A model generated the notes under the pieces. It searched no databases. It was not told where the DNA came from and was given only the letters and a program-made list of their open reading frames with translations. Position numbers and translations under genes: made by a program. Source: a virus. Taken from it: DNA of 64,000 nucleotides. The stretch lies in IMG/VR virus record IMGVR_UViG_3300009159_008968, positions 1 to 64,000 of that record. One strand, given 5' to 3'. Shown here piece after piece: positions 1 to 64,000 of the stretch; positions within the stretch are counted from its first letter, which is position 1, and each line of letters begins with the position of its first letter.

Positions 1-744
1 AACCATTACATAGTCAGCACCTATAGCTAAAGCCTTAATTATATCTGAATATTTTTTCATTCCACCATCTGCTACAATCTTTGCTTCACATTCATGAGAA
101 ATTTTTAATTGATAACATTCTTGTATTAATGAACCCATTGGATATCCAATGGCCGTCTGTTGCGTTGTTAAACAGCCCCCTCCATTGCCCACGCCTAATC
201 TCACAAAACTGCAACCAGCTCTAGACAATTCAACATAAGAATATGGATTAGCGACATTTCCGGCCATTATAATAAGTTTGTCTCCGTATCTATCTTTTGC
301 AATAGATATTGATTTTTTTAAAGTATCAATATGTCCATTTGCAGTATCAATACAAACATTTATTTCTTCGTCATTTTTAAAATGATAATCATTATCAATA
401 AATTTTATAATAAAATCATTTAAAGAATAAGAAACAAAACACATTTTTCCATTAATGTTATATCTATCTGTTTCAATTCCTCTAGGATAGCAAATATTTA
501 TGTTATTAGAAATAAAAAAATCCCTATTTTCTTTTGATACTACTGTGTCCATAGGAGCAGTAATTAATGGCAAATGCTCATAATTTGAATGGCGGTATTC
601 ATGATGATAGGTTATTGAAATTATTGATCTAGAACTAATTTCTGTAGTAATAGCAGGTTCTATTAGAATGTCATCAAAATCAAATTTTGGTTCTGTTGAA
701 TTCTGAATTTTCTTAGTAGAAAATAATTCTTGAGATTTGAGCAT
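1..744 (-). CDS. IMP dehydrogenase / GMP reductase family protein (C-terminus runs off the window start; not in the ORF track)
   Basis: ATG at 744-742 and frame open to base 1. Manual translation gives KFDFDDILIEP, PLITAPMDTV, GVGNGGGCLT (catalytic Cys loop) and KALAIGADYVM. Confidence 0.85.
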   Translation of the reverse strand, partial: MLKSQELFSTKKIQNSTEPKFDFDDILIEPAITTEISSRSIISITYHHEYRHSNYEHLPLITAPMDTVVSKENRDFFISNNINICYPRGIETDRYNINGKMCFVSYSLNDFIIKFIDNDYHFKNDEEINVCIDTANGHIDTLKKSISIAKDRYGDKLIIMAGNVANPYSYVELSRAGCSFVRLGVGNGGGCLTTQQTAIGYPMGSLIQECYQLKISHECEAKIVADGGMKKYSDIIKALAIGADYVMV

Positions 745-761
745 GTTGTTTAGATTATTCG

Positions 762-769
762 CAAATATA
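762..769 (-). promoter_or_regulatory. Bacteroidota-type -7 promoter element TATATTTG
   Basis: TAnnTTTG consensus 18 nt upstream of the IMPDH/GMPR start codon. Confidence 0.55.
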
Positions 770-809
770 AATTATTAACCGATAGCACATGATTGATTAC
801 ATGTTTTTT

Positions 810-1256
810 TTAGTAGGTATTATCAGCCTCAGCTGACTCATTAATCATTTTAGAATTATACAGTTTACGATAAACTGAATCAAATCTCTTATCCAGAGTT
901 CTTTCCATTTCATCATTATTTCTGTCAATTCTCTGATGAATTTCATCATCTTTTCTTGATAGCCATTCTACCTGTCTACCAAGAACATCATGTTGTTCAT
1001 CAAATTTCCTCCAAATAATTTGGAGTTGCATCTCAATGTCATTTTTGACATTCTTTAAATTATCACCATGATTTAGACTTCGTGATTCAAATTCAGAATA
1101 AATATTTTTGAATTCGTCCTTAAAATCTTTACACAAAATCTCTAGTTCAGAGACCCTATGATTTAACTTTGCAATTGCCCAAACGAGAACGCCTAGACCG
1201 ATTGCAGAAGCAGTAACTGCGACTGTAATCAAAATTGTAGCTAATGTTGTTTCCAT
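810..1256 (-). CDS. Membrane-anchored coiled-coil hypothetical protein
   Basis: N-terminal hydrophobic helix followed by a charged heptad-like region. Confidence 0.6.
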   Translation of the reverse strand: METTLATILITVAVTASAIGLGVLVWAIAKLNHRVSELEILCKDFKDEFKNIYSEFESRSLNHGDNLKNVKNDIEMQLQIIWRKFDEQHDVLGRQVEWLSRKDDEIHQRIDRNNDEMERTLDKRFDSVYRKLYNSKMINESAEADNTY

Positions 1257-1382
1257 ATAATTATATTTTTTTTAATTTGTTAAGATTTTATATGTAACCA
1301 ACCATGATGCTTCCGGTTATTATAATATTAAAAAATAATTTTTATAAAACAAAAAAAAATCCGACATTTCTGCCGGACTATA

Positions 1383-2015
1383 TTAAATATTTGTTTCTGA
1401 TAATTTTTTAACTTTTCTCTTTTTCTTTTTAGTTAAATTTATCAACTCTCCTTTTTTAAAAAATTCTTTTTTATCTGTAAACCCATCTAATTTAACTACA
1501 ATAGGATAATCAATTCTACCTTCCATAATTTCTATAACTTCTCCTTCAATTTCATCATCCCATCCAAAATTAGAAGCAAGAATTGCATCTATTTTAACGT
1601 GATCACCCACCTCAATTATATCTCTACTATTTTCAAATCTAAGCTTTACATGTTTTGAAATAGGTATAGATTTTCCTGTTGTTGGATCTATTCTAATAAA
1701 TGTAACATTAGTACAACAAACTATATTTTCTTCATGGGTATAAGGAGAAAAATTACGTGCTTCTATTTTTATGGTAATCGATTTGTTACCTATAGAAATA
1801 ATTTCACCGTATAGTTTTATTATTTCTCCTACTTTCACTGGTGACTTAAAAACAACTTGTTCCATAGTTCCTGTTACAACGTGAGGGGTATAACATTTTT
1901 CTGTTGCATATGATGCTGCAGCTTGATCAATCCAAGAAAGTATTTCTCCTCCAAAAAGATTACCATTAATACCAATGTTTTTTGTCATACAAATATGACT
2001 ACTTATAAGTTCCAT
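1383..2015 (-). CDS. Acyl-CoA thioesterase (hotdog fold) with C-terminal extension
   Basis: NGNLFGGEILSWIDQAA and FKSPVKVGE match the YciA-type thioesterase pattern. Confidence 0.8.
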   Translation of the reverse strand: MELISSHICMTKNIGINGNLFGGEILSWIDQAAASYATEKCYTPHVVTGTMEQVVFKSPVKVGEIIKLYGEIISIGNKSITIKIEARNFSPYTHEENIVCCTNVTFIRIDPTTGKSIPISKHVKLRFENSRDIIEVGDHVKIDAILASNFGWDDEIEGEVIEIMEGRIDYPIVVKLDGFTDKKEFFKKGELINLTKKKKRKVKKLSETNI

Positions 2016-2689
2016 TAATTTATTTTTAATTTTAGTAATTTAAGTAGTTCTTCATCTAATCTTTTATCTTGATCTGGATTAATAGCATACAACGCAAATT
2101 CTGCTATCATATTCATATATTTTGACTTTGGCACTTCATTACATTTACCACGAGTTTGTATCTCTCTTCCAGTTTTATTACAAATTTCTATAGTAACGTG
2201 CGGAATATTATTTTTATCTCTAAGGGATAAAATTAAAATTTCTTTTCGTTTTAATCTGTTTATATATGAAAAACCGCCAACACAATTACCCATCAATTCA
2301 CCCTCAAGAGGCAAATCATCTGGTTTTAATTTCAGAAAAAAATGTTCACTATCAGAACAATTATACACTATTCTAGACTCAACTAAATTTTGTTTTGATA
2401 CGTTTTTAAAATTTTGTTTGAGAGATATATGCCATTCTTCTGATTTGGTCAATGCTTCTTCAAAACCAAATCTTAAAATATCTGGTTTTTCAATTTGAGC
2501 CCAATCAACTATATATCTTACTTTTTCTATGTTTAATATGTTGGGATTTTTTTTTGATTCTTTAGCTAACCAAACATTGTATTTTGAACTTCCGATACCT
2601 TGTGAAATATCAAGTATTTGATATAATAAATCTTCAGATATCTTAAATTTATCAATTAAAAATTTGCTCTTTTTATCAATCGTAGACAT
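2015..2689 (-). CDS. PcfJ-like domain protein
   Basis: LPLEGELMGNCVGG..ILSLRD..PHVTIEI..QTRGKCN is the PcfJ-like C-terminal pattern. Confidence 0.65.
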   Translation of the reverse strand: MSTIDKKSKFLIDKFKISEDLLYQILDISQGIGSSKYNVWLAKESKKNPNILNIEKVRYIVDWAQIEKPDILRFGFEEALTKSEEWHISLKQNFKNVSKQNLVESRIVYNCSDSEHFFLKLKPDDLPLEGELMGNCVGGFSYINRLKRKEILILSLRDKNNIPHVTIEICNKTGREIQTRGKCNEVPKSKYMNMIAEFALYAINPDQDKRLDEELLKLLKLKIN

Positions 2690-2951
2690 AAATTGTAATC
2701 TTATAATTTGAATTCCCTATGTCTTCTTTTATATAGGAACCATGGTGAAATTTATCTTCACCAAATTGGATTTTATTTTTTCTATAAGTAATCTTAAACT
2801 CAAAATGGTTAGCATATTCTTGAGATTCTACCATTTTAAAATCTATTATTGTATAACACTTTAATGCAACTCTTAATTTATGTTGAAGTTGTGTCAAAGT
2901 ACGTCTGTCAAACAATTCTTGTTCAACTACATATTCATAAGGTTTAATCAT
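2676..2951 (-). CDS. Hypothetical protein
   Basis: ORF tightly packed in the minus-strand operon. Confidence 0.55.
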   Translation of the reverse strand: MIKPYEYVVEQELFDRRTLTQLQHKLRVALKCYTIIDFKMVESQEYANHFEFKITYRKNKIQFGEDKFHHGSYIKEDIGNSNYKITIYVYD

Positions 2952-2955
2952 ATAA

Positions 2956-3594
2956 TTAATTTGTTAACTTTATCTTTCTTGGTCTTCCTCTCTTTTTGTT
3001 ATCAACACTTTCAATATCAACTTGGATTATCGTTTTTTTTTCTGTCTTTACTGATCCTTTAGGACGGCCACGGCCTTTTTTAGATTCAGATGAATCTTTT
3101 TCTTCAGTTTGTACTTTTACAGTTCCTTTAGGGCGACCACGACCTTTTTTAGGTTGTGATGAATCTTCTGTTTCAGTTTTAATTTTTGCAGTACCTTTGG
3201 GGCGACCACGACCTTTTTTTTCAGCTGGCATATCTTCATCTAAATCTTCATCATAAGAGTCCATACCTTTTGGAATTTCAAGAACTTCAAATTCATTAAG
3301 TGCTTCTTCCAAATCATCTTCATCATCTTCTAAGGCAATTTTAGCAGGTTTAGAAATTTTAAAAGTACCAGATTCAAAAAATGATTTATAATAATTTACA
3401 AAATCCGGTTTATCATTTTCTCGATTAACATTGATTATTCTTTTCTTTTCATAAATAAGTATTTGCTTATTTATTTCACTACCATTTTCAGTGTATAAAA
3501 CCTGATTAGGTTTCATGTTGACAATAATTTTTTCACCATTCAATTTGTTTATCGAAAGATTTAAATCTTGCTGAGAAGTGTTTTTGATTTTCAT
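2956..3594 (-). CDS. AT-hook repeat DNA-binding protein
   Basis: Three KKGRGRPKG motifs plus a terminal KKRGRPRK, preceded by an acidic tract. Confidence 0.75.
   Translation of the reverse strand: MKIKNTSQQDLNLSINKLNGEKIIVNMKPNQVLYTENGSEINKQILIYEKKRIINVNRENDKPDFVNYYKSFFESGTFKISKPAKIALEDDEDDLEEALNEFEVLEIPKGMDSYDEDLDEDMPAEKKGRGRPKGTAKIKTETEDSSQPKKGRGRPKGTVKVQTEEKDSSESKKGRGRPKGSVKTEKKTIIQVDIESVDNKKRGRPRKIKLTN
3058..3220. repeat. Three 69-bp-period repeats encoding AT-hooks
   Basis: TTTAGGACGGCCACGGCCTTTTTT-like units start at 3058, 3127 and 3196. Confidence 0.8.
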
Positions 3595-3723
3595 AGTGTT
3601 TTAATTTATTGATTTTTAATTTTTTAATTATTACAAATATATCTAGGTAAAATCGAAATACAAATAAAGAATTAAAAAAAATTATTAACCGAATTAATTA
3701 TTTATAACTTATTGATAATCAAT

Positions 3724-3754
3724 AAAAAAGCCGAATTATTGTTAATTCGGCTTT
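3724..3754. terminator. Intrinsic terminator hairpin
   Basis: AAAAAAGCCGAATT-ATTGTT-AATTCGGCTTT. Confidence 0.75.
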
Positions 3755-3775
3755 CATAAAAATAGGATTATAAAA

Positions 3776-5293
3776 TTATAAACTATTAGGATTTAGAACA
3801 AATGTCATAGTATTTAAATCTAAAATGTATTTTTTGCTCTCATTTAAAAAATCTTTCTTATAAAATTTATATTGTGTTCCGAAAGAAGAACTTGGCTTCT
3901 CAACAAATACCATTTCTTCAGCTAATTGATTATCGTCATCTGATTGAATCATATCTTTTTCAAAATATTCTACTTCATCAGAAGGTTCAAAACCACCTTT
4001 TCCAAGAGGAGGAACTAAAGGCAAATCATCATAATTTTCAGGATCAATAACTTTTTCTGCTTCTTTTATAGATTCATATAATTTAAAGTTAGAAAGTTTT
4101 GACCATCTTTCTTTTTTATATTCATCAGTTGTTTTCTCTGTAATAAGATATTTTTTGTTGATTCCTTTCTCTTTATTTTCAGATTCTGTAAATATTTTTT
4201 TCTTAGTTAAATCAGGTTTTTTTGATTCATTGTTTATACCAAATTGACCTTCTCCATAACCCCATTTAGCCAATTGTTCAGGAGTAGCATTATGTAATCC
4301 TTGAATAAAGTTTTGTTTCATTCCTTTAGGAATATAACCAGATCCCGGTTCTAATTCAACCGTAGTATAGAAAGATTCGTTCTTTTGAGGAACTACATTG
4401 TAATCTTTATCAACCTTAGGTCTTTTATTCTTTTTAGATGCAAAATAAGGAGTGTCATATCTAAAAGGTCCGGCACTGCTACCAGCAGGTCCACCAGCAG
4501 TTGCTGTTAACTCTTCCACGGTTCCCTGTTCATCCTTGTTTGATTTTTCGTCATCTAAGAACATTTTTCTTTTGCTTTTACCATTTTTTAAATCAACAGT
4601 ATTTGCTTTTTTAATTTTATCTATATTTGGTTCAATTTTATCTTTTCCTTCAGAAATAATTTCTTCTTCATCAGAAAACAATTCTTTGATTGTTAATTTT
4701 TTCATTGTATTAATTTTTTTATTTTCTTCAACGGTAGAAGCTGTACCGGTTTCAGTTTTATCTTGTACTCCTAATCTAGTATTAATTAAGTATTCAATTT
4801 CTTTTTGTGCAATTTCAAAAAATATTTTTTGTAATGTCTTTTTTATTTCAGGCAAACTCTTTGTTTTTAATATAAACTTTTTATGAAATGTATAAGACTG
4901 TCCATTTTTTTCTTTGATACCTCTAAAAACACCAGCTTCTGTTGTTTTATATTGTACCATTAAAGTATCTGCTTCATAAACTGAATTTATATCAGAAGAC
5001 AATCTTTTACTACCATATACAACATATTTTGTAAAAGTAGTCACAGTTTTATTTTGAACCGTTATTGTATACTTACCCTCATTAGCACCAAAACCATAAG
5101 CTCTACCTGAGCCATAAACTCCAGCAGGTTTATCATTTTTTTCAATACCTTTTTCCTCAAAAGCTTTTTCAGTTTGAGCCAATAATTCTTCTCTTATAAT
5201 ATCTACAACACTATGTTCAATATCAAGTTTCTCTTGATATTCTTCACTTCTTTTAACTTCAGCATTCGTAGACAATGATTTATCTTTTGCCAT
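3776..5293 (-). CDS. Hypothetical protein, putative virion/head protein
   Basis: 505-aa ORF with IIREE/LFSDEE-type motifs, preceded by CTATTTAT. Confidence 0.55.
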   Translation of the reverse strand: MAKDKSLSTNAEVKRSEEYQEKLDIEHSVVDIIREELLAQTEKAFEEKGIEKNDKPAGVYGSGRAYGFGANEGKYTITVQNKTVTTFTKYVVYGSKRLSSDINSVYEADTLMVQYKTTEAGVFRGIKEKNGQSYTFHKKFILKTKSLPEIKKTLQKIFFEIAQKEIEYLINTRLGVQDKTETGTASTVEENKKINTMKKLTIKELFSDEEEIISEGKDKIEPNIDKIKKANTVDLKNGKSKRKMFLDDEKSNKDEQGTVEELTATAGGPAGSSAGPFRYDTPYFASKKNKRPKVDKDYNVVPQKNESFYTTVELEPGSGYIPKGMKQNFIQGLHNATPEQLAKWGYGEGQFGINNESKKPDLTKKKIFTESENKEKGINKKYLITEKTTDEYKKERWSKLSNFKLYESIKEAEKVIDPENYDDLPLVPPLGKGGFEPSDEVEYFEKDMIQSDDDNQLAEEMVFVEKPSSSFGTQYKFYKKDFLNESKKYILDLNTMTFVLNPNSL

Positions 5294-5330
5294 TACTTAA
5301 TATAATTTTAAATAAATAGCTTATAAAAAT

Positions 5331-5354
5331 AAAAAAACCCAGAGATCTGGGTTT
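5331..5354 (-). terminator. Intrinsic terminator
   Basis: Minus strand AAACCCAG-ATCT-CTGGGTTTTTTT just after the stop at 5358. Confidence 0.75.
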
Positions 5355-5357
5355 AAA

Positions 5358-5636
5358 TTATTTAATTAGTCCTTTATTTTTCCAATGAGTCCAGAGGTCT
5401 CTGTTTTCTATTGGAAATCCGGGATTATCAAGATATATTTTTTCTTTATATTGGAAACCTTTAAATTTTTTAATTTTTCTTATTTCACCTGTAAAAAAAC
5501 CATTTTGGTCTTTTACACGATACTCTACTTCCTCAAAAACCTTTTTAGAGTTTAACCAAAATTTATAGTTCCAAATAGCATTTTTAAGATAAAATCTTAA
5601 ATTAGAAAAATACCATTTTTTTTGCATTAAATTCAT
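5358..5636 (-). CDS. Hypothetical protein
   Basis: ORF in operon. Confidence 0.5.
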   Translation of the reverse strand: MNLMQKKWYFSNLRFYLKNAIWNYKFWLNSKKVFEEVEYRVKDQNGFFTGEIRKIKKFKGFQYKEKIYLDNPGFPIENRDLWTHWKNKGLIK

Positions 5637-5641
5637 TTAGA

Positions 5642-5848
5642 TTAATTAAATGTATAATATAAAGTAGAAAGCAATAGAAATAATACAAAAATAATACCTC
5701 CGATTGCTACAAAACCTAAGATAAATTTATTCATTAGACTTTCAGAGTTATACTCTTCTGATTTTATTAATTGTTTATATTGATAATACAAAAAAATTAA
5801 AAATGTAATATCCACTAAACTATAAATTGTTAATATTATACTAAGCAT
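5642..5848 (-). CDS. Small two-helix membrane protein
   Basis: Two hydrophobic segments. Confidence 0.5.
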   Translation of the reverse strand: MLSIILTIYSLVDITFLIFLYYQYKQLIKSEEYNSESLMNKFILGFVAIGGIIFVLFLLLSTLYYTFN

Positions 5849-6128
5849 TTTCGTCTATATTTTTATTTTGATCTTTTTTAAGTTGTTCTTCAAGTAATTC
5901 GGCCAAGCTGTTAACAGAATTTAAATCCATATTATTCTTATTATCACTAATGATAGCCTCAATATTATTAATACAAGAAACTGTCAAAGACATTTCTTTT
6001 ATTAACTCAATTGCTTTTTGTGTATCACCCTGCTGATTACTTCTATTAATAACAATATCAAGCTCAGAAAGAAGAAAATCCCTCTGAGCAAGATAATGTG
6101 AATGGGCTGCTTTTAAAATTTTATTCAT
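5841..6128 (-). CDS. Hypothetical protein
   Basis: ORF overlapping its neighbours in the operon. Confidence 0.55.
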   Translation of the reverse strand: MNKILKAAHSHYLAQRDFLLSELDIVINRSNQQGDTQKAIELIKEMSLTVSCINNIEAIISDNKNNMDLNSVNSLAELLEEQLKKDQNKNIDENA

Positions 6129-6682
6129 TAAATTTGATCTTCTACTGGTTTTTTTGCTTTTTTAGCATTTTTTTCTTTTTCTTTTCTTTCTTCCATTGCA
6201 GAAGCGCAGGAAAGATCAATAACTTCAGAAATTCTCATAACTTTTTCTGCTCCATAAAAATACATGTTAGACACATATTCTTTAGAATCAGGTGCTTTCT
6301 TTTTTAATTTTTCAATCTCTTCACCATCTCCCATATCAACACCGCATAACGCTTTATCTAGTTGAATTATTTTTTGTTCTGGTTCTAATTTAGCCCATAC
6401 ATCATAAAAAATAGTTAAAATAAAATCAAAATCATCATTAACCATTTTTTCAATTTCAGATCTTTTAATTAAATCAAATAGAGAATATCTGCCTCCATCC
6501 TTCTTTGGTTTTGGAGAATAAAGAAATTTAATTCTTTCCGGTAAAACATATTCATTATGTTGATTGTGCTTTACAATGTATTGAGCAATTGCAAGCATTT
6601 CATCGTCTGCATCCATATAAGTTTGCAAATCTTGGATTACTGGTGTAGAGTTTTTTAGGGAATTTAAAAATTGCTGATCCAT
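6128..6682 (-). CDS. Phage metallopeptidase-like protein, apparently lacking HExxH
   Basis: IKFLY..DFILTIFYDVWAKLEPEQK resembles the putative phage metallopeptidase family, but the zinc-motif position reads LDKALC. Confidence 0.45.
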   Translation of the reverse strand: MDQQFLNSLKNSTPVIQDLQTYMDADDEMLAIAQYIVKHNQHNEYVLPERIKFLYSPKPKKDGGRYSLFDLIKRSEIEKMVNDDFDFILTIFYDVWAKLEPEQKIIQLDKALCGVDMGDGEEIEKLKKKAPDSKEYVSNMYFYGAEKVMRISEVIDLSCASAMEERKEKEKNAKKAKKPVEDQI

Positions 6683-6761
6683 GTTTATAATTATTTCTAC
6701 AAATGTAATAATTATAAATTATAAAAAAAAATATTCTTTAAAATTTATGTTAAAAAGTTAT

Positions 6762-7292
6762 TTAACAGTCATTAACATCACTTGACTCTCTTAAGCTATT
6801 TTTTATATATGAGAGAGCAGTTCTAGTTCTGGTGTTAGTAGGATCCATCATGTTTTTATGGCCTTTTGGCCTTAAATCCTTACTGCTTTGATTTCTTGAT
6901 TTATGGCTTTCTAGATTATTTTTTACCCAAGTATATCCTGCATCTCCACCCCACAAATTCCACTTTTGAATTAAACCAGAATTATGAATATTTTTTCCAG
7001 CAATTTTTTCTTGTTTTAAATTTTCAATATTATTATCAAAAAAAGCTTTCATTCTTTTTAATTGACCGTGACTCATAGGTTCACCATTCATTATTGAATA
7101 TGCTTTTTTTAATCCTGTTCCTTCTACCTCACCTTTACCAGTTAGTTTATTTTTTGTAACAGCATCAATTGCATTTTTACATGTTTTTTTCATTTGATCA
7201 TTAGGCAAAAAAGATTTGTTACCGTATTGAAATCGGTAATCTTCTTCTAAGATTTCTCTTATTTTTTTACGTAATAAATCAATTGAATCCAT
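6762..7292 (-). CDS. Conserved phage protein, putative head protein
   Basis: N-terminal LRKKIREILEE, plus LKRMKAFF and WNLWGGDAG motifs that I recognise from phage head-associated proteins. Confidence 0.5.
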   Translation of the reverse strand: MDSIDLLRKKIREILEEDYRFQYGNKSFLPNDQMKKTCKNAIDAVTKNKLTGKGEVEGTGLKKAYSIMNGEPMSHGQLKRMKAFFDNNIENLKQEKIAGKNIHNSGLIQKWNLWGGDAGYTWVKNNLESHKSRNQSSKDLRPKGHKNMMDPTNTRTRTALSYIKNSLRESSDVNDC

Positions 7293-7880
7293 TTAATCTT
7301 TAATCATTTTGAATATCGTTTGTTTTATGTCTAATGGTAATTTAGAATCAAAACCTAAATTATTAAGATTCCAGTTTACTTCATCATAAAAAGACATTTC
7401 TGCTATTGGGGCACCAGAAGTCAAAGTTCTACTAATTGATAACCTTAAGGCTTCATTTGGTTGAAGGTATGTGTAATTTGGATTGTAATTTTTATTAGCA
7501 AGATATAAGTTTGGATTTTCTAAAAAAGTATTAACTGATTTTCCCGGCATATCACCCATAAAATTTGCTACAGTTGTTCCTAATGTAGGATTGTTTAATC
7601 CGGGACCAGAACGTTTTAAACCACCCTGTGGATGAGTTTGAGCTACGTTTGCTTCATCAAGTTTAGCAATCTTTTTAAAACGATTAGTTTCTTTCAACAA
7701 TGCTTCTGAATCAACAGTTTTCTTGTTTTCTTTTAAATAAACTTCTTTTTTTTCATCAAGAGCTTTATTTAAATCAACCATTCTTTGATCCTTTGACGAT
7801 GATTTGTTTTCATTTTCATCACCAGAAAATATATCTTTAATTGTAAATTTTTCCATTTTATTTTTTTTATTTTTTACCAA
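7293..7880 (-). CDS. Hypothetical protein, putative virion protein
   Basis: ORF with an LLKETNRFKKIAKLDE motif. Confidence 0.5.
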   Translation of the reverse strand: MVKNKKNKMEKFTIKDIFSGDENENKSSSKDQRMVDLNKALDEKKEVYLKENKKTVDSEALLKETNRFKKIAKLDEANVAQTHPQGGLKRSGPGLNNPTLGTTVANFMGDMPGKSVNTFLENPNLYLANKNYNPNYTYLQPNEALRLSISRTLTSGAPIAEMSFYDEVNWNLNNLGFDSKLPLDIKQTIFKMIKD

Positions 7881-8380
7881 ACAACCCCACCATATCCAAG
7901 GGGAGAAATCAACCTCTGATATCTTGAAATAAATTGTCTTTGAGCTTGATCGCCTGATTTATGATTACTATAACCGGGACTCGATCTTATATTTACCGGC
8001 TTATCTTCAAAATCGTTAAAAAGATTATTGTATTCATCCACGATTTCATTTAAATCTTCTATATCTTCAAAAGAATCAACTGGTTTAGCCCCATCTAAAA
8101 ATTTATTTACAAATGCAGCATCACTTGCTTCATCATTTGTTTCTGATTTGTAACATGAATCTGGTACAATTAATTTCATTTGATCTCCACCTATCAAATT
8201 TAAGCCAATAACAACAATTCCTTTCTCTTTATCTCTTACGGGATTGTTAATTGAACCTACAATGTCTGGAGCAAGATAGAAAAAGGGTTCTTCCCCTTCT
8301 CTTAAGAGTTTACTCACAATACTTTTAATATTAAGCTTATTTTTCATGAATTGATTTGCTTCTATTTTATAAATAGTCAA
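7874..8380 (-). CDS. Hypothetical protein; true start probably the Met at 8347 (MKNKLNIKSIVSKLLRE)
   Basis: A CTATTTAT motif at 8369-8376 lies between the two candidate starts. Confidence 0.5.
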   Translation of the reverse strand: MTIYKIEANQFMKNKLNIKSIVSKLLREGEEPFFYLAPDIVGSINNPVRDKEKGIVVIGLNLIGGDQMKLIVPDSCYKSETNDEASDAAFVNKFLDGAKPVDSFEDIEDLNEIVDEYNNLFNDFEDKPVNIRSSPGYSNHKSGDQAQRQFISRYQRLISPLGYGGVVW

Positions 8381-8389
8381 AAAAACAAA

Positions 8390-8746
8390 TCAATTGATAG
8401 AATTCCAATTTTTTAGTAAACCTTGATTAATATTATAAGAAATTATTTGATTATCTTGATTTATAGCAAAATTTTTCTTAATTTTTGGTAAAAACATTGA
8501 TGTTGAGTCGCAAGACATAGGTACTGGTTTTACCCAAGATTCTCCGGCTTCAAATCTGTGAACTAATTTACAAGGTTCATAAAATTCAATTAAAATTTTA
8601 ATTTTTTGTTTCTGATCGTATTTTGTTAAAACATTCTTCTTATAGTTAAAATTATAAAAGTTTATTATTTTACCACCAGCTGTTTTTTCTACATACTTGT
8701 ATAAAAAACCTTTTTTATCGTACTTAAAAACGTAATTAATTTTCAT
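8390..8746 (-). CDS. Hypothetical protein
   Basis: ORF only. Confidence 0.45.
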   Translation of the reverse strand: MKINYVFKYDKKGFLYKYVEKTAGGKIINFYNFNYKKNVLTKYDQKQKIKILIEFYEPCKLVHRFEAGESWVKPVPMSCDSTSMFLPKIKKNFAINQDNQIISYNINQGLLKNWNSIN

Positions 8747-8845
8747 TCAATTTTAATTTATACAAATTAAATTAAAACTTATAACAAAATAAACCTTTAT
8801 TATTTAGTATTATTGATTAAATGATATTTTTATAAAAAAATAATT

Positions 8846-9781
8846 ATGAGAGCTATACATTCAGTTGCAGGACTACCAAGAGCAGGAAGTACACTTCTTT
8901 GTCAAATTTTAAATTCAAATCCTAAATTTCATGTAACACCAACTAGTGGTGTTTTAGATATGTTAAAAACTATGAGATCTAATTTTAGTTCTAATATGAC
9001 TTTTAGAGCTCAAAATAGATTAGAAATTTATGAAAATTTTCGTCAAGGATTGAAAGGTTTTTTAGAAGGATATTTTTATGATAGTGAAGTGGTTTTTGAT
9101 AAAAATAGAGCTTGGACAACTAATATGACACTTATAGATAATATTTTAGAAAATAAAAATTCTAAAGTAATATGGTTGTATAGAGACCCTGTTGAAATTG
9201 TTTCTAGTATAGAAGCACAATATCAAAAAACATATCTATTAGAAAATATGGATGAAACTGCTTCTCCGGGAGCATTTATGACTCTAGAGAGAAGAATTAG
9301 TACTTATACTGCACCTGAAGGTTTAATAGGTTTTCCAGTAGAAGGTTTAAAAGATGCCTTAGAAATGGGTTTTGGTGATAGAATTTTATTTATAAAGTAT
9401 TATGATTTAACAAATAACCCAAAAGAAACATTAGCAAGAATTCATGAGTTTGTTGGTGAAGATTATTATGAATATGATTTTAAAAACATAAAACAATCAA
9501 CTTGGGAATTTGATGGGGTGTATAATTATAAATTTCCTCACACCATAAAAGAAGGGGAAATAAAATATAAAAGAGCTGATTTGGAATTAGAACCAAAGTA
9601 TATTGCTGCTATAAACGAAAGATATGCTGCATTAAATAAATTAATTTTTGAAGGTGATCCTTCTGCATTACTTGGAGTTCAGATAGAACAACCTTCACAA
9701 GATAACCAATTCAATCAGCAAAATCAGGATGGTGCAACTGGACTTTTTGAAAAAATGATAATGGATAATGAAAATATTTAA
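8846..9781 (+). CDS. Sulfotransferase family protein
   Basis: GLPRAGSTLL (5'-PAPS-binding loop), FDKNR and LYRDPVEIVSS (3'-phosphate-binding motif). Confidence 0.85.
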   Translation: MRAIHSVAGLPRAGSTLLCQILNSNPKFHVTPTSGVLDMLKTMRSNFSSNMTFRAQNRLEIYENFRQGLKGFLEGYFYDSEVVFDKNRAWTTNMTLIDNILENKNSKVIWLYRDPVEIVSSIEAQYQKTYLLENMDETASPGAFMTLERRISTYTAPEGLIGFPVEGLKDALEMGFGDRILFIKYYDLTNNPKETLARIHEFVGEDYYEYDFKNIKQSTWEFDGVYNYKFPHTIKEGEIKYKRADLELEPKYIAAINERYAALNKLIFEGDPSALLGVQIEQPSQDNQFNQQNQDGATGLFEKMIMDNENI

Positions 9782-9809
9782 GTTTTAATTATAATTATAT
9801 TAAATAAAG

Positions 9810-9831
9810 AAGGGGCTAAAAAGCCCCTTTT
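9810..9831. terminator. Bidirectional terminator between convergent genes
   Basis: AAGGGGCT-AAA-AAGCCCCTTTT. Confidence 0.75.
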
Positions 9832-11700
9832 CTATTTTTCATTATTTACTCCTAATTTTATACTTGGTAGTTCTTTGTAAGCTATATCATTATCTTCTAA
9901 AAACTTTATAACATCTTTCTTAAGTCTATCTGAACCATAAATATTACAAGGACCTTTAATGCCGACAAACTCCAATCCATACTTACCCAATTCTAACACC
10001 ATCATATACTCATAAAATTCTTCTGATTTTCTTTGATAGTTATTATCGTATACATTAAAAGCTACATATTCACCTAGAGAAACTCTTCTCACATAAGAAG
10101 CAGCACAATTTTTCATTTCTGTTGCTTTAGATACAAGTTTTTCAGGAGTATCTATAACTTTTATTTTGATTGGACCTTTATTGTAATCTTCTAAATATTT
10201 AAATTTATTAGAGAAATCTATATATTTTTGATTTACTTCTTGATCACTCAGGTAGCTTCTATGTTTAACTAAGTCATCATGAAAAACTAAAAGTTTTGAG
10301 TGTTTTTTTATTTTGTAAAAGGTTTTATTAAAATCCCAGTTTAATTCTATCAACATCCTTTGACAGTCGTCATAAATATTAAAATCATATTTTGAGATGT
10401 CTTCAATATTTAATGTTTCCTCTTTAATGGCATCAATAGTTTTACAAAAATCACTTACCAAGTTTGAAAATTGTATAATTCTATCATAATTTACATCTTC
10501 CCTGAATTCAATTATTTTATATAATTCAAAAAGAAAATCTTTCTCATAAATCATACATAATCTTATTAGCTCTTCATAAGAAATGAATCTTAGATATTTA
10601 ATAAGATTTTCATAATCACTAAAATCTTGTATTTTATTGAATATAAAAGGGGAAATAACTCTATCTGCAATTTCATCTCTAACAAAAACTTTATTAGCTA
10701 CTTTAGAAACATTTCCGGAATCATTTTCAAGTCTTTTAATATTAAATTTTATGTAAAATTCTTTTCCTTGTTCATTTACATATTTATAACCAAGTTTATT
10801 TACATCATCTTGATCTAAATTTTTTTGAAGTTCTTTATTTTTAAGATTAATTAAAAAATTAAATATTTTTAACGGAGATGTTGCTCCACTTTTATTCATA
10901 AATTCTATTGTTGGTAATGGACAATTATCCATTAAATCAAATAAAAATTTAGGACCTTTATGTGTTGCTAAAGTTGATAGATTAGGATAGGTAATTACAC
11001 CAAAAAAGCTACAAATTATTTTTTTTATTACATCAATCCCAGAAGTATTTTTAATACTATCTAATAAGTCATTTACTATATTGATATTATCGGCATCAGA
11101 AACATATCTTCCAAGTTTACCAATGAATTCATGAACATAAATAAAATCTTCTGTTATTTCAACTTCTTCTATTCTGCTGAAAAATAATTTTACGGTATCA
11201 ACTATTTCATTCAAATCAACTGGCTCAAAATCTGTATTTGAAAAATCTTTAAAATAAATTTTTTGTTCTTTATTTTTTTTGGATACACTTAAAGCAGAAT
11301 ATTCAGATTCAATTTTTATTTTACCTTTAATTGATTCTGTTGCTTTAAACCTATATTTATAAAGAGCAACATATTTGCTATTCTCTACTAACTGAAATTT
11401 TTCTAAAAATTTTTGTTCTATGTTAAAAATCTTAGAATAATTTTCTACCTTAGAATAGTCTCTATTACATTTTGAACATACTGCTTTAGTTCTTCTTGTT
11501 AACTTGTTAGTGTCTATGAAATCCATTTTCAAATACTCTTCATATGAAACCTCAATTTCAAATTCAGTATCTGGTGCTTTTTCAATTAAATTACCACAAG
11601 CACAATAATATTTGTCCGATCCTACAATATCGGTACATAAACTAGAAAATATATAATTATCTTTTATATTCTCAATTAAAGATTGAACAGTTTTATTCAT
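9832..11700 (-). CDS. Large PcfJ-like domain protein with N-terminal Cys/Zn motif
   Basis: C-terminal LVSKATEMKNCAASY..G pattern; N-terminal CACG...CSKC. Confidence 0.65.
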   Translation of the reverse strand: MNKTVQSLIENIKDNYIFSSLCTDIVGSDKYYCACGNLIEKAPDTEFEIEVSYEEYLKMDFIDTNKLTRRTKAVCSKCNRDYSKVENYSKIFNIEQKFLEKFQLVENSKYVALYKYRFKATESIKGKIKIESEYSALSVSKKNKEQKIYFKDFSNTDFEPVDLNEIVDTVKLFFSRIEEVEITEDFIYVHEFIGKLGRYVSDADNINIVNDLLDSIKNTSGIDVIKKIICSFFGVITYPNLSTLATHKGPKFLFDLMDNCPLPTIEFMNKSGATSPLKIFNFLINLKNKELQKNLDQDDVNKLGYKYVNEQGKEFYIKFNIKRLENDSGNVSKVANKVFVRDEIADRVISPFIFNKIQDFSDYENLIKYLRFISYEELIRLCMIYEKDFLFELYKIIEFREDVNYDRIIQFSNLVSDFCKTIDAIKEETLNIEDISKYDFNIYDDCQRMLIELNWDFNKTFYKIKKHSKLLVFHDDLVKHRSYLSDQEVNQKYIDFSNKFKYLEDYNKGPIKIKVIDTPEKLVSKATEMKNCAASYVRRVSLGEYVAFNVYDNNYQRKSEEFYEYMMVLELGKYGLEFVGIKGPCNIYGSDRLKKDVIKFLEDNDIAYKELPSIKLGVNNEK

Positions 11701-11723
11701 AAAGCTAAAATAATAATAAAAAT

Positions 11724-11753
11724 AAAAAATCCGTATATTTCTATACGGATTTT
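11724..11753 (-). terminator. Intrinsic terminator
   Basis: AAAAAATCCGTAT-ATTTC-TATACGGATTTT. Confidence 0.7.
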
Positions 11754-11774
11754 AATTAATTTATTTTAAAATTA

Positions 11775-12497
11775 TTAACCTTTTAATTCTTTTGTTAGTT
11801 TATTTAATTCTTTTTTAAGAATTATTTTCTTAGCTAATTTCTGAGATTCTGATATAATAAGATTTTTTAACTCTTCTTTAGTATAGTTTTCCTTTAATTC
11901 AATACCATGAGCAATTCTCTGATCTGTATCACTCTTAGGAGCTTTTTGTGAAAAATCAGCTTTGTGTTGACCTGCGGTAACAGTAGTTGATTTATCTTCA
12001 GAACCAGCTTTAACAAAAGCCTTAGAACCACCTTTATAATTTTCTTTGTCCATAGTGTTCATTTTATCTTTACCTTTTTCAAGATAAGGTTTAGAAACAT
12101 CTTTTTTAGGACCGTCAGTTTTGGAATCAAAATTAGCTTTAGCTTGACCTGTAGTTACATCATTGCCACCTTTTTTAACACCAGCTTTAACAAAAACTGC
12201 AGTTCTTACATCGTCATCACTAGGTTTTCCAGTTTCTGACATTTTAACTTCTGTAGGAAGAGTATCTCCTTCATAAGGAGCAACTTCAATTCCCGGACCT
12301 TTTTTATATTGGCTTTTTTCTTTAGTTTTCATAACTAAAGCTTGATCCTTATCACTAGGTTTTGCTTCATGACCCATTTTCATTTCATGTGCTTGACCTA
12401 CTTTTTCATATTGTTCAGAAAATTGTTGTTTTAGCTTTAACGCTTCAGTTTGAATGAATTTAACTAATTCTTCTTTAGAAATTTTTTGATTTTTCAT
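11775..12497 (-). CDS. Putative internal head protein with internal duplication
   Basis: ISKEELVKFIQTE at the N-terminus and YTKEELKNLIISE near the C-terminus; AxFVKAG..VTxGQxKAxF occurs twice. Confidence 0.5.
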   Translation of the reverse strand: MKNQKISKEELVKFIQTEALKLKQQFSEQYEKVGQAHEMKMGHEAKPSDKDQALVMKTKEKSQYKKGPGIEVAPYEGDTLPTEVKMSETGKPSDDDVRTAVFVKAGVKKGGNDVTTGQAKANFDSKTDGPKKDVSKPYLEKGKDKMNTMDKENYKGGSKAFVKAGSEDKSTTVTAGQHKADFSQKAPKSDTDQRIAHGIELKENYTKEELKNLIISESQKLAKKIILKKELNKLTKELKG

Positions 12498-12542
12498 TTT
12501 TAAGATATTTAAAAATAAATATGTAAAAATTTAAAAATATCG

Positions 12543-13082
12543 TTATCTACAATTGGTCCAATCAAAATTTTTTGTAAAAATTACTTTTATTTTTGGATTT
12601 ATATTCATTTTGGACTCTTGGATTTCCTCTAAATAGCTTTCTGGGGATTTTTTTAAAGGAAAAATTAGCTTTTCCATTTTATGTCCACCCATTATATGTG
12701 CATTAACTATTTTATTGCCCCATCTACATGCTAAAATAAGATTTAATTGAGAAAAAGAAGAATTGGCTAATTTAACCCAATCATTTTTTACAGCAATATC
12801 AAAATGCTTTATGGTATGACACGCATCACACAAGATTATAGTGTTTAACTGATCATAATCTTTTACGAGATCAATATTTGAATCGTATGGTAAAACATGA
12901 ACATTTAATTTAGGATTCAAATTTATTCTACTAAAACCGACTTCTGGTTCCGGATAATTACAGCAAGCACATTTATTTGGTTGAGAATTAATTGTTTTTT
13001 TTCTTAATTCACTCCATTTATCTTTTCCTATAATCTCAACTATCTTCTTTTCAGAAGGAGATATTTCTATGTTTAAATTCAT
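12543..13082 (-). CDS. HNH-like / zinc-binding nuclease-fold protein
   Basis: CACC..VH..N..LCDACHTIKH. Confidence 0.55.
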   Translation of the reverse strand: MNLNIEISPSEKKIVEIIGKDKWSELRKKTINSQPNKCACCNYPEPEVGFSRINLNPKLNVHVLPYDSNIDLVKDYDQLNTIILCDACHTIKHFDIAVKNDWVKLANSSFSQLNLILACRWGNKIVNAHIMGGHKMEKLIFPLKKSPESYLEEIQESKMNINPKIKVIFTKNFDWTNCR

Positions 13083-13126
13083 AAGTTTTTAGAGCTGAAA
13101 ACAAAAATAATAAAAAAAATTATAAT

Positions 13127-13681
13127 TTACTTATTCTTGAAACAAAAAATTAGATTATTATTATGTTCCATAAAAAACCAATCTTCTTTTAAAGGGGCTT
13201 TTCTAAAATGTGTATATTTGTAATAAGAAGCTTTTGGAATCCAAGATTCAACATATTTTTGAGCAATATTAAAATTTTTAATATTTTCTTGAAAATCCTT
13301 TTTAGTTATTTTTTTTACAATTTTTTGCTTTTTTAGGCTATAAAAAAAGTCTTTTGGATTCTTTTCATATTTAGGCATTTCAAGAAATTGACCATCTTTG
13401 TCTAGTTCAGAATTATCAAAAAAGAAATCTTTTAAATAATCTCCATGTCTAACCATAATGTCTAACATTATTGGGAAAATTTGTGTTTGATCGATTTTGT
13501 GAGTTTTCCACAAATCATTAAGACATTCTATTTCTTTCTTTAGATCATTATTGTTTTCAATCCCATTTTGAAATTTTTGATCAAATCTTATACTTAATTC
13601 ATGAACATGAACCCTAAACAGTTCCTGACCATTCAATTGATTTGATATAACCAGTATAACCAACTTGGGATCTATCTCCAT
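13127..13681 (-). CDS. Hypothetical protein
   Basis: ORF only. Confidence 0.5.
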   Translation of the reverse strand: MEIDPKLVILVISNQLNGQELFRVHVHELSIRFDQKFQNGIENNNDLKKEIECLNDLWKTHKIDQTQIFPIMLDIMVRHGDYLKDFFFDNSELDKDGQFLEMPKYEKNPKDFFYSLKKQKIVKKITKKDFQENIKNFNIAQKYVESWIPKASYYKYTHFRKAPLKEDWFFMEHNNNLIFCFKNK

Positions 13682-13767
13682 TTAATAAATTTAGAATTTA
13701 TAATAAATATTAGCAAGATTTTGTAAAATAAAATTTTTAATATATTTATTACTAAATAATTTGAATC

Positions 13768-14268
13768 ATGAAAATTTCACAAACAGAATTAAAACAAATA
13801 ATAAAAGAAGAAGTTGAAAGATATAAAAAGATAAAACTTCTTGAAAATAAGAAAAAAGCCATTCTTCGTCAACTAAACGAAATGAAAGTTTGTCAAGAGT
13901 GCGGAACTAAATATGAAGAATCTATGGAAGAATCTATGGAAGAAGGTTCTGACAAAATGGTTGACGAAATTCTTAGTAGTCTTTTTGGGAAAAAAGATCC
14001 AGCTGCTAAAAAAGCTGAAATGAAAGCTTTTATTTTAAAACACCCTACTTATAGAGAAGTTCCGGGCGATATTGCTGATAAATTTAAAAAAGATGAAGCG
14101 CACATTTTAGATCAATTAGTTGATTTTTTCACTAAAGAGGGAATTTTGGCCGATAACAAATTATCTGGAATTAAATCATTTGTTTTTGATCCTAAATCTG
14201 ATTCTTTTGTAAACAAAACAAAAACTAGTATGCCTTATGGTCCTTCTTCTGGCAAAGGAGAAATATAA
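13768..14268 (+). CDS. Putative internal head protein
   Basis: N-terminal MKISQTELKQIIKEE; TATTTAT upstream. Confidence 0.55.
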   Translation: MKISQTELKQIIKEEVERYKKIKLLENKKKAILRQLNEMKVCQECGTKYEESMEESMEEGSDKMVDEILSSLFGKKDPAAKKAEMKAFILKHPTYREVPGDIADKFKKDEAHILDQLVDFFTKEGILADNKLSGIKSFVFDPKSDSFVNKTKTSMPYGPSSGKGEI

Positions 14269-14288
14269 TAAAATAAATCAATAAAAGT

Positions 14289-14316
14289 AAAGGGGGAAAT
14301 ATTTCCCCCTTTTTTT
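14289..14316. terminator. Bidirectional terminator
   Basis: AAAGGGGGAA-ATAT-TTCCCCCTTTTTTT between convergent genes. Confidence 0.8.
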
Positions 14317-14629
14317 ATCCAGCAATTTTTTTGAAAACATCTTCACCGGTTTGCTCTTGAATTAAAAGCATTCTTAGAAAACTTTGAATTGCATTGTGAA
14401 CTTCAATCATTCCAACTAATTTATTATACCTTCTTACAGATAAGAAACCAACCACAAAAAAAGCAATCGCAACAATAAAGTTCGCTATTACTAAACTATA
14501 AATAAACATTATTACACATATGACAGCAAAATAAAAAATATTATTAGCTTCTTTTAGGTATTTTAAGGCCATTTCCTCTTGTTCAGCAATATCCCTTTTT
14601 AACTCCTCAATATTAATTTTTAATTCCAT
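14315..14629 (-). CDS. Small membrane protein
   Basis: Central hydrophobic hairpin. Confidence 0.55.
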   Translation of the reverse strand: MELKINIEELKRDIAEQEEMALKYLKEANNIFYFAVICVIMFIYSLVIANFIVAIAFFVVGFLSVRRYNKLVGMIEVHNAIQSFLRMLLIQEQTGEDVFKKIAG

Positions 14630-14684
14630 AGTTTGTTGTTTTTTATAATTTAAACGAAAAAAATCAAATTTTGTTACACAAGTG

Positions 14685-14723
14685 AAAAAACCCCCTAAAA
14701 ATCAATATTTTAGAGGGTTTTTT
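14685..14723 (-). terminator. Intrinsic terminator
   Basis: AAAAAACCCCCTAAAA..TTTTAGAGGGTTTTTT. Confidence 0.65.
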
Positions 14724-14739
14724 ATTTTTAAATTTAAAA

Positions 14740-15084
14740 TTACTTAGCGGTGTTCAAAGTATATTCTTTGATAAATACCTGTAAAAAGACGTTAATTGCT
14801 AAAATAATAGTATTAACTGTCATTGCATCAATTAAGCCTGCAGATCCTACTGCTGTTAATAATTGTAATACAATACCTGTAACATTAGTAATCCACATGA
14901 TTTTGGACCATCCATTAGGCAAAGTACCAGAAGGGAAAAACGTTGAAAGTGCCAAAGTTGCCCCCATTGATAAGATACCTAACCATGCTTGAGCTGTGGC
15001 ACCAAACATACCAGAATAAGCACCGATCATTAATACTAATACAGTTAAGATTTGTACTGCTAGAGATTTTTTTTGTGTAATCAT
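14740..15084 (-). CDS. Multi-pass membrane protein, holin candidate
   Basis: About four hydrophobic helices in 114 aa, next to the endolysin cluster. Confidence 0.45.
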   Translation of the reverse strand: MITQKKSLAVQILTVLVLMIGAYSGMFGATAQAWLGILSMGATLALSTFFPSGTLPNGWSKIMWITNVTGIVLQLLTAVGSAGLIDAMTVNTIILAINVFLQVFIKEYTLNTAK

Positions 15085-15227
15085 TTTTTTAAGATTTTAA
15101 AGGTTTGAATTTATAAATAGTGCTAAATAAATTTACCTAACCTCTTAAAAAGTTTCTTCACTTTTAATCTTATTTTTTTTCTATTTATAATAAATAAACA
15201 CACTATTTATTATAAAAATATTGTAAA

Positions 15228-15833
15228 ATGAAACTTAAACAAAGTTTACACGAATGTAATTGTGGTTGCGAAAAATGTCAAACTCCACAAAAAACTGAGG
15301 GGGCACACTATAAAACGAAACTTAAAAAGATAATTGAGAACTCTTATTTAATACATCAAATCATATCTGACTTTTCTGATTTACCAGCATGGATTCAAGA
15401 TAAAATAACAATTGCTGATCATAACATGGGAGCAATTATTGATTATTTAGAAACAGAAATGGAGATGAATTATTCATGGGAAGAAGTTCAACAAAATCCA
15501 AAATTTATTGAAATGACTGATATGAATATGGATGGAATGTTAGAAGAAGCTGATTATAGAGGAAGAAATGTAAAATTAGGAAGACCTTTTAGAACAGCGG
15601 GTGGCCCTAAGAAATTTTCAGTTTATGTAAAAAATAAATCTGGAAATATTGTAAAAGTAAATTTTGGAGATCCTAATATGAGAATTAAAAATGCAGATCC
15701 AAAAAGAGCGAAATCTTTTAGAGCTAGACATAAATGTGATCAAAAGAAAGATCGTACTACTCCGGGGTACTGGAGTTGTAATGTAGGAAGATATAAAGAT
15801 GCCTTGGGTTTAACATCTTCAAGAAATTGGTAA
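15228..15833 (+). CDS. Conserved phage protein, putative virion protein
   Basis: LPAWIQDKIT and KKFSVYVKN..VKVNFGDPNMRIK..RAKSFRARHKC patterns typical of large myoviruses. Confidence 0.55.
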   Translation: MKLKQSLHECNCGCEKCQTPQKTEGAHYKTKLKKIIENSYLIHQIISDFSDLPAWIQDKITIADHNMGAIIDYLETEMEMNYSWEEVQQNPKFIEMTDMNMDGMLEEADYRGRNVKLGRPFRTAGGPKKFSVYVKNKSGNIVKVNFGDPNMRIKNADPKRAKSFRARHKCDQKKDRTTPGYWSCNVGRYKDALGLTSSRNW

Positions 15834-15871
15834 AAAAAAATACTATTTAAATAAAAAATAAAAAAAACAAT

Positions 15872-16468
15872 ATGGATACAAACAAATTAAAAGGAAAAAT
15901 ACCTGATGCGGTATTAGAACAATTACCTACAGTAATGTCAAAATTTGAACTTAACACGCCTTTGCGTCTATCACATTTCTTAGCTCAATGTGCTCATGAA
16001 TCAGGTCATTTTAAAGTTTTACAAGAAAATTTAAATTATTCAGCACAAGGATTACAAGGAGTATTTGGAAAATATTTTCCGGGAAACTTAGAAGAGTCAT
16101 ATGCTAGACAGCCACAAAAAATTGCAAGCAGAGTTTATGCAAGTAGAATGGGTAATGGTGATGAGGCTTCTGGAGATGGATATAAATACAGAGGCAGAGG
16201 AGCAATTCAATTGACAGGGAAAGATAATTATAAAGCATTTTCTGCGGCTATAAACGAAGATTGTGTTGCAAATCCTGATTTAGTTTCTTCTAAATATTCA
16301 TTAGTTTCTGCTGCATGGTTTTTCCATAAAAATGGATTACACAAAATAGCTGATGGTGGTGCTACTGATGCTGTTGTGACTTCTGTAACAAAAAGGGTAA
16401 ACGGTGGAACAAACGGATTAAGTGAAAGGATAAAAGAATTTAAAAGTTTTTATTCATTACTTGCATAA
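15872..16468 (+). CDS. GH19 (chitinase-like) endolysin
   Basis: HFLAQCAHESG, ENLNYS, YRGRGAIQLTGKDNY, SAAWFF, VNGGTNGL. Confidence 0.92.
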   Translation: MDTNKLKGKIPDAVLEQLPTVMSKFELNTPLRLSHFLAQCAHESGHFKVLQENLNYSAQGLQGVFGKYFPGNLEESYARQPQKIASRVYASRMGNGDEASGDGYKYRGRGAIQLTGKDNYKAFSAAINEDCVANPDLVSSKYSLVSAAWFFHKNGLHKIADGGATDAVVTSVTKRVNGGTNGLSERIKEFKSFYSLLA

Positions 16469-16479
16469 AAAAATATAAT

Positions 16480-17157
16480 ATGAACTTATTAAACAAAGAC
16501 ACTGATTTGGCGAAATATGACTTTTCGCCAAGCCAGTATTATCCCGAAGAACATCCTAAAACCCAAATTTATTTACACCATACTGCAGGAAACTCAAATG
16601 GTTTTAATGTATTTAAAGATTGGGAATCAAATCCCGAAAAAATTGCTACTTGTGTAACGATTTGTGGCAAATCATCTAAAAATGAATTTAAAGATGGTCA
16701 AATTGTTCAAGGTTATAGTTCTAAAAAATGGGCTTATCATTTAGGGTTAAAAGAATCAACATTTCATAACTTTAATGTACCTTATAAATCTTTAGATAAA
16801 GTTTCAATTGGAATAGAAGTTTGTAATTGGGGACAATTGACTTATAAAGGTGGAAAATACTATACTTATGTTAATAGTGTTGTTCCTGCCTCAGAAGTCA
16901 TTGAATTATCCACTCCACATAGAGGATATAAATTTTATCATGCTTATACTGATGCACAAATTATATCAGTAGAGAAACTTTTAAGGTATTGGGGAACACT
17001 TTACAACATTCCATTAAAATACAATGCTGATATCTGGGATGTTTGTCCTAGAGCTTTAAAAGGCGAATCAGGTGTTTTCACACACAACAGTGTCCGTTAC
17101 GACAAGGTTGACGTGTCACCACAACCGAAACTTATAGAAATGCTTAAAACATTATGA
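16480..17157 (+). CDS. N-acetylmuramoyl-L-alanine amidase (Amidase_2)
   Basis: IYLHHTAG, WAYHLG, SIGIEVCNWG, FTHNSVRYDKVD. Confidence 0.85.
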   Translation: MNLLNKDTDLAKYDFSPSQYYPEEHPKTQIYLHHTAGNSNGFNVFKDWESNPEKIATCVTICGKSSKNEFKDGQIVQGYSSKKWAYHLGLKESTFHNFNVPYKSLDKVSIGIEVCNWGQLTYKGGKYYTYVNSVVPASEVIELSTPHRGYKFYHAYTDAQIISVEKLLRYWGTLYNIPLKYNADIWDVCPRALKGESGVFTHNSVRYDKVDVSPQPKLIEMLKTL

Positions 17158-17759
17158 AAAAAATATATTTATTCTTTGCAACTTTATTGTTTGTTTTTTT
17201 TTCTACCTCATTCTCTTATTCTCAAAAAAATTCTATAAAAATTGAGAAAGAAAATTACACTTGCTATTTTGATACAATACTAAAACAACCTTTAGTTGTT
17301 ATGTACAAATTATACAAAGGTGGAGGAGATTGTTCGAGAGCTGGGTTTAGTTTTAAAAATGATTTACCAAATGTTAAAACAGCAACTCAAGCTGATTATG
17401 CTAAATCAGGATATGATAGAGGTCACTTAGCTAATGCTGAAGATTTTGCATATGATTGCAAATTAGATGAACTTACATTCAGATATTATAATTGTTTACC
17501 ACAATCAAAAAATCTAAATAGAGGATTATGGAAACAAAAAGAAGAAGAAACTAGACAACTAAGTCAAATAGATACAATTGTAGTGATTTGTTTCGGAAGA
17601 GATTTCTTTCAAGACAATAAATTAAACGTACCTAGATACTGTGGTAAAGTTGTAAAAGAAAAAAACGGAAAGATTCATTATTGGCTTTTTGATCAAAATG
17701 GAACTTTATTATATCCAGATAAAAATATTTTGAAAGAATATTTAAAATATCTATATTAG
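17154..17759 (+). CDS. DNA/RNA non-specific endonuclease with signal peptide
   Basis: DYAKSGYDRGH and TFRYYNCLPQ..LNRGLWKQKEE; hydrophobic N-terminus. Confidence 0.88.
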   Translation: MKKIYLFFATLLFVFFSTSFSYSQKNSIKIEKENYTCYFDTILKQPLVVMYKLYKGGGDCSRAGFSFKNDLPNVKTATQADYAKSGYDRGHLANAEDFAYDCKLDELTFRYYNCLPQSKNLNRGLWKQKEEETRQLSQIDTIVVICFGRDFFQDNKLNVPRYCGKVVKEKNGKIHYWLFDQNGTLLYPDKNILKEYLKYLY

Positions 17760-17763
17760 TAAT

Positions 17764-18402
17764 ATGGAGTTATTACCATATGAAGAAGAATTTAATGATA
17801 TTTTTTATTTAAGAACTTTTAATCAGGATACACCAGATCAAGAATTAAAATGGCATTTTGATGATGAGAATAGAAAATTTATTCCAACAAAAGGAGATAA
17901 TTGGAAGATTCAAATTGATGAATCATTGCCAGAGGAATTAATTATAGGAAAAGAATATTTTATTCCTGTTGATGTGTATCACCGAATTATAAAAGGAAAT
18001 GGAGATTTAGAAATTAAGTTATATAAACTTGATTCGATTAAAGGAGAATATCCAAAACATACAAGAACATACTTAGAAGATAAAAGGTTTTCAGATAATT
18101 TTTTGTATCATATAAATAACAATATCAAACTTTATCAAAATATTTTTAGATATGGATCTGATGCTTGGTGTGATATAGTACAAGAAGTAAAAGAACTGTA
18201 TGAGAAAGATCTTATTGAACTTGATGAAGAAGAGATGGAATTAGTAAATAATGATTCCGGAAAAATTGTTTTTATTGATAATCAAAAATACATTCTAAAC
18301 ACACCTTTTAAAAATACAGATAACAATTCAGAACATGAGTTTTTTGTTTATATTTGTGATGACGATAAAACAATAAGAAAAATAAATTTTAATGCAGAAT
18401 AA
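17764..18402 (+). CDS. Hypothetical protein with N-terminal cupin-like domain
   Basis: ELKWHFD...YHRIIKG His pattern. Confidence 0.5.
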   Translation: MELLPYEEEFNDIFYLRTFNQDTPDQELKWHFDDENRKFIPTKGDNWKIQIDESLPEELIIGKEYFIPVDVYHRIIKGNGDLEIKLYKLDSIKGEYPKHTRTYLEDKRFSDNFLYHINNNIKLYQNIFRYGSDAWCDIVQEVKELYEKDLIELDEEEMELVNNDSGKIVFIDNQKYILNTPFKNTDNNSEHEFFVYICDDDKTIRKINFNAE

Positions 18403-18916
18403 TTTTAAAAATTTAACACTTTCCATTCTATTGATTTTGGTTTGTGTTTCTAGATTAATTCCACATCCTTACAATTTCAGTCCTGTTGCAAGTATATTTA
18501 TAATGGCTCCTTTATTATTTAATAATAAAAGATGGTCTTTGACTGTTTCTTTTATTCCATTAATAATAAGCGATATGTTAATTGGTAAATTTTTATATCA
18601 CTCTGAAAACTTAATTTATGATGGATTTATCTGGGTTTATTTTTCATATTTTTTGATGTGGTTATTCTCTCAAAAAATAGGAAACACAAAAGGTTTTATC
18701 ATAAATAACTTATCAGCATCGTTGATCTTTTTTTTAATTACCAATGCCGGATGTTGGATAAATAACCCAATGTATAGTCAAAATGTTTTTGGTTTATTTG
18801 AAAGTTATATTGCTGGAATTCCTTTTTACTGGAATACTTTAGCAGGAATTTTGTTTTATTCATCAATAGTTTATTTGATGGAAAAAGGCATAAACAAAAT
18901 TTCTTTCTCTAATTAA
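18392..18916 (+). CDS. DUF6580-type (ECF S-component-like) membrane protein, predicted cobalamin transporter
   Basis: SRLIPHPYNFSPVA, FFLITNAGCW and YIAGIPFYWN; about six TM helices. Confidence 0.7.
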   Translation: MQNNFKNLTLSILLILVCVSRLIPHPYNFSPVASIFIMAPLLFNNKRWSLTVSFIPLIISDMLIGKFLYHSENLIYDGFIWVYFSYFLMWLFSQKIGNTKGFIINNLSASLIFFLITNAGCWINNPMYSQNVFGLFESYIAGIPFYWNTLAGILFYSSIVYLMEKGINKISFSN

Positions 18917-19434
18917 TGAGAATATTTTTCTGAATGCAGAAGAGAATATAGATATTCAAACATTTCGTGATATTGGCTATTGTAAAGTTGAGATTCAAAT
19001 TCATGAAATTCTTCTTTATATTTTTCAAACATATCACTTGATTGACTTTTTGAATATTCTGCATTAGCAATTCTATCACAAATTTTTACAAAAGTTGCAT
19101 ATGGAACTGCTCTTATTCCTGCATAATATTTATCATTTGCCCTCTCCTTTCTGTTTTTACCTTTTTCATTAGTAAGAGCATAAACAATTTCTGCTACTTC
19201 AATACCTAGTTGTGATTTTACATCATTATATGTAACACGAGTATCTTCAATAAGATCATGAGCCCAACATGAAGCTAAAACTATTTCTTGTTCTGAATTA
19301 GGAATTAAAGAAATAAATTTCTTTGCTATTTCAACAACCATATTTAAATGAAATTCATATGGCAAATCATCGTAGAAATGATTTGTTGATTGATGGCAGT
19401 TTACTGAATAATTTTTAGCGTGATCTTCTAACAT
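18913..19434 (-). CDS. HD-domain hydrolase, Mesh1/SpoT-like small alarmone hydrolase
   Basis: LPYEFHL, AHDLIEDT, EIVYALT, VKICDRIAN. Confidence 0.8.
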   Translation of the reverse strand: MLEDHAKNYSVNCHQSTNHFYDDLPYEFHLNMVVEIAKKFISLIPNSEQEIVLASCWAHDLIEDTRVTYNDVKSQLGIEVAEIVYALTNEKGKNRKERANDKYYAGIRAVPYATFVKICDRIANAEYSKSQSSDMFEKYKEEFHEFESQLYNSQYHEMFEYLYSLLHSEKYSH

Positions 19435-19484
19435 GTTTTTAATATATAAATCTAAAAGTAAAGATACTAAAAAAATACAAAATT

Positions 19485-19515
19485 AAAAACCCCGAACCTT
19501 TTGGATCCGGGGTTT
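19485..19515 (-). terminator. Intrinsic terminator closing the ncRNA operon
   Basis: Minus strand AAACCCCGGATCC-AAAA-GGTTCGGGGTTTTT, about 18 nt after the 3' end of RNA B. Confidence 0.8.
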
Positions 19516-19532
19516 AAATTTTTTAATAAAAT

Positions 19533-20395
19533 GGCTGAGATTATACCATTTTGAGGTAGCCTTTGAGATCATTATCCTTTTCGAGGTTCTCTCTTTTATC
19601 CACGGACCTTTCAGTCAACGTATCCACCAGTCTCAGTCTTTAGACTCCTCTCGGAATCTTGACCAACATTCTCGTCAGAGCTGTTCTGCAACCTAGTAAC
19701 ACCAGATAGGATGGCCGTCCCACCACGATGCTTTGAGTCACAAAGTGAAACAGATCTTGCGAACCTGCCTCACACTCAGTTGTCATTGCTGACCTGAGCT
19801 TTAGAGACCTTTTGCTCTTGACGCTAGGAGTCTTGGGCTGTATCTTTAAATTTTTCATTTTTTAAGATGACATAATCCACGAATTTATGAAGGATGTGCT
19901 CCCAGAGTAGCTCTGTTCCTTTTGAGAACAAAATACTACACACCCCTCTGTCAGCTTTGCGGTGCCAACGACCAGATGAAACTAACTCCCACAACTTAAT
20001 TTGTGTTACCAAATTACTTTATAGGTCTTAGCCAACCTTGCTGGTCAAAGCACTTCCCCTTCGCATGAGGTCGCACTTTATAGGTTTCATACATTTCTGC
20101 ATTACGCCTAACTCTGTTATTTCTTTCAATTGGTTGCCCAATTAAATCGTCTAACAGAAAAAACCTTGAGATGTTTCTATTGTACCTCTCGATACTCAAC
20201 TGCACATTCGTTTATGCAATGCTACCTACCGACTTGCCCAGCCATCAATAGCGAACTCTCATTGTTTGGATGTCCTCCCCAACTTCAGGAAGGCGGATCT
20301 TGCGGATGAGTTTTACCCCAAAGGATCATGTGCAAGATTCCTTTTATACTCCGTCACCGGAGCTTATCTTATGGATGCCAAACCACCCAATATTT
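19533..20395 (-). ncRNA. Large structured ncRNA, copy B (~860 nt; GOLLD-like, family unverified; 5' end approximate)
   Basis: Non-coding and GC-richer. GNRA-capped stems CTCCG-GTGA-CGGAG (20349-20362) and GTCA-GCAA-TGAC (19782-19793); 3' long-range helix CTGAGA/TCTCAG; several blocks shared with copy A. Confidence 0.75.
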
Positions 20396-20399
20396 TTAA

Positions 20400-20413
20400 T
20401 CAAAGAACGATTT
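20400..20413 (-). promoter_or_regulatory. boxA-like antitermination element (AAATCGTTCTTTGA)
   Basis: Identical 14-mer at 21351-21364 and a 13-nt match at 21556-21568; resembles rrn boxA (TGCTCTTTAACA / TTCTTTGA). Confidence 0.6.
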
Positions 20414-20414
20414 T

Positions 20415-20486
20415 GTTGACTTTCCGGATTCGAACCGGTTAAACCCACACTCTTCTCGTTGTGGTATTTATTTCGCCATAAGTCAA
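20415..20486 (-). tRNA. Degenerate tRNA-like element (pseudo-tRNA) in the spacer between the two large RNAs
   Basis: Acceptor TTGACTT/AAGTCAA (7 bp); T-arm CCGG-TTCGAAT-CCGG; anticodon-like stem CCACA/TGTGG with a 10-nt loop; D region TGGCGAAATAAATA lacks GG; no CCA. Confidence 0.6.
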
Positions 20487-20499
20487 ATTTAATTTTGAT

Positions 20500-21345
20500 A
20501 GGTTGAGATTACACCATCTCGTGAGGAGACTTTAAGAAGCAGTACGGAATTTCACCTTAACCTCTATATCCACGATTGCTCGTATCCCTCAGTCTCAGTT
20601 AATTTCATCTTACAAGTTTAACCCTATAAAACTTAGTTAACCAATCTTTATCGTCAGAGTTGTTCTGCCTTATCAACCACAATCAAACTCGGAGGAGTTA
20701 AAACATGGAAATTCTTAGTTTTAAGACAAGACAAAGAATGCACCTTTGCACATTCTCCCAGATTAGCATAGTTAGTTACCTAACTTGCTACCGAGAATTA
20801 GAGACCTTTTACTCTTAACGCCATTCAGCATTTATATCGCTTACCATTTTCAGGCTATTCGGCTTATTTATTTGCAAAGCGACAAATACGAATTTATATC
20901 AGATACACTGATGGTAGTGGCTCATTTAAGAATACCACACATCTGATTTGTCAGAATCGATCAAAATCCTGACTGCTATATAAGACACGAATAAGAGTAA
21001 TCCTAAACGACCTTACACAACTGGAATAAAACAAAGTAGTGATTAGCAACTTTATTTTAACTCAAGATATTTCAATCCTGAGCAATCGTAATAGTAATAA
21101 AACGATTTTCCTAGAAGTTCAACTATTGCCATTTCTGACTCAATCCCCTGTTCGCCCAGTTCGGATGTAATAACACAATCAATTAAGATTATGCAGTACG
21201 TTGCTTCCTTGCTTAGATGTCTTGTTTTCACAAGCGAGTACCGTTGTTCATTTTCCGGTATCCCATTTATTCCCCATTGCTGGGGGTTTATCTATCACAG
21301 ATCATGTTACCATGTCTGAAGAGTCTAAGCACTCTTTAATTTCTT
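20500..21345 (-). ncRNA. Large structured ncRNA, copy A (~845 nt; GOLLD-like, family unverified; 5' end approximate)
   Basis: GNRA-capped stems CATG-GTAA-CATG (21303-21314), CCCCA-GCAA-TGGGG (21272-21285), CTTGT-GAAA-ACAAG (21221-21234), AGTTAG-GTAA-CTAACT (20770-20785) and ACGA-GCAA-TCGT (20572-20583); 3' part homologous to copy B. Confidence 0.75.
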
Positions 21346-21350
21346 ATAAT

Positions 21351-21364
21351 TCAAAGAACGATTT
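21351..21364 (-). promoter_or_regulatory. boxA-like element upstream of RNA A
   Basis: AAATCGTTCTTTGA, 18 nt downstream of promoter P3. Confidence 0.6.
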
Positions 21365-21381
21365 CCTTTTAATTGGGACTG

Positions 21382-21411
21382 CAAATATAAATGATTTTTT
21401 TTAATTTGCAA
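21382..21411 (-). promoter_or_regulatory. Bacteroidota sigma-A promoter P3
   Basis: TTG (21411-21409), N19, TATATTTG (21389-21382). Confidence 0.75.
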
Positions 21412-21469
21412 CAATTGTTAATAACTTTATAATTTTTATTTTCAATTGTTTTTTCCCGTTTTGGAGTTG

Positions 21470-21499
21470 CAAATATAGAAAGGTTTTTTCTAATTCCAA
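21470..21499 (-). promoter_or_regulatory. Bacteroidota sigma-A promoter P2
   Basis: TTG (21499-21497), N19, TATATTTG (21477-21470). Confidence 0.75.
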
Positions 21500-21555
21500 G
21501 AATTGTTAATAACTTTTGTTTTTTGTTAATTACAGTCCTAAACTCCAATGCCGAT

Positions 21556-21616
21556 TCAAAGAACGATTATCAAATCAACACTGCAAATATAAAAACAATT
21601 ATTCTTATATTCCAAA
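21556..21616 (-). promoter_or_regulatory. Promoter P1 plus boxA-like element
   Basis: TTTG (21616-21613), N21, TATATTTG (21591-21584), then AATCGTTCTTTGA (21568-21556). Confidence 0.65.
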
Positions 21617-21655
21617 TGTTTTTTTTAAAAAAATTATAAAATACAGATAATCAAT

Positions 21656-22717
21656 CTAAAAAGTTTGATTCCATTTTTCTAGATCTAATTTATATTCTTC
21701 TATAAAGCAAACCCAGTTTTTTTCACTTTTAAAACTGTAATACCAAAGCTTTATTTTGCTAAGATATTGAAGATTAAACTTTTTGAAAAATAGACCTAAA
21801 GATAACTTATTAATAATTGATTTAGATTCTGTTGGTTCTGCTTTATAAAGATTTGAAACCCATGTTATTTCATCAGACACTATTACTGGTACATTATTAT
21901 TTACAAAATCAGCCGCTACTATATTAAAGGTTTCTGTGAATGAAACTTGTAATCCAATATCCATCTTTCTTACTAAGTTAATAAAGTCTTCGTGAGTTAA
22001 CCAGCTATGTTCTACGAGTTTATGTTTAGGGTTATTAATAAATAGATTTCTTAAATTTTTAAGAACAGGATCTCCGTTGTTTTCTACTCTTGCTACATTT
22101 ACATGAAAATGTAATTCCTTGTTAATAGAATTAGCAAACTCTATTGCAGCAACAGCCTGATATAATTGATTCTTTAAAGGTCTGATTGCACCAAAACATC
22201 CAACACTCAAAATGTTTTTATTTTTATTGTGGTATTCATTTTTTTTATCAAATAAATTTACCGGATAATAATTTGGAAGATATATTGTTTTTTTAGGAAG
22301 AATATTATTAAAGTCTTTGTATGTAGTTTTTGAATTTACAGAAACAAAAACATTTTTAAACTTTTGGTACTCATAAACCCACTCCATTGCTATACCTTCA
22401 TTTGCTATAAAAGGTATTTCACTATGAAGTCGTATAATCCATTTTACATTAGGATGTAATTTTGTTAAAACTTCAAATTTAGATGGAACAACCCATAAAG
22501 CTTCAATTATAACAATATCTGCCTTGTATTTTTTAACTTCTCTATCAATTTCATTATTATCTTTTACTTCTATCAGATGAGAGTTGTAACCATTTTTCTG
22601 TAACATTTTGTTAACAAAAGTTGCAGAATTTAAAAGTCCAGAAGATATAGTTTCAATATCCTTGTGTGAGGTCATTCGTTTTTTTAAGATAAACAGAATG
22701 TTAGGAGAAGAGTGCAT
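21656..22717 (-). CDS. Glycosyltransferase (GT-B/GT4-like)
   Basis: YLPNYY, VGCFGAIRPLKNQ, MDIGLQVSFTETFNIVAAD..PVIVS. Confidence 0.75.
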   Translation of the reverse strand: MHSSPNILFILKKRMTSHKDIETISSGLLNSATFVNKMLQKNGYNSHLIEVKDNNEIDREVKKYKADIVIIEALWVVPSKFEVLTKLHPNVKWIIRLHSEIPFIANEGIAMEWVYEYQKFKNVFVSVNSKTTYKDFNNILPKKTIYLPNYYPVNLFDKKNEYHNKNKNILSVGCFGAIRPLKNQLYQAVAAIEFANSINKELHFHVNVARVENNGDPVLKNLRNLFINNPKHKLVEHSWLTHEDFINLVRKMDIGLQVSFTETFNIVAADFVNNNVPVIVSDEITWVSNLYKAEPTESKSIINKLSLGLFFKKFNLQYLSKIKLWYYSFKSEKNWVCFIEEYKLDLEKWNQTF

Positions 22718-22792
22718 GGAAATTGTTTATTTATAAATAGACTTGAAATTGTAATTTCAACACTTTAAAGAAAAGTTTTTTTTAACTTAACA

Positions 22793-24661
22793 TTACTTTT
22801 TCTTCTTATCTAAAATAATTTTTAAAAGATCATCAAAAATTGAAAATTCATTTTTATTTTCAATTACTTCTCCGTCTAATACTTTAGAAATTATTTGTTC
22901 TTTTGCTGTAATCAAATTATCAATATCAACATCAATTGTATTTTGACAAATTAATTTAATAATTTGAATGTTATCAGCTTTTTGTGATGCTCTGTGAATA
23001 CGATCTTCTGCTTGTATTTTACTAGCTGGTTCCCAAGGTAAATCTAGAAACATTAAACAATTTGCTGAAGTCAAAGTCAAACCAACACCTGCTGCACCAA
23101 TTGTTCCTACAAAAACTTTACAATTTTCATCATTCATAAATTTATCTACTGCTTGTTGCTTTTCAATCATATTGTGTTTTCCAGTAAACCATACTGCAAC
23201 ATCTTTAAATTGCTCATAAATAAACTGAGAAGCACTTATAAATTGAGAAAAAACTACTATTTTTTCATCTCCTTCAATTATATTATTTATAAATTCAACT
23301 GAACACTTAGCTTTATGTAATGAAGTAAATTGTTTTAACTTTTGAATTCTTGCAAGATGTGTCATTTTATTGTCATCATCTTTTGATTCGTTTACAAGAC
23401 CATTTTCAATATAATTATATTCTTTTAATACATCAGATTTTAATTCTATTGGTATTGTTGTAAATGTTTTAGGGGGTAAAAATTTTAATATATCTTTTTT
23501 TAATCTCCTCAAAAAGTAAGGAGCAATTCTTTTGTATAATTCTTCTAAATTAGAATACCCATCATAATTCCAATGACCGAATTTATCTTGATGAGCGTTA
23601 CAATATCTAACTCCAAAATTATGTGCATTTGACCATTCCTTAGAATCAATTAAGTTTAATAAGGGAAAAAATTCATAAGGCCGATTTTTTATTGCTGTAC
23701 CGGTCATTAGAATTTTTTTACTTGATTCTTTGAATGCTTTCTTTATTATTTGAGATCTAAATGCTGTAGGATTTTTAATATAATGTGCTTCATCCATAAC
23801 AATTAAATCATAATCGTTTGGATTTAAAACTTCACCATCCTTATCTTGCTTATTAATAAATTGATGTGATTTTGATTTCAAGACTTTGATTCTACCGCAA
23901 TTTGGACATTTATCATATTTTTTAACATCGGTAATACCTTCCCATTTACAATTATAATTTAAACATTTATGAGAGTAGTTGAAATCAAAATATGATTCTA
24001 ATGATTCATAATTTATTATATGAAATAAACTCTCTTCTTTAGTAAATGTTTCAATGTTGTCTTTTTTTCTAGGTTTAAATTTATATATATAACATTTTTC
24101 ATGAGTAAACTTAAGAATTTCTGCTCGCCAGTTTAATTTTAATGATGCAGGGACAATTAGAAGCGTTTTAAAATTGTTTTTTATTGCATAAGCCATTGCG
24201 CTAAAAGATTTACCAACACCCGGCTGATCCCCTAATATTGCGTTCCCACCGCATATTTCAAAGAATTTAACAGCTTGTTTCTGATAAATAAAAGGTTGTA
24301 TTTTAAGAAAATCATAATTGATATCTGTCACATCAATTTCAGTTTCTTTTAATTTAATTGCATCGAATGCTTTCTGGCTATGCTCCAGTAATCGATCCAC
24401 TATTTGGGCTGATTCAGTAGCAGAGATATTATCAAATTCAAATTTTATTCCATTTTCCCTACAAAATTTAATTATTTTAGCTAATCCGGCTTCGTTAGCC
24501 AGTCTATACCAATCTTCTTTAGTTCCATTGTCTGGAAGCAATATACTGTTCATTTTAGTCTGACATTGCTCCTTTGGTATACTTTTTAAAAAATTGAATA
24601 ATAACTCATTATATTTGAATCTTATTTCAAAATTTGATCTTAATTTCTTTATTTCTACCAT
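22793..24661 (-). CDS. SNF2/HARP-like DEAH helicase with Cys4 insertion
   Basis: LGDQPGVGKS, DEAH, MTGTAIKNRP, QAEDRIHRASQ; CxxxxC...CPNC insert. Confidence 0.9.
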   Translation of the reverse strand: MVEIKKLRSNFEIRFKYNELLFNFLKSIPKEQCQTKMNSILLPDNGTKEDWYRLANEAGLAKIIKFCRENGIKFEFDNISATESAQIVDRLLEHSQKAFDAIKLKETEIDVTDINYDFLKIQPFIYQKQAVKFFEICGGNAILGDQPGVGKSFSAMAYAIKNNFKTLLIVPASLKLNWRAEILKFTHEKCYIYKFKPRKKDNIETFTKEESLFHIINYESLESYFDFNYSHKCLNYNCKWEGITDVKKYDKCPNCGRIKVLKSKSHQFINKQDKDGEVLNPNDYDLIVMDEAHYIKNPTAFRSQIIKKAFKESSKKILMTGTAIKNRPYEFFPLLNLIDSKEWSNAHNFGVRYCNAHQDKFGHWNYDGYSNLEELYKRIAPYFLRRLKKDILKFLPPKTFTTIPIELKSDVLKEYNYIENGLVNESKDDDNKMTHLARIQKLKQFTSLHKAKCSVEFINNIIEGDEKIVVFSQFISASQFIYEQFKDVAVWFTGKHNMIEKQQAVDKFMNDENCKVFVGTIGAAGVGLTLTSANCLMFLDLPWEPASKIQAEDRIHRASQKADNIQIIKLICQNTIDVDIDNLITAKEQIISKVLDGEVIENKNEFSIFDDLLKIILDKKKK

Positions 24662-24739
24662 TTTGATCTAAAAATTAATACTTTAATTTTCAAAGATAAA
24701 AAAAATAACCTATTTATAATTATAAAATTATAAAAAAAA

Positions 24740-25117
24740 ATGAACAAGGTTATACTAGAAAATATAAGCCAAATTATTAAAGAAAAGTTGGCAGTTTTAA
24801 AGGAAGAGGAAATTCCTATGGATTCAGAGGCAACCGCACAAGATAAAAAAACGGAAAGTATTTATGATGCCAAACCCGGAAATACCCTTATTATAGATTT
24901 TGAAAATGTTACCATCAAACTTCAAAGAGTTTATGATGATTTATTTAAAGTAATTGATGCTGCTGAAAGCAAACAATTAAAAAATAATGATTATATTAAG
25001 GTAGAGGGTAATGATTTGTTAGAACAAGGTAAAAAGTTTACTTTCAAAATTTTCAGAGAAGCAAACATTAGATATGAATCAAATCCCATTAAAGATTGGA
25101 GAATAATAAAAAGTTAA
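24740..25117 (+). CDS. Putative internal head protein
   Basis: LENISQIIKEKLAVLKEEE N-terminus; CTATTTAT at 24710. Confidence 0.5.
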   Translation: MNKVILENISQIIKEKLAVLKEEEIPMDSEATAQDKKTESIYDAKPGNTLIIDFENVTIKLQRVYDDLFKVIDAAESKQLKNNDYIKVEGNDLLEQGKKFTFKIFREANIRYESNPIKDWRIIKS

Positions 25118-25136
25118 TAAAAATTACAATTAAAAT

Positions 25137-25163
25137 AAAAACCCCGAAATTCGGGGTTTTTTT
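25137..25163. terminator. Bidirectional terminator
   Basis: AAAAACCCCGAA-AT-TCGGGGTTTTTTT between convergent genes. Confidence 0.85.
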
Positions 25164-25164
25164 A

Positions 25165-25599
25165 TTACTTTAATCCAGCTAATCTGGTCATTCGGTCTTT
25201 ACTAAATCTTATTATATTTTCTTTAGACCTACTTTCTTTTAATTGTGCCGGTCTAGATTCTAATTTAGATACGGATTGAGACCATTCTTTGGACCAAGAT
25301 TCATATAAATCAAATATTTTTTTAATTAAATCTCTTGTATCTTCATCTAATTTGAATTTAGAATCAATAAAAGCATCATTCAAAATTGTAAATTTCCATT
25401 TGATATAATCATCACTACCCAAGATAATTTGTCCACTCCACTCAACCTCAATACCGCTTGATCCATTGTAAATTTTAAAGGAAGTACCATTATCTCCGTG
25501 AGTATCAAATTTCACTAAGGGTGAAACATTTTCTTTAAATCTCTTTTCCCAATCTGCAATTTCACTTACTTGGATTTGGGGTCTAACTTCTTCTGCCAC
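25165..25599 (-). CDS. Hypothetical protein with C-terminal RMTRLAGLK motif
   Basis: ORF; RxxxLAG motif. Confidence 0.55.
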   Translation of the reverse strand: MAEEVRPQIQVSEIADWEKRFKENVSPLVKFDTHGDNGTSFKIYNGSSGIEVEWSGQIILGSDDYIKWKFTILNDAFIDSKFKLDEDTRDLIKKIFDLYESWSKEWSQSVSKLESRPAQLKESRSKENIIRFSKDRMTRLAGLK

Positions 25600-25602
25600 T
25601 TT

Positions 25603-25818
25603 TTATAGTTTTTTAGGTTTATTTTTTTCTTCTTTTTCTAATTGCTTTATATCATCTTGGATAAATAATACTTCGTCAATTTCATTTTCGCTTTGTAACG
25701 CAGTTTTATAAGGTTGTTTTTTAACCTGTGGTTTTTCAACAATGGGTTCTTTCATAGGATCTTTCATAACCTTTGAAACTTCGCCATTTATTATATTCAT
25801 TAATTCTTCAAACTTCAT
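25603..25818 (-). CDS. Hypothetical protein
   Basis: ORF in operon. Confidence 0.45.
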   Translation of the reverse strand: MKFEELMNIINGEVSKVMKDPMKEPIVEKPQVKKQPYKTALQSENEIDEVLFIQDDIKQLEKEEKNKPKKL

Positions 25819-25822
25819 AATG

Positions 25823-26029
25823 TTACAAATTATCGATAAAGAAAGGGGCTTTTTGCCATAAATTATAATAATGTTTTCTCATCAAAACCTTAATAATTTT
25901 TCTAATTTCTTCTTCTTTATCTTTAGTGAATTTTTTTTCCATTTCATCAGCAATAAGGTCTTTGACGTACTTTTTAAGTTCGTCTTTTGTCATATTACCA
26001 ATAGCCTCTGATAAAATTTTTTTCATCAT
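25823..26029 (-). CDS. Hypothetical protein
   Basis: ORF in operon. Confidence 0.5.
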   Translation of the reverse strand: MMKKILSEAIGNMTKDELKKYVKDLIADEMEKKFTKDKEEEIRKIIKVLMRKHYYNLWQKAPFFIDNL

Positions 26030-26087
26030 ATATAAATATGAAATAAAATATTTAATTTTGTAATTCGTTTAAATTTTTAAAAAGATA

Positions 26088-26438
26088 ATGGGTATAGTAA
26101 AGTTTTTTAGCTCTTCAAATTTTGATAATAAAACATCTGAAATCAACATACACAAACAAATGTTATCAAATCCTGATCCTAAATTATATAGAATATTAAG
26201 GGAAAAAAGAATAAATAATTTTTTAATCCTTAAGATCAATTACCCACATTCAACTAATTATGAGGGTAATAAGATTCTAGTATTTAAAAATTACACAATT
26301 TTAGACTTAATTCAACAAAAAGAGGGAATTGATCCCCATTTTTCCGATAATGAAAAATTAATTTCTCCTGTTGCAAGATTTAAACCAGATAATGAAGGGT
26401 GGAAGATGGCTGAATTTTTTGTGGAAAACTTTAAATAA
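26088..26438 (+). CDS. Conserved phage hypothetical protein
   Basis: LKINYPHSTNYEGNKILVF..IDPHF..SPVARFKPDNEGWKMA resembles a conserved phage family. Confidence 0.55.
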   Translation: MGIVKFFSSSNFDNKTSEINIHKQMLSNPDPKLYRILREKRINNFLILKINYPHSTNYEGNKILVFKNYTILDLIQQKEGIDPHFSDNEKLISPVARFKPDNEGWKMAEFFVENFK

Positions 26439-26835
26439 TTCCGGCTACTGATTTCATTCTTTTTATTTCCCCTTCCAAGGTAAACTTATTCTCAAGAATT
26501 GATTTTTTATAGTAATCAAAAAAACCATTTAAATCCTTTTTAACTTTTTCTTGGTGTTCTGAAATCATAATTTTTTTAAAATCATGATCTTTGGTTAAAT
26601 TAGAAAAATCATTTAAAAATTTTTCTGTTTGAAAATCTTTTAATCTTATCTTTCCAATTTCTTTATCATCTTTAATGACTTCAAAAATTAAATCTTCTAT
26701 AGATTTACTTGCAGACTCGGAAACAAGATAGTAATTATTAGTTTCAAAATAATCTTTAAATTTGAAACCTATTTCAATATGGGGTTTTTCATTGTCAATC
26801 TCATAATAAACCTTATACTTTACTTCTTGTTGCAT
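26431..26835 (-). CDS. Hypothetical protein with C-terminal RMKSVAGII motif
   Basis: ORF; RxxxVAG motif. Confidence 0.55.
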   Translation of the reverse strand: MQQEVKYKVYYEIDNEKPHIEIGFKFKDYFETNNYYLVSESASKSIEDLIFEVIKDDKEIGKIRLKDFQTEKFLNDFSNLTKDHDFKKIMISEHQEKVKKDLNGFFDYYKKSILENKFTLEGEIKRMKSVAGII

Positions 26836-26837
26836 TT

Positions 26838-27605
26838 TTATTTTGTTTTTTGTTTAATAGTAACTGGAGTTAATTTATAATACTTATCTCCAATTTTTAT
26901 TACATCCTCTTTTACTCTTTGGAAAGTGTTTTCGTTAAGTTTAGTTTGTTTAGATAAATATTGATCTAAAACTTCTTTTATAGTTTCTTCAGCTATTTTT
27001 TTAGCAACTTGAGAAGAAATCTCATATATTTTACTTTCTATTTCATCAGAACTGATTTGAGGTGTTTCATATTGTGTTTTAAAACCAAAACCACTTGAGT
27101 TTGAAGATGGTTGTGTTGAAACCCCATTAGACATTGCCTTAGCTTGTAATTTTTGTCTAAAATTACTTAAAAAATCAGATCCTGTTGAATCTGTATTAAA
27201 CTCTTCATTAATTCTTTGACCCGAACCCCCTCTTGGAGCAGGTGCTGATGTACTCTCTCCAGAAAAAAGTTTTTCATAAATATCTAAATCCCCACCTGAT
27301 GATTTTACAGGAGAAAAACTCTCTAAAGCTGGAGCTTTAGTTTCTGACGATGGTTGTGTATTATTATTTTTCTTTTTAGGTTCTGGTAATGGTTGAAAGC
27401 CTTTTTTGTCTCCAGCATGCAACATTTCATTAAATTCTGTTTTTTTTGCTCCGTTTTTAATTTCTTGAATTCGTTGTAACATTTTAGGATCCTTAACATT
27501 TATCACTGGTTGATCAAATGCAGGCTTTTCTATAGGTAATGGAATTCCTAAAGATTTAAATCTTTCTTGTTTTTGTTTTATTGATTCGTTTGATTCCATA
27601 ATCAT
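26838..27605 (-). CDS. Hypothetical low-complexity protein
   Basis: ORF; CTATTTAT upstream (27612-27619). Confidence 0.55.
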   Translation of the reverse strand: MIMESNESIKQKQERFKSLGIPLPIEKPAFDQPVINVKDPKMLQRIQEIKNGAKKTEFNEMLHAGDKKGFQPLPEPKKKNNNTQPSSETKAPALESFSPVKSSGGDLDIYEKLFSGESTSAPAPRGGSGQRINEEFNTDSTGSDFLSNFRQKLQAKAMSNGVSTQPSSNSSGFGFKTQYETPQISSDEIESKIYEISSQVAKKIAEETIKEVLDQYLSKQTKLNENTFQRVKEDVIKIGDKYYKLTPVTIKQKTK

Positions 27606-27627
27606 TTATATATAAATAGGTGTTAAA

Positions 27628-28065
27628 TTAAAATTCGTCAAAACTTTCTAATTCCTCTTCATCTTCTTCTTCTTCTTCATCATCATCTAAATCGCTACTT
27701 TTTATTTTTTTGAATTTTGAGTTTTGTTCGTTTATTTTATTGTCTTTTATGATCGTAACATTTGATATTATCCAACCAAAACCTATACTAATTTGATCAT
27801 TTTCTAGTAAAAATCTAAATTTTTCTATCTCTGATTTAAGCATTTCAGCTTTAATAGTAAGTATTTTACCAAATCTTCCAAACTTTCTAAATTTTATATC
27901 TCTGCAGATGTTTTCAAACATTATTTCTTTAAAATCAATGTAAGATTTTTGTTCCATTTGCTTATAGCTTACGAAATCACCGTATTGGTACTCAAACTCA
28001 TTTAATGATTCATGAAATTGAATATCAATAAGAATAACTTTAATGTTTGATCTCTCTTTTTTCAT
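27628..28065 (-). CDS. Hypothetical protein with acidic tail
   Basis: Ends DLDDDEEEEEDEEELESFDEF. Confidence 0.5.
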   Translation of the reverse strand: MKKERSNIKVILIDIQFHESLNEFEYQYGDFVSYKQMEQKSYIDFKEIMFENICRDIKFRKFGRFGKILTIKAEMLKSEIEKFRFLLENDQISIGFGWIISNVTIIKDNKINEQNSKFKKIKSSDLDDDEEEEEDEEELESFDEF

Positions 28066-28071
28066 TTAGGG

Positions 28072-28377
28072 TTATAAAATTTTTATGTTGTTTTCATCAT
28101 ATTTTATTTTAATAACCTGCTGATTTTGTTCATCCCACCAAGCAATATATGTTGGTGATGAATTTTTCCAAGAAATAAAAAGTTTTTCAATCTCTTCAAC
28201 TATGTTCACCATTTTTGTTTTTTCCATTAACTTTTCTTTGGCTGCTATAATTTCAGGATGTTTAGAATCAATTTTTTTTAACTCTTCTTTTAGAGATTTA
28301 TATTCAATTTTCAAATTCTTAAAAATTTCTTCACGGAATTGAATTTGGTTTTTAATTATTTCGTCTCTGGTTTTCAT
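28072..28377 (-). CDS. Hypothetical coiled-coil protein
   Basis: ORF only. Confidence 0.5.
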   Translation of the reverse strand: MKTRDEIIKNQIQFREEIFKNLKIEYKSLKEELKKIDSKHPEIIAAKEKLMEKTKMVNIVEEIEKLFISWKNSSPTYIAWWDEQNQQVIKIKYDENNIKIL

Positions 28378-28455
28378 AATAAAATAAGATAATCTAAAAT
28401 AATTAATAAAAAAATAAATTAAATCTTAATTTGTCTCTATTTATTATTAGACAAA

Positions 28456-28767
28456 ATGTATTACAACAACTTAAGAAAAGCAATAAGAAAAATTTTAAAT
28501 GAAGAGGCCAATGATCTTCGTGTGGAAAAATGCGTTGAAGTTGGTTTAGACCACTTAAAAAAATACAAAATCAATTTGTCAAATAATTCTGCAGATTTTT
28601 TTCAGAAAAAAAACATAGTAATTACAAATTCAAATCAAGCTGATTATAAATGTTCTAATATAGCAGGATATGTTAAAAGTGAATCAGGTTTTGTTTATGA
28701 ATTTACTGGCGTTGATTGTGATGGATATATTTGGTTAGATCCAAAATCAGTGAAGTTGGCTAGTTAA
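28456..28767 (+). CDS. Putative head protein
   Basis: LRKAIRKILNEE N-terminus; CTATTTAT at 28437. Confidence 0.5.
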   Translation: MYYNNLRKAIRKILNEEANDLRVEKCVEVGLDHLKKYKINLSNNSADFFQKKNIVITNSNQADYKCSNIAGYVKSESGFVYEFTGVDCDGYIWLDPKSVKLAS

Positions 28768-29657
28768 ATTTCTTGGCTTAAGAATTTTTTATATTGATTA
28801 GGGTCTGAATCACACATAGCAAAATTATTTTTATAAGGACAGAAAAAACAATTTCCTGTTTTTTTTTCGAATTTTGCCTTTGGAAAATGATTTTGAATAT
28901 GTATTTTTTCCATTGTTTCAGCTACAACAGTCAAAGAACTTTCTATATCATTTACATCTGAAAAAATTTCAACAGATTGTATTTCTCCATATCCCAATTC
29001 AGGACATTTTTTACTTTTCAATCTATTTAATACAACATATTTACAATCTATCTCATCAAAACTAACACCTTGTTTACGAGCAAAGAAATATTTATACAAC
29101 CTCATTTGGGCCATAAAAGTTATATCTTTTTTCTTTTTTGAAACGTCCCAAGCTTCTCCGGATGTCTTCCAATCTACAATTACATATCTATTGGTTTTTT
29201 TATCTTGTAAAATTAAATCTATAAAACCTTTAAAATGGAAAATTCCATAAATCTTTTCATATAATGGCAATTCAACACCAACTATATTATATTTTTCAAG
29301 AATTTTTTCTGTAGAAAGTGTTTTTATTATATTTTCACCTTGATTGAGATAATTATCTAATTCATTAAAATCTGGACTATTTTTTAAATTATTATGCATT
29401 TCTCTAGAAAAATCCTCTCTAAAATTTAAAACTCTTTCTTGTACTGAACTTTTTTCTTTAATTCCTAATTCAATTGCTTTGTGTATTGAGTTTCCAAATA
29501 TTAAGTGTATTGAAGTTTCTTCTCCTACAAGTTTAAGGTACTTTTCAATTAAATGTCTGTGTCCACAAGATTGATATTTTGAAAATTCGCTAAAAGAGAT
29601 ATGAACTTTTCCTGCACTTTGTTCTATTGAATCTAAATATTGTTGATCTTTATTCAT
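28764..29657 (-). CDS. PD-(D/E)XK nuclease (RecB/Cas4-like)
   Basis: HISFSEFSKYQSC, FGNSIH, VEL..FKGFIDL..IVDWKT, C-terminal CFFCPY..C. Confidence 0.85.
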   Translation of the reverse strand: MNKDQQYLDSIEQSAGKVHISFSEFSKYQSCGHRHLIEKYLKLVGEETSIHLIFGNSIHKAIELGIKEKSSVQERVLNFREDFSREMHNNLKNSPDFNELDNYLNQGENIIKTLSTEKILEKYNIVGVELPLYEKIYGIFHFKGFIDLILQDKKTNRYVIVDWKTSGEAWDVSKKKKDITFMAQMRLYKYFFARKQGVSFDEIDCKYVVLNRLKSKKCPELGYGEIQSVEIFSDVNDIESSLTVVAETMEKIHIQNHFPKAKFEKKTGNCFFCPYKNNFAMCDSDPNQYKKFLSQEI

Positions 29658-29724
29658 CTTTTAAAATTATAAAAAAATAGAAACAAATACAATTATTCTG
29701 GGCTATTTATTATAAAAAATTTTA

Positions 29725-30426
29725 ATGTTGTTATCCGAATCATATAAAAACAGGTTAAAGAAATTAGCTGGTATTCTTAACGAGGAGATATATAACTTTA
29801 GTGATGAGGAAAAAACTGCTGCATATAAGGACTTTGACAAAAGAATGCCATTTTCAAAAGATTTAATGGCTAAAGCAATAAGAGAAGGTTGGGAAATCGG
29901 AATAACATTTCAAAGCAACAATGAAAAAAGTAAAATGCCAATAGCTAAAGCTAGAATCATTTATCCTGTTGCTATGGGTTTATCAAAAAAAGGTAATGTA
30001 GTAATTAGGGGTTATCATAAAATTGGGCAATCTGAAAGTGGGGCAGGTAAAGCTCAGAAACAAGGATTAAAGAATTATAGAAGCACAGAAGTAAAAGATG
30101 AATGGAGATTATTTAAAGCATCTGGTATTAAAAATATGTGGTTTACAGGAGATTTTTTTAAATTAGAAAACGTTTCTGGATACAGAGAGATTGGTGATAA
30201 AGGAATGACTGCAGTTGAAATACAAGCAAAAAAATCACAAGTGTCAAAATTCCAAAATGACTATTATAAAAACATTAAAAAATCAACCGAAAAACCACCA
30301 TCAACCGTTGTAGTAAAAAATAAACCATTAGAAAAATTAGCGAGAGAACCAAAAATTTCACAAACTCCTACAAAAATTAAATCTCCTGAACAAACACAAG
30401 GAAATCAAGAACCTCAACAAAAATGA
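29725..30426 (+). CDS. Putative virion protein (RLKKLAGILNEE N-terminus; possible WYL-like fold)
   Basis: RIIYPVAMG..VIRGY..WRLFK..I pattern; CTATTTAT at 29703. Confidence 0.45.
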   Translation: MLLSESYKNRLKKLAGILNEEIYNFSDEEKTAAYKDFDKRMPFSKDLMAKAIREGWEIGITFQSNNEKSKMPIAKARIIYPVAMGLSKKGNVVIRGYHKIGQSESGAGKAQKQGLKNYRSTEVKDEWRLFKASGIKNMWFTGDFFKLENVSGYREIGDKGMTAVEIQAKKSQVSKFQNDYYKNIKKSTEKPPSTVVVKNKPLEKLAREPKISQTPTKIKSPEQTQGNQEPQQK

Positions 30427-31031
30427 TCTGCTGCATAACTAGCACCAAATGCTTCTGATTTTATCTTAGCAGTAAGTCCCATTGTATTAAAATAATTCAT
30501 AGCTTCAGTAACTACCAAATTAGATTTGTGGTAACTTTTAGAATTATAATCACAATGAATTTCTAAAGGAATATTATTTTGTTTAAAAAATGCTTTATTA
30601 TTTCTTACAAATTCTGCTGAGATATCTGCTTCTTTTAGCAATCTATATTTGTAATCATATATTTTAGGAAGGTCCATTCTATTTACTAATACATGAACTC
30701 CATTTCGCTCAACTTGCAAACATATAACTGTTACAAACCTTGTAAAAGATAAATGATTTTGTGAGTCAGTTCCTACCAATATTTTAACTGATCTTCCCGA
30801 TAATTCATTTTCTTTTTTAAAATTTAAAATGTAATCATGTAAATTCTCGCTTAGTGAAGTTAGATTTTTTTCTTCACCTGTTATTTTTTTCCATTTAAAA
30901 GAATATCTATCAATATACTTATGATCTCCATTTACAGATACTCCCCAATTTAAAGGGGTGATATCAAAATATATCTGCTCTGATTTTTCTCTAAGATCTT
31001 TATGATAACTTGATTCTTTTTTTTGACGCAT
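30414..31031 (-). CDS. YkuK-like ribonuclease H-fold protein
   Basis: ILVGTDSQ, FVTVI, RLLKEA, EIHCDYN, AFGASYAAD. Confidence 0.8.
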   Translation of the reverse strand: MRQKKESSYHKDLREKSEQIYFDITPLNWGVSVNGDHKYIDRYSFKWKKITGEEKNLTSLSENLHDYILNFKKENELSGRSVKILVGTDSQNHLSFTRFVTVICLQVERNGVHVLVNRMDLPKIYDYKYRLLKEADISAEFVRNNKAFFKQNNIPLEIHCDYNSKSYHKSNLVVTEAMNYFNTMGLTAKIKSEAFGASYAADHFC

Positions 31032-31036
31032 AACTT

Positions 31037-31771
31037 TTACATTTTCATTTTATCTTTGATATTTGTAATTAAATGTGGAACGAATTTTACATCAGGAAAT
31101 TTTTCTTTAACTGCACCTTCTGCGTGATAAAGCCAATCAGCCCGATCTTCATAAAAATGAACTTCATCCCACCCATTCATTTCAATTGTTTTTAAAATAA
31201 TATTAGTTTTATAATCTTTAATTGATACAGACCCTTTTTGATATAAAATTAATCCATAGTTAGGTAATTCTAAATTTAATTCTTTAAAAATATCAATAAT
31301 ATAAGGTCTTAGTTCCTCATCTCTCCCAGTGACTATCATTTTTTTATTCGCTTTTTGATAATCTTTTATCACATCAAGATTGAATATTTTACCAAGAGTT
31401 TCAGGACTAGAATGAAAACCCGGGAATGATTTTATAACTAAATTATTATCATGAACATCGAAATATCTTTGAAATTTTTTCTCTTTAAAATATTCTATAA
31501 ATTCTCCGGGAAATGGTTTTCCTGTTTCTTTATTAATAGGTATAACAAAATCTCCTTTTTTTTCAAAAGCTACATTTTTATTCATCTTATCAATGAATAT
31601 AACTTTTAGTTTCTTAAAATAATCTGGAAAATATTTTGCATCATCTATTAAACCATCATTAGAAACACCCACGAAATCTGAAAACTTTGGTGTTTCAAAT
31701 AACGTATCATCCATATCAAATATGTGAATTGTTTTCATATGTATAAATAATAACAAAAAAAGGCGATTCAT
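31037..31771 (-). CDS. HAD-superfamily phosphatase-like protein
   Basis: HIFDMDDTLF, IVTGR, FYEDR. Confidence 0.7.
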   Translation of the reverse strand: MNRLFLLLFIHMKTIHIFDMDDTLFETPKFSDFVGVSNDGLIDDAKYFPDYFKKLKVIFIDKMNKNVAFEKKGDFVIPINKETGKPFPGEFIEYFKEKKFQRYFDVHDNNLVIKSFPGFHSSPETLGKIFNLDVIKDYQKANKKMIVTGRDEELRPYIIDIFKELNLELPNYGLILYQKGSVSIKDYKTNIILKTIEMNGWDEVHFYEDRADWLYHAEGAVKEKFPDVKFVPHLITNIKDKMKM

Positions 31772-31786
31772 ATAGAATCGCCCTTT
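31755..31786 (-). terminator. Intrinsic terminator after hsp20
   Basis: AAAAAAAGGCGATTC-ATATA-GAATCGCCCTTT. Confidence 0.75.
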
Positions 31787-31810
31787 AATGAAAATTTCTG
31801 AATTATTTTT

Positions 31811-32227
31811 TTATTTTATTTGTATTACTTTTTTTGTTTCAGCTTTTTGCATTCTTGGGACTTTAATAGTAAGTACACCATCTTCTAACTTTGAACTAAT
31901 TGAATCCATATCGACATTTGGATTTATTTTGAAATTTCTTGAAAATTCCGTTGCAAAAGAATACTCATTCAAAATATACTTTTCAGTGTTTTTTTCTTCT
32001 TTTTTCCCTTTAACCAGCAAATCATTATTTTCCAATGTTATTTCAATTTCATTTTTGTTGAATCCGGGGACTACTAATTCCAGAACAACATCTTCTTCCA
32101 TTTCTTTGATGTTGGAATAGATTTTTTTACTAATTAAAGTTGTTGGAAATAAATTTTTTTCCAAAGTTGAGTCAAGATCTAATTTCATTAGATCAAATAA
32201 ACTGTAAGGGTTTGTAAGTGTTTTCAT
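31811..32227 (-). CDS. Small heat-shock protein (Hsp20/alpha-crystallin)
   Basis: LVVPGFNKNEIEITLEN, FSRNFKI, SSKLEDGVLTIKVPR. Confidence 0.92.
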   Translation of the reverse strand: MKTLTNPYSLFDLMKLDLDSTLEKNLFPTTLISKKIYSNIKEMEEDVVLELVVPGFNKNEIEITLENNDLLVKGKKEEKNTEKYILNEYSFATEFSRNFKINPNVDMDSISSKLEDGVLTIKVPRMQKAETKKVIQIK

Positions 32228-32292
32228 AATTTTTATATTTTTTTTAAATTTAAAACCACTTATTTCAAACCATATACCATTTGTATTTTAAT

Positions 32293-32610
32293 TTATTTTT
32301 CGGTCAATTTTTCTAGGCCGTCAAAAGAATTTGTGATAAAATGTCTTAGATCTATTTTTCCCTCTGACGTTTTGTCAATTTGTTCTCTTTTCTTTCCATT
32401 AAGAGCTCCTCCGGGGTTTTCTAATTGTTCTAAACCGTTTTTCCAATTAGTAAGTCTTTTTTCAAAACCCATCATTAAGTTATCAAAAGATTTTTGAGAA
32501 TATTGTTCTTTAGGAAATTTTGGAAAAACATTTTTATATCCAATTTGTCTTGCACGATTTTTTAAATCGTTAATTTCGTTCTTTAAATTTTCGTTTATTG
32601 AATATTTCAT
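32293..32610 (-). CDS. Hypothetical protein
   Basis: ORF only. Confidence 0.5.
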   Translation of the reverse strand: MKYSINENLKNEINDLKNRARQIGYKNVFPKFPKEQYSQKSFDNLMMGFEKRLTNWKNGLEQLENPGGALNGKKREQIDKTSEGKIDLRHFITNSFDGLEKLTEK

Positions 32611-32918
32611 TTTTCAGTTTTTTTAAAGTTTTTATTTTTTTGCTCAACTTGAGTAGTAATTACATTACAAGAATAAGGATAAACAGAAATTCTATTTTCT
32701 TCAACATTAAATGTTGCATGAATAATATCTAAATCATATTTAAAACCTCTTGTATCTTTTAAATAGCATTTTCCTTCAGCATTTTTCTTGTAAAGAATTT
32801 CCATGATTTTAGATGTTGCCTCATTAAACTCTTCATGAGTATCAAATTCAATGTGAACATAATCCCATTTACCATTTTTTTCTACTGGCTTTCTTTGAAT
32901 TGTTCCTAATATTTCCAT
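32607..32918 (-). CDS. Hypothetical protein
   Basis: ORF; TATATTTG at about 32950-32957 upstream. Confidence 0.5.
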   Translation of the reverse strand: MEILGTIQRKPVEKNGKWDYVHIEFDTHEEFNEATSKIMEILYKKNAEGKCYLKDTRGFKYDLDIIHATFNVEENRISVYPYSCNVITTQVEQKNKNFKKTEK

Positions 32919-32991
32919 AAAATATTTTTTTGTTTTTTTAATTTACTTAAACAAATATAATAATTATAAAATGATAAAAGCAAATATTTTA

Positions 32992-33420
32992 TTAAAAAAT
33001 TTCATAGTCAAAAACAGGTGTTAAAAAATCGTTTGTTTTATAATCACATTCTAATTTATATCCTAAATAATCAATGTTAAAATCCACAAACCTTACAACA
33101 TTTCCATCTTTATCATAAAAAAAGATTTTTGCAAAATCTATTTTTTTAAAATCATCAATCCAATCATTTATACATAAAGTGCTTTTAATTAATAAATTTT
33201 TTTTATTATTATATTCAACTAATTTAAAACCTTTAATTCTATTAGGGCTTATTTTAATATCTTCACCTTCTAAGTGAACTGAAAATCTATTTTGTAAAAA
33301 AAAATTACTTTCTCCAAGTAAAATTGGATATTCTTTTTCTAATTTGAATTCTTCTAAAGGATTAAAATCATTAATGAATTCAAGTAAAATATTTTTTTTA
33401 TTCCTGAGTCTATTAAACAT
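32992..33420 (-). CDS. Hypothetical protein, possibly tail-tube-like
   Basis: NRF near the N-terminus and a beta-rich C-terminal pattern (FYDKDGNVV..LECDY); weak. Confidence 0.35.
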   Translation of the reverse strand: MFNRLRNKKNILLEFINDFNPLEEFKLEKEYPILLGESNFFLQNRFSVHLEGEDIKISPNRIKGFKLVEYNNKKNLLIKSTLCINDWIDDFKKIDFAKIFFYDKDGNVVRFVDFNIDYLGYKLECDYKTNDFLTPVFDYEIF

Positions 33421-33429
33421 GAAATAGAA

Positions 33430-34248
33430 TTAAATTCTATCTTTATATTTTAGAATTTTCTGCATTTTTATAGCATCAAGAACTAAACCAGTTCCATTCT
33501 CTAAAACTATGTTCAATTCTTTTGATAGTGCAGCTTCTAAAAATTCAAAACTTAATCTTGTGTTTCCAATTAAAAAACCTCTTTCAGTAAATTTTACTTG
33601 AAAAGGAGCTTTTGTTGATTTATCAAAATTAACAACTAAAGTTTTTTTCTTATTAATTGGTGATTCCTGTTCTTCCATTCTTGCAAATTTTCTTTTAATC
33701 ATAAAACCATATTTGTCCAAATAATCTTCATCTTCTCCTTCCAAAGTTATTTTTGCTTGAGGAGCTGGAACTTTTGCTTGTTGAGCTTTGGCTGCATCTT
33801 CACTAGTTTTTATTGTTTTACCAATCTCAGCTTTCATTTTTTGATCTTCTCTTATTTCATCCTGAATTTGTTTCATTTCTTCATTTTTCAATTTGAGAAA
33901 TTCTTGCTTATCTTTAGCTATATCATTAATAGTATCAACAATTCTATTTCTCTCTTTTTCTAATCTAGCTAATTCTAATCTAATTCTTTTTTGCTCTTCA
34001 GGGCTTTTGGTTACATTATAAGCAGCCTTCTTTTGAGTTATTTGTTCTAAATTATATTTTTGACTTTCTTTTGTTTTTATTTCTAATTCTTTGTCTTGTT
34101 CCTCTCTATTTTTAATAGATTCTTGTGCAACTTTTAAACGATCTTGTTTAGTTTTAATATTATTATCTAAAGTAGACGCATAATTCTTGACAGTGTCAGT
34201 AAAATCTGTTGCTTCATTTATAAAAATTTTAAAAATTTTACTTCTCAT
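33430..34248 (-). CDS. Coiled-coil putative virion protein
   Basis: KIFINE N-terminus, long coiled coil; CTATTTAT at 34275-34282. Confidence 0.5.
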   Translation of the reverse strand: MRSKIFKIFINEATDFTDTVKNYASTLDNNIKTKQDRLKVAQESIKNREEQDKELEIKTKESQKYNLEQITQKKAAYNVTKSPEEQKRIRLELARLEKERNRIVDTINDIAKDKQEFLKLKNEEMKQIQDEIREDQKMKAEIGKTIKTSEDAAKAQQAKVPAPQAKITLEGEDEDYLDKYGFMIKRKFARMEEQESPINKKKTLVVNFDKSTKAPFQVKFTERGFLIGNTRLSFEFLEAALSKELNIVLENGTGLVLDAIKMQKILKYKDRI

Positions 34249-34292
34249 TCTTTGAATAATGGTATTTCTAAATAATAAATAGTATAAAAAAT

Positions 34293-34313
34293 AAAACCAC
34301 CCGAAGGTGGTTT
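34293..34313 (-). terminator. Intrinsic terminator
   Basis: AAAACCACC-CGAA-GGTGGTTT. Confidence 0.8.
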
Positions 34314-34335
34314 CATTTTAGTTAACTTTTAAAAA

Positions 34336-34518
34336 TTATTGCCCCATTAAATTATTCATATATTCCCTAAACTTCTCTTCTTTTTTAATTTTTTCCATTC
34401 TAATTGCTTCTTTTTTGTCAAGTTTTTTAAGATGGGCAACTTTTTTTCTTTTCTGTCTTTTTTCTCCTAGTTTTTTAGCTCTTTCTGAGGCGTTTTTGTC
34501 TTTTTTAGGCTTTTTCAT
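34336..34518 (-). CDS. Small basic protein
   Basis: Lys/Arg-rich 60-aa ORF. Confidence 0.5.
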   Translation of the reverse strand: MKKPKKDKNASERAKKLGEKRQKRKKVAHLKKLDKKEAIRMEKIKKEEKFREYMNNLMGQ

Positions 34519-34574
34519 AGTAAATTAAATTTACAAGAAAAATAATTAATTTAAATCAAAAACCGAATAGTAAA

Positions 34575-36209
34575 TTATCTTCTATTAATTTCATTTCTTG
34601 CTTCAGCAGCTTTTTCGTATTCCTCATTTTCAATTGCCCAAGCTAAATATGTATTTAATTCATCAATTGACATATCAGGTAATTTTTTAGAAACTAATTT
34701 TTCAGGAACACCAGTTTCAGTTTTCTTTCCTAAGATATCATCCAAAGCACTACTAACAAGATCACCTATCTTATTCATATCAGGTTCTCCAGCTATATCT
34801 TCCGGTTCCGGCATTTCATCATTTTGATTTCTATAATCTTCAATTTCTTTTTCAAGTTCATCAACCATTTTTTCTAGTTTTTGGATAGCTGTAGCTCCAT
34901 CATTTACCACTTCATCCATAAGTTGCAAGAAATCATCAGGTGCTAACATTCCAATTTTATTCAAAAGATAAGATACTATTGAGTAATCATTATTTCTTTC
35001 TTTTACTATATAATCAATACAATCATGTAAATATTTCCAAAGACGTGGACCAATTAATTTCATCCATTGTTCTTCTTCATATTTATCTGCTTGAGAAATT
35101 ACGTATTTACTCATTTCCTCACCATGTTCTTGAGCGATATCCTCAATACTTTGTAAGAAAAGTAACTCAACAGCAATTTTTGCAGTTTCATGTAAAAGAA
35201 TTAAAAATAATTTTGCTTGTGCTTTTCCTTCTCCTGATTCTTTATCAATTTCACATTTACCCCAATTTTGTCTTCCTGCTACTGGCATTTCTATTTTCCA
35301 TAGTTGAAATTCCACATTAGGCATGAATTTTTCATACAATGGATACAATCTATCATCAATAGCATCTAATGATGCCTTAACTCCGTCAAATAGCTTATGA
35401 GCTCTATAACCAGAACCCATCATCAGAGCATTTTGAATTTTTCTTTTATCAATGTATTTTTTTGCTAATTCTTTTTCTTCATCTGTTAATTCAGCTTCAA
35501 CAGCTTCAATTGGATTTTCATCATCCCCATCCATTTCAATATTTTCATCTGGAGTTAATCGTGCAACAATCATTTCTTTTACCTCATCAGGTAAACCAAA
35601 ATTTCTTGCTACAGTTTCAATTGCTAATTCTTCTAATTGTCTTTTATGACGAGATTCAATAGTCATAATAGATTGCAAAGAAGTATAAATAGCTTGCATA
35701 CTTAAATCACCAGCATCAACTAACGTATTGACAATTGAATTAAATTCTTCACTTCCAAGTTTTTCAAGTGTAGATTTATTCATTTGTTTTTTCTGTAAGA
35801 ATTCAATATCACTGAAAGGTGATGGTCCTTGACCTTCAATTCCACTTTTAAAGCTTGATGCAGGTTCTCCGTATCTTGGATTATCAATGTCCATAGGTGG
35901 TGCTTCTTTTAATAATTGACGAAATCTTATTCTTTCGTCATTTTCTTTTAAAAATTTTTTAATTTCATTAACACCATTTCCTTTTACAACTACCTCTTGA
36001 CCTTTATCTTCAGCCTTTGGATTAGGACGTGTATTAGGTCCCGGTTTAGGTATTTTTAAAGGATTAGGCTTTTTATCTGGGGTTGTTTTCGGAGGAGTTT
36101 TTACAGGAGCTGTTTCAGTATCACCTTCATTTTTCATTTTTTTCAAATGATTTTTGACTGCTTTCAAAACAATCTCTTTTAATTCGTGGTATTTAATTTT
36201 CTTTGACAT
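34575..36209 (-). CDS. Large hypothetical (putative virion) protein with C-terminal UVR-like motif
   Basis: Pro-rich linker; C-terminus LAWAIENEEYEKAAEARNEI. Confidence 0.55.
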   Translation of the reverse strand: MSKKIKYHELKEIVLKAVKNHLKKMKNEGDTETAPVKTPPKTTPDKKPNPLKIPKPGPNTRPNPKAEDKGQEVVVKGNGVNEIKKFLKENDERIRFRQLLKEAPPMDIDNPRYGEPASSFKSGIEGQGPSPFSDIEFLQKKQMNKSTLEKLGSEEFNSIVNTLVDAGDLSMQAIYTSLQSIMTIESRHKRQLEELAIETVARNFGLPDEVKEMIVARLTPDENIEMDGDDENPIEAVEAELTDEEKELAKKYIDKRKIQNALMMGSGYRAHKLFDGVKASLDAIDDRLYPLYEKFMPNVEFQLWKIEMPVAGRQNWGKCEIDKESGEGKAQAKLFLILLHETAKIAVELLFLQSIEDIAQEHGEEMSKYVISQADKYEEEQWMKLIGPRLWKYLHDCIDYIVKERNNDYSIVSYLLNKIGMLAPDDFLQLMDEVVNDGATAIQKLEKMVDELEKEIEDYRNQNDEMPEPEDIAGEPDMNKIGDLVSSALDDILGKKTETGVPEKLVSKKLPDMSIDELNTYLAWAIENEEYEKAAEARNEINRR

Positions 36210-36255
36210 TGTAAATTTACATTTTTAATAAATATAAAACAAAATTATTTAAAAT

Positions 36256-36285
36256 AAAAAAAACCCACATTTCTGCGGGTTTTTT
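36256..36285 (-). terminator. Intrinsic terminator after nrdJ
   Basis: AAAAAAAACCC(A)CA..GCGGGTTTTTT. Confidence 0.7.
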
Positions 36286-36302
36286 AAATTATAATTATTC
36301 AA

Positions 36303-39300
36303 TTATCCACACTTGCTTAAACCGCATTTCGGACAACTTAAACAACCTTCAGTGTATTGTAAAGCACAATCTGGATCATTATTGACACATTTTGAATTTC
36401 TTGCTTTAGTACCATCTTTAATATATTTTTTAATAGTACGGATAATTCCATTTTTCCAAGTATCCAATCTTTCTTCGTCAAGATTTAATTTTTCTACCAT
36501 CTCTACAACATATTCCAATGGCATACCATGACGTAAAATACCAGAAATCATTTTTGCATAATTGTGATAGGTAACTTCAAATGCATTTGAAAGACCTTCA
36601 ACGACCATAACATCATCTGACTTTGGATTTATAATAAAATCATATCTTGATGCTTCTTCTAATTTTAATCTTCTAATTTGACCATTTTCAACATTTTTTG
36701 GAATTCTAAATGCATCTTCCAAACCAGTAAATATTTCATATGGTCTTCCATCTAATAAACCAACAAACGCAATCCATCTTTCACCTTTGTTCATAAATCT
36801 ATGAACTTGAGCATCTAAAAACTTAGGACGTTTTGGTGCGTGATTATCTTCAAATATTTTTTTCTTTTCTTCTTCTTTCTTAGTTTCTTCTGAAATCAAT
36901 ACACCACTTCTTGAACCGTCACGATATACTGTAATTCCTTTACAGCCGCTTCTCCAACCTGTTTCATAAACTTTACCAACGATTTCTTCAGTAATTTCAT
37001 TTGGAAGGTTTACGGTAACTGAAATACTATGATCAACATGTTTTTGAATTCTTCCTTGCATTTCTACTTTCTTCACCCAATTAACATCATTGGAAGTAGC
37101 TTTGTGATATGGGGATCCTTCAATTAAGTTTTTTATTTCAGTTTCGTTAAGATTTTCTATTTGAGCTTTATCATAACCTTTAGCTTTCAAATAATCAATA
37201 AATTTATGGTGAAACACCGGATAATTCTGCCAACTATCTCCAACTTGATCAACGAAATCAACTCTTGCATCTTTATCATTAGGATTAATTTTTCTTCTTC
37301 TCATATATGATATTAAGAATGCAGGTTCAATTCCAGAAGTTGTTTGAGTCATAATAGAAACAGATCCTGTAGGAGCAATCGTCAAAAGAGCAATGTTTCT
37401 TCTTCCGTACTTCATCATATCAGCATAAAGTTCCATATCTTCTTCTTTAATTCTATTGATAAAAGGATTATTTCCTTCTTTAATTGAAGCGTAAATTGGG
37501 AATGATCCTCTTTCTTTAGCTAAATTTACTGAAGAACGATAAGCTGATAATTTTAATTGTTTATGAACTTCTTCAGTAATATCATTTGCCTTATCTGTAC
37601 CATAAGTAATTCCTAAAGCTGCAACCATATCACCTTCTGCAGTTACACCAAGACCAGTTCTTCTACCTTGTGTACATTTGTGTTTAATGTTTGTCCAAAG
37701 ATTTTTTTCAGTTAATTTTAAAAATTCATCTTCTGGATCAGAATCAATTTTCTCTAAAATTCTATCAACTTTTTCAATCTCAAGATCAATTAAATCATCC
37801 ATTAATCGTTGGGCTATAACTGCATGTTTCTTAAATAAATCCCAATTGAAATAAGCATTTTCAGTAAATGGGTTTTCTACATAAGAATATAAATTTAAAC
37901 ATAATAAACGACAAGAGTCATCAGCACAAAGAGTGATTTCGCCACAATTTTTTACAGTAATTCCAGCAGAAACGATGTATTTATTATCATCGAATTTTGT
38001 AATTATATCATAATTGTGATTATCGTCTACTGTGATATTATAAACATCTTCATAACCATAAAATTCAACCGATTCTACTTTGTGATTTGTGGCTACTTGA
38101 TTTTTAAAATTATTCCAAGTTTTAAACCTGAATTCATTCTGAATAAATTGTGGTAAACTATGTTCTTTAGCATGTTTAAGCCATAATTTATAAGTTAATT
38201 TTCCGTTTTTTTCAAATATTTTTTCACCCTCTTTTAATAACTCCTCGTTGGTAACATTTAAATATCGTCCGTTTTCAGCACCATTATGAGTTGCAAATTT
38301 TAATTTCCACTCGTTAGACATTTTATAATATGGGTTATTTTTCCCTATCATTTTTTCTCTATGAATTAAATTATGATCCTCATGTAATAAAACTTCTAAA
38401 TTTTCATATCGGTCGTCTTTTGAATCAAAATTTTTATGATGAATTGCATATTTTTTTGAATCAACAACATTGTTTGATATGAATTCGTGTACAATTCTAT
38501 ATTGTCTTCTATTTCTAAATGCTCCACCAGACATTTTGGCTCCAACTGATGAAATTTGTCTATAACCATTTGATTCAAATGAATAAAAAGGATTCAATGA
38601 ATCACCTTTTTTTAGATCTTTTAATTCAACATATTTTAAATTTTTCGTCAAAATTTTGTGATCAGGAGTCGCTATTAATTCACTTCCATCATCTAAAACT
38701 AGTTTCCAAACTTCAGTTTTATTTTTAGTTAATCTTGGATTTCTACCCCATTTTATTTCTCTTTGACCCGTTTTTGAATTTACAGAGTACACTGGAACAT
38801 CTTTACCTTCTTCAGCAAGCTGTTTTATTGTGACTGCATTTCTTCCGTCAGCAACTGCAATTAAAGTATTTCCAACGATACATGGATTCGTTGAAATAGT
38901 TTTGAAACCTAAATCTGCGTAGCAATCAGGAATAGATTCACGAATGATCGTATCCCAAAATAAAATTCCCGGTTCAGCACGTTGCCAAGCATTGTGTACA
39001 ATCTTTTTCCATAAATTAGTTGCATTAACTTCTTTTGTGAAAGTTGGATTATTGCTATCAACAGGAAATTTTGCAGTAAATGGAGTTTCAGATAATGCTG
39101 ATTCCATAAATGAATCACTAATTCTTACTGATACGTTTGCACCAGTAACTTTTGTTGGATCCATTTTAGCATCAATAAAATCTTCCGCATCAGGATGAAC
39201 AATAGAGAATGATTCCATTAAAGCACCTCTTCTTCCATCTTGAGCGACTTCTCTAGTAGAGTTAGAAAATCTTTCCATATAAGGAACAACACCAGTACTT

Positions 39301-39812
39301 GTCAAAGCACTATTTTTTACAGCAGTTCCCTTTGGACGAATAAATGATAAATCAAGACCTACGCCAGCTCTTCTTTTTTGTAACTGTACTAATTCTTGGT
39401 CTAATTTTAAGATACCACCATAAGAGTCACCTTCATTAGAATTACCAATTACAAAACAATTTGAAATTGATACATATTGAAAATTATTTCCAATACCTGC
39501 CATTGGACTACCTTGGGGAACTATGTATTTAAATCTTTTAATTAAATCAAAGATTTCTTCTTCTCCTAATCCATTTTCATAGTTGGCTTCAATTCTCGCA
39601 AATTCTTTTGCAATTCTTTTATGCATATCATTTGGAGTTAATTCATAAATATTACCCATACTATCCTTCAAGGCATATTTATTAATCCAAACTTGAGCTG
39701 CTAATTCATCTCCTTCAAAATATTCTAAACAAGCTTTGAATACTTCATCTCTAGAGTAAATTTTTAAATTTTCATCCATTTTTTCTTCTTTTTTTTCGAT
39801 TTGTAATTCCAT
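36303..39812 (-). CDS. nrdJ: Class II (adenosylcobalamin-dependent) ribonucleotide reductase with intein
   Basis: VWINKYALKD, PQGSPM, SNCFV, RRGALM, TNP[intein]CGEI, TIAPTGSVS, KGITVYRDGSR and C-terminal Cys cluster; closely resembles Bacteroidota NrdJ. Confidence 0.9.
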   Translation of the reverse strand: MELQIEKKEEKMDENLKIYSRDEVFKACLEYFEGDELAAQVWINKYALKDSMGNIYELTPNDMHKRIAKEFARIEANYENGLGEEEIFDLIKRFKYIVPQGSPMAGIGNNFQYVSISNCFVIGNSNEGDSYGGILKLDQELVQLQKRRAGVGLDLSFIRPKGTAVKNSALTSTGVVPYMERFSNSTREVAQDGRRGALMESFSIVHPDAEDFIDAKMDPTKVTGANVSVRISDSFMESALSETPFTAKFPVDSNNPTFTKEVNATNLWKKIVHNAWQRAEPGILFWDTIIRESIPDCYADLGFKTISTNPCIVGNTLIAVADGRNAVTIKQLAEEGKDVPVYSVNSKTGQREIKWGRNPRLTKNKTEVWKLVLDDGSELIATPDHKILTKNLKYVELKDLKKGDSLNPFYSFESNGYRQISSVGAKMSGGAFRNRRQYRIVHEFISNNVVDSKKYAIHHKNFDSKDDRYENLEVLLHEDHNLIHREKMIGKNNPYYKMSNEWKLKFATHNGAENGRYLNVTNEELLKEGEKIFEKNGKLTYKLWLKHAKEHSLPQFIQNEFRFKTWNNFKNQVATNHKVESVEFYGYEDVYNITVDDNHNYDIITKFDDNKYIVSAGITVKNCGEITLCADDSCRLLCLNLYSYVENPFTENAYFNWDLFKKHAVIAQRLMDDLIDLEIEKVDRILEKIDSDPEDEFLKLTEKNLWTNIKHKCTQGRRTGLGVTAEGDMVAALGITYGTDKANDITEEVHKQLKLSAYRSSVNLAKERGSFPIYASIKEGNNPFINRIKEEDMELYADMMKYGRRNIALLTIAPTGSVSIMTQTTSGIEPAFLISYMRRRKINPNDKDARVDFVDQVGDSWQNYPVFHHKFIDYLKAKGYDKAQIENLNETEIKNLIEGSPYHKATSNDVNWVKKVEMQGRIQKHVDHSISVTVNLPNEITEEIVGKVYETGWRSGCKGITVYRDGSRSGVLISEETKKEEEKKKIFEDNHAPKRPKFLDAQVHRFMNKGERWIAFVGLLDGRPYEIFTGLEDAFRIPKNVENGQIRRLKLEEASRYDFIINPKSDDVMVVEGLSNAFEVTYHNYAKMISGILRHGMPLEYVVEMVEKLNLDEERLDTWKNGIIRTIKKYIKDGTKARNSKCVNNDPDCALQYTEGCLSCPKCGLSKCG
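37947..38882 (-). mobile_element. Intein (312 aa) with HNH-type homing endonuclease, inserted just before the active-site Cys of NrdJ
   Basis: Starts CIVGNT after TNP and ends YNITVDDNHNY...ITVKN before CGEI; block B LIATPDHKIL; internal HEF..IHHKNFDSKDDRYENL..H...H. Confidence 0.9.
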
Positions 39813-40026
39813 ATTTTTTGTTATTTTTTTATATTTTTCTTTTTGTTTTAGACAAAAAAAACATCATTTTTTTTATGATGTTTTTACGTAACTAATTGAT
39901 TATAAATGACTTATATTTATTTGGTTTAAAAAAAAATAAAACTTTTTTCTTTTACATAAATAATAAAAAATTAAAAAAAATTATAAATTATTAAAAACTT
40001 TTTTGTCGTTGAAAATGAGTTGGTTA

Positions 40027-41436
40027 CTACTCCTCAAAATCTTCTGCAGATAATTGTGAACTTATACTTTGAATTGCTTGTTGTTCAATCATTGCAACGT
40101 GAGGTGCAATATTTTCAAGTCCATGAGAAGGTTGTCCAGTTCTATCAATTTCAATGAAAACTTTAGAAGTATCAAATAGTAATGGTAATTCAAAACCATC
40201 ATTACCATTTCTATTTTTCAATACTATTAATTGTGCTTTTTTCTCTCTTTTATTTTCATCGGTTCTAGCCAAACCTAATATAACATCTGCCGTTTGAGCT
40301 TTTCCTAAACTTTCTGAAATAACACTTAAATCAAATCTAGCTGAATTGATGGCAGAACGTCCCGCCTGAGAGGCTGTCCAAATGGGAATATCTAACTCCA
40401 TAGATAAAGCTCTTAAAGTTTCATAGATTTGAGTTAAACTATGTCTTTTTTCTGCATAAGTTGATGTAGGCTTCATGATATCAGCATAATCAACAAATAT
40501 TTCATCTGGTCGAAATCCGTCCCTTTCTAATATTTTAATATGATTTCTTACTGTATTAACAGTTGCAGAACCTGTTGGAAATTCTTTAATAAATAAATTT
40601 CCTCCCATTTTCTTTAACTCTTCAATTCTTTCACGAATAGCATCAGGGTTATCTAAAACATTTTTTAATTGAATATCATTTAAACAAGCATCAAAACGAT
40701 TTCCAATTACACGTTCAGCTAATTCCAAGCTATAGTAAACAACATTTTTTCCAAGCAGAAGCGCAGTAGATGCAAACTTTACCAACATCATTGATTTACC
40801 GCCACCTGTTGGAGATAAAATTACTCCTAATTCTCCACCTGATAACCCTCCACCAATTTGTTCATCTAATAAATCTAAACAAGGAACTGGTTTACGATGT
40901 TGTCGTACTAATCTTTTTTCAAGATCTTCGATATAATTGTGTCCACTATCTTTTATTTCTCCAAGCTTAATAGAGTCAGTAATTATTTTTTGTATTAATT
41001 CATAATCACCTTTCTCCCAACTTTCTGCTGCTTCTAATAAACCTTTTTTAAGTGATTGTTTTCTACAGAAATCAATTGAAATGTCTTTGACAAATTGTTT
41101 ATCAGTAACATTTAAATCTTTTAAAATATGTAGTAAATCAATAAGGCGTTCTTTTAAAACAGAATCCGATTCTTTTTCATTAATCAGATTAGTTATTGTA
41201 TTATACTCAGGAATTAGATTGTACTTACCGTAATAATCAACTATGTACTTGAGAATTATTTTTGTAAGAATTGAATCAAAATAATCCGGTTTTAAAATTT
41301 CTAATATTTGTTCTGAGAATTTCTCATCTTCTATAATAAGTTTTATTAGCTTTATTTGAAAATTTTCATCTAATAATACGTTGTTATCTTTTATGTTTAT
41401 TATAGTAGATTTAATCTCGTTAGAGTTATTTTCCAT
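40027..41436 (-). CDS. dnaB: Replicative DNA helicase (DnaB / T4 gp41-like)
   Basis: GGGLSGGELGVILSPTGGGKS, YSLEL, VDYADIM, WTASQ, KNRNG. Confidence 0.92.
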   Translation of the reverse strand: MENNSNEIKSTIINIKDNNVLLDENFQIKLIKLIIEDEKFSEQILEILKPDYFDSILTKIILKYIVDYYGKYNLIPEYNTITNLINEKESDSVLKERLIDLLHILKDLNVTDKQFVKDISIDFCRKQSLKKGLLEAAESWEKGDYELIQKIITDSIKLGEIKDSGHNYIEDLEKRLVRQHRKPVPCLDLLDEQIGGGLSGGELGVILSPTGGGKSMMLVKFASTALLLGKNVVYYSLELAERVIGNRFDACLNDIQLKNVLDNPDAIRERIEELKKMGGNLFIKEFPTGSATVNTVRNHIKILERDGFRPDEIFVDYADIMKPTSTYAEKRHSLTQIYETLRALSMELDIPIWTASQAGRSAINSARFDLSVISESLGKAQTADVILGLARTDENKREKKAQLIVLKNRNGNDGFELPLLFDTSKVFIEIDRTGQPSHGLENIAPHVAMIEQQAIQSISSQLSAEDFEE

Positions 41437-41454
41437 GCTGTAAAATTATAATTT

Positions 41455-41739
41455 TTATTTTTCATTTTCAAAGTTCTTCCACAATTTATTTACTTGCTCT
41501 TCTTTGTTTTTGTTTTGAATTTCTTTTTCTTTTTCAGCATATATTTCTAAAACCTTTTTTTTAAGATCAGTCATTAAAAAATAAGTTCTAGTTTCAATTA
41601 ATGTTTTAGGATCATACTTATCAGCGGGAAAATCAAGTTCTTCAATAACTTTTCCATTAAGACTTAAAGTTAAAGTAAAATAATTTTTTTTACCGGCTTC
41701 TCTTAATTTTTGGAGAAGTTCTTTTTCATTTGATTCCAT
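41455..41739 (-). CDS. Hypothetical protein
   Basis: ORF in the replication operon. Confidence 0.55.
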   Translation of the reverse strand: MESNEKELLQKLREAGKKNYFTLTLSLNGKVIEELDFPADKYDPKTLIETRTYFLMTDLKKKVLEIYAEKEKEIQNKNKEEQVNKLWKNFENEK

Positions 41740-41745
41740 AACACA

Positions 41746-42777
41746 TTAACTATTTAAAACTTTTTTACTATACTCTTTTTCTTTTGTAACTAATCTATAA
41801 AAAGGCTTGAAGAATGATTCCATATCATTATTATAAACAAGTTTTGTATACCCATCTTTAATCATCATTTTCATTGCATTGTTTATACTTCTATCATTAA
41901 AATTATCATTAGTATATATGATACAATTTTTTAACTCTTCTATCTCACTTAAAGATTCTTCAGGCAAAAAAGGTTCTTTTAAATTCATAAGTTTTTTATT
42001 TCTCTCAAAAATTCTTCTGGAGCCAATTATTTTTTCAAGTGTTTTTAATTTTTTTGTTTTATAAAGTTCAACACTCTCTGAAATTACTCTATCAATATCA
42101 TATTCCTCATCTACGAACTTTGGAAAGAATTTTAATATTGTTTTTAAAGCTATACCTTCAATACCAGTAATATTATCAGAATCATCACCTTCAAAACATT
42201 TAAGCAGTAAAACGTTTTTTATATCATATCCAAATAATTCTTTAAAATTATGGATAGTAATTAATTTTTTATCAGATGGTCTTAATACTGAAACATTTTC
42301 ATTGATTAATTGGTAAAAATCTTGATCTGAACTATATATTACTACTTGTTCATTTTCATCTAAATATTGAACATATCCAGCAATTAAATCATCAGCTTCA
42401 ATAAAATCAACTTCAAGCTGGCGAATAAATAACTCTTCAAGATAATTTTTGACTTTTATTTTTTGATTTAATATACTGTATTTTCTTTGTTCTTCATACT
42501 TGTATATGTTATCGCTCATATGTTGTGAACTATGTAACCATGATTTATCTCTGTTGCCTTTATAGGATGGATAGATTTCCTTTCTTGATTTACCGGAAGC
42601 TTCTCCATCCCACATTACGACAACTCTATCTGGGAAAACATAATTCACAACAGAACGTAAACTATCAAGAAAACCAAAAGACCCTCCACAATGTTCACCT
42701 TTCAATGAAAACATTTCATTGAGCTTCATGAAATTTCTTTTCAGATTCCAATTCCCATCTACAATCAATGTCTTCAT
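41746..42777 (-). CDS. 5'-3' exonuclease / flap endonuclease (T4 RNase H-like)
   Basis: LIVDGN, WDG, YKGNR, EADDLIA, SSDQDFYQL, GDDSDNITGIEGIA. Confidence 0.9.
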   Translation of the reverse strand: MKTLIVDGNWNLKRNFMKLNEMFSLKGEHCGGSFGFLDSLRSVVNYVFPDRVVVMWDGEASGKSRKEIYPSYKGNRDKSWLHSSQHMSDNIYKYEEQRKYSILNQKIKVKNYLEELFIRQLEVDFIEADDLIAGYVQYLDENEQVVIYSSDQDFYQLINENVSVLRPSDKKLITIHNFKELFGYDIKNVLLLKCFEGDDSDNITGIEGIALKTILKFFPKFVDEEYDIDRVISESVELYKTKKLKTLEKIIGSRRIFERNKKLMNLKEPFLPEESLSEIEELKNCIIYTNDNFNDRSINNAMKMMIKDGYTKLVYNNDMESFFKPFYRLVTKEKEYSKKVLNS

Positions 42778-43871
42778 TATTCATCTGCTGTAACTTGATC
42801 CCAAAATTTGTCAAAATTCAAATCCCAATCATCTTTATATTTCTTTTTGTATTCATCAATAGCTTTTTTATCATCCATAATGAAACCGTGATCAGTACAA
42901 ACAATTTTACCTTTTGAAGTTACGTTTGTAATATGGTTTTTATCAACTACTAATGCAGATTTAATTGCAAATCCTACCTCATTACCATCTTTAACCGCTG
43001 TTACTTTAGAGGATCTTGACATTACACCACCCATTCTAAATACTAAAGTTGCAGCAAGATAAATTCCATCGCCACCACTATGTACTAAAGATGGTTGAGA
43101 TTGGCCCGGAGAACTTTGCGGATATGCACCACTTACAAAAAAAGCTGTTGCATTATAAGGAAAATCCTGCTTTTGGGTTGCTGTTATTCTATGCCACATA
43201 TATCTGTGGATTTTTTCTCTTAATAATTTAGCAGTTTCCATCATCGCTCTTCCTTTGCCTTCTTCGTTTGATAAATATTCTGCTCTTGATGGAGTTGAAC
43301 CAACACTATCCCAAAGGAAAACTATATCTTGTGGTAATTCTCCACTTTCTTGATAATCGAGCATTTCCTTCATGAAATCAATTCCTTCCTCAATATATTC
43401 TATTCCATCCTTCAAAATACAATTCTCTAGATCTAATCCCATTGTGGCTGCACGTTCTTTTGAGAATTTATTTTCTGTTATAATAAGAACAGGTAAAATC
43501 CCATTTTGTTGAGCACTTACTGCTAACTCAACTAACATAGTTGTTTTACCAACGTCACTTCGTCCAAACACCATTGAAATATGACCTTCTGGTATTCCCG
43601 GAAGATGTGTAGTTTCTTGAAATGCTGGTGACATCGGAATCCATGAAACAGGTTTTTTTGGAACCTCTTCATGTTTTATGTTTTTCTTAAAATCAGCTAA
43701 TGAAAATTGTTTTTTCTCTTTTACTACAATTTTCTTTTTAGGTTTTTCTTTTGGAGCTTCAGAATCAAATTGAGCTTCTAATTCTTCCTGTGTTAATTCA
43801 TCATCACTACGAGTACCGGTAAAATTCGCTAATGAAATATCATCGTTGTCTTCGGTTTTTTTCTTTGCCAT
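42777..43871 (-). CDS. recA: RecA/UvsX-like recombinase
   Basis: GIPEGHISMVFGRSDVGKTT, TENKF, WDSVGS, SGGDG. Confidence 0.85.
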   Translation of the reverse strand: MAKKKTEDNDDISLANFTGTRSDDELTQEELEAQFDSEAPKEKPKKKIVVKEKKQFSLADFKKNIKHEEVPKKPVSWIPMSPAFQETTHLPGIPEGHISMVFGRSDVGKTTMLVELAVSAQQNGILPVLIITENKFSKERAATMGLDLENCILKDGIEYIEEGIDFMKEMLDYQESGELPQDIVFLWDSVGSTPSRAEYLSNEEGKGRAMMETAKLLREKIHRYMWHRITATQKQDFPYNATAFFVSGAYPQSSPGQSQPSLVHSGGDGIYLAATLVFRMGGVMSRSSKVTAVKDGNEVGFAIKSALVVDKNHITNVTSKGKIVCTDHGFIMDDKKAIDEYKKKYKDDWDLNFDKFWDQVTADE

Positions 43872-43882
43872 TTTATTTTATT

Positions 43883-44251
43883 TTAATTATTAAAAAATAT
43901 ATTTTCTTCTTCGTCCAAGTATTTATCCTTTACAGTATCGTACTCCTTTAATTCATCTATAATGTTTTCAGCATATTCATTATCTATTGGAGCCATATCA
44001 TACTTGTTTTCCTGAATATATTCTTTCATTTCCTCTAAAGTCATTCCTTCTAATTCAGGATGTGTTTCTGCGCTAATAAAAATTGGACCCTTGCTCATAT
44101 AGTGAACGTATGATTCTTCTAACCAAACTTCAACAACAGGTTTTTCTTCTTTTTTAGTAACCTTTGCTTTTACTGTAGTTTTTTTTGCAGTTTTCTTCGC
44201 AGTTTTCTTCGCAGTTTTCTTTGCGGGAGTTTTTTTAGTTTTTGTAGCCAT
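43883..44251 (-). CDS. Protein with histone-H1-like Lys/Ala N-terminal repeats and acidic C-terminus
   Basis: KKTPAKKTAKKTAKKTAKKTT. Confidence 0.6.
   Translation of the reverse strand: MATKTKKTPAKKTAKKTAKKTAKKTTVKAKVTKKEEKPVVEVWLEESYVHYMSKGPIFISAETHPELEGMTLEEMKEYIQENKYDMAPIDNEYAENIIDELKEYDTVKDKYLDEEENIFFNN
44187..44222. repeat. 12-bp tandem repeat x3 (encodes KKTA)
   Basis: GCAGTTTTCTTC x2 followed by GCAGTTTTCTTT. Confidence 0.85.
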
Positions 44252-44268
44252 GATTTTAATATTTTATA

Positions 44269-44595
44269 TTATTCGCTCATTTCAGGATTGTAAGGTTTCC
44301 AGTCATATTTTTTAGATTCCTTATCTCTACGTAAATAAAAAGTATTAGGATCTTCTTGTGTTTGACCAAATACTAAACTTGCTTTACATTTATAACATTT
44401 GATTTCAAGATATTTATATTTATTTTGAGCTAATCTTGCATTCAAATGAATGTTGTCACTTTCACACACTCCGCATTCTTCAATATCTCCAAAAGATAAT
44501 TTTTGAGCTTCCATTTGACACTCATAAGGATTTTTACCTTCAACCATAAAAGTAACAACCTCTTTTCCAATTTTTTTCTTAACAACTAATTGCAT
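44269..44595 (-). CDS. Zinc-finger hypothetical protein
   Basis: CGVC...CYKC. Confidence 0.55.
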   Translation of the reverse strand: MQLVVKKKIGKEVVTFMVEGKNPYECQMEAQKLSFGDIEECGVCESDNIHLNARLAQNKYKYLEIKCYKCKASLVFGQTQEDPNTFYLRRDKESKKYDWKPYNPEMSE

Positions 44596-44651
44596 TTATT
44601 ATAATTTTTTAAAATGTTAGATATTAAAAGTAATACATATAAATGAAAAAA

Positions 44652-46274
44652 TCAATTTATAGAATCAATTTCTTCTTCAATATTTTGTTCAGTACATTCC
44701 ATTAAATTTTTTCCTGTAATGTATTGAATATCAAAATTATATTTCCCATTTTTTTCCAGAATATTTCTAATATTTTCTAATAAATACATTTCTTCCGGAT
44801 GGATATCAAAAACAAAAGAATCAAATACCTGATACATAAATTGACTTTTTTTATCACTTAAGAGTTCTTTTATTTTAAAAAGTTTATCAACAACCATATC
44901 TGCTGCTATTGATTGGACATAGTTATTATAAGCAGCCCATTCTTTATTTGGATAAACTATTGTATTATAAGGATTTATAATAAATCCTTTTTCTTTAAAA
45001 TTTTCGGATAATTTTTTTGAATTATCAATTATAGGTTTGAGAAATTCTTTTATCTTATCAATTAATTTTATACTTAATTTATTTTCTTGTAAAATTGATT
45101 TGAGTTTATCATTTCCAACACCATATATTATAGCGTGATTTATTTGTTTTCCAATTTTTCGTTGTTCTGGAGTAATATCAGGCTTACCAAAAATTATTTT
45201 AGATGTTTCTAAGTGAAGATCACTATTTTTTAATTTTTCAATAAAACTCTCATCCTTAGTTAAATAAACTGAAAGTTTGGTTTCAAAAGAAACATAATCG
45301 AAAATTGCTATTTGGCCTTTATTAAATCCTGAAACGATTTCATTTCTTAATTCGCTGTTTTTTGGTAAAAGTTGTGGGTTAAATCTTTTATCAACACAAT
45401 TAATCCTTCCAGTAATAGTTCTTTTATTTGAATATTTTAAAATTAATTTCTTTCCGTTAGAAAAATTTATTATTTTATTTGAAAGCCAATTAGTTATTTG
45501 ATCTTTTTTATTAAATCTACTTAAAATATCTTTATTCTTTGCTATATCACAATTAAGTACATCATAAAATTTGTTCATTAGAAATACAAAATATTTCTCA
45601 TTAATTGGATAAGGAGAAAATTTATGCAAACTGGATTCAGTCAAAATAAAATTACTGCACATCCAACAAATGTTTTCTAATGTTTGAATTTCAAATTCAT
45701 TTAGATTTGAATAGTATGTAAAATTATCATAATTAAAAAAAACTAAATTGTATTTTTTTATGATATTTTTTAAGAAATCTTTTTTATTTAAAAAAGTATA
45801 ATCAATTGAATTTAAGTTAATACCACAAAATGATTTATCATTGAAAACATATAGAATATCATTTGATGATAAAAAACAAAAATTGATTTTATTAGAAAAT
45901 ATTTTTTCTAAATTATCATTTATGTCACCATCTAAAACACAATCAAAAGTTTTATAATTTTGGGGAAGATATTCTTTTAAAGATTTATTAAGAAATTTTT
46001 TTAAATCTTTTTCATTTATTTCCAAATCTTCCTCCGGAGAGAAAGTCCAATACAAATTTTTCCTTATTCTTTTTTGAGAGATTTTAACCTTATCAAAATT
46101 ATTTTTTACAAAACTCCAGCCAATTATTATTGTTGGTATTGCAAAATCTTCATTTAAATTAAAATCTTTATATGTGTTTATTCCAACGCAATAATTATCA
46201 TATTCAAAAGAATATGAGTTTATATTTGACTCAGACGTAAAAATTTGACAAAAATTAGTTTTTATAACTTTCAT
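44652..46274 (-). CDS. polA: Divergent family A DNA polymerase domain protein
   Basis: TITGRIN, motif A FDYVSFETKL, DLHLETS, motif B RKIGKQINHAIIYG, NNYVQSIAAD, motif C QVFDSFVFD. Confidence 0.75.
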   Translation of the reverse strand: MKVIKTNFCQIFTSESNINSYSFEYDNYCVGINTYKDFNLNEDFAIPTIIIGWSFVKNNFDKVKISQKRIRKNLYWTFSPEEDLEINEKDLKKFLNKSLKEYLPQNYKTFDCVLDGDINDNLEKIFSNKINFCFLSSNDILYVFNDKSFCGINLNSIDYTFLNKKDFLKNIIKKYNLVFFNYDNFTYYSNLNEFEIQTLENICWMCSNFILTESSLHKFSPYPINEKYFVFLMNKFYDVLNCDIAKNKDILSRFNKKDQITNWLSNKIINFSNGKKLILKYSNKRTITGRINCVDKRFNPQLLPKNSELRNEIVSGFNKGQIAIFDYVSFETKLSVYLTKDESFIEKLKNSDLHLETSKIIFGKPDITPEQRKIGKQINHAIIYGVGNDKLKSILQENKLSIKLIDKIKEFLKPIIDNSKKLSENFKEKGFIINPYNTIVYPNKEWAAYNNYVQSIAADMVVDKLFKIKELLSDKKSQFMYQVFDSFVFDIHPEEMYLLENIRNILEKNGKYNFDIQYITGKNLMECTEQNIEEEIDSIN

Positions 46275-46312
46275 TCCTACAAATGTAAGAAAAAAAAATT
46301 ATAATTTTATAA

Positions 46313-49300
46313 TTAACCTTCGTTCATTCCTAATCTTTTTAACATTGCGACCAATTTAGGCGTTGGAGCAGAATCAGTATGAGTACCACCATTAGAAGAC
46401 CAGTGAGTGAAAATACCATAATTGGCTGAATTGCCTTTTCCATATTTAGGTACTCTTGGTGTACTTCCCGGTGCTGGTTTTCCATCAACAGCTCTAAATG
46501 TAAACGACCAAAGATTTTGACCTTGTATAGCCTGTTGTATTTTTGGATACCTTGTAAACAATTCTCTTATTAATTTTTCTAATGCTACAATTTGAGCATC
46601 AGTATATTCTTGATAATATTGATAACCTAACCAATTAAATCCTAAATTAACATTAGGAGGCATGATTGAACCCATAAATTTTTGACCATCATAATGGAAT
46701 CTTCCTCCAGCAGGGCTATAAAAAATAGGATTTCCATTATCACCATTACCTTTATCTGGCCTAGGTTCCATTTTTCCTAAATTACACATTTCAATTCCTA
46801 TTCCATGGTCATTCCAACTATTACCGTGAACAGAATAGATATCCTCTGGTATACCAGCTGCAGTTTTTCCTTGCCAATCTATTGCGTAATGAATACCTCC
46901 TGTTTTAAATGGACCTCCACAACTTCCTACGTGGTCAACTGTATCTACTGCATTCCTACCATATCCAGCAGTGAAATGTAAAGTTATAGAACGAACTTCT
47001 CTCTTGAAAAATTGTTTCTCTTTACCAGTGTGTATCCATATAAAACTATTTCCTCTTTTAACCGATGTACATGTATTGTCTGCATTTCGTTGTCCTTCTT
47101 CGTTGGGCGGTGCTAAACTAGTAGTTGCATTTGAATTAAATGGAACAGAAGGGGCAACAGCACCCTCAGGATATAATGTATCTAAAATTGTATAAACTCT
47201 AGTTCTATGTACTTTTTGATAATCGTCTCCAGCATTAACTTTTTTTGCTTCTTTTTCAATTGCTCTAATTAATTCTTCTTTTGGCTTATCAAGAGGAGCC
47301 ATATATTGGTATTTAGAAGATTTTGCATGAGTATATATTGCAAAACCTTGTATTGCTCCAGATGTAAATAAATCGTCCCAATCAGCATTAGAAGATTTTG
47401 TTAATATCACTTCTTTGTTTCCATTGTATGGACTTGCTTTCCAATTACCTTGATATTTTCTTACAATAGAATCAGTTCCAATGTATGTTAAAATAAACTC
47501 TACAAATTTTTCGTATTGACTTCTCCAAGTACTTTGAATGAATCCTCTGCCAGCAAATTTATAAAAGTCTGCTTCACTAATAAAAGTAGAACTTGTAGTT
47601 GCTGCATCTTGAACATTTGCAAATAAAGATTTTGGAAAAGTTGTTCCTTTCCAAGCTGCATCATTAGATTTGGCAACTTTAGGATCGGTACCAAATTTAA
47701 GACCTTTGAATGCATCAATATAATTTGGATTATTAAATAATTCTCCTGCAGTTTTATTTGGAGCTTTATTATAAGAAGCTTTGCTACGAGCATCTTTACC
47801 ATTAGTAGCTGGTAACGCATAAGCATCAAACGCATATGCTATTCCGGGATGTTCAGCATTACTTAAAGAATTCATTCCTTCGTGCTTACTTTGATAACTA
47901 CCTCCAGTTTCTTCATAAATAATAGCATTAAGTGCAACAAATTCTAAGAAATTGCACCCTGATGTTCCATAATCAGGCCAAACTATAGGTATAAGAAAAT
48001 CCCAAACACTCTTAAAATTAGCTGCATTTATTTTAGCATTACATAAAGGTTTTTTATTTCCAGCTAATTCAGCATTGAACCAAGTGGCAAAATCATTATA
48101 TTTATTTTTGGTGAATTCTTTTATAATCGGATTTATATCGTCTGTTTTTGTTATTTTTTTATTTTTTATTTTTTGTAAAAATGTATAATTTAAATCACCA
48201 CCAAAACCAAGATTTTCTGTTCCGCCTCCACCACCAACAGATCCACCGCCATCATAACTTTTTAAACTTGTTCTTGTAATTGGCATTACAGCAGCAAAAT
48301 TTTCACCACCACCATACTTCATTTTAACTGCATCAATGGTAGTTTCCATGTTGTTAGGAGTAATTTTATGTTGAACTTCTGTTATCCAATATAAACCAGT
48401 AAAAATAGGAAGACCTTCAACTGCTATTAATTGTGTTGGATACAACTGAGCATTACCAATTAAATCTAAAGATATTTTATAACTTCTTCCTTGCATTACT
48501 GCTAACATAGAACAATCAAAACTTTTTCTTTTATTTTGATTTTGAGGATTTGCAATATCACTTGTTGCTTGTATACTTTCAGATGTTACTTTATTGTCAT
48601 CTGTTCCAGCCTTAATTGATTTTACGATTACATTATTAGGATCGCCATATCGTAAACCTAAAATAGGTTGATCTATTTTATTTAATTGATCAAAGAAAGT
48701 ATCGTCTGGATAAATTGATTCATTACTATTATTTTTTAATAATCTATTTTCTGGTGTAGGGGCCCAAATAATTGATAAAGCGTTTTTACCAGCACCATAA
48801 TCTAATCCATTTGTTGGCAAAAAAATATCACGCAGGTCATCAGTTATTCCACCGGGAATAGGTTGTAATAAAAAATTATTCGTAGTGCAAATATTTTGCA
48901 TCATATTAAGAGTCGATGTCTGAGAATTATTTTCTAATAATGAATCTGTATTAATAATAGCATCTTTAATATCTATACCAGCAGTAACTTGATTTGCTAA
49001 TGGAAATTGAAAATTCAAATAGAAAAAAGAATTTTTGTCAGTTGATCTGTATGCATTTTCTAAAGCTGTTCTTAAATTCATCGATCTAGAGTTTGTACCA
49101 GCAGGCAAGCTCCCATTTCCTTCTAAATCATTAATATTTGCTAAAGCAATCCATGCTTGACAAATATGATGAAATTGTGTATAAACAGCGTTAATTTCAG
49201 CTTGATCATATGTGTAAGGTTGTGGCCCTGTAACTTCTGTTGTGGCTATGTCTGTAAATGCTCCGCCTCCGCCAAAAGCAGAAGCTGTTTGTGCATCTTG

Positions 49301-51727
49301 TACTTTTTTCTTTTTTACTTCTGAATCTGTTAAACTTAAATATGTTTTATTAGGATCTAATATAGCGCCACAAAAAAAGTATAAATAAGATCTAGTTAAT
49401 GTATTGTCTAAATCTATAACATATGAACTAGCATTTTTCATTGTTTTACCATCCAATAATCTAAAAATAAAATCATTAGGTTTTGGTGCTGAACCTTGTG
49501 CTCCACCACTTTTAGAATGTTGAACAAACATTTGTTGTGGTGTAAAATAAACTGAAGTATAAATTCCATTTGCATCAGGATTACCTAATAAATTATAATA
49601 ATCAATGAAAACAGATTTATTTTTATCATCAGTTTTAATCAAATCTGTTGCTCTAAACATTTGATAAAATGCTGAACTTGTAGTTCCAGTAATTGGAACT
49701 TTAGGATCTCCCATAGAAGGATCAAAAGTAGCTGTATCGGCTAACTTTTCACTAATTAAACTTTGGGCAGCTTGGACAGGATTACCATCCTTGGGAGAAG
49801 CATACACTATTATGTCGTTACCATCACCTAAAAGATTATTATTAAATAGATTATTTGTATTGGGTCCACCTAGAGTAGTAGCGACATCTTTAAGACTTTT
49901 AGGATTATGATATAAAATATCATTGTTATAAGTATATACAGATTTAAGAGTTGATGCGTCTTTGTTATAAAATTGAGCTGTTTCAGGAGCTTTAGGGAAT
50001 TTTCCAAAATATCCAGCTAAATAATTTTTAAGTGTTAAGTTTGCACTTGTAGTATAATTAAATTTTTGCGGGGATTTAAAAGCACCTGTGCCATCCCAAC
50101 TTTCTCTTATTACCTTACAAAATCTTGTTAAAGTTTCTTTTTCATTTCCCTTTAATTGATTCACTAATTCTTTGACATTTTCTAATTCAGAATCAATATA
50201 AAATTGAGCAGGTGATCCACTAATATCAGCAACAGAACCACCAAATCCAGAACCTAACAATCCTGCTCTTTGAATTAAATTAACAATTATAGAATCAGCG
50301 GTTGCAAAGTATGGTGAATTATCTCTAAATGTTTCAGCGTTTCCAATTTTTTTACTAAAAGTTCCGGGTGTAGCACCTTGAGTTGGATCTGCACTTTCAG
50401 TACCTTCTTTTTTGGCTTGAACTTCATCAATTACTTTATTAGCTTCTTGATTACCAATATAAAATGCTTTAACAAATTCCTTAACTTTTGCTATTTCTTG
50501 TGTATCAGCTCCATTCCATGGAATTTGTTCTCCAAGTGTAGTTGCTTCAGCATTTGGGTTTTTATTTTCAAACAAAGGATAATAGTTGCCAAATATTTCA
50601 TTATTTGTTAGCCTACTACTATCACTATTAAATCCTGCAAGACCACCTTCTAAAATATATCCGAGAATATAAGCACAATCACCAGCCAATCTTGTCATTA
50701 CATTGCCTATTGATTGGGTATCTAAAACTTTATTTTCTACACTAGAATAAGCTTGTGTTTTTGATAGATCTTGTACTATTTTTAAATTTTCATTTAGTAT
50801 TTTTTTTACATTTGCTTCTTGAATTTGTACAGAATCTATTGTTGTAGAAGCACTTAATTTTTTAAAGTCATCATTAAGATTTATTTGCGTTGTTGAATTT
50901 ATGCTTAAAAAAATTGATTTACCATAAACTTCTAATTGATTATCTGCTATTTTATTGAGTAATTCGCCTTTTGGGTTTTTTGTATTAATATTAAATGATA
51001 TTGATTTAAAATTTTTTCCAATTAAATCACTATCTCCGAGAATTGGATCTAATTTTAATGTTCCATCTCGAAAAGCAGTACCAATTGCATTATAGTTTCC
51101 AGAAAATGTTTGTAATTGTGAAATTAATGGGCCATATTTATCTGTAGCTTGTTGAATTTGAATGTTTATATCAAAACCAACTTTTGCTATTTCAATAATA
51201 GAACTATCAGATCCGTTTGTAGTATCGCCATTAATTTTTTTTAATTCTTTTACAGCAAACAAAAATTGATATGGTATATCATTAAGAAAACCAAAAACAT
51301 TAGGAACAAATTCTGCTTTAATTTCATAACTTCCGTCTGTTGGTACAAAAGTTGTTTTTACGGATTTAACTTGTAATAAAAAACTTACAGGTTTTCCAAG
51401 GTATCCTTTAACATATAATCTAAATTTTGGATATGGTAATTGAAATAATACTTTATAATTAAATTCTGATTCTTGATCATTAAAAATTAAATTTCCATAT
51501 AAATCTTTAAATGTTATACTTACTACAGGCTGTAAGTTTGGCTTTATATCTATATCAATACTAGTAATACCAAATCCTAAATTACTTTGAAATGGACCTA
51601 TTCTATAAGAATCAAGACCAGTCATATTAATAGGTTTACCTCCTCCAATAGGAGTTGCTTCTAGATAGAAATCCAGTGTTAAATCTTGTGGTCTAATTTC
51701 ACTATCTTTAGTATGAATTACTGCCAT
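46313..51727 (-). CDS. Baseplate hub protein with C-terminal lysozyme-like and amidase domains
   Basis: N-terminal FGITSIDIDI..SITFKD; hub-like LIGNAQL..FTGLYWITEVQHKI; FAGRGFIQSTW (GH19-like); ITLHFTAG..IHYAID..HGIGIEMC..IFTH (Amidase_2). Confidence 0.7.
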   Translation of the reverse strand: MAVIHTKDSEIRPQDLTLDFYLEATPIGGGKPINMTGLDSYRIGPFQSNLGFGITSIDIDIKPNLQPVVSITFKDLYGNLIFNDQESEFNYKVLFQLPYPKFRLYVKGYLGKPVSFLLQVKSVKTTFVPTDGSYEIKAEFVPNVFGFLNDIPYQFLFAVKELKKINGDTTNGSDSSIIEIAKVGFDINIQIQQATDKYGPLISQLQTFSGNYNAIGTAFRDGTLKLDPILGDSDLIGKNFKSISFNINTKNPKGELLNKIADNQLEVYGKSIFLSINSTTQINLNDDFKKLSASTTIDSVQIQEANVKKILNENLKIVQDLSKTQAYSSVENKVLDTQSIGNVMTRLAGDCAYILGYILEGGLAGFNSDSSRLTNNEIFGNYYPLFENKNPNAEATTLGEQIPWNGADTQEIAKVKEFVKAFYIGNQEANKVIDEVQAKKEGTESADPTQGATPGTFSKKIGNAETFRDNSPYFATADSIIVNLIQRAGLLGSGFGGSVADISGSPAQFYIDSELENVKELVNQLKGNEKETLTRFCKVIRESWDGTGAFKSPQKFNYTTSANLTLKNYLAGYFGKFPKAPETAQFYNKDASTLKSVYTYNNDILYHNPKSLKDVATTLGGPNTNNLFNNNLLGDGNDIIVYASPKDGNPVQAAQSLISEKLADTATFDPSMGDPKVPITGTTSSAFYQMFRATDLIKTDDKNKSVFIDYYNLLGNPDANGIYTSVYFTPQQMFVQHSKSGGAQGSAPKPNDFIFRLLDGKTMKNASSYVIDLDNTLTRSYLYFFCGAILDPNKTYLSLTDSEVKKKKVQDAQTASAFGGGGAFTDIATTEVTGPQPYTYDQAEINAVYTQFHHICQAWIALANINDLEGNGSLPAGTNSRSMNLRTALENAYRSTDKNSFFYLNFQFPLANQVTAGIDIKDAIINTDSLLENNSQTSTLNMMQNICTTNNFLLQPIPGGITDDLRDIFLPTNGLDYGAGKNALSIIWAPTPENRLLKNNSNESIYPDDTFFDQLNKIDQPILGLRYGDPNNVIVKSIKAGTDDNKVTSESIQATSDIANPQNQNKRKSFDCSMLAVMQGRSYKISLDLIGNAQLYPTQLIAVEGLPIFTGLYWITEVQHKITPNNMETTIDAVKMKYGGGENFAAVMPITRTSLKSYDGGGSVGGGGGTENLGFGGDLNYTFLQKIKNKKITKTDDINPIIKEFTKNKYNDFATWFNAELAGNKKPLCNAKINAANFKSVWDFLIPIVWPDYGTSGCNFLEFVALNAIIYEETGGSYQSKHEGMNSLSNAEHPGIAYAFDAYALPATNGKDARSKASYNKAPNKTAGELFNNPNYIDAFKGLKFGTDPKVAKSNDAAWKGTTFPKSLFANVQDAATTSSTFISEADFYKFAGRGFIQSTWRSQYEKFVEFILTYIGTDSIVRKYQGNWKASPYNGNKEVILTKSSNADWDDLFTSGAIQGFAIYTHAKSSKYQYMAPLDKPKEELIRAIEKEAKKVNAGDDYQKVHRTRVYTILDTLYPEGAVAPSVPFNSNATTSLAPPNEEGQRNADNTCTSVKRGNSFIWIHTGKEKQFFKREVRSITLHFTAGYGRNAVDTVDHVGSCGGPFKTGGIHYAIDWQGKTAAGIPEDIYSVHGNSWNDHGIGIEMCNLGKMEPRPDKGNGDNGNPIFYSPAGGRFHYDGQKFMGSIMPPNVNLGFNWLGYQYYQEYTDAQIVALEKLIRELFTRYPKIQQAIQGQNLWSFTFRAVDGKPAPGSTPRVPKYGKGNSANYGIFTHWSSNGGTHTDSAPTPKLVAMLKRLGMNEG

Positions 51728-51729
51728 TT

Positions 51730-52032
51730 TTAATTATAGTTACTACTAAGTATTTTTGAATTAAATTCAGATAAAACATCTGATATCGGATTAGGAACTC
51801 TTATTACTGCGCCAGAGGGTATATTAAATTCCATATAATATTGTGGGTTGGCTAACAATATTAACCAATACAAAGTATCATCACCATAAGCATCTGCGGC
51901 TATTCTATCAAGTCTAGTTTTGTTTGGATTGTATGTAACAAAAATATCAGTAGATCTATTACTAATTTTTATCTTAGGAAGAGATCTCATCTCTCCATTA
52001 AATTTTAACTTTGCATATCTTGAAACTGGCAT
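51730..52032 (-). CDS. LysM-like baseplate/tail protein (gp53 / tail-X-like)
   Basis: RLDRIAADAYGDDTLYWLILLANP..IPSGAVIRVP. Confidence 0.75.
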   Translation of the reverse strand: MPVSRYAKLKFNGEMRSLPKIKISNRSTDIFVTYNPNKTRLDRIAADAYGDDTLYWLILLANPQYYMEFNIPSGAVIRVPNPISDVLSEFNSKILSSNYN

Positions 52033-52071
52033 TTTTCTAAATTATTTTTTTTATTTTTAAAGTAAATATTA

Positions 52072-55000
52072 TTATTTTCCAAATAGACCAAACGAACTGA
52101 ATCCCTGTGCGGGTTGAAGTCCTGTTATTAATGTTCCTGAAGATGGTGTTGGTTCACCTGTAACCGGTTCATTTGGTTTTATGTCATTATCTTTTTTAAG
52201 TGTATCATCAGGATTATCTTGTGTTTTTGCTAGTATTCCAAAGAATCCGTCAGTATCACTTGCTAATGGTGGAGCAATGTCAGGATTAATACTAGCCCCA
52301 TATTTACCAAGTATTTTAAAACCAAGCGTAACGGCAACCATAAGAGGTTGTACTCCGTCTGTAACTAACCCATCTTCTTCTCCAAAGCTATCTAATGTCC
52401 AAGTCCCTTCTTTATAATCATAATCAACACTATCAAATAACACATAGTGATCAATCCAATCCCCTAATTTCATTTTACATATTGGAGGAGTTATGAAATT
52501 GAATCCGGATCTAGCACTAGGGTTTTTAGCAGGTTTAGTTAATTTTTCAATAAATTTTACTCTATTTCTAAAATCCACTTTTGAACCGGAGAAAAATGCT
52601 GGTTGAAATAATAGATTCTTTTTCATATTAGCAAGTCTATCAGCTGTTTTAGATAAAGATGAAACAACATCACCATATCTATCATCTGGAACTGTACCAG
52701 TATTTAATAAATCTGCATAAACATTATTAAATCCTTTTCTTTGTTCTGTATATATATTTTCTTCAGTTTTATTTATTAGTTCAGCTTGTTTAGCTTCTAA
52801 AGCTAATTTTTCATTGTTTAAATCTTCTATTTTTTGTGTTAAATCACTAGTTTCTCCGTTTACTGGGTTATTTAATTTTTTATTATAAACATCAAGTTGT
52901 TCATTTAATTTTATAATTTGTTCTTTAGTTGATTTTATTTCAGCTCCTAATTGGTTATCTATAGAAACACCGTTAATTTGATCTTTTGATATTGTTGTTT
53001 CTGTAAAATTATCATTAAATGTTTCTTGATACGTTGTGTATAAATTCCAATTTACACCCATATCAACTTTTTGTGCATAATCTGTTAATATGAAAAATGA
53101 AATTGTTCCCTTTCTACTGCCTTTTGAGTAAGTGTACAATGCTTCTGGTCTACCAAGGAAAAATTGTTCATTCCAATCTGCTTGAGAATTATGAGAGAAT
53201 TTTTCAATATATGGAGGAAAAAACATTTTTTTAACATCAGAAGAAGTGTCTGGTATTGCAAGATTTTCAATTGAGAATATTAAATTTTTTGAAGAGGTTG
53301 CACCTTTGTAAGGGTTTACAATAGTATATCTTTGTTTTGCTCTTTTAGGGGCTCCAAATGCATCATAACCTATGACAAATTCTCTGCTTTTTTGAGATTG
53401 GTAATTTTGATTTAATAAAGAATTACCTCCATTTCTTATAGTGTTTATGATATTACTAACTCCACGTCTATGTCTTCTAAAGTCAACCTCAATTTGTTGA
53501 GTAGGATTTGTTTGAGCCATCATTGACTGACTTGTGCCCAATTCAGTAGAAGGTGTTCCATCTAAACCAATTTCTGGTTTTAAAATTAATTCAGCATGAT
53601 TACCAAGATATAATCCTTTATTAGCATTTATAACTTGAGCAGGTACCGAATTTGTAGCCTCTTTATCTCCTTTTACACGATTCGCAAGATAATTAGGAAT
53701 ATACTGTCCCGGACCTAATCCCTTTGCAGTATAGAAAGATGCTCCAATATCACCAAATCGTCTTCCATGAAGACCCATGACATTCATTTCTAACTGTCTT
53801 TGTTGAGCAAGAGCCACCCATTCGCCATTACCTTTTACATTTTGATTAAATGAAGGTCCCATTAAGTTCCAATGTGGAAAATCAGTATCAGGACTTTGGA
53901 GAGTTGCTATAAATTGATTTTTTAATTTATTTAAAGCTCTTATTATTGCTCCATTAATATCTAAATTAGAAACTCCTAAGAAAACACTTGTTCCACCAAT
54001 AAACACATTAACACCGAGATCAAATCCATCTGGATCATTTTTTGCTAACAATGATTCTCTTATTGGCTGTGCTTCTAAATCTAAGCTTACAAATTGTGGT
54101 TGATTAGAACTTAATAAATTATCTCTTTGTGGTTGTGCTAAAGCATCTAAATTTATTTGATTAATTTGATTACTAGATAATAAATTAGTTCTAAATGGAG
54201 CAACTAAATTATCTAAATCAATTATTGATGGGATGTTATTTGCTAATAAAGCATTTCTTTCAGAATTAGCAAGTGCATCTAAATCAATATTTGAAGGTAC
54301 ATTGCTTGACAACAATGTTGTTCTTATTGGAGCAGCTACAGCGTCCAAATCCAAAAACTGTGCTTGATTAAATGCTAATAAATTATTTCTTGGACTTACA
54401 GATTCTATATCTAAATCTATGTTACTAGGAACATTCTTTACTAATAAATTAGTTCTTGGATTAACAGCCTCTGCATCTAAATCAACAAACTGAGGTTGAT
54501 TTATTGCTAACAAATTAGATCTAATGCCAGCTGCTTCTGCATCTAAATCAACTAATAAAGTGTTAACATTTTTAGCTAATAAAGATAATCTTTCTTGTTG
54601 TGCTTGAGAATCTAAATTTACTAATAGAGTATTAACATTTTTAGCTAATAATAAAGATCTCTCTTGTTGTGCTTGAGCATCTAAATCTACTAATAATGTA
54701 TTAACATTAAATCCAAATAAATTTAAGCGTACAGATGTTGCTAAACTATCTAGATTTATTGTTGATGGTACATTAGCTGATATTAAATCATTTCTATAAC
54801 TCGCTGAAAGTTGATCTAAGTCAAATAACCTTATAACATTAGATCCTACTAATTTTTCTCGAATAGGCTGAGCTGTTGCATCTAAATCATTTACTAATAT
54901 TTTAGAATTTGCAACTAAAAGATTTTTTCTTAGTGGCTCAGAGAATTTATCAAGACTAATAAATTGAGGAACATTAAATGATAATAAATTTTCCCTTGCA

Positions 55001-58000
55001 GCGTTAGCTGTTTTTTCAAGATCTTGTGTTATAATAGAATTGTTTTTAGCTAAAATTTCTTCTCTATTTCGAGAAGCTATTTTATCCAAATCAATGTTTT
55101 TTATATTTTGATTACTAGTTAATGCATTTAATCTTGGTTGAGCTGATATGTTATCTAAGCTTATAAATTGAGGTTGATTAAAACCTAAAAGATTGTTTCT
55201 GGAATTCAAAGCTATTCCTTCAATATCAATTTTACTCGCAACATTTTTTTGTAAAATGTCTTTTCTATTAGAAGCAGCGATAGCATCTAAATCAATTGCT
55301 AGTATTTGAGTGTTTCTTGTTAATAGATCTTTTCTATATGGTTCTGCTGCTTTATCTAAATCAGGAAATTGAGGTATATTTTTAACAATTAATGATCTTC
55401 TTAATGTTTCTGCATTTCCATCTAAATCAATAAGAGTTGGAATATTTTTACTTAAAATATTAATTCTTTGCTCACTTGCAGTAGCATCTAAATCTATTTG
55501 TTTTATATTGTTTCTAGAAATAGCATTTACTCTAATTGGTAAAGCAATAGCATCAAGATCCACAAACTGAACTTGATTAAATGAAACTAAATTATTTCTG
55601 ATTGCCTGTGCTTGTGCATCTAAATCAAAAAGTTTAGTTTCGTTTTTACCTAATAAGTTGGTTCTTTCAATTTCTGCTAATTTATCTAAATCAATAACTC
55701 CATAAATATTTTTACTAACCAAGTTATTTCTAACTACAGTTGCAGTCTTATCAAGGTCAATTAATGTTGTTTGATTCTTCGATAACAAATCTTGTCTTTG
55801 ACTTACTGACAATGTATCTAAATCAATAAATTGAGCTCTATTAAATGCTAATAAATTATTTCTTAAACTTACAGAATCTTTATCTAAATCAACAAGGCTA
55901 ATCTGATTGAATTTTAATAATGCTACTCTGTTTGGAGCAGACAAATCATCAAGATTAAGTGATTTTTCTATGTTTTTCCCAATAAGAGTTTCTCTTATAG
56001 TTTGTGCTTGAAGATCTAAATCGAAAAATTTATACTCATTACTTTTAAGTAATAATTTTCTATATTGTTCAGACAAAGAATCTAGATTAATTCTTGCTTC
56101 TTCATTTTTGCTTAATAAATTATTTCTTTGATCATTTGAAATATTATCAAGATCAATAATTTTTGTTTCATTTTTACTTAAAGAAACAGTTCTTATTTCT
56201 AAACCTAATTTATCAAGATCAATTAATTTTCCGGAGTTTGCAGTAAGTAATTTATATCTTATTGTATTTGCTTGATTGTCTAAATCAAAATATTTTATTT
56301 GATTTTTAGAAACAAGATTACTTCTTATTTTTGTGGCCTGAGAATCAAGATTTATTGGAGTTCCTTCGTTTTTATTAACTAGAGTTTTTCTAATTTCAGA
56401 AGCTTGAGTATCTAATAAATCATTTTTTTCAGTATAATTATTTTTACTTAGTAATTTTTCTCTTTGAGTAATTGATGCTTTTTCAATATCAATAGTATTG
56501 GTTAAATTTTTACCAATAAGATTATTTCTTATTAACTGAGCTTCAAATTCAAGATCAACTATTTTACTTCTATTTTTACTTAAAAGATTAGTTCTAGTAA
56601 TTAAAACAAGTTCATCAGTTTGTACTGAAGTAGAATTTTCGTGATTAGCTTTTAATAAATTATCTCTATAAAAACGTGCTAGTTTATCAAGATCAGCAAC
56701 ATTGACAATATTTTTTGTTATCAATCCTTGTCTGATTGTATATGCTTTATCATCTAAATTTATCGCTTCAAAATTAACATTCTTAGATAAAGCATTTGTT
56801 CGTGCCTTTAAAGATATTAACTCTAGATTGGCTTCTACAATTTCATTTTTAGCTAATAGATTCCTTCTGATTTCTAATGCATTAGTATCTAGAGTAGTAT
56901 CAATAATTTTTTTGATATTACTATTTTTAACCAATAAATTAGTTCTTGTGTTTCTTGCAATTATTTCTAATTCATCACTTAAATTTTCATTATTTTTTGC
57001 TAATAAATTTTTTCTAGGATTAGCAGCAATATCTTCTAATATCCTATTAAAGGTGTCATCATAAGTATTTTTACTCAACAGTTGATTACGATATGTAACA
57101 CCAACAGAATCTAAATCTATTAACTTATTTAAATTTTTAGTAATTAATCTAGTTCTTTCAGGTAACGCAACATCATCAAGATTTAAATCACCAAAATTCT
57201 GATTTTTTGCAAGTAAAGGTAATCTTACTGTTTCAGAAAGATTATCTAAAGCACCATTAGCTTCTGTATAATAATTTTTACTTAAGAGATTTGCCCTTTG
57301 ATTAATCGAAAGAATATCAATATCAATTAAATTAGAAACATTTTTAGAAATTAAATTATTTCTTAAACGTTCTGATTCAGTATCAAGACCCTTAAAGTTT
57401 GATTGATTCTTGGCTAAAAGTTCTTTTCTGTAATTTTCAGATTCTAAATCCTTATTGACTACATCTAAATACTGATTTGATTTTAATAAATTTAATCTTT
57501 GTATTTCAGCTTGTTCATCAAGATTTATTAAATTAGTTTGATTTTTTGCTAATAAATTATTTCTATATACTTGTATTTCTTTTTCAAGTTCTAGTTGATT
57601 AACTATTTGATTAGAACTTAAAAGATTATTTCTTATTTCCTGAGCAGCTTTATCTAAATCAACAACTTTGTTTTGATTTTTAGTTAATAGATTTGCTCTT
57701 TGATTAATTGATAACGTATCAATATTTATAAGATTACTAACATTTTTAGATATAAGTTTATTTCTAGTTGTTTCCGCTTCACTATCTAAATCAACAGTTT
57801 TATTTTGGTTTTTTGCTAGTAAATTATTTCTAAATACATTTGTCTGATCTTCTAATTCAGATTCATCAATTATTTGATTAGATTTTAATAAATTATTTCT
57901 TTGTATTTCCGCTTGTTTATCTAAGTCAAATAGTTTTATTGAATTTTTTGCAACAAGTGTTAACCTTTGATTAATTGCTAATTTTTCAAGATCTACCGGT

Positions 58001-60738
58001 TCGTTTTGATTTTTATTTAATAAGTTGTTTCTGAAATCTAGTGCAAAATCATCCAGATCAATAATATTGGTTTGATTCTTTGCTAATAAATTTTTTCTTA
58101 TTAATTGTACATCTCTCTCAATTTCTAATTGATTTAATATTTGATTGGAACTTAAAAGATTGTTTCTAATTTCTTGAGCAGCTTTATCTAAATCAACTGT
58201 CTTAGTTTGATTTCTAACAAGTAAATTTTGTCTAATTGAATTATAATCAAGCCCTAATTCATTAATTATCTGATTTGATTTTAATAAATTATTTCTTGTG
58301 TCTACAGCCAGTTCATCTAAATCAATAATCTTAGTTTGGTTCTTTGCTAAAATACTAAGCCTGTAATTATCTGTATTTCTTTCTAAATCTGCTTCAGTCG
58401 CTACTTGATTAGATTTTAACAAATTATTTCTTTGCGTTTCCGCTTGTTTATCTAAGTCAAATAACTGTATTGAATTTTTTGCTACTAGGGTTAATCTTTG
58501 GTTAATTGCTAGTTGCTCAAGATTTACTGGTTCATTTTGATTTTTATTTAATAAATCATTTCTAAAGTTTACAGCAAATTGATCAAGATCAACTATTGTA
58601 GTTTGATTTCTAGCTAATAAATTTTTTCTTATACCATCAACATCATCTAAATTTGTTACTAATCCGACAATTTGATTATATTTTAAAATATTAGCTCTTT
58701 GAGTTTCTGCTAATTTATCTAAATCAAATTCTTTTATTTGATTTTTTGTTAATAAATTAAATCTTTGATTAATTGAAAGAATGTCAATGTTTATAAGATT
58801 ACTAACATTTTTAGAAATCAATCTATTTCTACTAGTTTCAGCCTCACTATCTAGATCAACAGATTTGGTTTGGTTTTTAGCCAAAATACCTAATCTTATT
58901 AAATCATAATTAACTTTATTCTCACTAACAATTTCATTCTTACTTAATAAATTATTTCTATTAGCTTCTGCTAATTTATCAAGGTCAAATAAATTATAAA
59001 CATTTTTAACTACAAGAGTTGATCTAACTTTTCCAGCAACTTCATCAAGAGAAAATTCTTCAATTTGATTTTTATTTAAAGAAGCCAATCTTATTTCACT
59101 AGATAATGCATCTAAATCAAAAAGTTGATTTTGATTCCTTGCTAATAAATTTTTTCTAACATCATCAAAATTCTTATCTTGTGGATCTATAATTTGATTT
59201 TTAGCAACTAATGTTGTCCTGATTCTATTAGCAACAACCTCAAGATTTTCTTTATTTAAATTTTCATTTTTAGCTAATAAATTAAGTCTTTGATTTATTG
59301 AAGTTTCGTCTAATATATTATTTGGACCACCTTCAAAAGTGTTTTTTGATAATAATGTATCTCTTATATCTTTTGCTAGAGCATCAACATCAAAAATATT
59401 TTTTAAATTTTTACTTAAAATTTTAAATCTAGCTTCAGTAGCTGTTTTTTCTAAATTATTTTCAGTAGTGTTCTCGTTTTTAGCAAGAGAATTATTACGA
59501 AATAATTCAGATTGCTTATCTAATAGACCATTTGATTCTGTATATATATTTCTTTTTAATAAATTAGATCTTTGATTAATTGATAAAAGATCAATGTTTA
59601 TTAAGTTAGAAAGATTCTTAGAAAGTAATTGGTTTCTTAATTCTTCAGTATTTTTTTCTAAATCTGCCGGAGGAACACTGTTTCTAGCTAACAAATTAAG
59701 TCTATATTGATCTTGCTTTGCTACCTCCTGTTCAACAGTAGAAGAAACTTGATTTGATTTTAATAGATTGTTTCTGTTACTTTCAGATAATTTATCTAAA
59801 TCAATTGTATTATAAATGTTTTTACTTAAAAGAGATAATCTTAGAGATGAATAATCTGTTGGATTTTTACCATTTAAAGAATTTTTACTTAAACTGGAAT
59901 TCCTTATATCTTCAGATAGTTTATCTAAATCTATTTCTCTTATTTCATTTTTAGCTAATAAACTATTTCTAACCACCACAAAATCGTTATCCATAACATT
60001 CTGAATAACTTGGTTTTTATTTAATAGTGTATTTCTTATTTCTTCTGAAGATTTATCAATATCATAAACTCCAAATTGAGAGTTTTTAGCTAATAAATTA
60101 TTTCTTTGATCATTTGATAAACTATCTAAAATTTGAGTATTGTTTTCAAATGTATTTTTCGCCAATAATCCACTTCTTATTTTTTCTGCAGCAATTTCTA
60201 CATCTACTAATGTGTTTAAATTTTTACTTAATAAATTAAACCTAGTAACATTAGCAGTTCTTTCAACACTATCTGGATTTACTATTTCATTTTTAGGTAA
60301 TAGATTTTGTCTGGCTAATGTAGCAGTTCTGTCTACTTTACCATATAATTGAGATTCATTTTTTGCTAATAAAGATAATCTAGTTTTTTCTGATAATTCC
60401 TCAAGATCTTGATTAGAATTTAATAAAATATTTTTTGAAATAAGATTTTCTCTAATTGTTTTTGATATTTCTTCTGTATCAGAAATATTTTGAACGTTTT
60501 TAGATAATAAAAGTGTTCTTAAATATTGAGAATTTTCATCTAAATTAGCAACAATTGATTGATTTTTGGCCAATAGATCCTTTCTTACCTTATAGGCATC
60601 ATATATATTTTTTGGAAAAGGGACATTTTTACTCAGTAACTGTTGTCTTACCGAATCTGTATATCCACCAAAAAACTCTTCAAATTTAGTCCTTTGCCTA
60701 CGTTCTTCTTCTGACTCAAAAGGAAAATCTTCAATCAT
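52072..60738 (-). CDS. 2888-aa repeat protein with a C-terminal tail-tube-initiator/baseplate-like domain
   Basis: About 2200 aa of ~22-aa repeats. C-terminal FFPPYIEKFSHNSQADWNEQFFLGRPEALYTYSKGSRKGTISFFIL and PPICKMKLGDW..VDYDY are typical of contractile-tail tube-initiator proteins. Confidence 0.65.
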   Translation of the reverse strand: MIEDFPFESEEERRQRTKFEEFFGGYTDSVRQQLLSKNVPFPKNIYDAYKVRKDLLAKNQSIVANLDENSQYLRTLLLSKNVQNISDTEEISKTIRENLISKNILLNSNQDLEELSEKTRLSLLAKNESQLYGKVDRTATLARQNLLPKNEIVNPDSVERTANVTRFNLLSKNLNTLVDVEIAAEKIRSGLLAKNTFENNTQILDSLSNDQRNNLLAKNSQFGVYDIDKSSEEIRNTLLNKNQVIQNVMDNDFVVVRNSLLAKNEIREIDLDKLSEDIRNSSLSKNSLNGKNPTDYSSLRLSLLSKNIYNTIDLDKLSESNRNNLLKSNQVSSTVEQEVAKQDQYRLNLLARNSVPPADLEKNTEELRNQLLSKNLSNLINIDLLSINQRSNLLKRNIYTESNGLLDKQSELFRNNSLAKNENTTENNLEKTATEARFKILSKNLKNIFDVDALAKDIRDTLLSKNTFEGGPNNILDETSINQRLNLLAKNENLNKENLEVVANRIRTTLVAKNQIIDPQDKNFDDVRKNLLARNQNQLFDLDALSSEIRLASLNKNQIEEFSLDEVAGKVRSTLVVKNVYNLFDLDKLAEANRNNLLSKNEIVSENKVNYDLIRLGILAKNQTKSVDLDSEAETSRNRLISKNVSNLINIDILSINQRFNLLTKNQIKEFDLDKLAETQRANILKYNQIVGLVTNLDDVDGIRKNLLARNQTTIVDLDQFAVNFRNDLLNKNQNEPVNLEQLAINQRLTLVAKNSIQLFDLDKQAETQRNNLLKSNQVATEADLERNTDNYRLSILAKNQTKIIDLDELAVDTRNNLLKSNQIINELGLDYNSIRQNLLVRNQTKTVDLDKAAQEIRNNLLSSNQILNQLEIERDVQLIRKNLLAKNQTNIIDLDDFALDFRNNLLNKNQNEPVDLEKLAINQRLTLVAKNSIKLFDLDKQAEIQRNNLLKSNQIIDESELEDQTNVFRNNLLAKNQNKTVDLDSEAETTRNKLISKNVSNLINIDTLSINQRANLLTKNQNKVVDLDKAAQEIRNNLLSSNQIVNQLELEKEIQVYRNNLLAKNQTNLINLDEQAEIQRLNLLKSNQYLDVVNKDLESENYRKELLAKNQSNFKGLDTESERLRNNLISKNVSNLIDIDILSINQRANLLSKNYYTEANGALDNLSETVRLPLLAKNQNFGDLNLDDVALPERTRLITKNLNKLIDLDSVGVTYRNQLLSKNTYDDTFNRILEDIAANPRKNLLAKNNENLSDELEIIARNTRTNLLVKNSNIKKIIDTTLDTNALEIRRNLLAKNEIVEANLELISLKARTNALSKNVNFEAINLDDKAYTIRQGLITKNIVNVADLDKLARFYRDNLLKANHENSTSVQTDELVLITRTNLLSKNRSKIVDLEFEAQLIRNNLIGKNLTNTIDIEKASITQREKLLSKNNYTEKNDLLDTQASEIRKTLVNKNEGTPINLDSQATKIRSNLVSKNQIKYFDLDNQANTIRYKLLTANSGKLIDLDKLGLEIRTVSLSKNETKIIDLDNISNDQRNNLLSKNEEARINLDSLSEQYRKLLLKSNEYKFFDLDLQAQTIRETLIGKNIEKSLNLDDLSAPNRVALLKFNQISLVDLDKDSVSLRNNLLAFNRAQFIDLDTLSVSQRQDLLSKNQTTLIDLDKTATVVRNNLVSKNIYGVIDLDKLAEIERTNLLGKNETKLFDLDAQAQAIRNNLVSFNQVQFVDLDAIALPIRVNAISRNNIKQIDLDATASEQRINILSKNIPTLIDLDGNAETLRRSLIVKNIPQFPDLDKAAEPYRKDLLTRNTQILAIDLDAIAASNRKDILQKNVASKIDIEGIALNSRNNLLGFNQPQFISLDNISAQPRLNALTSNQNIKNIDLDKIASRNREEILAKNNSIITQDLEKTANAARENLLSFNVPQFISLDKFSEPLRKNLLVANSKILVNDLDATAQPIREKLVGSNVIRLFDLDQLSASYRNDLISANVPSTINLDSLATSVRLNLFGFNVNTLLVDLDAQAQQERSLLLAKNVNTLLVNLDSQAQQERLSLLAKNVNTLLVDLDAEAAGIRSNLLAINQPQFVDLDAEAVNPRTNLLVKNVPSNIDLDIESVSPRNNLLAFNQAQFLDLDAVAAPIRTTLLSSNVPSNIDLDALANSERNALLANNIPSIIDLDNLVAPFRTNLLSSNQINQINLDALAQPQRDNLLSSNQPQFVSLDLEAQPIRESLLAKNDPDGFDLGVNVFIGGTSVFLGVSNLDINGAIIRALNKLKNQFIATLQSPDTDFPHWNLMGPSFNQNVKGNGEWVALAQQRQLEMNVMGLHGRRFGDIGASFYTAKGLGPGQYIPNYLANRVKGDKEATNSVPAQVINANKGLYLGNHAELILKPEIGLDGTPSTELGTSQSMMAQTNPTQQIEVDFRRHRRGVSNIINTIRNGGNSLLNQNYQSQKSREFVIGYDAFGAPKRAKQRYTIVNPYKGATSSKNLIFSIENLAIPDTSSDVKKMFFPPYIEKFSHNSQADWNEQFFLGRPEALYTYSKGSRKGTISFFILTDYAQKVDMGVNWNLYTTYQETFNDNFTETTISKDQINGVSIDNQLGAEIKSTKEQIIKLNEQLDVYNKKLNNPVNGETSDLTQKIEDLNNEKLALEAKQAELINKTEENIYTEQRKGFNNVYADLLNTGTVPDDRYGDVVSSLSKTADRLANMKKNLLFQPAFFSGSKVDFRNRVKFIEKLTKPAKNPSARSGFNFITPPICKMKLGDWIDHYVLFDSVDYDYKEGTWTLDSFGEEDGLVTDGVQPLMVAVTLGFKILGKYGASINPDIAPPLASDTDGFFGILAKTQDNPDDTLKKDNDIKPNEPVTGEPTPSSGTLITGLQPAQGFSSFGLFGK
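54040..60660 (-). repeat. Intragenic array of roughly 95-100 degenerate ~22-aa repeats (DLDxxAxxxRxxLLxKN)
   Basis: Read directly from the translation; the count is estimated from length divided by period. Confidence 0.8.
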
Positions 60739-60797
60739 TAATTATAGTTTAGTAATAAATATAAACTATAAAAAAAAACTGAATAAATAATGTAAAA

Positions 60798-63700
60798 TTA
60801 AGTTCTATTATAATTAGCTTCAACAATTAATTGTTGTAACTGTCTACCGTTCAATTTCAAATCAATTTGAATAGGTTTAATTTGTACAACTTGAACACCT
60901 CCACCAGAATTACCGCCACCTACATTATTTGCGCCAGTTCTTCCTGCAACATTTTCAGTTCTATTAACTGTAGGTTGTGCTATTGCACTTTGCTTTAATC
61001 TATTAGTTTGATCTGTTATAACTGGTTTTGGTGCATTTGCTACAGTTTTTAATCTTTCACTTTCTTTTGAGTAATTTGACATAGATTGTGTAGAAAGTGC
61101 AAAATTTGATGATAATCCTGTTAAAGATCTTCCTAGAACCCCAAATGTAGCAGCCATAGCTAGAATTCCCGGAGCTGCTAAAAGTCCTTTAAATCCAAAA
61201 TTTATAAGCGTACTAAGCAATCCATTAAGCGTTGGAAGAGCAGTTCCTATAATTGTCCATGGAATGCTTGCAAATGTTACAAAACCTATACTAGCTTTTT
61301 GTAATGATCTTCCTAATGTTGCTAAAGCCAAACTTGCTGAAAACAATAATGGAGCAACTAAACCTATTGATGAAAACTTTAATAAAGTAGGAGTCAAGCC
61401 ACCTAAAATTGGAGCAGATATCGCTAAACCTTTCAAATCTAACCTAGACACTGCAGCTAATGATCTAAAAATTCTAGATACACCAGCAGCAGCAATAATT
61501 GCAGGAACTATAAATGGAGTTATTACTGACCACAATGTAATTGCAGTTAACATATTTTTACCACTAGCACTTAAAGTTTCAGCTAATCCCACTATTGGTT
61601 TTGAATCAATAATAGCTATACTCAAAAGAATTCTGCTTAATTTTCTTAAACCATAAGCAGTTAATATTGCAGGAGCTATTGCAAATGTAATTGTAGCAAA
61701 CTTTAATAAAGATTTTAAAATAGGAGTTGATGTTGAACTTAGAGAAGTACTTATACTAGATAAATTTTTAACTTGAATTTGTTGAACCGAACTAAGTATT
61801 TTTGAAAGTTTAACTAGTGATTTTGCCGCTATAATAGCTGGTAAAATTGCTAAATTTATAGAACTTAATTTGATTAATCCTTTAAATATTTGACCTGATT
61901 CTTTATTTATTACACTTCCAATACTAGATAAACCCTTAGAAAGAGTAACTGGTATTTGATTTATTATTTTAGATAAAACAACTAATAATTTTGCTGCTAT
62001 AATAGCTGGTAATAACAAAATATTAGAAGATCCCAATTTAATTACACCTTTAAAAACATTTGAAGCATTTGAATTTAATACAGTTCCAATACTAGCTAAA
62101 TTTTTACTGTTTATTGGTAAAATTTGATTTATTAATTTTGAAATAGTAACTAAACCTTTTGCTGCAATAATAGCGGGTATAATAAATATAGATGCAAAAC
62201 CAATCTTTCTTACACCAGATGATAACGAACTTCCTGATGACGTTAAGCTCGTTCCTATATTAGTCAAAGTTTTTGAGTTTATAGGTGAAATATTTTTTAA
62301 TATATTACTTACTGTTGCTATTCCTTTTGCAGCTATAATAGCTGGTAATATAAACAATCCAGCTGTGGATAATTTCAATAAACCTTTTGTTATTGGACCA
62401 CTAACTGAATTAAGTGTATTTCCTACATTAGATAATAATTTGAAATTTACATCAGATGTAGATTTCAATAATTTTGTAATTAGAACCAATGAGGTTGCTG
62501 CAGTTATAGCCGGTATTGCAAATGTTCCTGCTAATCCTAGTTTTAATAAACCTTTAGCTATCGGACCACTTGCTGAATTGATGGCAGTTCCTATAGTCAC
62601 CAATTTAACCAAATTAATTGGTGAAGCTAAATTTAATAATTTGGTAATTGTAACCAATCCTATGGAACCAGCTATCGCTGGAACAGTTAAAATACTTATT
62701 CCAGAGAATTTCATTAATCCCATAAATAATTTACCAGCTGAACTAGAAAGTGCTGAACCTAATTTTATTAATTTTTCACCACTAACTAAACTTACTCTGC
62801 TTAAGAATGTAGATATTTTCATTACACCTGCAGACGCTGCAATTGCTGGTAAAACAAATAAAGAAATACCACTGAATTTAATTAATCCTTTAAGAATTGA
62901 TCCGGCTGTACTGTTTAACACAAAACCTATATTAAACATTTTTTTGAAATCTATACTTGTAGTTTTAGATAACAATTTAGTTACTACAATTAATCCTGTA
63001 GATGCAATTATTGCAGGTAATGTAAACACTCCAACTAGTGCTAATTTTGCTAATCCTTTTGCTATGGGACCACTTGTATTATTTAATGTCAAACCAATAT
63101 TTGACATTTTTTTCATATCTAAATTTGAAGATAAATTTAATAATCTTGTTACTACTACTAAACTTGCTGCAGCAGCAACTGCTGGTATAGCAACAAAACC
63201 TACTAATGCTAATTTAGCTAAACCTTTAGCAATAGCACCACTGGTACTATTTAAAGTAAAACCAATATTTGACAATTTTTTATAACTTAAATCAGAAGAT
63301 GTATTTAAAAATTTGGTAACAACAGAAATACTTTTAGCAGCTGCTATTGCCGGAATAGCAACTAAACTAACTAAAGATAATTTTGCTAAACCTTTAGCTA
63401 TAGGACCTGCAGTATTATTCAATGTAAAACCAATGTTTGACATTTTTCTATAACTAATATAGGAAGATTTATTTAATAATGTAGTTACTACAGCTAAACT
63501 AGCTGTTGCTGCAATTGCTGGTATTGCGTAGAATCCTACCAGTGCTAATTTTGCTAAACCTTTTGCAATTCTTCCACTAGTGCTTGATAATGTATAAGCT
63601 ATGTTAGACATTTTTTTGAAATCTAGTGGTATAGCACTTTTTAGAATATTAGTTATTTTGACTAAACCTAATGCAGCTGCAATTGCTGGAATAATAACTA

Positions 63701-64000
63701 GACCCATCGAAGCTAAAGCTCCAAATGACTTTTTCAACATTGGAGTAGTCATTGAAAGAGATAAAGCTATATTAGTAAGTTTATTAACATCAATCGGTGT
63801 AGTAGAAGCAAAATATTTTGTAATTTGATTTATACCTCTAGCAACTCCGATTGCAGGTAGAATTGTAAATGCAGAACCAGCTAATTTACCAAGAGAAAAA
63901 AAGAATGGTTTTGAAACATTTGAAAGTGTATCAGATAGCGTGATTAATGCTTTTTCTTTAATTGTAGAAACTGTTGCTAAGTATTTTGATATTTGATTTA
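60798..64000 (-). CDS. Tape-measure-like protein (N-terminus outside the window) with 56-aa repeats
   Basis: Frame stays open upstream of the listed Met at 63752 where checked; at least 14 PAI-containing 56-aa units; lies immediately upstream of the baseplate genes. Confidence 0.65.
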   Translation of the reverse strand, partial: NQISKYLATVSTIKEKALITLSDTLSNVSKPFFFSLGKLAGSAFTILPAIGVARGINQITKYFASTTPIDVNKLTNIALSLSMTTPMLKKSFGALASMGLVIIPAIAAALGLVKITNILKSAIPLDFKKMSNIAYTLSSTSGRIAKGLAKLALVGFYAIPAIAATASLAVVTTLLNKSSYISYRKMSNIGFTLNNTAGPIAKGLAKLSLVSLVAIPAIAAAKSISVVTKFLNTSSDLSYKKLSNIGFTLNSTSGAIAKGLAKLALVGFVAIPAVAAAASLVVVTRLLNLSSNLDMKKMSNIGLTLNNTSGPIAKGLAKLALVGVFTLPAIIASTGLIVVTKLLSKTTSIDFKKMFNIGFVLNSTAGSILKGLIKFSGISLFVLPAIAASAGVMKISTFLSRVSLVSGEKLIKLGSALSSSAGKLFMGLMKFSGISILTVPAIAGSIGLVTITKLLNLASPINLVKLVTIGTAINSASGPIAKGLLKLGLAGTFAIPAITAATSLVLITKLLKSTSDVNFKLLSNVGNTLNSVSGPITKGLLKLSTAGLFILPAIIAAKGIATVSNILKNISPINSKTLTNIGTSLTSSGSSLSSGVRKIGFASIFIIPAIIAAKGLVTISKLINQILPINSKNLASIGTVLNSNASNVFKGVIKLGSSNILLLPAIIAAKLLVVLSKIINQIPVTLSKGLSSIGSVINKESGQIFKGLIKLSSINLAILPAIIAAKSLVKLSKILSSVQQIQVKNLSSISTSLSSTSTPILKSLLKFATITFAIAPAILTAYGLRKLSRILLSIAIIDSKPIVGLAETLSASGKNMLTAITLWSVITPFIVPAIIAAAGVSRIFRSLAAVSRLDLKGLAISAPILGGLTPTLLKFSSIGLVAPLLFSASLALATLGRSLQKASIGFVTFASIPWTIIGTALPTLNGLLSTLINFGFKGLLAAPGILAMAATFGVLGRSLTGLSSNFALSTQSMSNYSKESERLKTVANAPKPVITDQTNRLKQSAIAQPTVNRTENVAGRTGANNVGGGNSGGGVQVVQIKPIQIDLKLNGRQLQQLIVEANYNRT

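Follow-up and report, generated by a model that had tools for sequence, protein, structure and literature searches.

GOLLD RNAs (Rfam RF02032), reportedly described by Weinberg et al. in 2009, are among the largest non-coding RNAs of bacteria and phages; they typically reside in phages and prophages, often in or near tRNA islands, and the structure of their cages has been solved. Bacterial rrn operons are controlled by tandem promoters, a leader boxA, a spacer tRNA, a spacer boxA ahead of the 23S rRNA and the rrn antitermination complex. The GOLLD cages were determined by cryo-EM (Kretsch et al. 2025, PMC12286853), and the J13/15-L20 pairing of GOLLD was recognized by cryo-EM as an intermolecular kissing contact. 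In a Mycolicibacterium GOLLD, a tRNA is embedded in the linker of the RNA (PMC12990946). The role of boxA in the rrn antitermination complex (rrnTAC) is treated elsewhere (PMC4807359, PMC6614797, PMC10250234).

Here we analyzed a minus-strand locus (19485-21616) within a 64-kb stretch of phage DNA (hereafter the window), which is part of a 135-kb record. We consider it likely that this locus is a single stable-RNA operon, in which two old GOLLD paralogues (A and B) are placed under rrn-like control, and that it operates by the mechanism proposed below. Every part that the first-pass annotation had read on the minus strand, i.e., P1-boxA-P2-P3-boxA-A-spacer-boxA-B-terminator, was found in its place (Table 1). 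The island is richer in G+C than its flanks (0.35-0.44 within the unit versus 0.22-0.29), as had been noted, and its longest ORF comprises 72 aa, in line with the initial view that it holds no credible ORF. At least seven perfect stems capped by GNRA loops had been reported, all on the minus strand; counting hairpins with a perfect stem of at least 4 bp, we found eight on this strand and none on the other (shuffled sequences: mean 0.36, maximum 3). The reading of the locus as an ORF-free minus-strand unit coding for two giant structured RNAs in tandem is supported. Moreover, the whole layout is retained in two related contig lineages (L006/L007, represented by a 222-kb contig, and L134/L135/L139), such that promoters, three boxA words, both RNAs, spacer and terminator are shared by three phage lineages in the same order. 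As regards the term 'jumbo phage', the estimated completeness is 55% for the 135-kb record and 87% for the 222-kb sister contig. No cultured relative of the phage was found by blastn: when the whole unit and a single-GOLLD relative were compared with 50,697 phage records, the search returned nothing or uncultured huge phages only.

Table 1. Features of the tandem GOLLD unit, in the order of transcription (window coordinates)
Feature	Position	Strand	Description
Promoter P1	21584..21616	-	-33 TTTG (21616-21613), 21-nt spacer, -7 box TATATTTG (21591-21584)
boxA1	21556..21566	-	TCGTTCTTTGA, 19 nt past the P1 -7 box
Promoter P2	21470..21499	-	TTG, 19 nt, TATATTTG; repeat AAAGTTATTAACAATT (21516-21501) upstream; no boxA after P2
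Promoter P3	21382..21411	-	TTG, 19 nt, TATATTTG; repeat AAAGTTATTAACAATT (21428-21413) upstream
boxA2	21351..21361	-	TCGTTCTTTGA, 22 nt past the P3 -7 box, abuts the 5' edge of GOLLD A
GOLLD A, variable 5' domain	20949..21350	-	RNAalifold, three lineages: 125 pairs, 14 compensatory
GOLLD A, conserved 3' domain (diverged paralogue)	20501..20948	-	RF02032, 69.2 bits, E 3.6e-17, model 1-416
tRNA-shaped element	20415..20486	-	7-bp closing stem TTGACTT/AAGTCAA, inner hairpin, T-arm CCGG-TTCGAAT-CCGG
boxA3	20400..20410	-	TCGTTCTTTGA within the spacer, abuts the 5' edge of GOLLD B
GOLLD B, 5' domain	19949..20399	-	143 predicted pairs, 20 compensatory (three lineages)
GOLLD B, conserved 3' domain	19533..19948	-	RF02032, 178.2 bits, E 1.9e-48, model 1-416
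Intrinsic terminator	19478..19515	-	12-bp stem and T run (19515-19487); closes the unit

The tandem promoters that had been proposed were each found to combine the -7 box with a TTG 19-21 nt upstream. The exact word TATATTTGCA occurs three times in the 64-kb window, every time within the unit (21591, 21477 and 21389). Among the three lineages, the -7 box of P1 is invariant and P3 is fully conserved, while P2, which reads TACATTTG in the relatives, still matches TAnnTTTG; the upstream sides of P2 and P3 have the repeat AAAGTTATTAACAATT in common. TAnnTTTG is the sigma-A consensus of flavobacteria (PMC9723704), and the signals of the phylum Bacteroidota used for comparison were taken from PMC6847099 and PMC9723704. 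As judged from their sequences, a fit of P1-P3 to the Bacteroidota sigma-A consensus is supported. In addition, a Shine-Dalgarno-like word precedes none of 81 long ORFs, and 44 of these carry an A at -3. The host of this uncultured jumbo phage would thus most likely be a member of the Bacteroidota, considering the TAnnTTTG promoters, the lack of Shine-Dalgarno-like words and the A at -3.

The boxA-like words noted in leader and spacer turned out to be three exact copies of TCGTTCTTTGA, all within the unit, with no further exact copy in the window or in the 135-kb record. The phage word that holds the rrn boxA core, CGTTCTTTGA, is present in three copies, and its 9-nt core is the same as that of rrn boxA in the host phylum, GTTCTTTG(A), which we found in 27 of 30 16S leaders and in 29 of 30 16S-23S spacers. 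Their placement also resembles that of an rrn operon: a boxA of host sequence follows P1 and P3, i.e., strong tandem promoters, at short distance, and another lies in the spacer ahead of the second large RNA. In some 16S leaders of the phylum TAnnTTTG is situated 23-32 nt upstream of boxA, like in the phage. The promoter and boxA words, boxA1 being invariant in all three lineages, stand out as unchanging islands within a leader that is otherwise 68-72% identical, and boxA3 is 100% conserved next to spacer sequence that is 49% identical.

Of 28 non-redundant loci from other phages, 13 carry a boxA-like word bordering GOLLD on its 5' side (1.2% expected per search window), and about half of the sampled loci have no boxA at GOLLD. 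Upstream of the GOLLDs of Vibrio phages PG07 and 70E35.6 and Caulobacter phage phiCbK no boxA was found, and the idea of boxA as a universal GOLLD feature was rejected on account of these three cultured phages. We also considered that TCGTTCTTTGA, rather than serving as a Nus or antitermination site, forms the initial conserved stretch of the GOLLD 5' domain or is recognized by a phage protein or nuclease, its likeness to boxA being fortuitous. Such an explanation would account for its constant position directly at a GOLLD 5' edge, for the conservation of the bases that follow (TTAAAAATATTGG) and for the lack of a TCGTTCTTTGA-like word at the cultured Vibrio and Caulobacter phage GOLLDs, bearing in mind that Nus binding to it is a prediction. 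Yet boxA1 is located ~200 nt ahead of any GOLLD, right after P1, and the only tRNA operon of the phage, which is devoid of GOLLD, is preceded by TATATTTGCA and the boxA variant TTGTTCTTTGAAAA. Furthermore, in contigs of higher G+C content with TTGACA promoters, the equivalent position at the GOLLD 5' edge holds GCTCTTTAA, which we take to be the proteobacterial form of boxA. Given these observations and the core shared with the rrn leaders and spacers of the phylum, we regard this explanation as unlikely and favor boxA as a predicted antitermination signal.

RNA A measures ~850 nt (21350-20501) and RNA B ~867 nt (20399-19533), close to the ~845 and ~860 nt proposed initially. It had been foreseen that GOLLD matches would remove the novelty of the RNA family, and this is what the Rfam comparison revealed: A and B both match RF02032 (model length 416; curated cut-off 150 bits), so the notion of a new RNA family was dismissed. 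Like GOLLD, each joins a conserved 3' domain, matched across the full model, to a variable structured 5' domain of ~400 nt, for a total of ~850 nt. Core words common to A and B include AAAGGTCTCTAA, GCAGAACA.CTCTGACGA, ACTGAGACTG..GGATACG, CGTGGATA and TAATCTCA.CC. While B scores above the cut-off, A remains below it, as do its homologues in the relatives (74.5-86.5 bits; E for A overall, 4e-17 to 4e-21). The two RNAs differ by about 1.1 substitutions per site, and single GOLLDs of other phage contigs begin with bases homologous to those that open B (TTAAAAATATTGG...). A and B are old paralogues that arose by duplication within this phage lineage.

Covariation among homologues, proposed at the outset as a check, was observed in three lineages in both RNAs. 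In the 3' domain of A, 132 pairs were predicted, of which 97.7% are paired and 23 are changed on both sides, whereas slid controls yielded 0-3 such compensatory pairs and shuffles 10.3 +/- 2.4; with an identity of only 80-93% among the three lineages, these counts rest on few independent changes. Together with the compensatory pairs in the two 5' domains (Table 1), they show, at the level of predicted pairing, that A and B are both under structural constraint. The score of A (69 versus 150 bits) and its branches, 3-7 times as long as those of B, might still suggest a pseudogene, i.e., a decaying duplicate of a functional GOLLD B. However, A spans the whole model, its 23 double-changed pairs contrast with the slid controls, its 5' domain adds 14 more, and it has been kept with its own boxA in all three lineages. 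On the strength of the covariation we rejected the pseudogene reading, which we deem extremely improbable, and take A to be functional.

As to whether the two RNAs belong to one transcript, a comparison of the three lineages identified no conserved promoter between A and B, and no terminator-like site was found there on the minus strand, which points to co-transcription. The single terminator ascribed to the unit was confirmed as a stem and T run after B; its stem is preserved in L135 by compensatory changes, and RNA A itself contains one terminator-like hairpin. Alternatively, A and B could be separate transcription units, B starting within the spacer and the 'operon' being a mere juxtaposition. 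The spacer in the window does hold TAAATTTG at 20491, which matches TAnnTTTG, but it has no TTG at -33 and is missing at that place in L006 and L135. Moreover, the position of boxA3 is what one would expect if the polymerase entered the spacer from upstream, and we consider separate transcription quite improbable.

From these sequence features we infer co-transcription, Nus recruitment and processing of the unit. In this proposed mechanism, the host RNA polymerase would initiate at P1-P3, and each boxA would recruit NusB/S10 together with NusA/NusG, like in the rrn antitermination complex. The loaded polymerase would then run fast across ~2 kb of untranslated, hairpin-rich RNA, escaping Rho-dependent and hairpin-induced termination, and the second boxA would reload the complex ahead of B, as the spacer boxA does ahead of 23S rRNA. 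RNase P and a 3' tRNase would cut the tRNA-shaped spacer and free A and B, which would fold and then oligomerize like GOLLD RNAs. The resemblance to rrn operons extends to the tRNA-shaped spacer, the untranslated structured products and the one terminator. In contrast to rrn operons, the products here are GOLLD RNAs rather than rRNA, and the spacer element does not look like a functional tRNA. Leader-trailer (RNase III) helices of the rrn type were not found around A or B by duplex folding, the flanks pairing poorly (-5.2 and -12.7 kcal/mol); no convincing boxB hairpin was found in the promoter-to-boxA interval of the window, nor was boxC evident.

The 90-nt spacer between A and B (20500-20411) is the least conserved and fastest-changing part of the unit, with 49-75% identity. 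The 72-nt tRNA-like element described in it is indeed tRNA-shaped (its T-loop is canonical, and one stem covaries) but is not a tRNA: ARAGORN made no call by default, and the Rfam tRNA model did not match the 121 nt searched even at E 10, leading us to rule out a real spacer tRNA. Only when its threshold was set to 80% did ARAGORN report the element, as a 'tRNA-???' of 72 nt whose anticodon has 4 nt (20486-20415). By default, ARAGORN found no tRNA in the 64-kb window, and the three tRNAs of the record lie at 104.5-104.8 kb, 83 kb from the unit. The element is probably a decayed spacer tRNA, to judge by its sequence, and the question arises whether it still takes part in processing. For RNase P, a minihelix of acceptor and T-arm suffices as substrate. 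The T-loop word TTCGAAT is retained (TCCGAAT in L006), a pair of the T-stem covaries across the three lineages (GC/AU/UA), and the closing stem persists (TTGACT/AGTCAA versus TCGACT/AGTCGG). On the other hand, the element fails the tRNA models, is as little as 49% identical between lineages, encodes no CCA and has a fold whose stability does not exceed that of shuffled sequences (z -0.4 to -1.7). It is accordingly quite conceivable, if somewhat short of probable, that the spacer is a mere relic with no role in processing, with A and B staying joined or being cut by other nucleases. We nonetheless retain cleavage at this element as a putative step of the mechanism.

While the RNA family is already known, what appears to be new, on the sequences compared, is an rrn-like operon with two GOLLDs. 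In the literature searched, no tandem GOLLD pair, GOLLD boxA or GOLLD antitermination was found; of the novelty first claimed, that of the layout appears to stand within this scope, and that of the RNA family does not. Like other GOLLDs, these two are carried by a phage and accompanied by tRNA-like sequence; unlike them, they form a head-to-tail pair of diverged paralogues within a single unit, A falls under the Rfam cut-off, and real tRNAs are not nearby. Scanning IMG/VR for the GOLLD 3'-end word, we obtained 41 other loci, each with a single GOLLD and none in tandem, and a search for the junction pattern returned only L006/L007 in IMG/VR and one further lineage in metagenomes. In L143/L146, GOLLD is followed by GTTCTTTGA, probably by chance since a 198-aa ORF comes next, and a second type of tandem was ruled out there. 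The single GOLLDs of uncultured Bacteroidota phages (L050, L084, L116 and others) are preceded by a TAnnTTTG promoter and then GTTCTTTGA, in some cases with a small hairpin between the two, and their first RNA bases are the same as those of GOLLD B; whereas they carry one GOLLD each, the module here is duplicated, diverged and joined by a tRNA-shaped linker. In the Mycolicibacterium GOLLD and L143, a tRNA or tRNA-like element is likewise covalently joined to GOLLD, but inside one RNA, between its 5' and 3' domains, whereas here it lies between two complete GOLLDs.

The two paralogues may also meet as products. The kissing-contact strands (J13/15 and L20) read CGTTAAGAG[T/C] with [A/G]CTCTGACG in A and CGTCAAGAG[C/T] with GCTCTGACG in B, i.e., they are nearly identical despite about 1.1 substitutions per site, while other GOLLD lineages have quite different words at these positions. 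A and B would hence be cross-compatible, and, if made from one transcript as inferred, they would be produced in equal amounts. We put forward tentatively, as an unlikely outcome, that A and B co-assemble into mixed, hetero-oligomeric GOLLD cages rather than two homomeric ones. If true, such cages would represent the first hetero-assembly of this size to be built from RNA alone in nature.

Taken together, GOLLD in Bacteroidota phages appears to be wired like rRNA, with stacked host promoters and a host boxA that is also found at the phage's tRNA operon. Such wiring predicts very high, Nus-dependent and Rho-resistant GOLLD expression by the host polymerase, and the antitermination complex, a proposed RNA chaperone, may aid the folding of giant RNAs. 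The tRNA-shaped piece, whether used or left over, links two of them. As a natural two-paralogue system, the unit lets mixed cages be tested against split functions, and either answer would narrow down the purpose of the cage.

The GOLLD unit lies on the minus strand (Table), where all the elements described in the first-pass annotation (promoters, boxA-like words, two large RNAs and a terminator) are present in the order given there. The exact boxA-like word occurs three times in the 135-kb record, each time within the unit, and exact TATATTTGCA occurs five times: three in the unit, one before the tRNA operon of the phage and one at G000:C1 118926 (minus strand), the last with no boxA after it. 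As annotated, the unit is a GC-richer island lacking a credible ORF (G+C 0.35-0.44 vs 0.22-0.29 in the flanks; longest ORF, 72 aa). At least seven GNRA-capped stems had been claimed for the minus strand; our count was eight perfect ones of at least 4 bp, against zero on the plus strand (0.36 on average in shuffled sequence).

Features of the GOLLD unit, its surroundings and related loci (coordinates refer to the window unless prefixed; G000, full record; L150 and L151, stretches of G000; identity, among the three lineages with the tandem layout)
Feature	Coordinates	Strand	Sequence or size	Place	Identity
GOLLD unit	21616-19478	minus			
Leader					68-72%
P1		minus	TTTG, 21 nt, TATATTTG	first element of unit	
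boxA1		minus	TCGTTCTTTGA	between P1 and P2	
P2 and P3		minus	each TTG, 19 nt, TATATTTG	repeat AAAGTTATTAACAATT before each	
boxA2		minus	TCGTTCTTTGA	after P3, before RNA A	
RNA A		minus	~850 nt	after boxA2	5' domain 78-90%; 3' domain 81-85%
RNA A, Rfam match	20947-20500				
Presumed kissing strands, A			5' CGTTAAGAG[T/C]; 3' [A/G]CTCTGACG		
A-B spacer		minus	90 nt	after RNA A	49-75%
boxA3		minus	TCGTTCTTTGA	after spacer, before RNA B	100%
RNA B		minus	~867 nt	after boxA3	5' domain 81-88%; 3' domain 92-93%
RNA B, Rfam match	19948-19532				
Presumed kissing strands, B			5' CGTCAAGAG[C/T]; 3' GCTCTGACG		
Terminator		minus	12-bp hairpin + T run	after RNA B	
HD-domain protein				directly downstream of terminator	
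SNF2-family helicase		same as unit		upstream of unit	
Amidase_2 (lysin-like); Endonuclease_NS (non-specific endonuclease); DUF6580 protein; 353-aa protein with no Pfam match	16480-19434 and 21656-24661			neighbours (range shared with the HD-domain protein and the helicase)	
tRNA operon (Leu-Met-Arg)	G000:C1 104841-104538 (L151; with upstream words, 104538-104900)				
CCA-adding / poly(A) polymerase family enzyme	G000:C1 97900-99072 (L150:1401-2573)		390 aa		
Single GOLLD	L143:4771-5192				

In the Rfam comparison proposed by the first-pass annotation, both RNAs matched GOLLD (RF02032, which models the conserved 3' domain; cut-off 150 bits) over model positions 1-416, RNA B with 178.2 bits and RNA A with 69.2 bits (E 3.6e-17). 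Sequence common to the two was limited to GOLLD core words. A tree built from 38 GOLLD 3' domains placed A and B copies from three phage lineages in a single clade (support 100/99), with an A-B divergence of ~1.1 substitutions per site and A branches 3-7 times longer than B branches; with the caveat of long branches, this fits an old duplication within the phage lineage. That RNA A is a pseudogene was ruled out by maintained pairing and compensatory changes across the three lineages: in its 3' domain, 97.7% of pair cells were paired and 23 pairs were altered on both sides, vs 0-3 with slid partners and 10.3 +/- 2.4 in shuffles. The 5' domains held 14 (A) and 20 (B) compensatory pairs.

The complete layout was found again in two more lineages at ~80-93% identity, one represented by L006 (IMG/VR; 222,069 bp, 87% complete; L007 is identical to it across the unit) and the other by metagenome contigs L134/L135/L139. 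In the variable leader, the -7 boxes, -33 words and boxA words were invariant or within consensus. The terminator stem was maintained via compensatory changes. None of 41 other IMG/VR loci with a GOLLD 3' domain had a second copy within the stretches fetched. Since the spacer had no conserved promoter-like word in the three lineages compared, and no terminator was found between A and B, the sequence is most simply read as B being co-transcribed with A.

The claim that this spacer is tRNA-like held in part: ARAGORN, at the 80% threshold only, returned a 'tRNA-???' of 72 nt whose anticodon has 4 nt, and standard tRNA callers and models found no tRNA in it. In the window, its minimum-energy fold is closed by a 7-bp stem that encloses an inner hairpin and a CCGG-TTCGAAT-CCGG hairpin, the latter adjoining the 3' strand of that stem; the stability of the fold is not above shuffles. 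Across the three lineages the RNAalifold consensus was four-armed and cloverleaf-like, one T-stem pair appeared as GC/AU/UA, the closing stem changed from TTGACT/AGTCAA to TCGACT/AGTCGG, and the inner part varied in length and sequence. Our reading is of a putative decayed spacer tRNA that retains its acceptor/T-arm part, which is a minimal RNase P substrate; we consider the chances that it still directs processing about evenly balanced. Domain matches in the phage-encoded CCA-adding / poly(A) polymerase family enzyme are PolyA_pol head (E 3e-35) and RNA-binding; tRNA-like 3' ends could be a substrate of this enzyme.

The promoter consensus TAnnTTTG corresponds to the -7 box recognised by sigma-A in flavobacteria (PMC9723704). 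G000 has 81 ORFs with 150 aa or more; no Shine-Dalgarno-like 4-mer occurred between -20 and -5 in any of them, and position -3 was A in 44, a Bacteroidota-style translation initiation known from Flavobacterium johnsoniae (PMC6847099). The DUF6580 gene adjoining the unit has relatives in Pedobacter, Chitinophaga, Chryseolinea and Balneolaceae. These three features fit a Bacteroidota host.

For comparison, 30 rrn loci were drawn from genomes in the phylum to which Pedobacter puniceum belongs (Bacteroidota, GTDB sense); GTTCTTTG(A) stood 73-210 nt upstream of the 16S gene in 27 and within the 16S-23S spacer in 29. TAnnTTTG preceded boxA by 23-32 nt in several Bacteroidota rrn leaders, the phage distances being 19 and 22 nt. 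Upstream of the sole tRNA operon of the phage lies TATATTTGCA and, 3 nt on, TGTTCTTTGAAAA (TTGTTCTTTGAAAA), a combination of promoter and boxA that matches the GOLLD unit. The operon lies outside the window, and its tRNA-Met has another TATATTTG-type box upstream. On other phage contigs, G[CT]TCTTT[GA]A was found in the 240-nt window at the RNA 5' edge in 13 of 28 non-redundant GOLLD loci, amounting to ~4 or 5 independent lineages rather than 13 (background expectation, 1.2% per window). The word is not universal: about half of the sampled loci lacked it, as did three GOLLDs from cultured phages of Vibrio and Caulobacter. Low-GC GOLLD contigs carried GTTCTTTGA downstream of a TAnnTTTG promoter, and contigs of 43-50% G+C with TTGACA promoters carried GCTCTTTAA, the proteobacterial boxA form, or GTTCTTTAA. 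The repeated word thus tracks the host-type rrn boxA. Several human-gut ROOL sequences begin with UGUUCUUUGAUAUG (Supplementary file 5, ROOL alignment, PMC12286853), and some ROOL RNAs may also be headed by a boxA-like word.

Two RNAs in one unit could form homo- or hetero-oligomers. We equated the J13/15-L20 contact with the pseudoknot that the Rfam GOLLD model annotates; this pairing was predicted by covariation. It is an intermolecular kissing contact within the half-shell (Kretsch et al., PMC12286853). The presumed strands are nearly shared by A and B and are unrelated words in other GOLLD lineages, suggesting that A and B are still cross-compatible. One presumed pair is T-A in the window's A vs C-G in other A copies, a compensatory change within A that points to A pairing with A. 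Mixed A+B cages seem unlikely to us.

Already known for GOLLD are its phage location, its tRNA link, including tRNAs embedded in the linker, and its cages (PMC12286853, PMC12990946). In the literature searched, which did not include the two primary bioinformatic GOLLD papers, no paper mentioned a tandem pair of GOLLDs or connected the RNA with boxA or antitermination. At L143, as at L146 and L136, one GOLLD (157-159 bits) lies among densely clustered tRNAs and has a tRNA inside its linker (at L143 5057-5124 by the Rfam tRNA model); the 3' end word of this type is the same as in GOLLD A. In L143, GTTCTTTGA lies 106 nt downstream of GOLLD, followed by a 198-aa ORF.

The GOLLD family of A and B is known, the two-gene layout appears to be a new variant, and the operon is real and conserved. 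In rrn operons, boxA is necessary and sufficient for NusB/S10 recruitment and assembly of the antitermination complex, which is Rho-resistant, elongates faster and is a proposed folding chaperone (PMC4807359, PMC6614797, PMC8632103, PMC10250234). Inside the 3' domain of GOLLD A, a terminator-like hairpin (window 20733-20758, minus strand; 11 pairs) is followed by a T-rich run; with structural hairpins such as this, a termination-resistant polymerase would be useful. By analogy, we infer this mechanism for the rrn-like control words of the two-GOLLD operon, in which the antitermination role of boxA would have been carried over to the phage unit.

Follow-up and report, generated by a model that had tools for sequence, protein, structure and literature searches.

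Two diverged tandem copies of the GOLLD RNA in a jumbo-phage-like virus genome

The two large RNAs found in this viral sequence are copies of a known family, the GOLLD RNAs, which form RNA-only cages; the family had gone unrecognised in the initial annotation of the locus. We searched the window (the whole stretch of 64,000 nucleotides that was analyzed, which comes from a jumbo-phage-like IMG/VR virus record of 135 kb with an estimated completeness of 55%) with the Rfam models. The only match above threshold was GOLLD (RF02032), on the minus strand at 19948-19532 with 178.2 bits (GOLLD RNA B). A permissive scan of positions 18500-22500 gave a second GOLLD match on the same strand, at 20947-20500, with 69.2 bits and an E-value of 4.9e-17 (GOLLD RNA A). 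The Rfam model spans just the 3' half of GOLLD, and cmscan aligned its positions 1-416 in both RNAs. With a gathering score of 150 bits for RF02032, B lies above the cut-off and A below it; given its E-value over the full model, the A match is not due to chance, and A is a diverged homologue. The Rfam cut-off therefore misses diverged GOLLD paralogues such as this one. The locus consists of two paralogous GOLLD genes, derived from a tandem duplication within this jumbo-phage lineage. We consider it probable that B is a canonical cage builder, that A is a specialised derivative maintained by selection, and that the two are made as one processed transcript.

Both RNAs open with the same 13-nt leader, AATCGTTCTTTGA. 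Taking this leader as the GOLLD 5' end, A extends over 21364-20500 and B over 20413-19532 (minus strand), which corresponds to 865 and 882 nt from the common leader to the 3' end, with ends that we infer rather than map (the 5' end of B from the leader motif together with the end of a tRNA-like relic, described below). B comprises a 5' domain (20413-19949) and a conserved 3' domain (19948-19532); the 3' domain of A covers 20947-20500. Both copies have the length of about 800 nt and the variable 5' domain that characterize GOLLD. They share with the known GOLLD RNAs (~800-900 nt, phage-encoded) the conserved 3' domain, in which helices P13-P27 are present in the same order in A and B with the conserved junctions: J15/16, the GUGGAUA motif, and the L27 loop UAAUCUCA.

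Leader copies are confined to this locus: the 135-kb record contains exactly three, at 21568, 21363 and 20412 of the minus strand, each of which is conserved in L010, a viral contig related to the window. Of 31 other viral GOLLD loci, 13 also have the leader core, GTTCTTTGA, which precedes their 3' core by 350-500 nt and looks like a conserved 5'-terminal element of GOLLD. The loci with this core include L133-L138, L141, L156 and L254-L257, where the remaining 5' domain is unalignable. We found no pairing partner for the core, the motif being invariant. Beyond the leader, the 5' domains of A and B cannot be aligned, and showed no similarity to each other or to the 31 other GOLLD loci using global alignment, blastn and nhmmer. 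The little identity initially reported between the 5' halves is consistent with their global alignment (z = 0.3).

The third leader copy (21556-21568, minus strand) has no GOLLD body behind it. It belongs to a promoter-plus-leader unit at window positions 21461-21591 (minus strand), composed of TATATTTGCAGT, 12-14 nt, and then AATCGTTCTTTGAAT, which is paralogous to the unit in front of A. Behind this leader, UUGGAGUU (21548-21541) can pair with AACUCCAA (21468-21461) in an 8-bp helix, of which 7 pairs are kept in L010 through three doubly compensated changes. This unit may represent either a vestige of a third copy or a small structured leader RNA.

The genes around the locus are those of a phage, and include an endolysin, an amidase, a nuclease, an HD hydrolase and a SNF2 helicase, and further a ribonucleotide reductase, DnaB, a UvsX-like recombinase and a DNA polymerase. 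Two very large ORFs (1804 and 2888 aa; 46313-60738, minus strand) follow downstream of the replication genes. The small ORFs within the two RNAs (62-72 aa) were taken as chance frames. We did not find any blastn match to the locus among 50,697 records of cultured phages, nor any relative of the DnaB helicase of this record with more than 37% identity.

The initial annotation had described collinear blocks shared by the two RNAs, and we recovered all of them. On the plus strand, with the B position given first, these are GGCTGAGATTATACCAT at 19533 and GGTTGAGATTACACCAT at 20501; ATCCACG at 19598 and 20568, with CGTATCC at 19619 and 20581; CAGTCTCAGT at 19628 and 20590; CGTCAGAGCTGTTCTGC at 19673 and CGTCAGAGTTGTTCTGC at 20652; and 24-mers at 19801 and 20798. 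The five blocks fall on the same covariance-model positions in A and B, and thus on equivalent structural positions. They correspond to L27/P27, the GNRA-capped P24 hairpin, J22/23, the 3' strands of P18 and P15, and the 5' strand of P15 with J15/16; the stem noted as capped by GAAA in B and by GCAA in A is this P24 hairpin, with its L24 loop. The global alignment of the two 3' domains was far above chance (z = 10.4, 70% identity). When four sequences were aligned, both sides had changed in 21 of the 67 predicted pairs, among them four of the nine P13 pairs, which are swapped between A and B, in line with the suggestion that the structure is kept while the sequence changes. The proposed pairing of UGAGA with UCUCA is possible in A and in B, where both strands are invariant; UGAGA is not conserved in other GOLLDs, and we found no support for this pairing.

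A motif scan of IMG/VR identified two contigs, L010 and L012, that each matched twice at a spacing of about 1 kb. They are identical to each other over 7716 nt, and their 2165-nt segment with both RNAs is 84.8% identical to the window. The tandem layout, the three leaders and the promoter boxes are the same in L010 as in the window. Its two RNAs score 176.7 bits (orthologue of B) and 86.5 bits (orthologue of A) with RF02032, and B is 90.8% identical to its orthologue. An assembly artefact was rejected as the source of the pair, as the copies differ by 30% and the pair recurs in an independent sample. In this arrangement, two diverged tandem copies probably made as one transcript, the locus differs from the GOLLDs of the 62 other GOLLD-bearing virus records (25, 6 and 31 in record-wide searches): each has exactly one GOLLD, and 10 of the 62 are at least 90% complete. 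Neither was a second GOLLD present in any of about 90 related phage contigs, retrieved through the flanking HD-hydrolase and glycosyltransferase-like proteins. In the closest of them, G051, the single GOLLD lies 516 nt from the contig end, and an upstream copy could lie beyond. A clade-specific 25-base pattern, scanned against metagenomes, hit just the 222-kb contig that was already known. Judging by titles and abstracts, no tandem GOLLD pair is apparent in the papers found to contain both "GOLLD RNA" and "tandem", and the two GOLLD cage papers searched make no mention of tandem or hetero forms.

A maximum-likelihood tree built from 35 GOLLD 3' cores places A and B as sister lineages, their four sequences being grouped in a single clade (support 97/96). 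The pair is older than the split from the second phage genome, so the duplication is indeed an old one, as the initial annotation had supposed. One could instead imagine a separate acquisition of A and B, each from a different GOLLD lineage, with no duplication. Their 5' domains are unrelated in sequence, which would fit such an origin, and GOLLD 5' domains are known to be variable; however, the 3' cores are sisters with high support, they have long motifs in common that occur in no other GOLLD searched, and the two RNAs open with an identical 13-nt leader, so that we regard separate acquisition as very improbable. The clade-specific motifs of A and B were found in no other GOLLD of IMG/VR or of the JGI metagenomes. 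The two copies have evolved at different rates: in the same tree, the stem branches are 0.74 for A vs 0.34 for B, and the change since the split from L010 is 0.19 for A vs 0.068 for B (about 2.7 times).

Fast evolution of A, at two to three times the rate of B, would be expected of a decaying, non-functional duplicate of B, as would its score under the Rfam cut-off and the absence of three contact motifs (see below). We examined the substitutions between the window and its relative against a control in which the observed substitutions were permuted to other positions with the same base (2000 permutations). Of the 271 MFE pairs of A, 234 persist in the relative, compared with 209.9 +/- 4.8 in the permutations, none of which reached the observed value; these pairs are counted on MFE structures, which are approximate at 865 nt, and the covariation comes from two genomes, the window and one independent relative. 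Doubly compensated pairs amount to 18-25 in A, vs 4-5 expected, and to 10-14 in B, vs about 1.2 expected. Both copies have therefore gained pairing-preserving substitutions far above the permutation controls, which bears out the structural selection proposed initially and indicates that A is a selected structured RNA rather than a decaying copy or pseudogene. A is also full length, with the conserved 5' leader, and is kept in a second genome with the same layout and promoters. The chance that A is merely decaying appears to us slight.

Upstream of A we detected three tandem promoter-like boxes of the form TTG-N19-21-TATATTTGCA (21380-21591, minus strand), with their -7 boxes at 21389-21380, 21477-21468 and 21591-21582. 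The 10-mer occurs at just these three sites in the 64 kb, and the three TAnnTTTG boxes are kept in L010. We take these boxes to be promoters of the Bacteroidota type, in which the locus would differ from known GOLLDs. A strong intrinsic terminator, with a 12-pair stem followed by a T run, is located after B (19487-19515, minus strand). Between A and B, we found neither a terminator nor a conserved TAnnTTTG box, from which it appears that the two RNAs are probably made as one transcript, then processed in the manner of a tRNA at the relic that separates them. Such a transcript would start at the triple promoter that precedes A and end at the terminator behind B, and would be cut at the relic, one base before the 5' leader of B.

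The tRNA-like relic spans 72 nt (20415-20486, minus strand). It has a 7-bp helix that resembles an acceptor stem and a T-arm whose loop is UUCGAAU, and ends one base before the conserved leader of B. Its acceptor helix shows a compensatory change in L010 (U-A to C-G); its anticodon region is not conserved in that relative. ARAGORN calls the relic at a relaxed threshold only, not by default, and the Rfam tRNA model gave nothing on the spacer at E<=10. Signals that resemble tRNAs direct the processing of polycistronic RNAs in tRNA punctuation and in the mascRNA of MALAT1. As in those systems, the mimic of an acceptor plus T-arm sits here exactly between two RNA products; in contrast to them, the element in the spacer is degenerate, lies below tRNA-finder thresholds, and is a putative cleavage signal. 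GOLLD RNAs are found in phage contexts beside tRNA genes; at this locus the phage context is clear, but the tRNA is a relic only, and ARAGORN with default settings found no intact tRNA gene in the 64 kb. In the related phage G053 (L259:591-3208), a single GOLLD lies inside an array of 13 tRNA genes, one of which, a tRNA-Ser, is within the GOLLD linker. One tRNA has the anticodon CUA (an amber reader), and could be a hint of stop-codon recoding in that phage.

Two GOLLD cages have been solved, the homo-14-mer of env-38 (PDB 9MEE; PMC12286853) and the homo-12-mer of Streptococcus agalactiae (PMC12990946). Their 3' domains are bridged by L14 adenines that enter the P21 helix of a neighbour, by L24 adenines that enter P21, by an L20 dinucleotide that pairs with J13/15 of the neighbour, and by the GC of the L21 loop, which self-pairs across the equator (PMC12286853, PMC12990946). 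We took the residue roles from Supplementary Table 2 of PMC12286853 and placed them on the Rfam model by local motif, not by absolute count; the bridge roles are carried over from two solved GOLLDs that are only distant relatives of A and B.

By this analogy, B appears to keep every 3'-domain contact element described for GOLLD cages (all coordinates are on the minus strand). Its L14 loop, CUCAAAAGG (19918-19926), would be the A-minor donor of bridge B6 (role from PMC12286853). The GC of its L20 loop, UUCGCAAGA (19755-19763), is predicted to pair with the GC of its J13/15 (19840-19832); the dinucleotides of this bridge, B7, covary across the 35 GOLLD cores (GC:GC, UC:GA, AC:GU and CC:GG). The single L21 loop, CGGCCA (19710-19719), holds the GGCC palindrome of the putative bridges B8/B9, and is the same in the outgroup L134. 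The L24 loop is GAAA in B and GCAA in A. B thus resembles the known GOLLDs in its L14, its L20:J13/15 pair, its GC-palindromic L21 loop and its GNRA L24 loop, and the GOLLD of S. agalactiae in having a single L21 hairpin.

In A, three of the five 3'-domain inter-subunit elements kept by B appear to be missing: the L14 loop, the J13/15 partner of L20, and the GC-palindromic L21; in these absences, as in its score below the Rfam gathering value, A is unlike known GOLLDs. The cmscan alignment of its P14 remnant (20921-20934) lacks thirteen model positions, among them the L14 loop, and A is the only one of the 35 cores without a CAAAAG-type L14 loop. The tip of its L20 hairpin, UGUGCAAAGGUG (20741-20752), has the GC, but the aligned J13/15 position (within 20837-20826) is AU, non-complementary to it, in the window and in the relative alike. 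The P21 region of A (20688-20717) consists of a conserved single-stranded 11-mer, UAAGAAUUUCC (20717-20707), absent from B, and of a hairpin (20697-20688) with two doubly compensated pairs in its stem relative to L010. The tetraloop of this hairpin is not conserved (CUCC vs UUAG), and there is no GC palindrome. By the same analogy, A would have lost one contact face (L14 and the J13/15 partner) and the equatorial kiss, and would have kept L20, the P21 helix and L24. Since A retains the GCAA motif of L20 and a GNRA L24 loop, some contacts with B are possible.

A search for loop-loop complementarity within A, within B and between them gave just AU-rich matches of 6-7 nt, with no covariation. We also observed that the single-stranded AAUUUC of A (20707-20717, minus strand) is complementary to GAAAUU in the L26 region of A (20546-20555) and, in A as well as in B, to the AAAUUC with which J13/15 begins. 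The loop of the last hairpin in the 5' domain of A (20955-20964, minus strand) contains a GAUC palindrome that is kept in L010. As judged from base complementarity, new tertiary or inter-subunit contacts could form at these sites, where every position is invariant.

B, as a canonical GOLLD, would presumably assemble into the dihedral, homo-oligomeric RNA cage that is usual for the family. A keeps the GOLLD 3' core fold under structural selection and has evolved about twice as fast as B. Because of its lost contact motifs and unrelated 5' cap domain, A is most likely a specialised derivative of GOLLD, which may have its own type of assembly, or be an accessory to the cage of B, rather than act as an equal, interchangeable subunit of a mixed ring. 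The initial annotation had offered two options, the subunit types of a heteromeric assembly and two functional variants. The latter fits better, given the three elements lost in A and the 5' cap domains unrelated in sequence.

Several features could nevertheless accommodate two subunit types of one hetero-oligomeric GOLLD cage. Co-transcription would deliver both RNAs in equal amounts in the same cell, A and B have the 3' core in common with a GNRA L24 loop in each, the GC in L20 of A could pair with the GC in J13/15 of B, and the P21 helix of A could take the A-minor contact from L14 of B. However, A has neither L14 nor the complementary J13/15 dinucleotide and cannot hand the ring contact to a next subunit, the GGCC loop of B lacks a counterpart in A, and no sequence is common to the two 5' cap domains. 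The loop-loop matches between A and B are just short, AU-rich and non-covarying, and the solved GOLLD assemblies are all homo-oligomers. We therefore think a hetero-oligomer of this kind improbable. A symmetric mixed A/B ring is unlikely, since the canonical ring and equator contacts appear unusable by A. It is also rather doubtful that A serves as a dedicated second subunit or assembly modulator of the cage of B. If it did, the L20/P21 face of A may accept the L14 and J13/15 face of B with no onward contact, and the outcome would be a natural hetero-oligomeric RNA cage, or rings of B that are capped or opened.

A further large RNA of phages and prophages, ROOL (RF03087), also forms an RNA-only cage and is often found near tRNAs. 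It is unrelated to GOLLD in sequence and fold, and RF03087 had no match in our Rfam scans. The natural GOLLD and ROOL cages reported so far are all homo-oligomers. The preferred reading, a canonical B beside a specialised A, provides a natural pair in a single phage, in which one copy is canonical and the other is under selection and lacks specific inter-subunit loops. Such a pair bears on which contacts set assembly and stoichiometry, on heteromeric or regulated RNA cages, and on RNA maturation. Finally, the promoter type points to a possible host in Bacteroidota, which would extend the host range of GOLLD.
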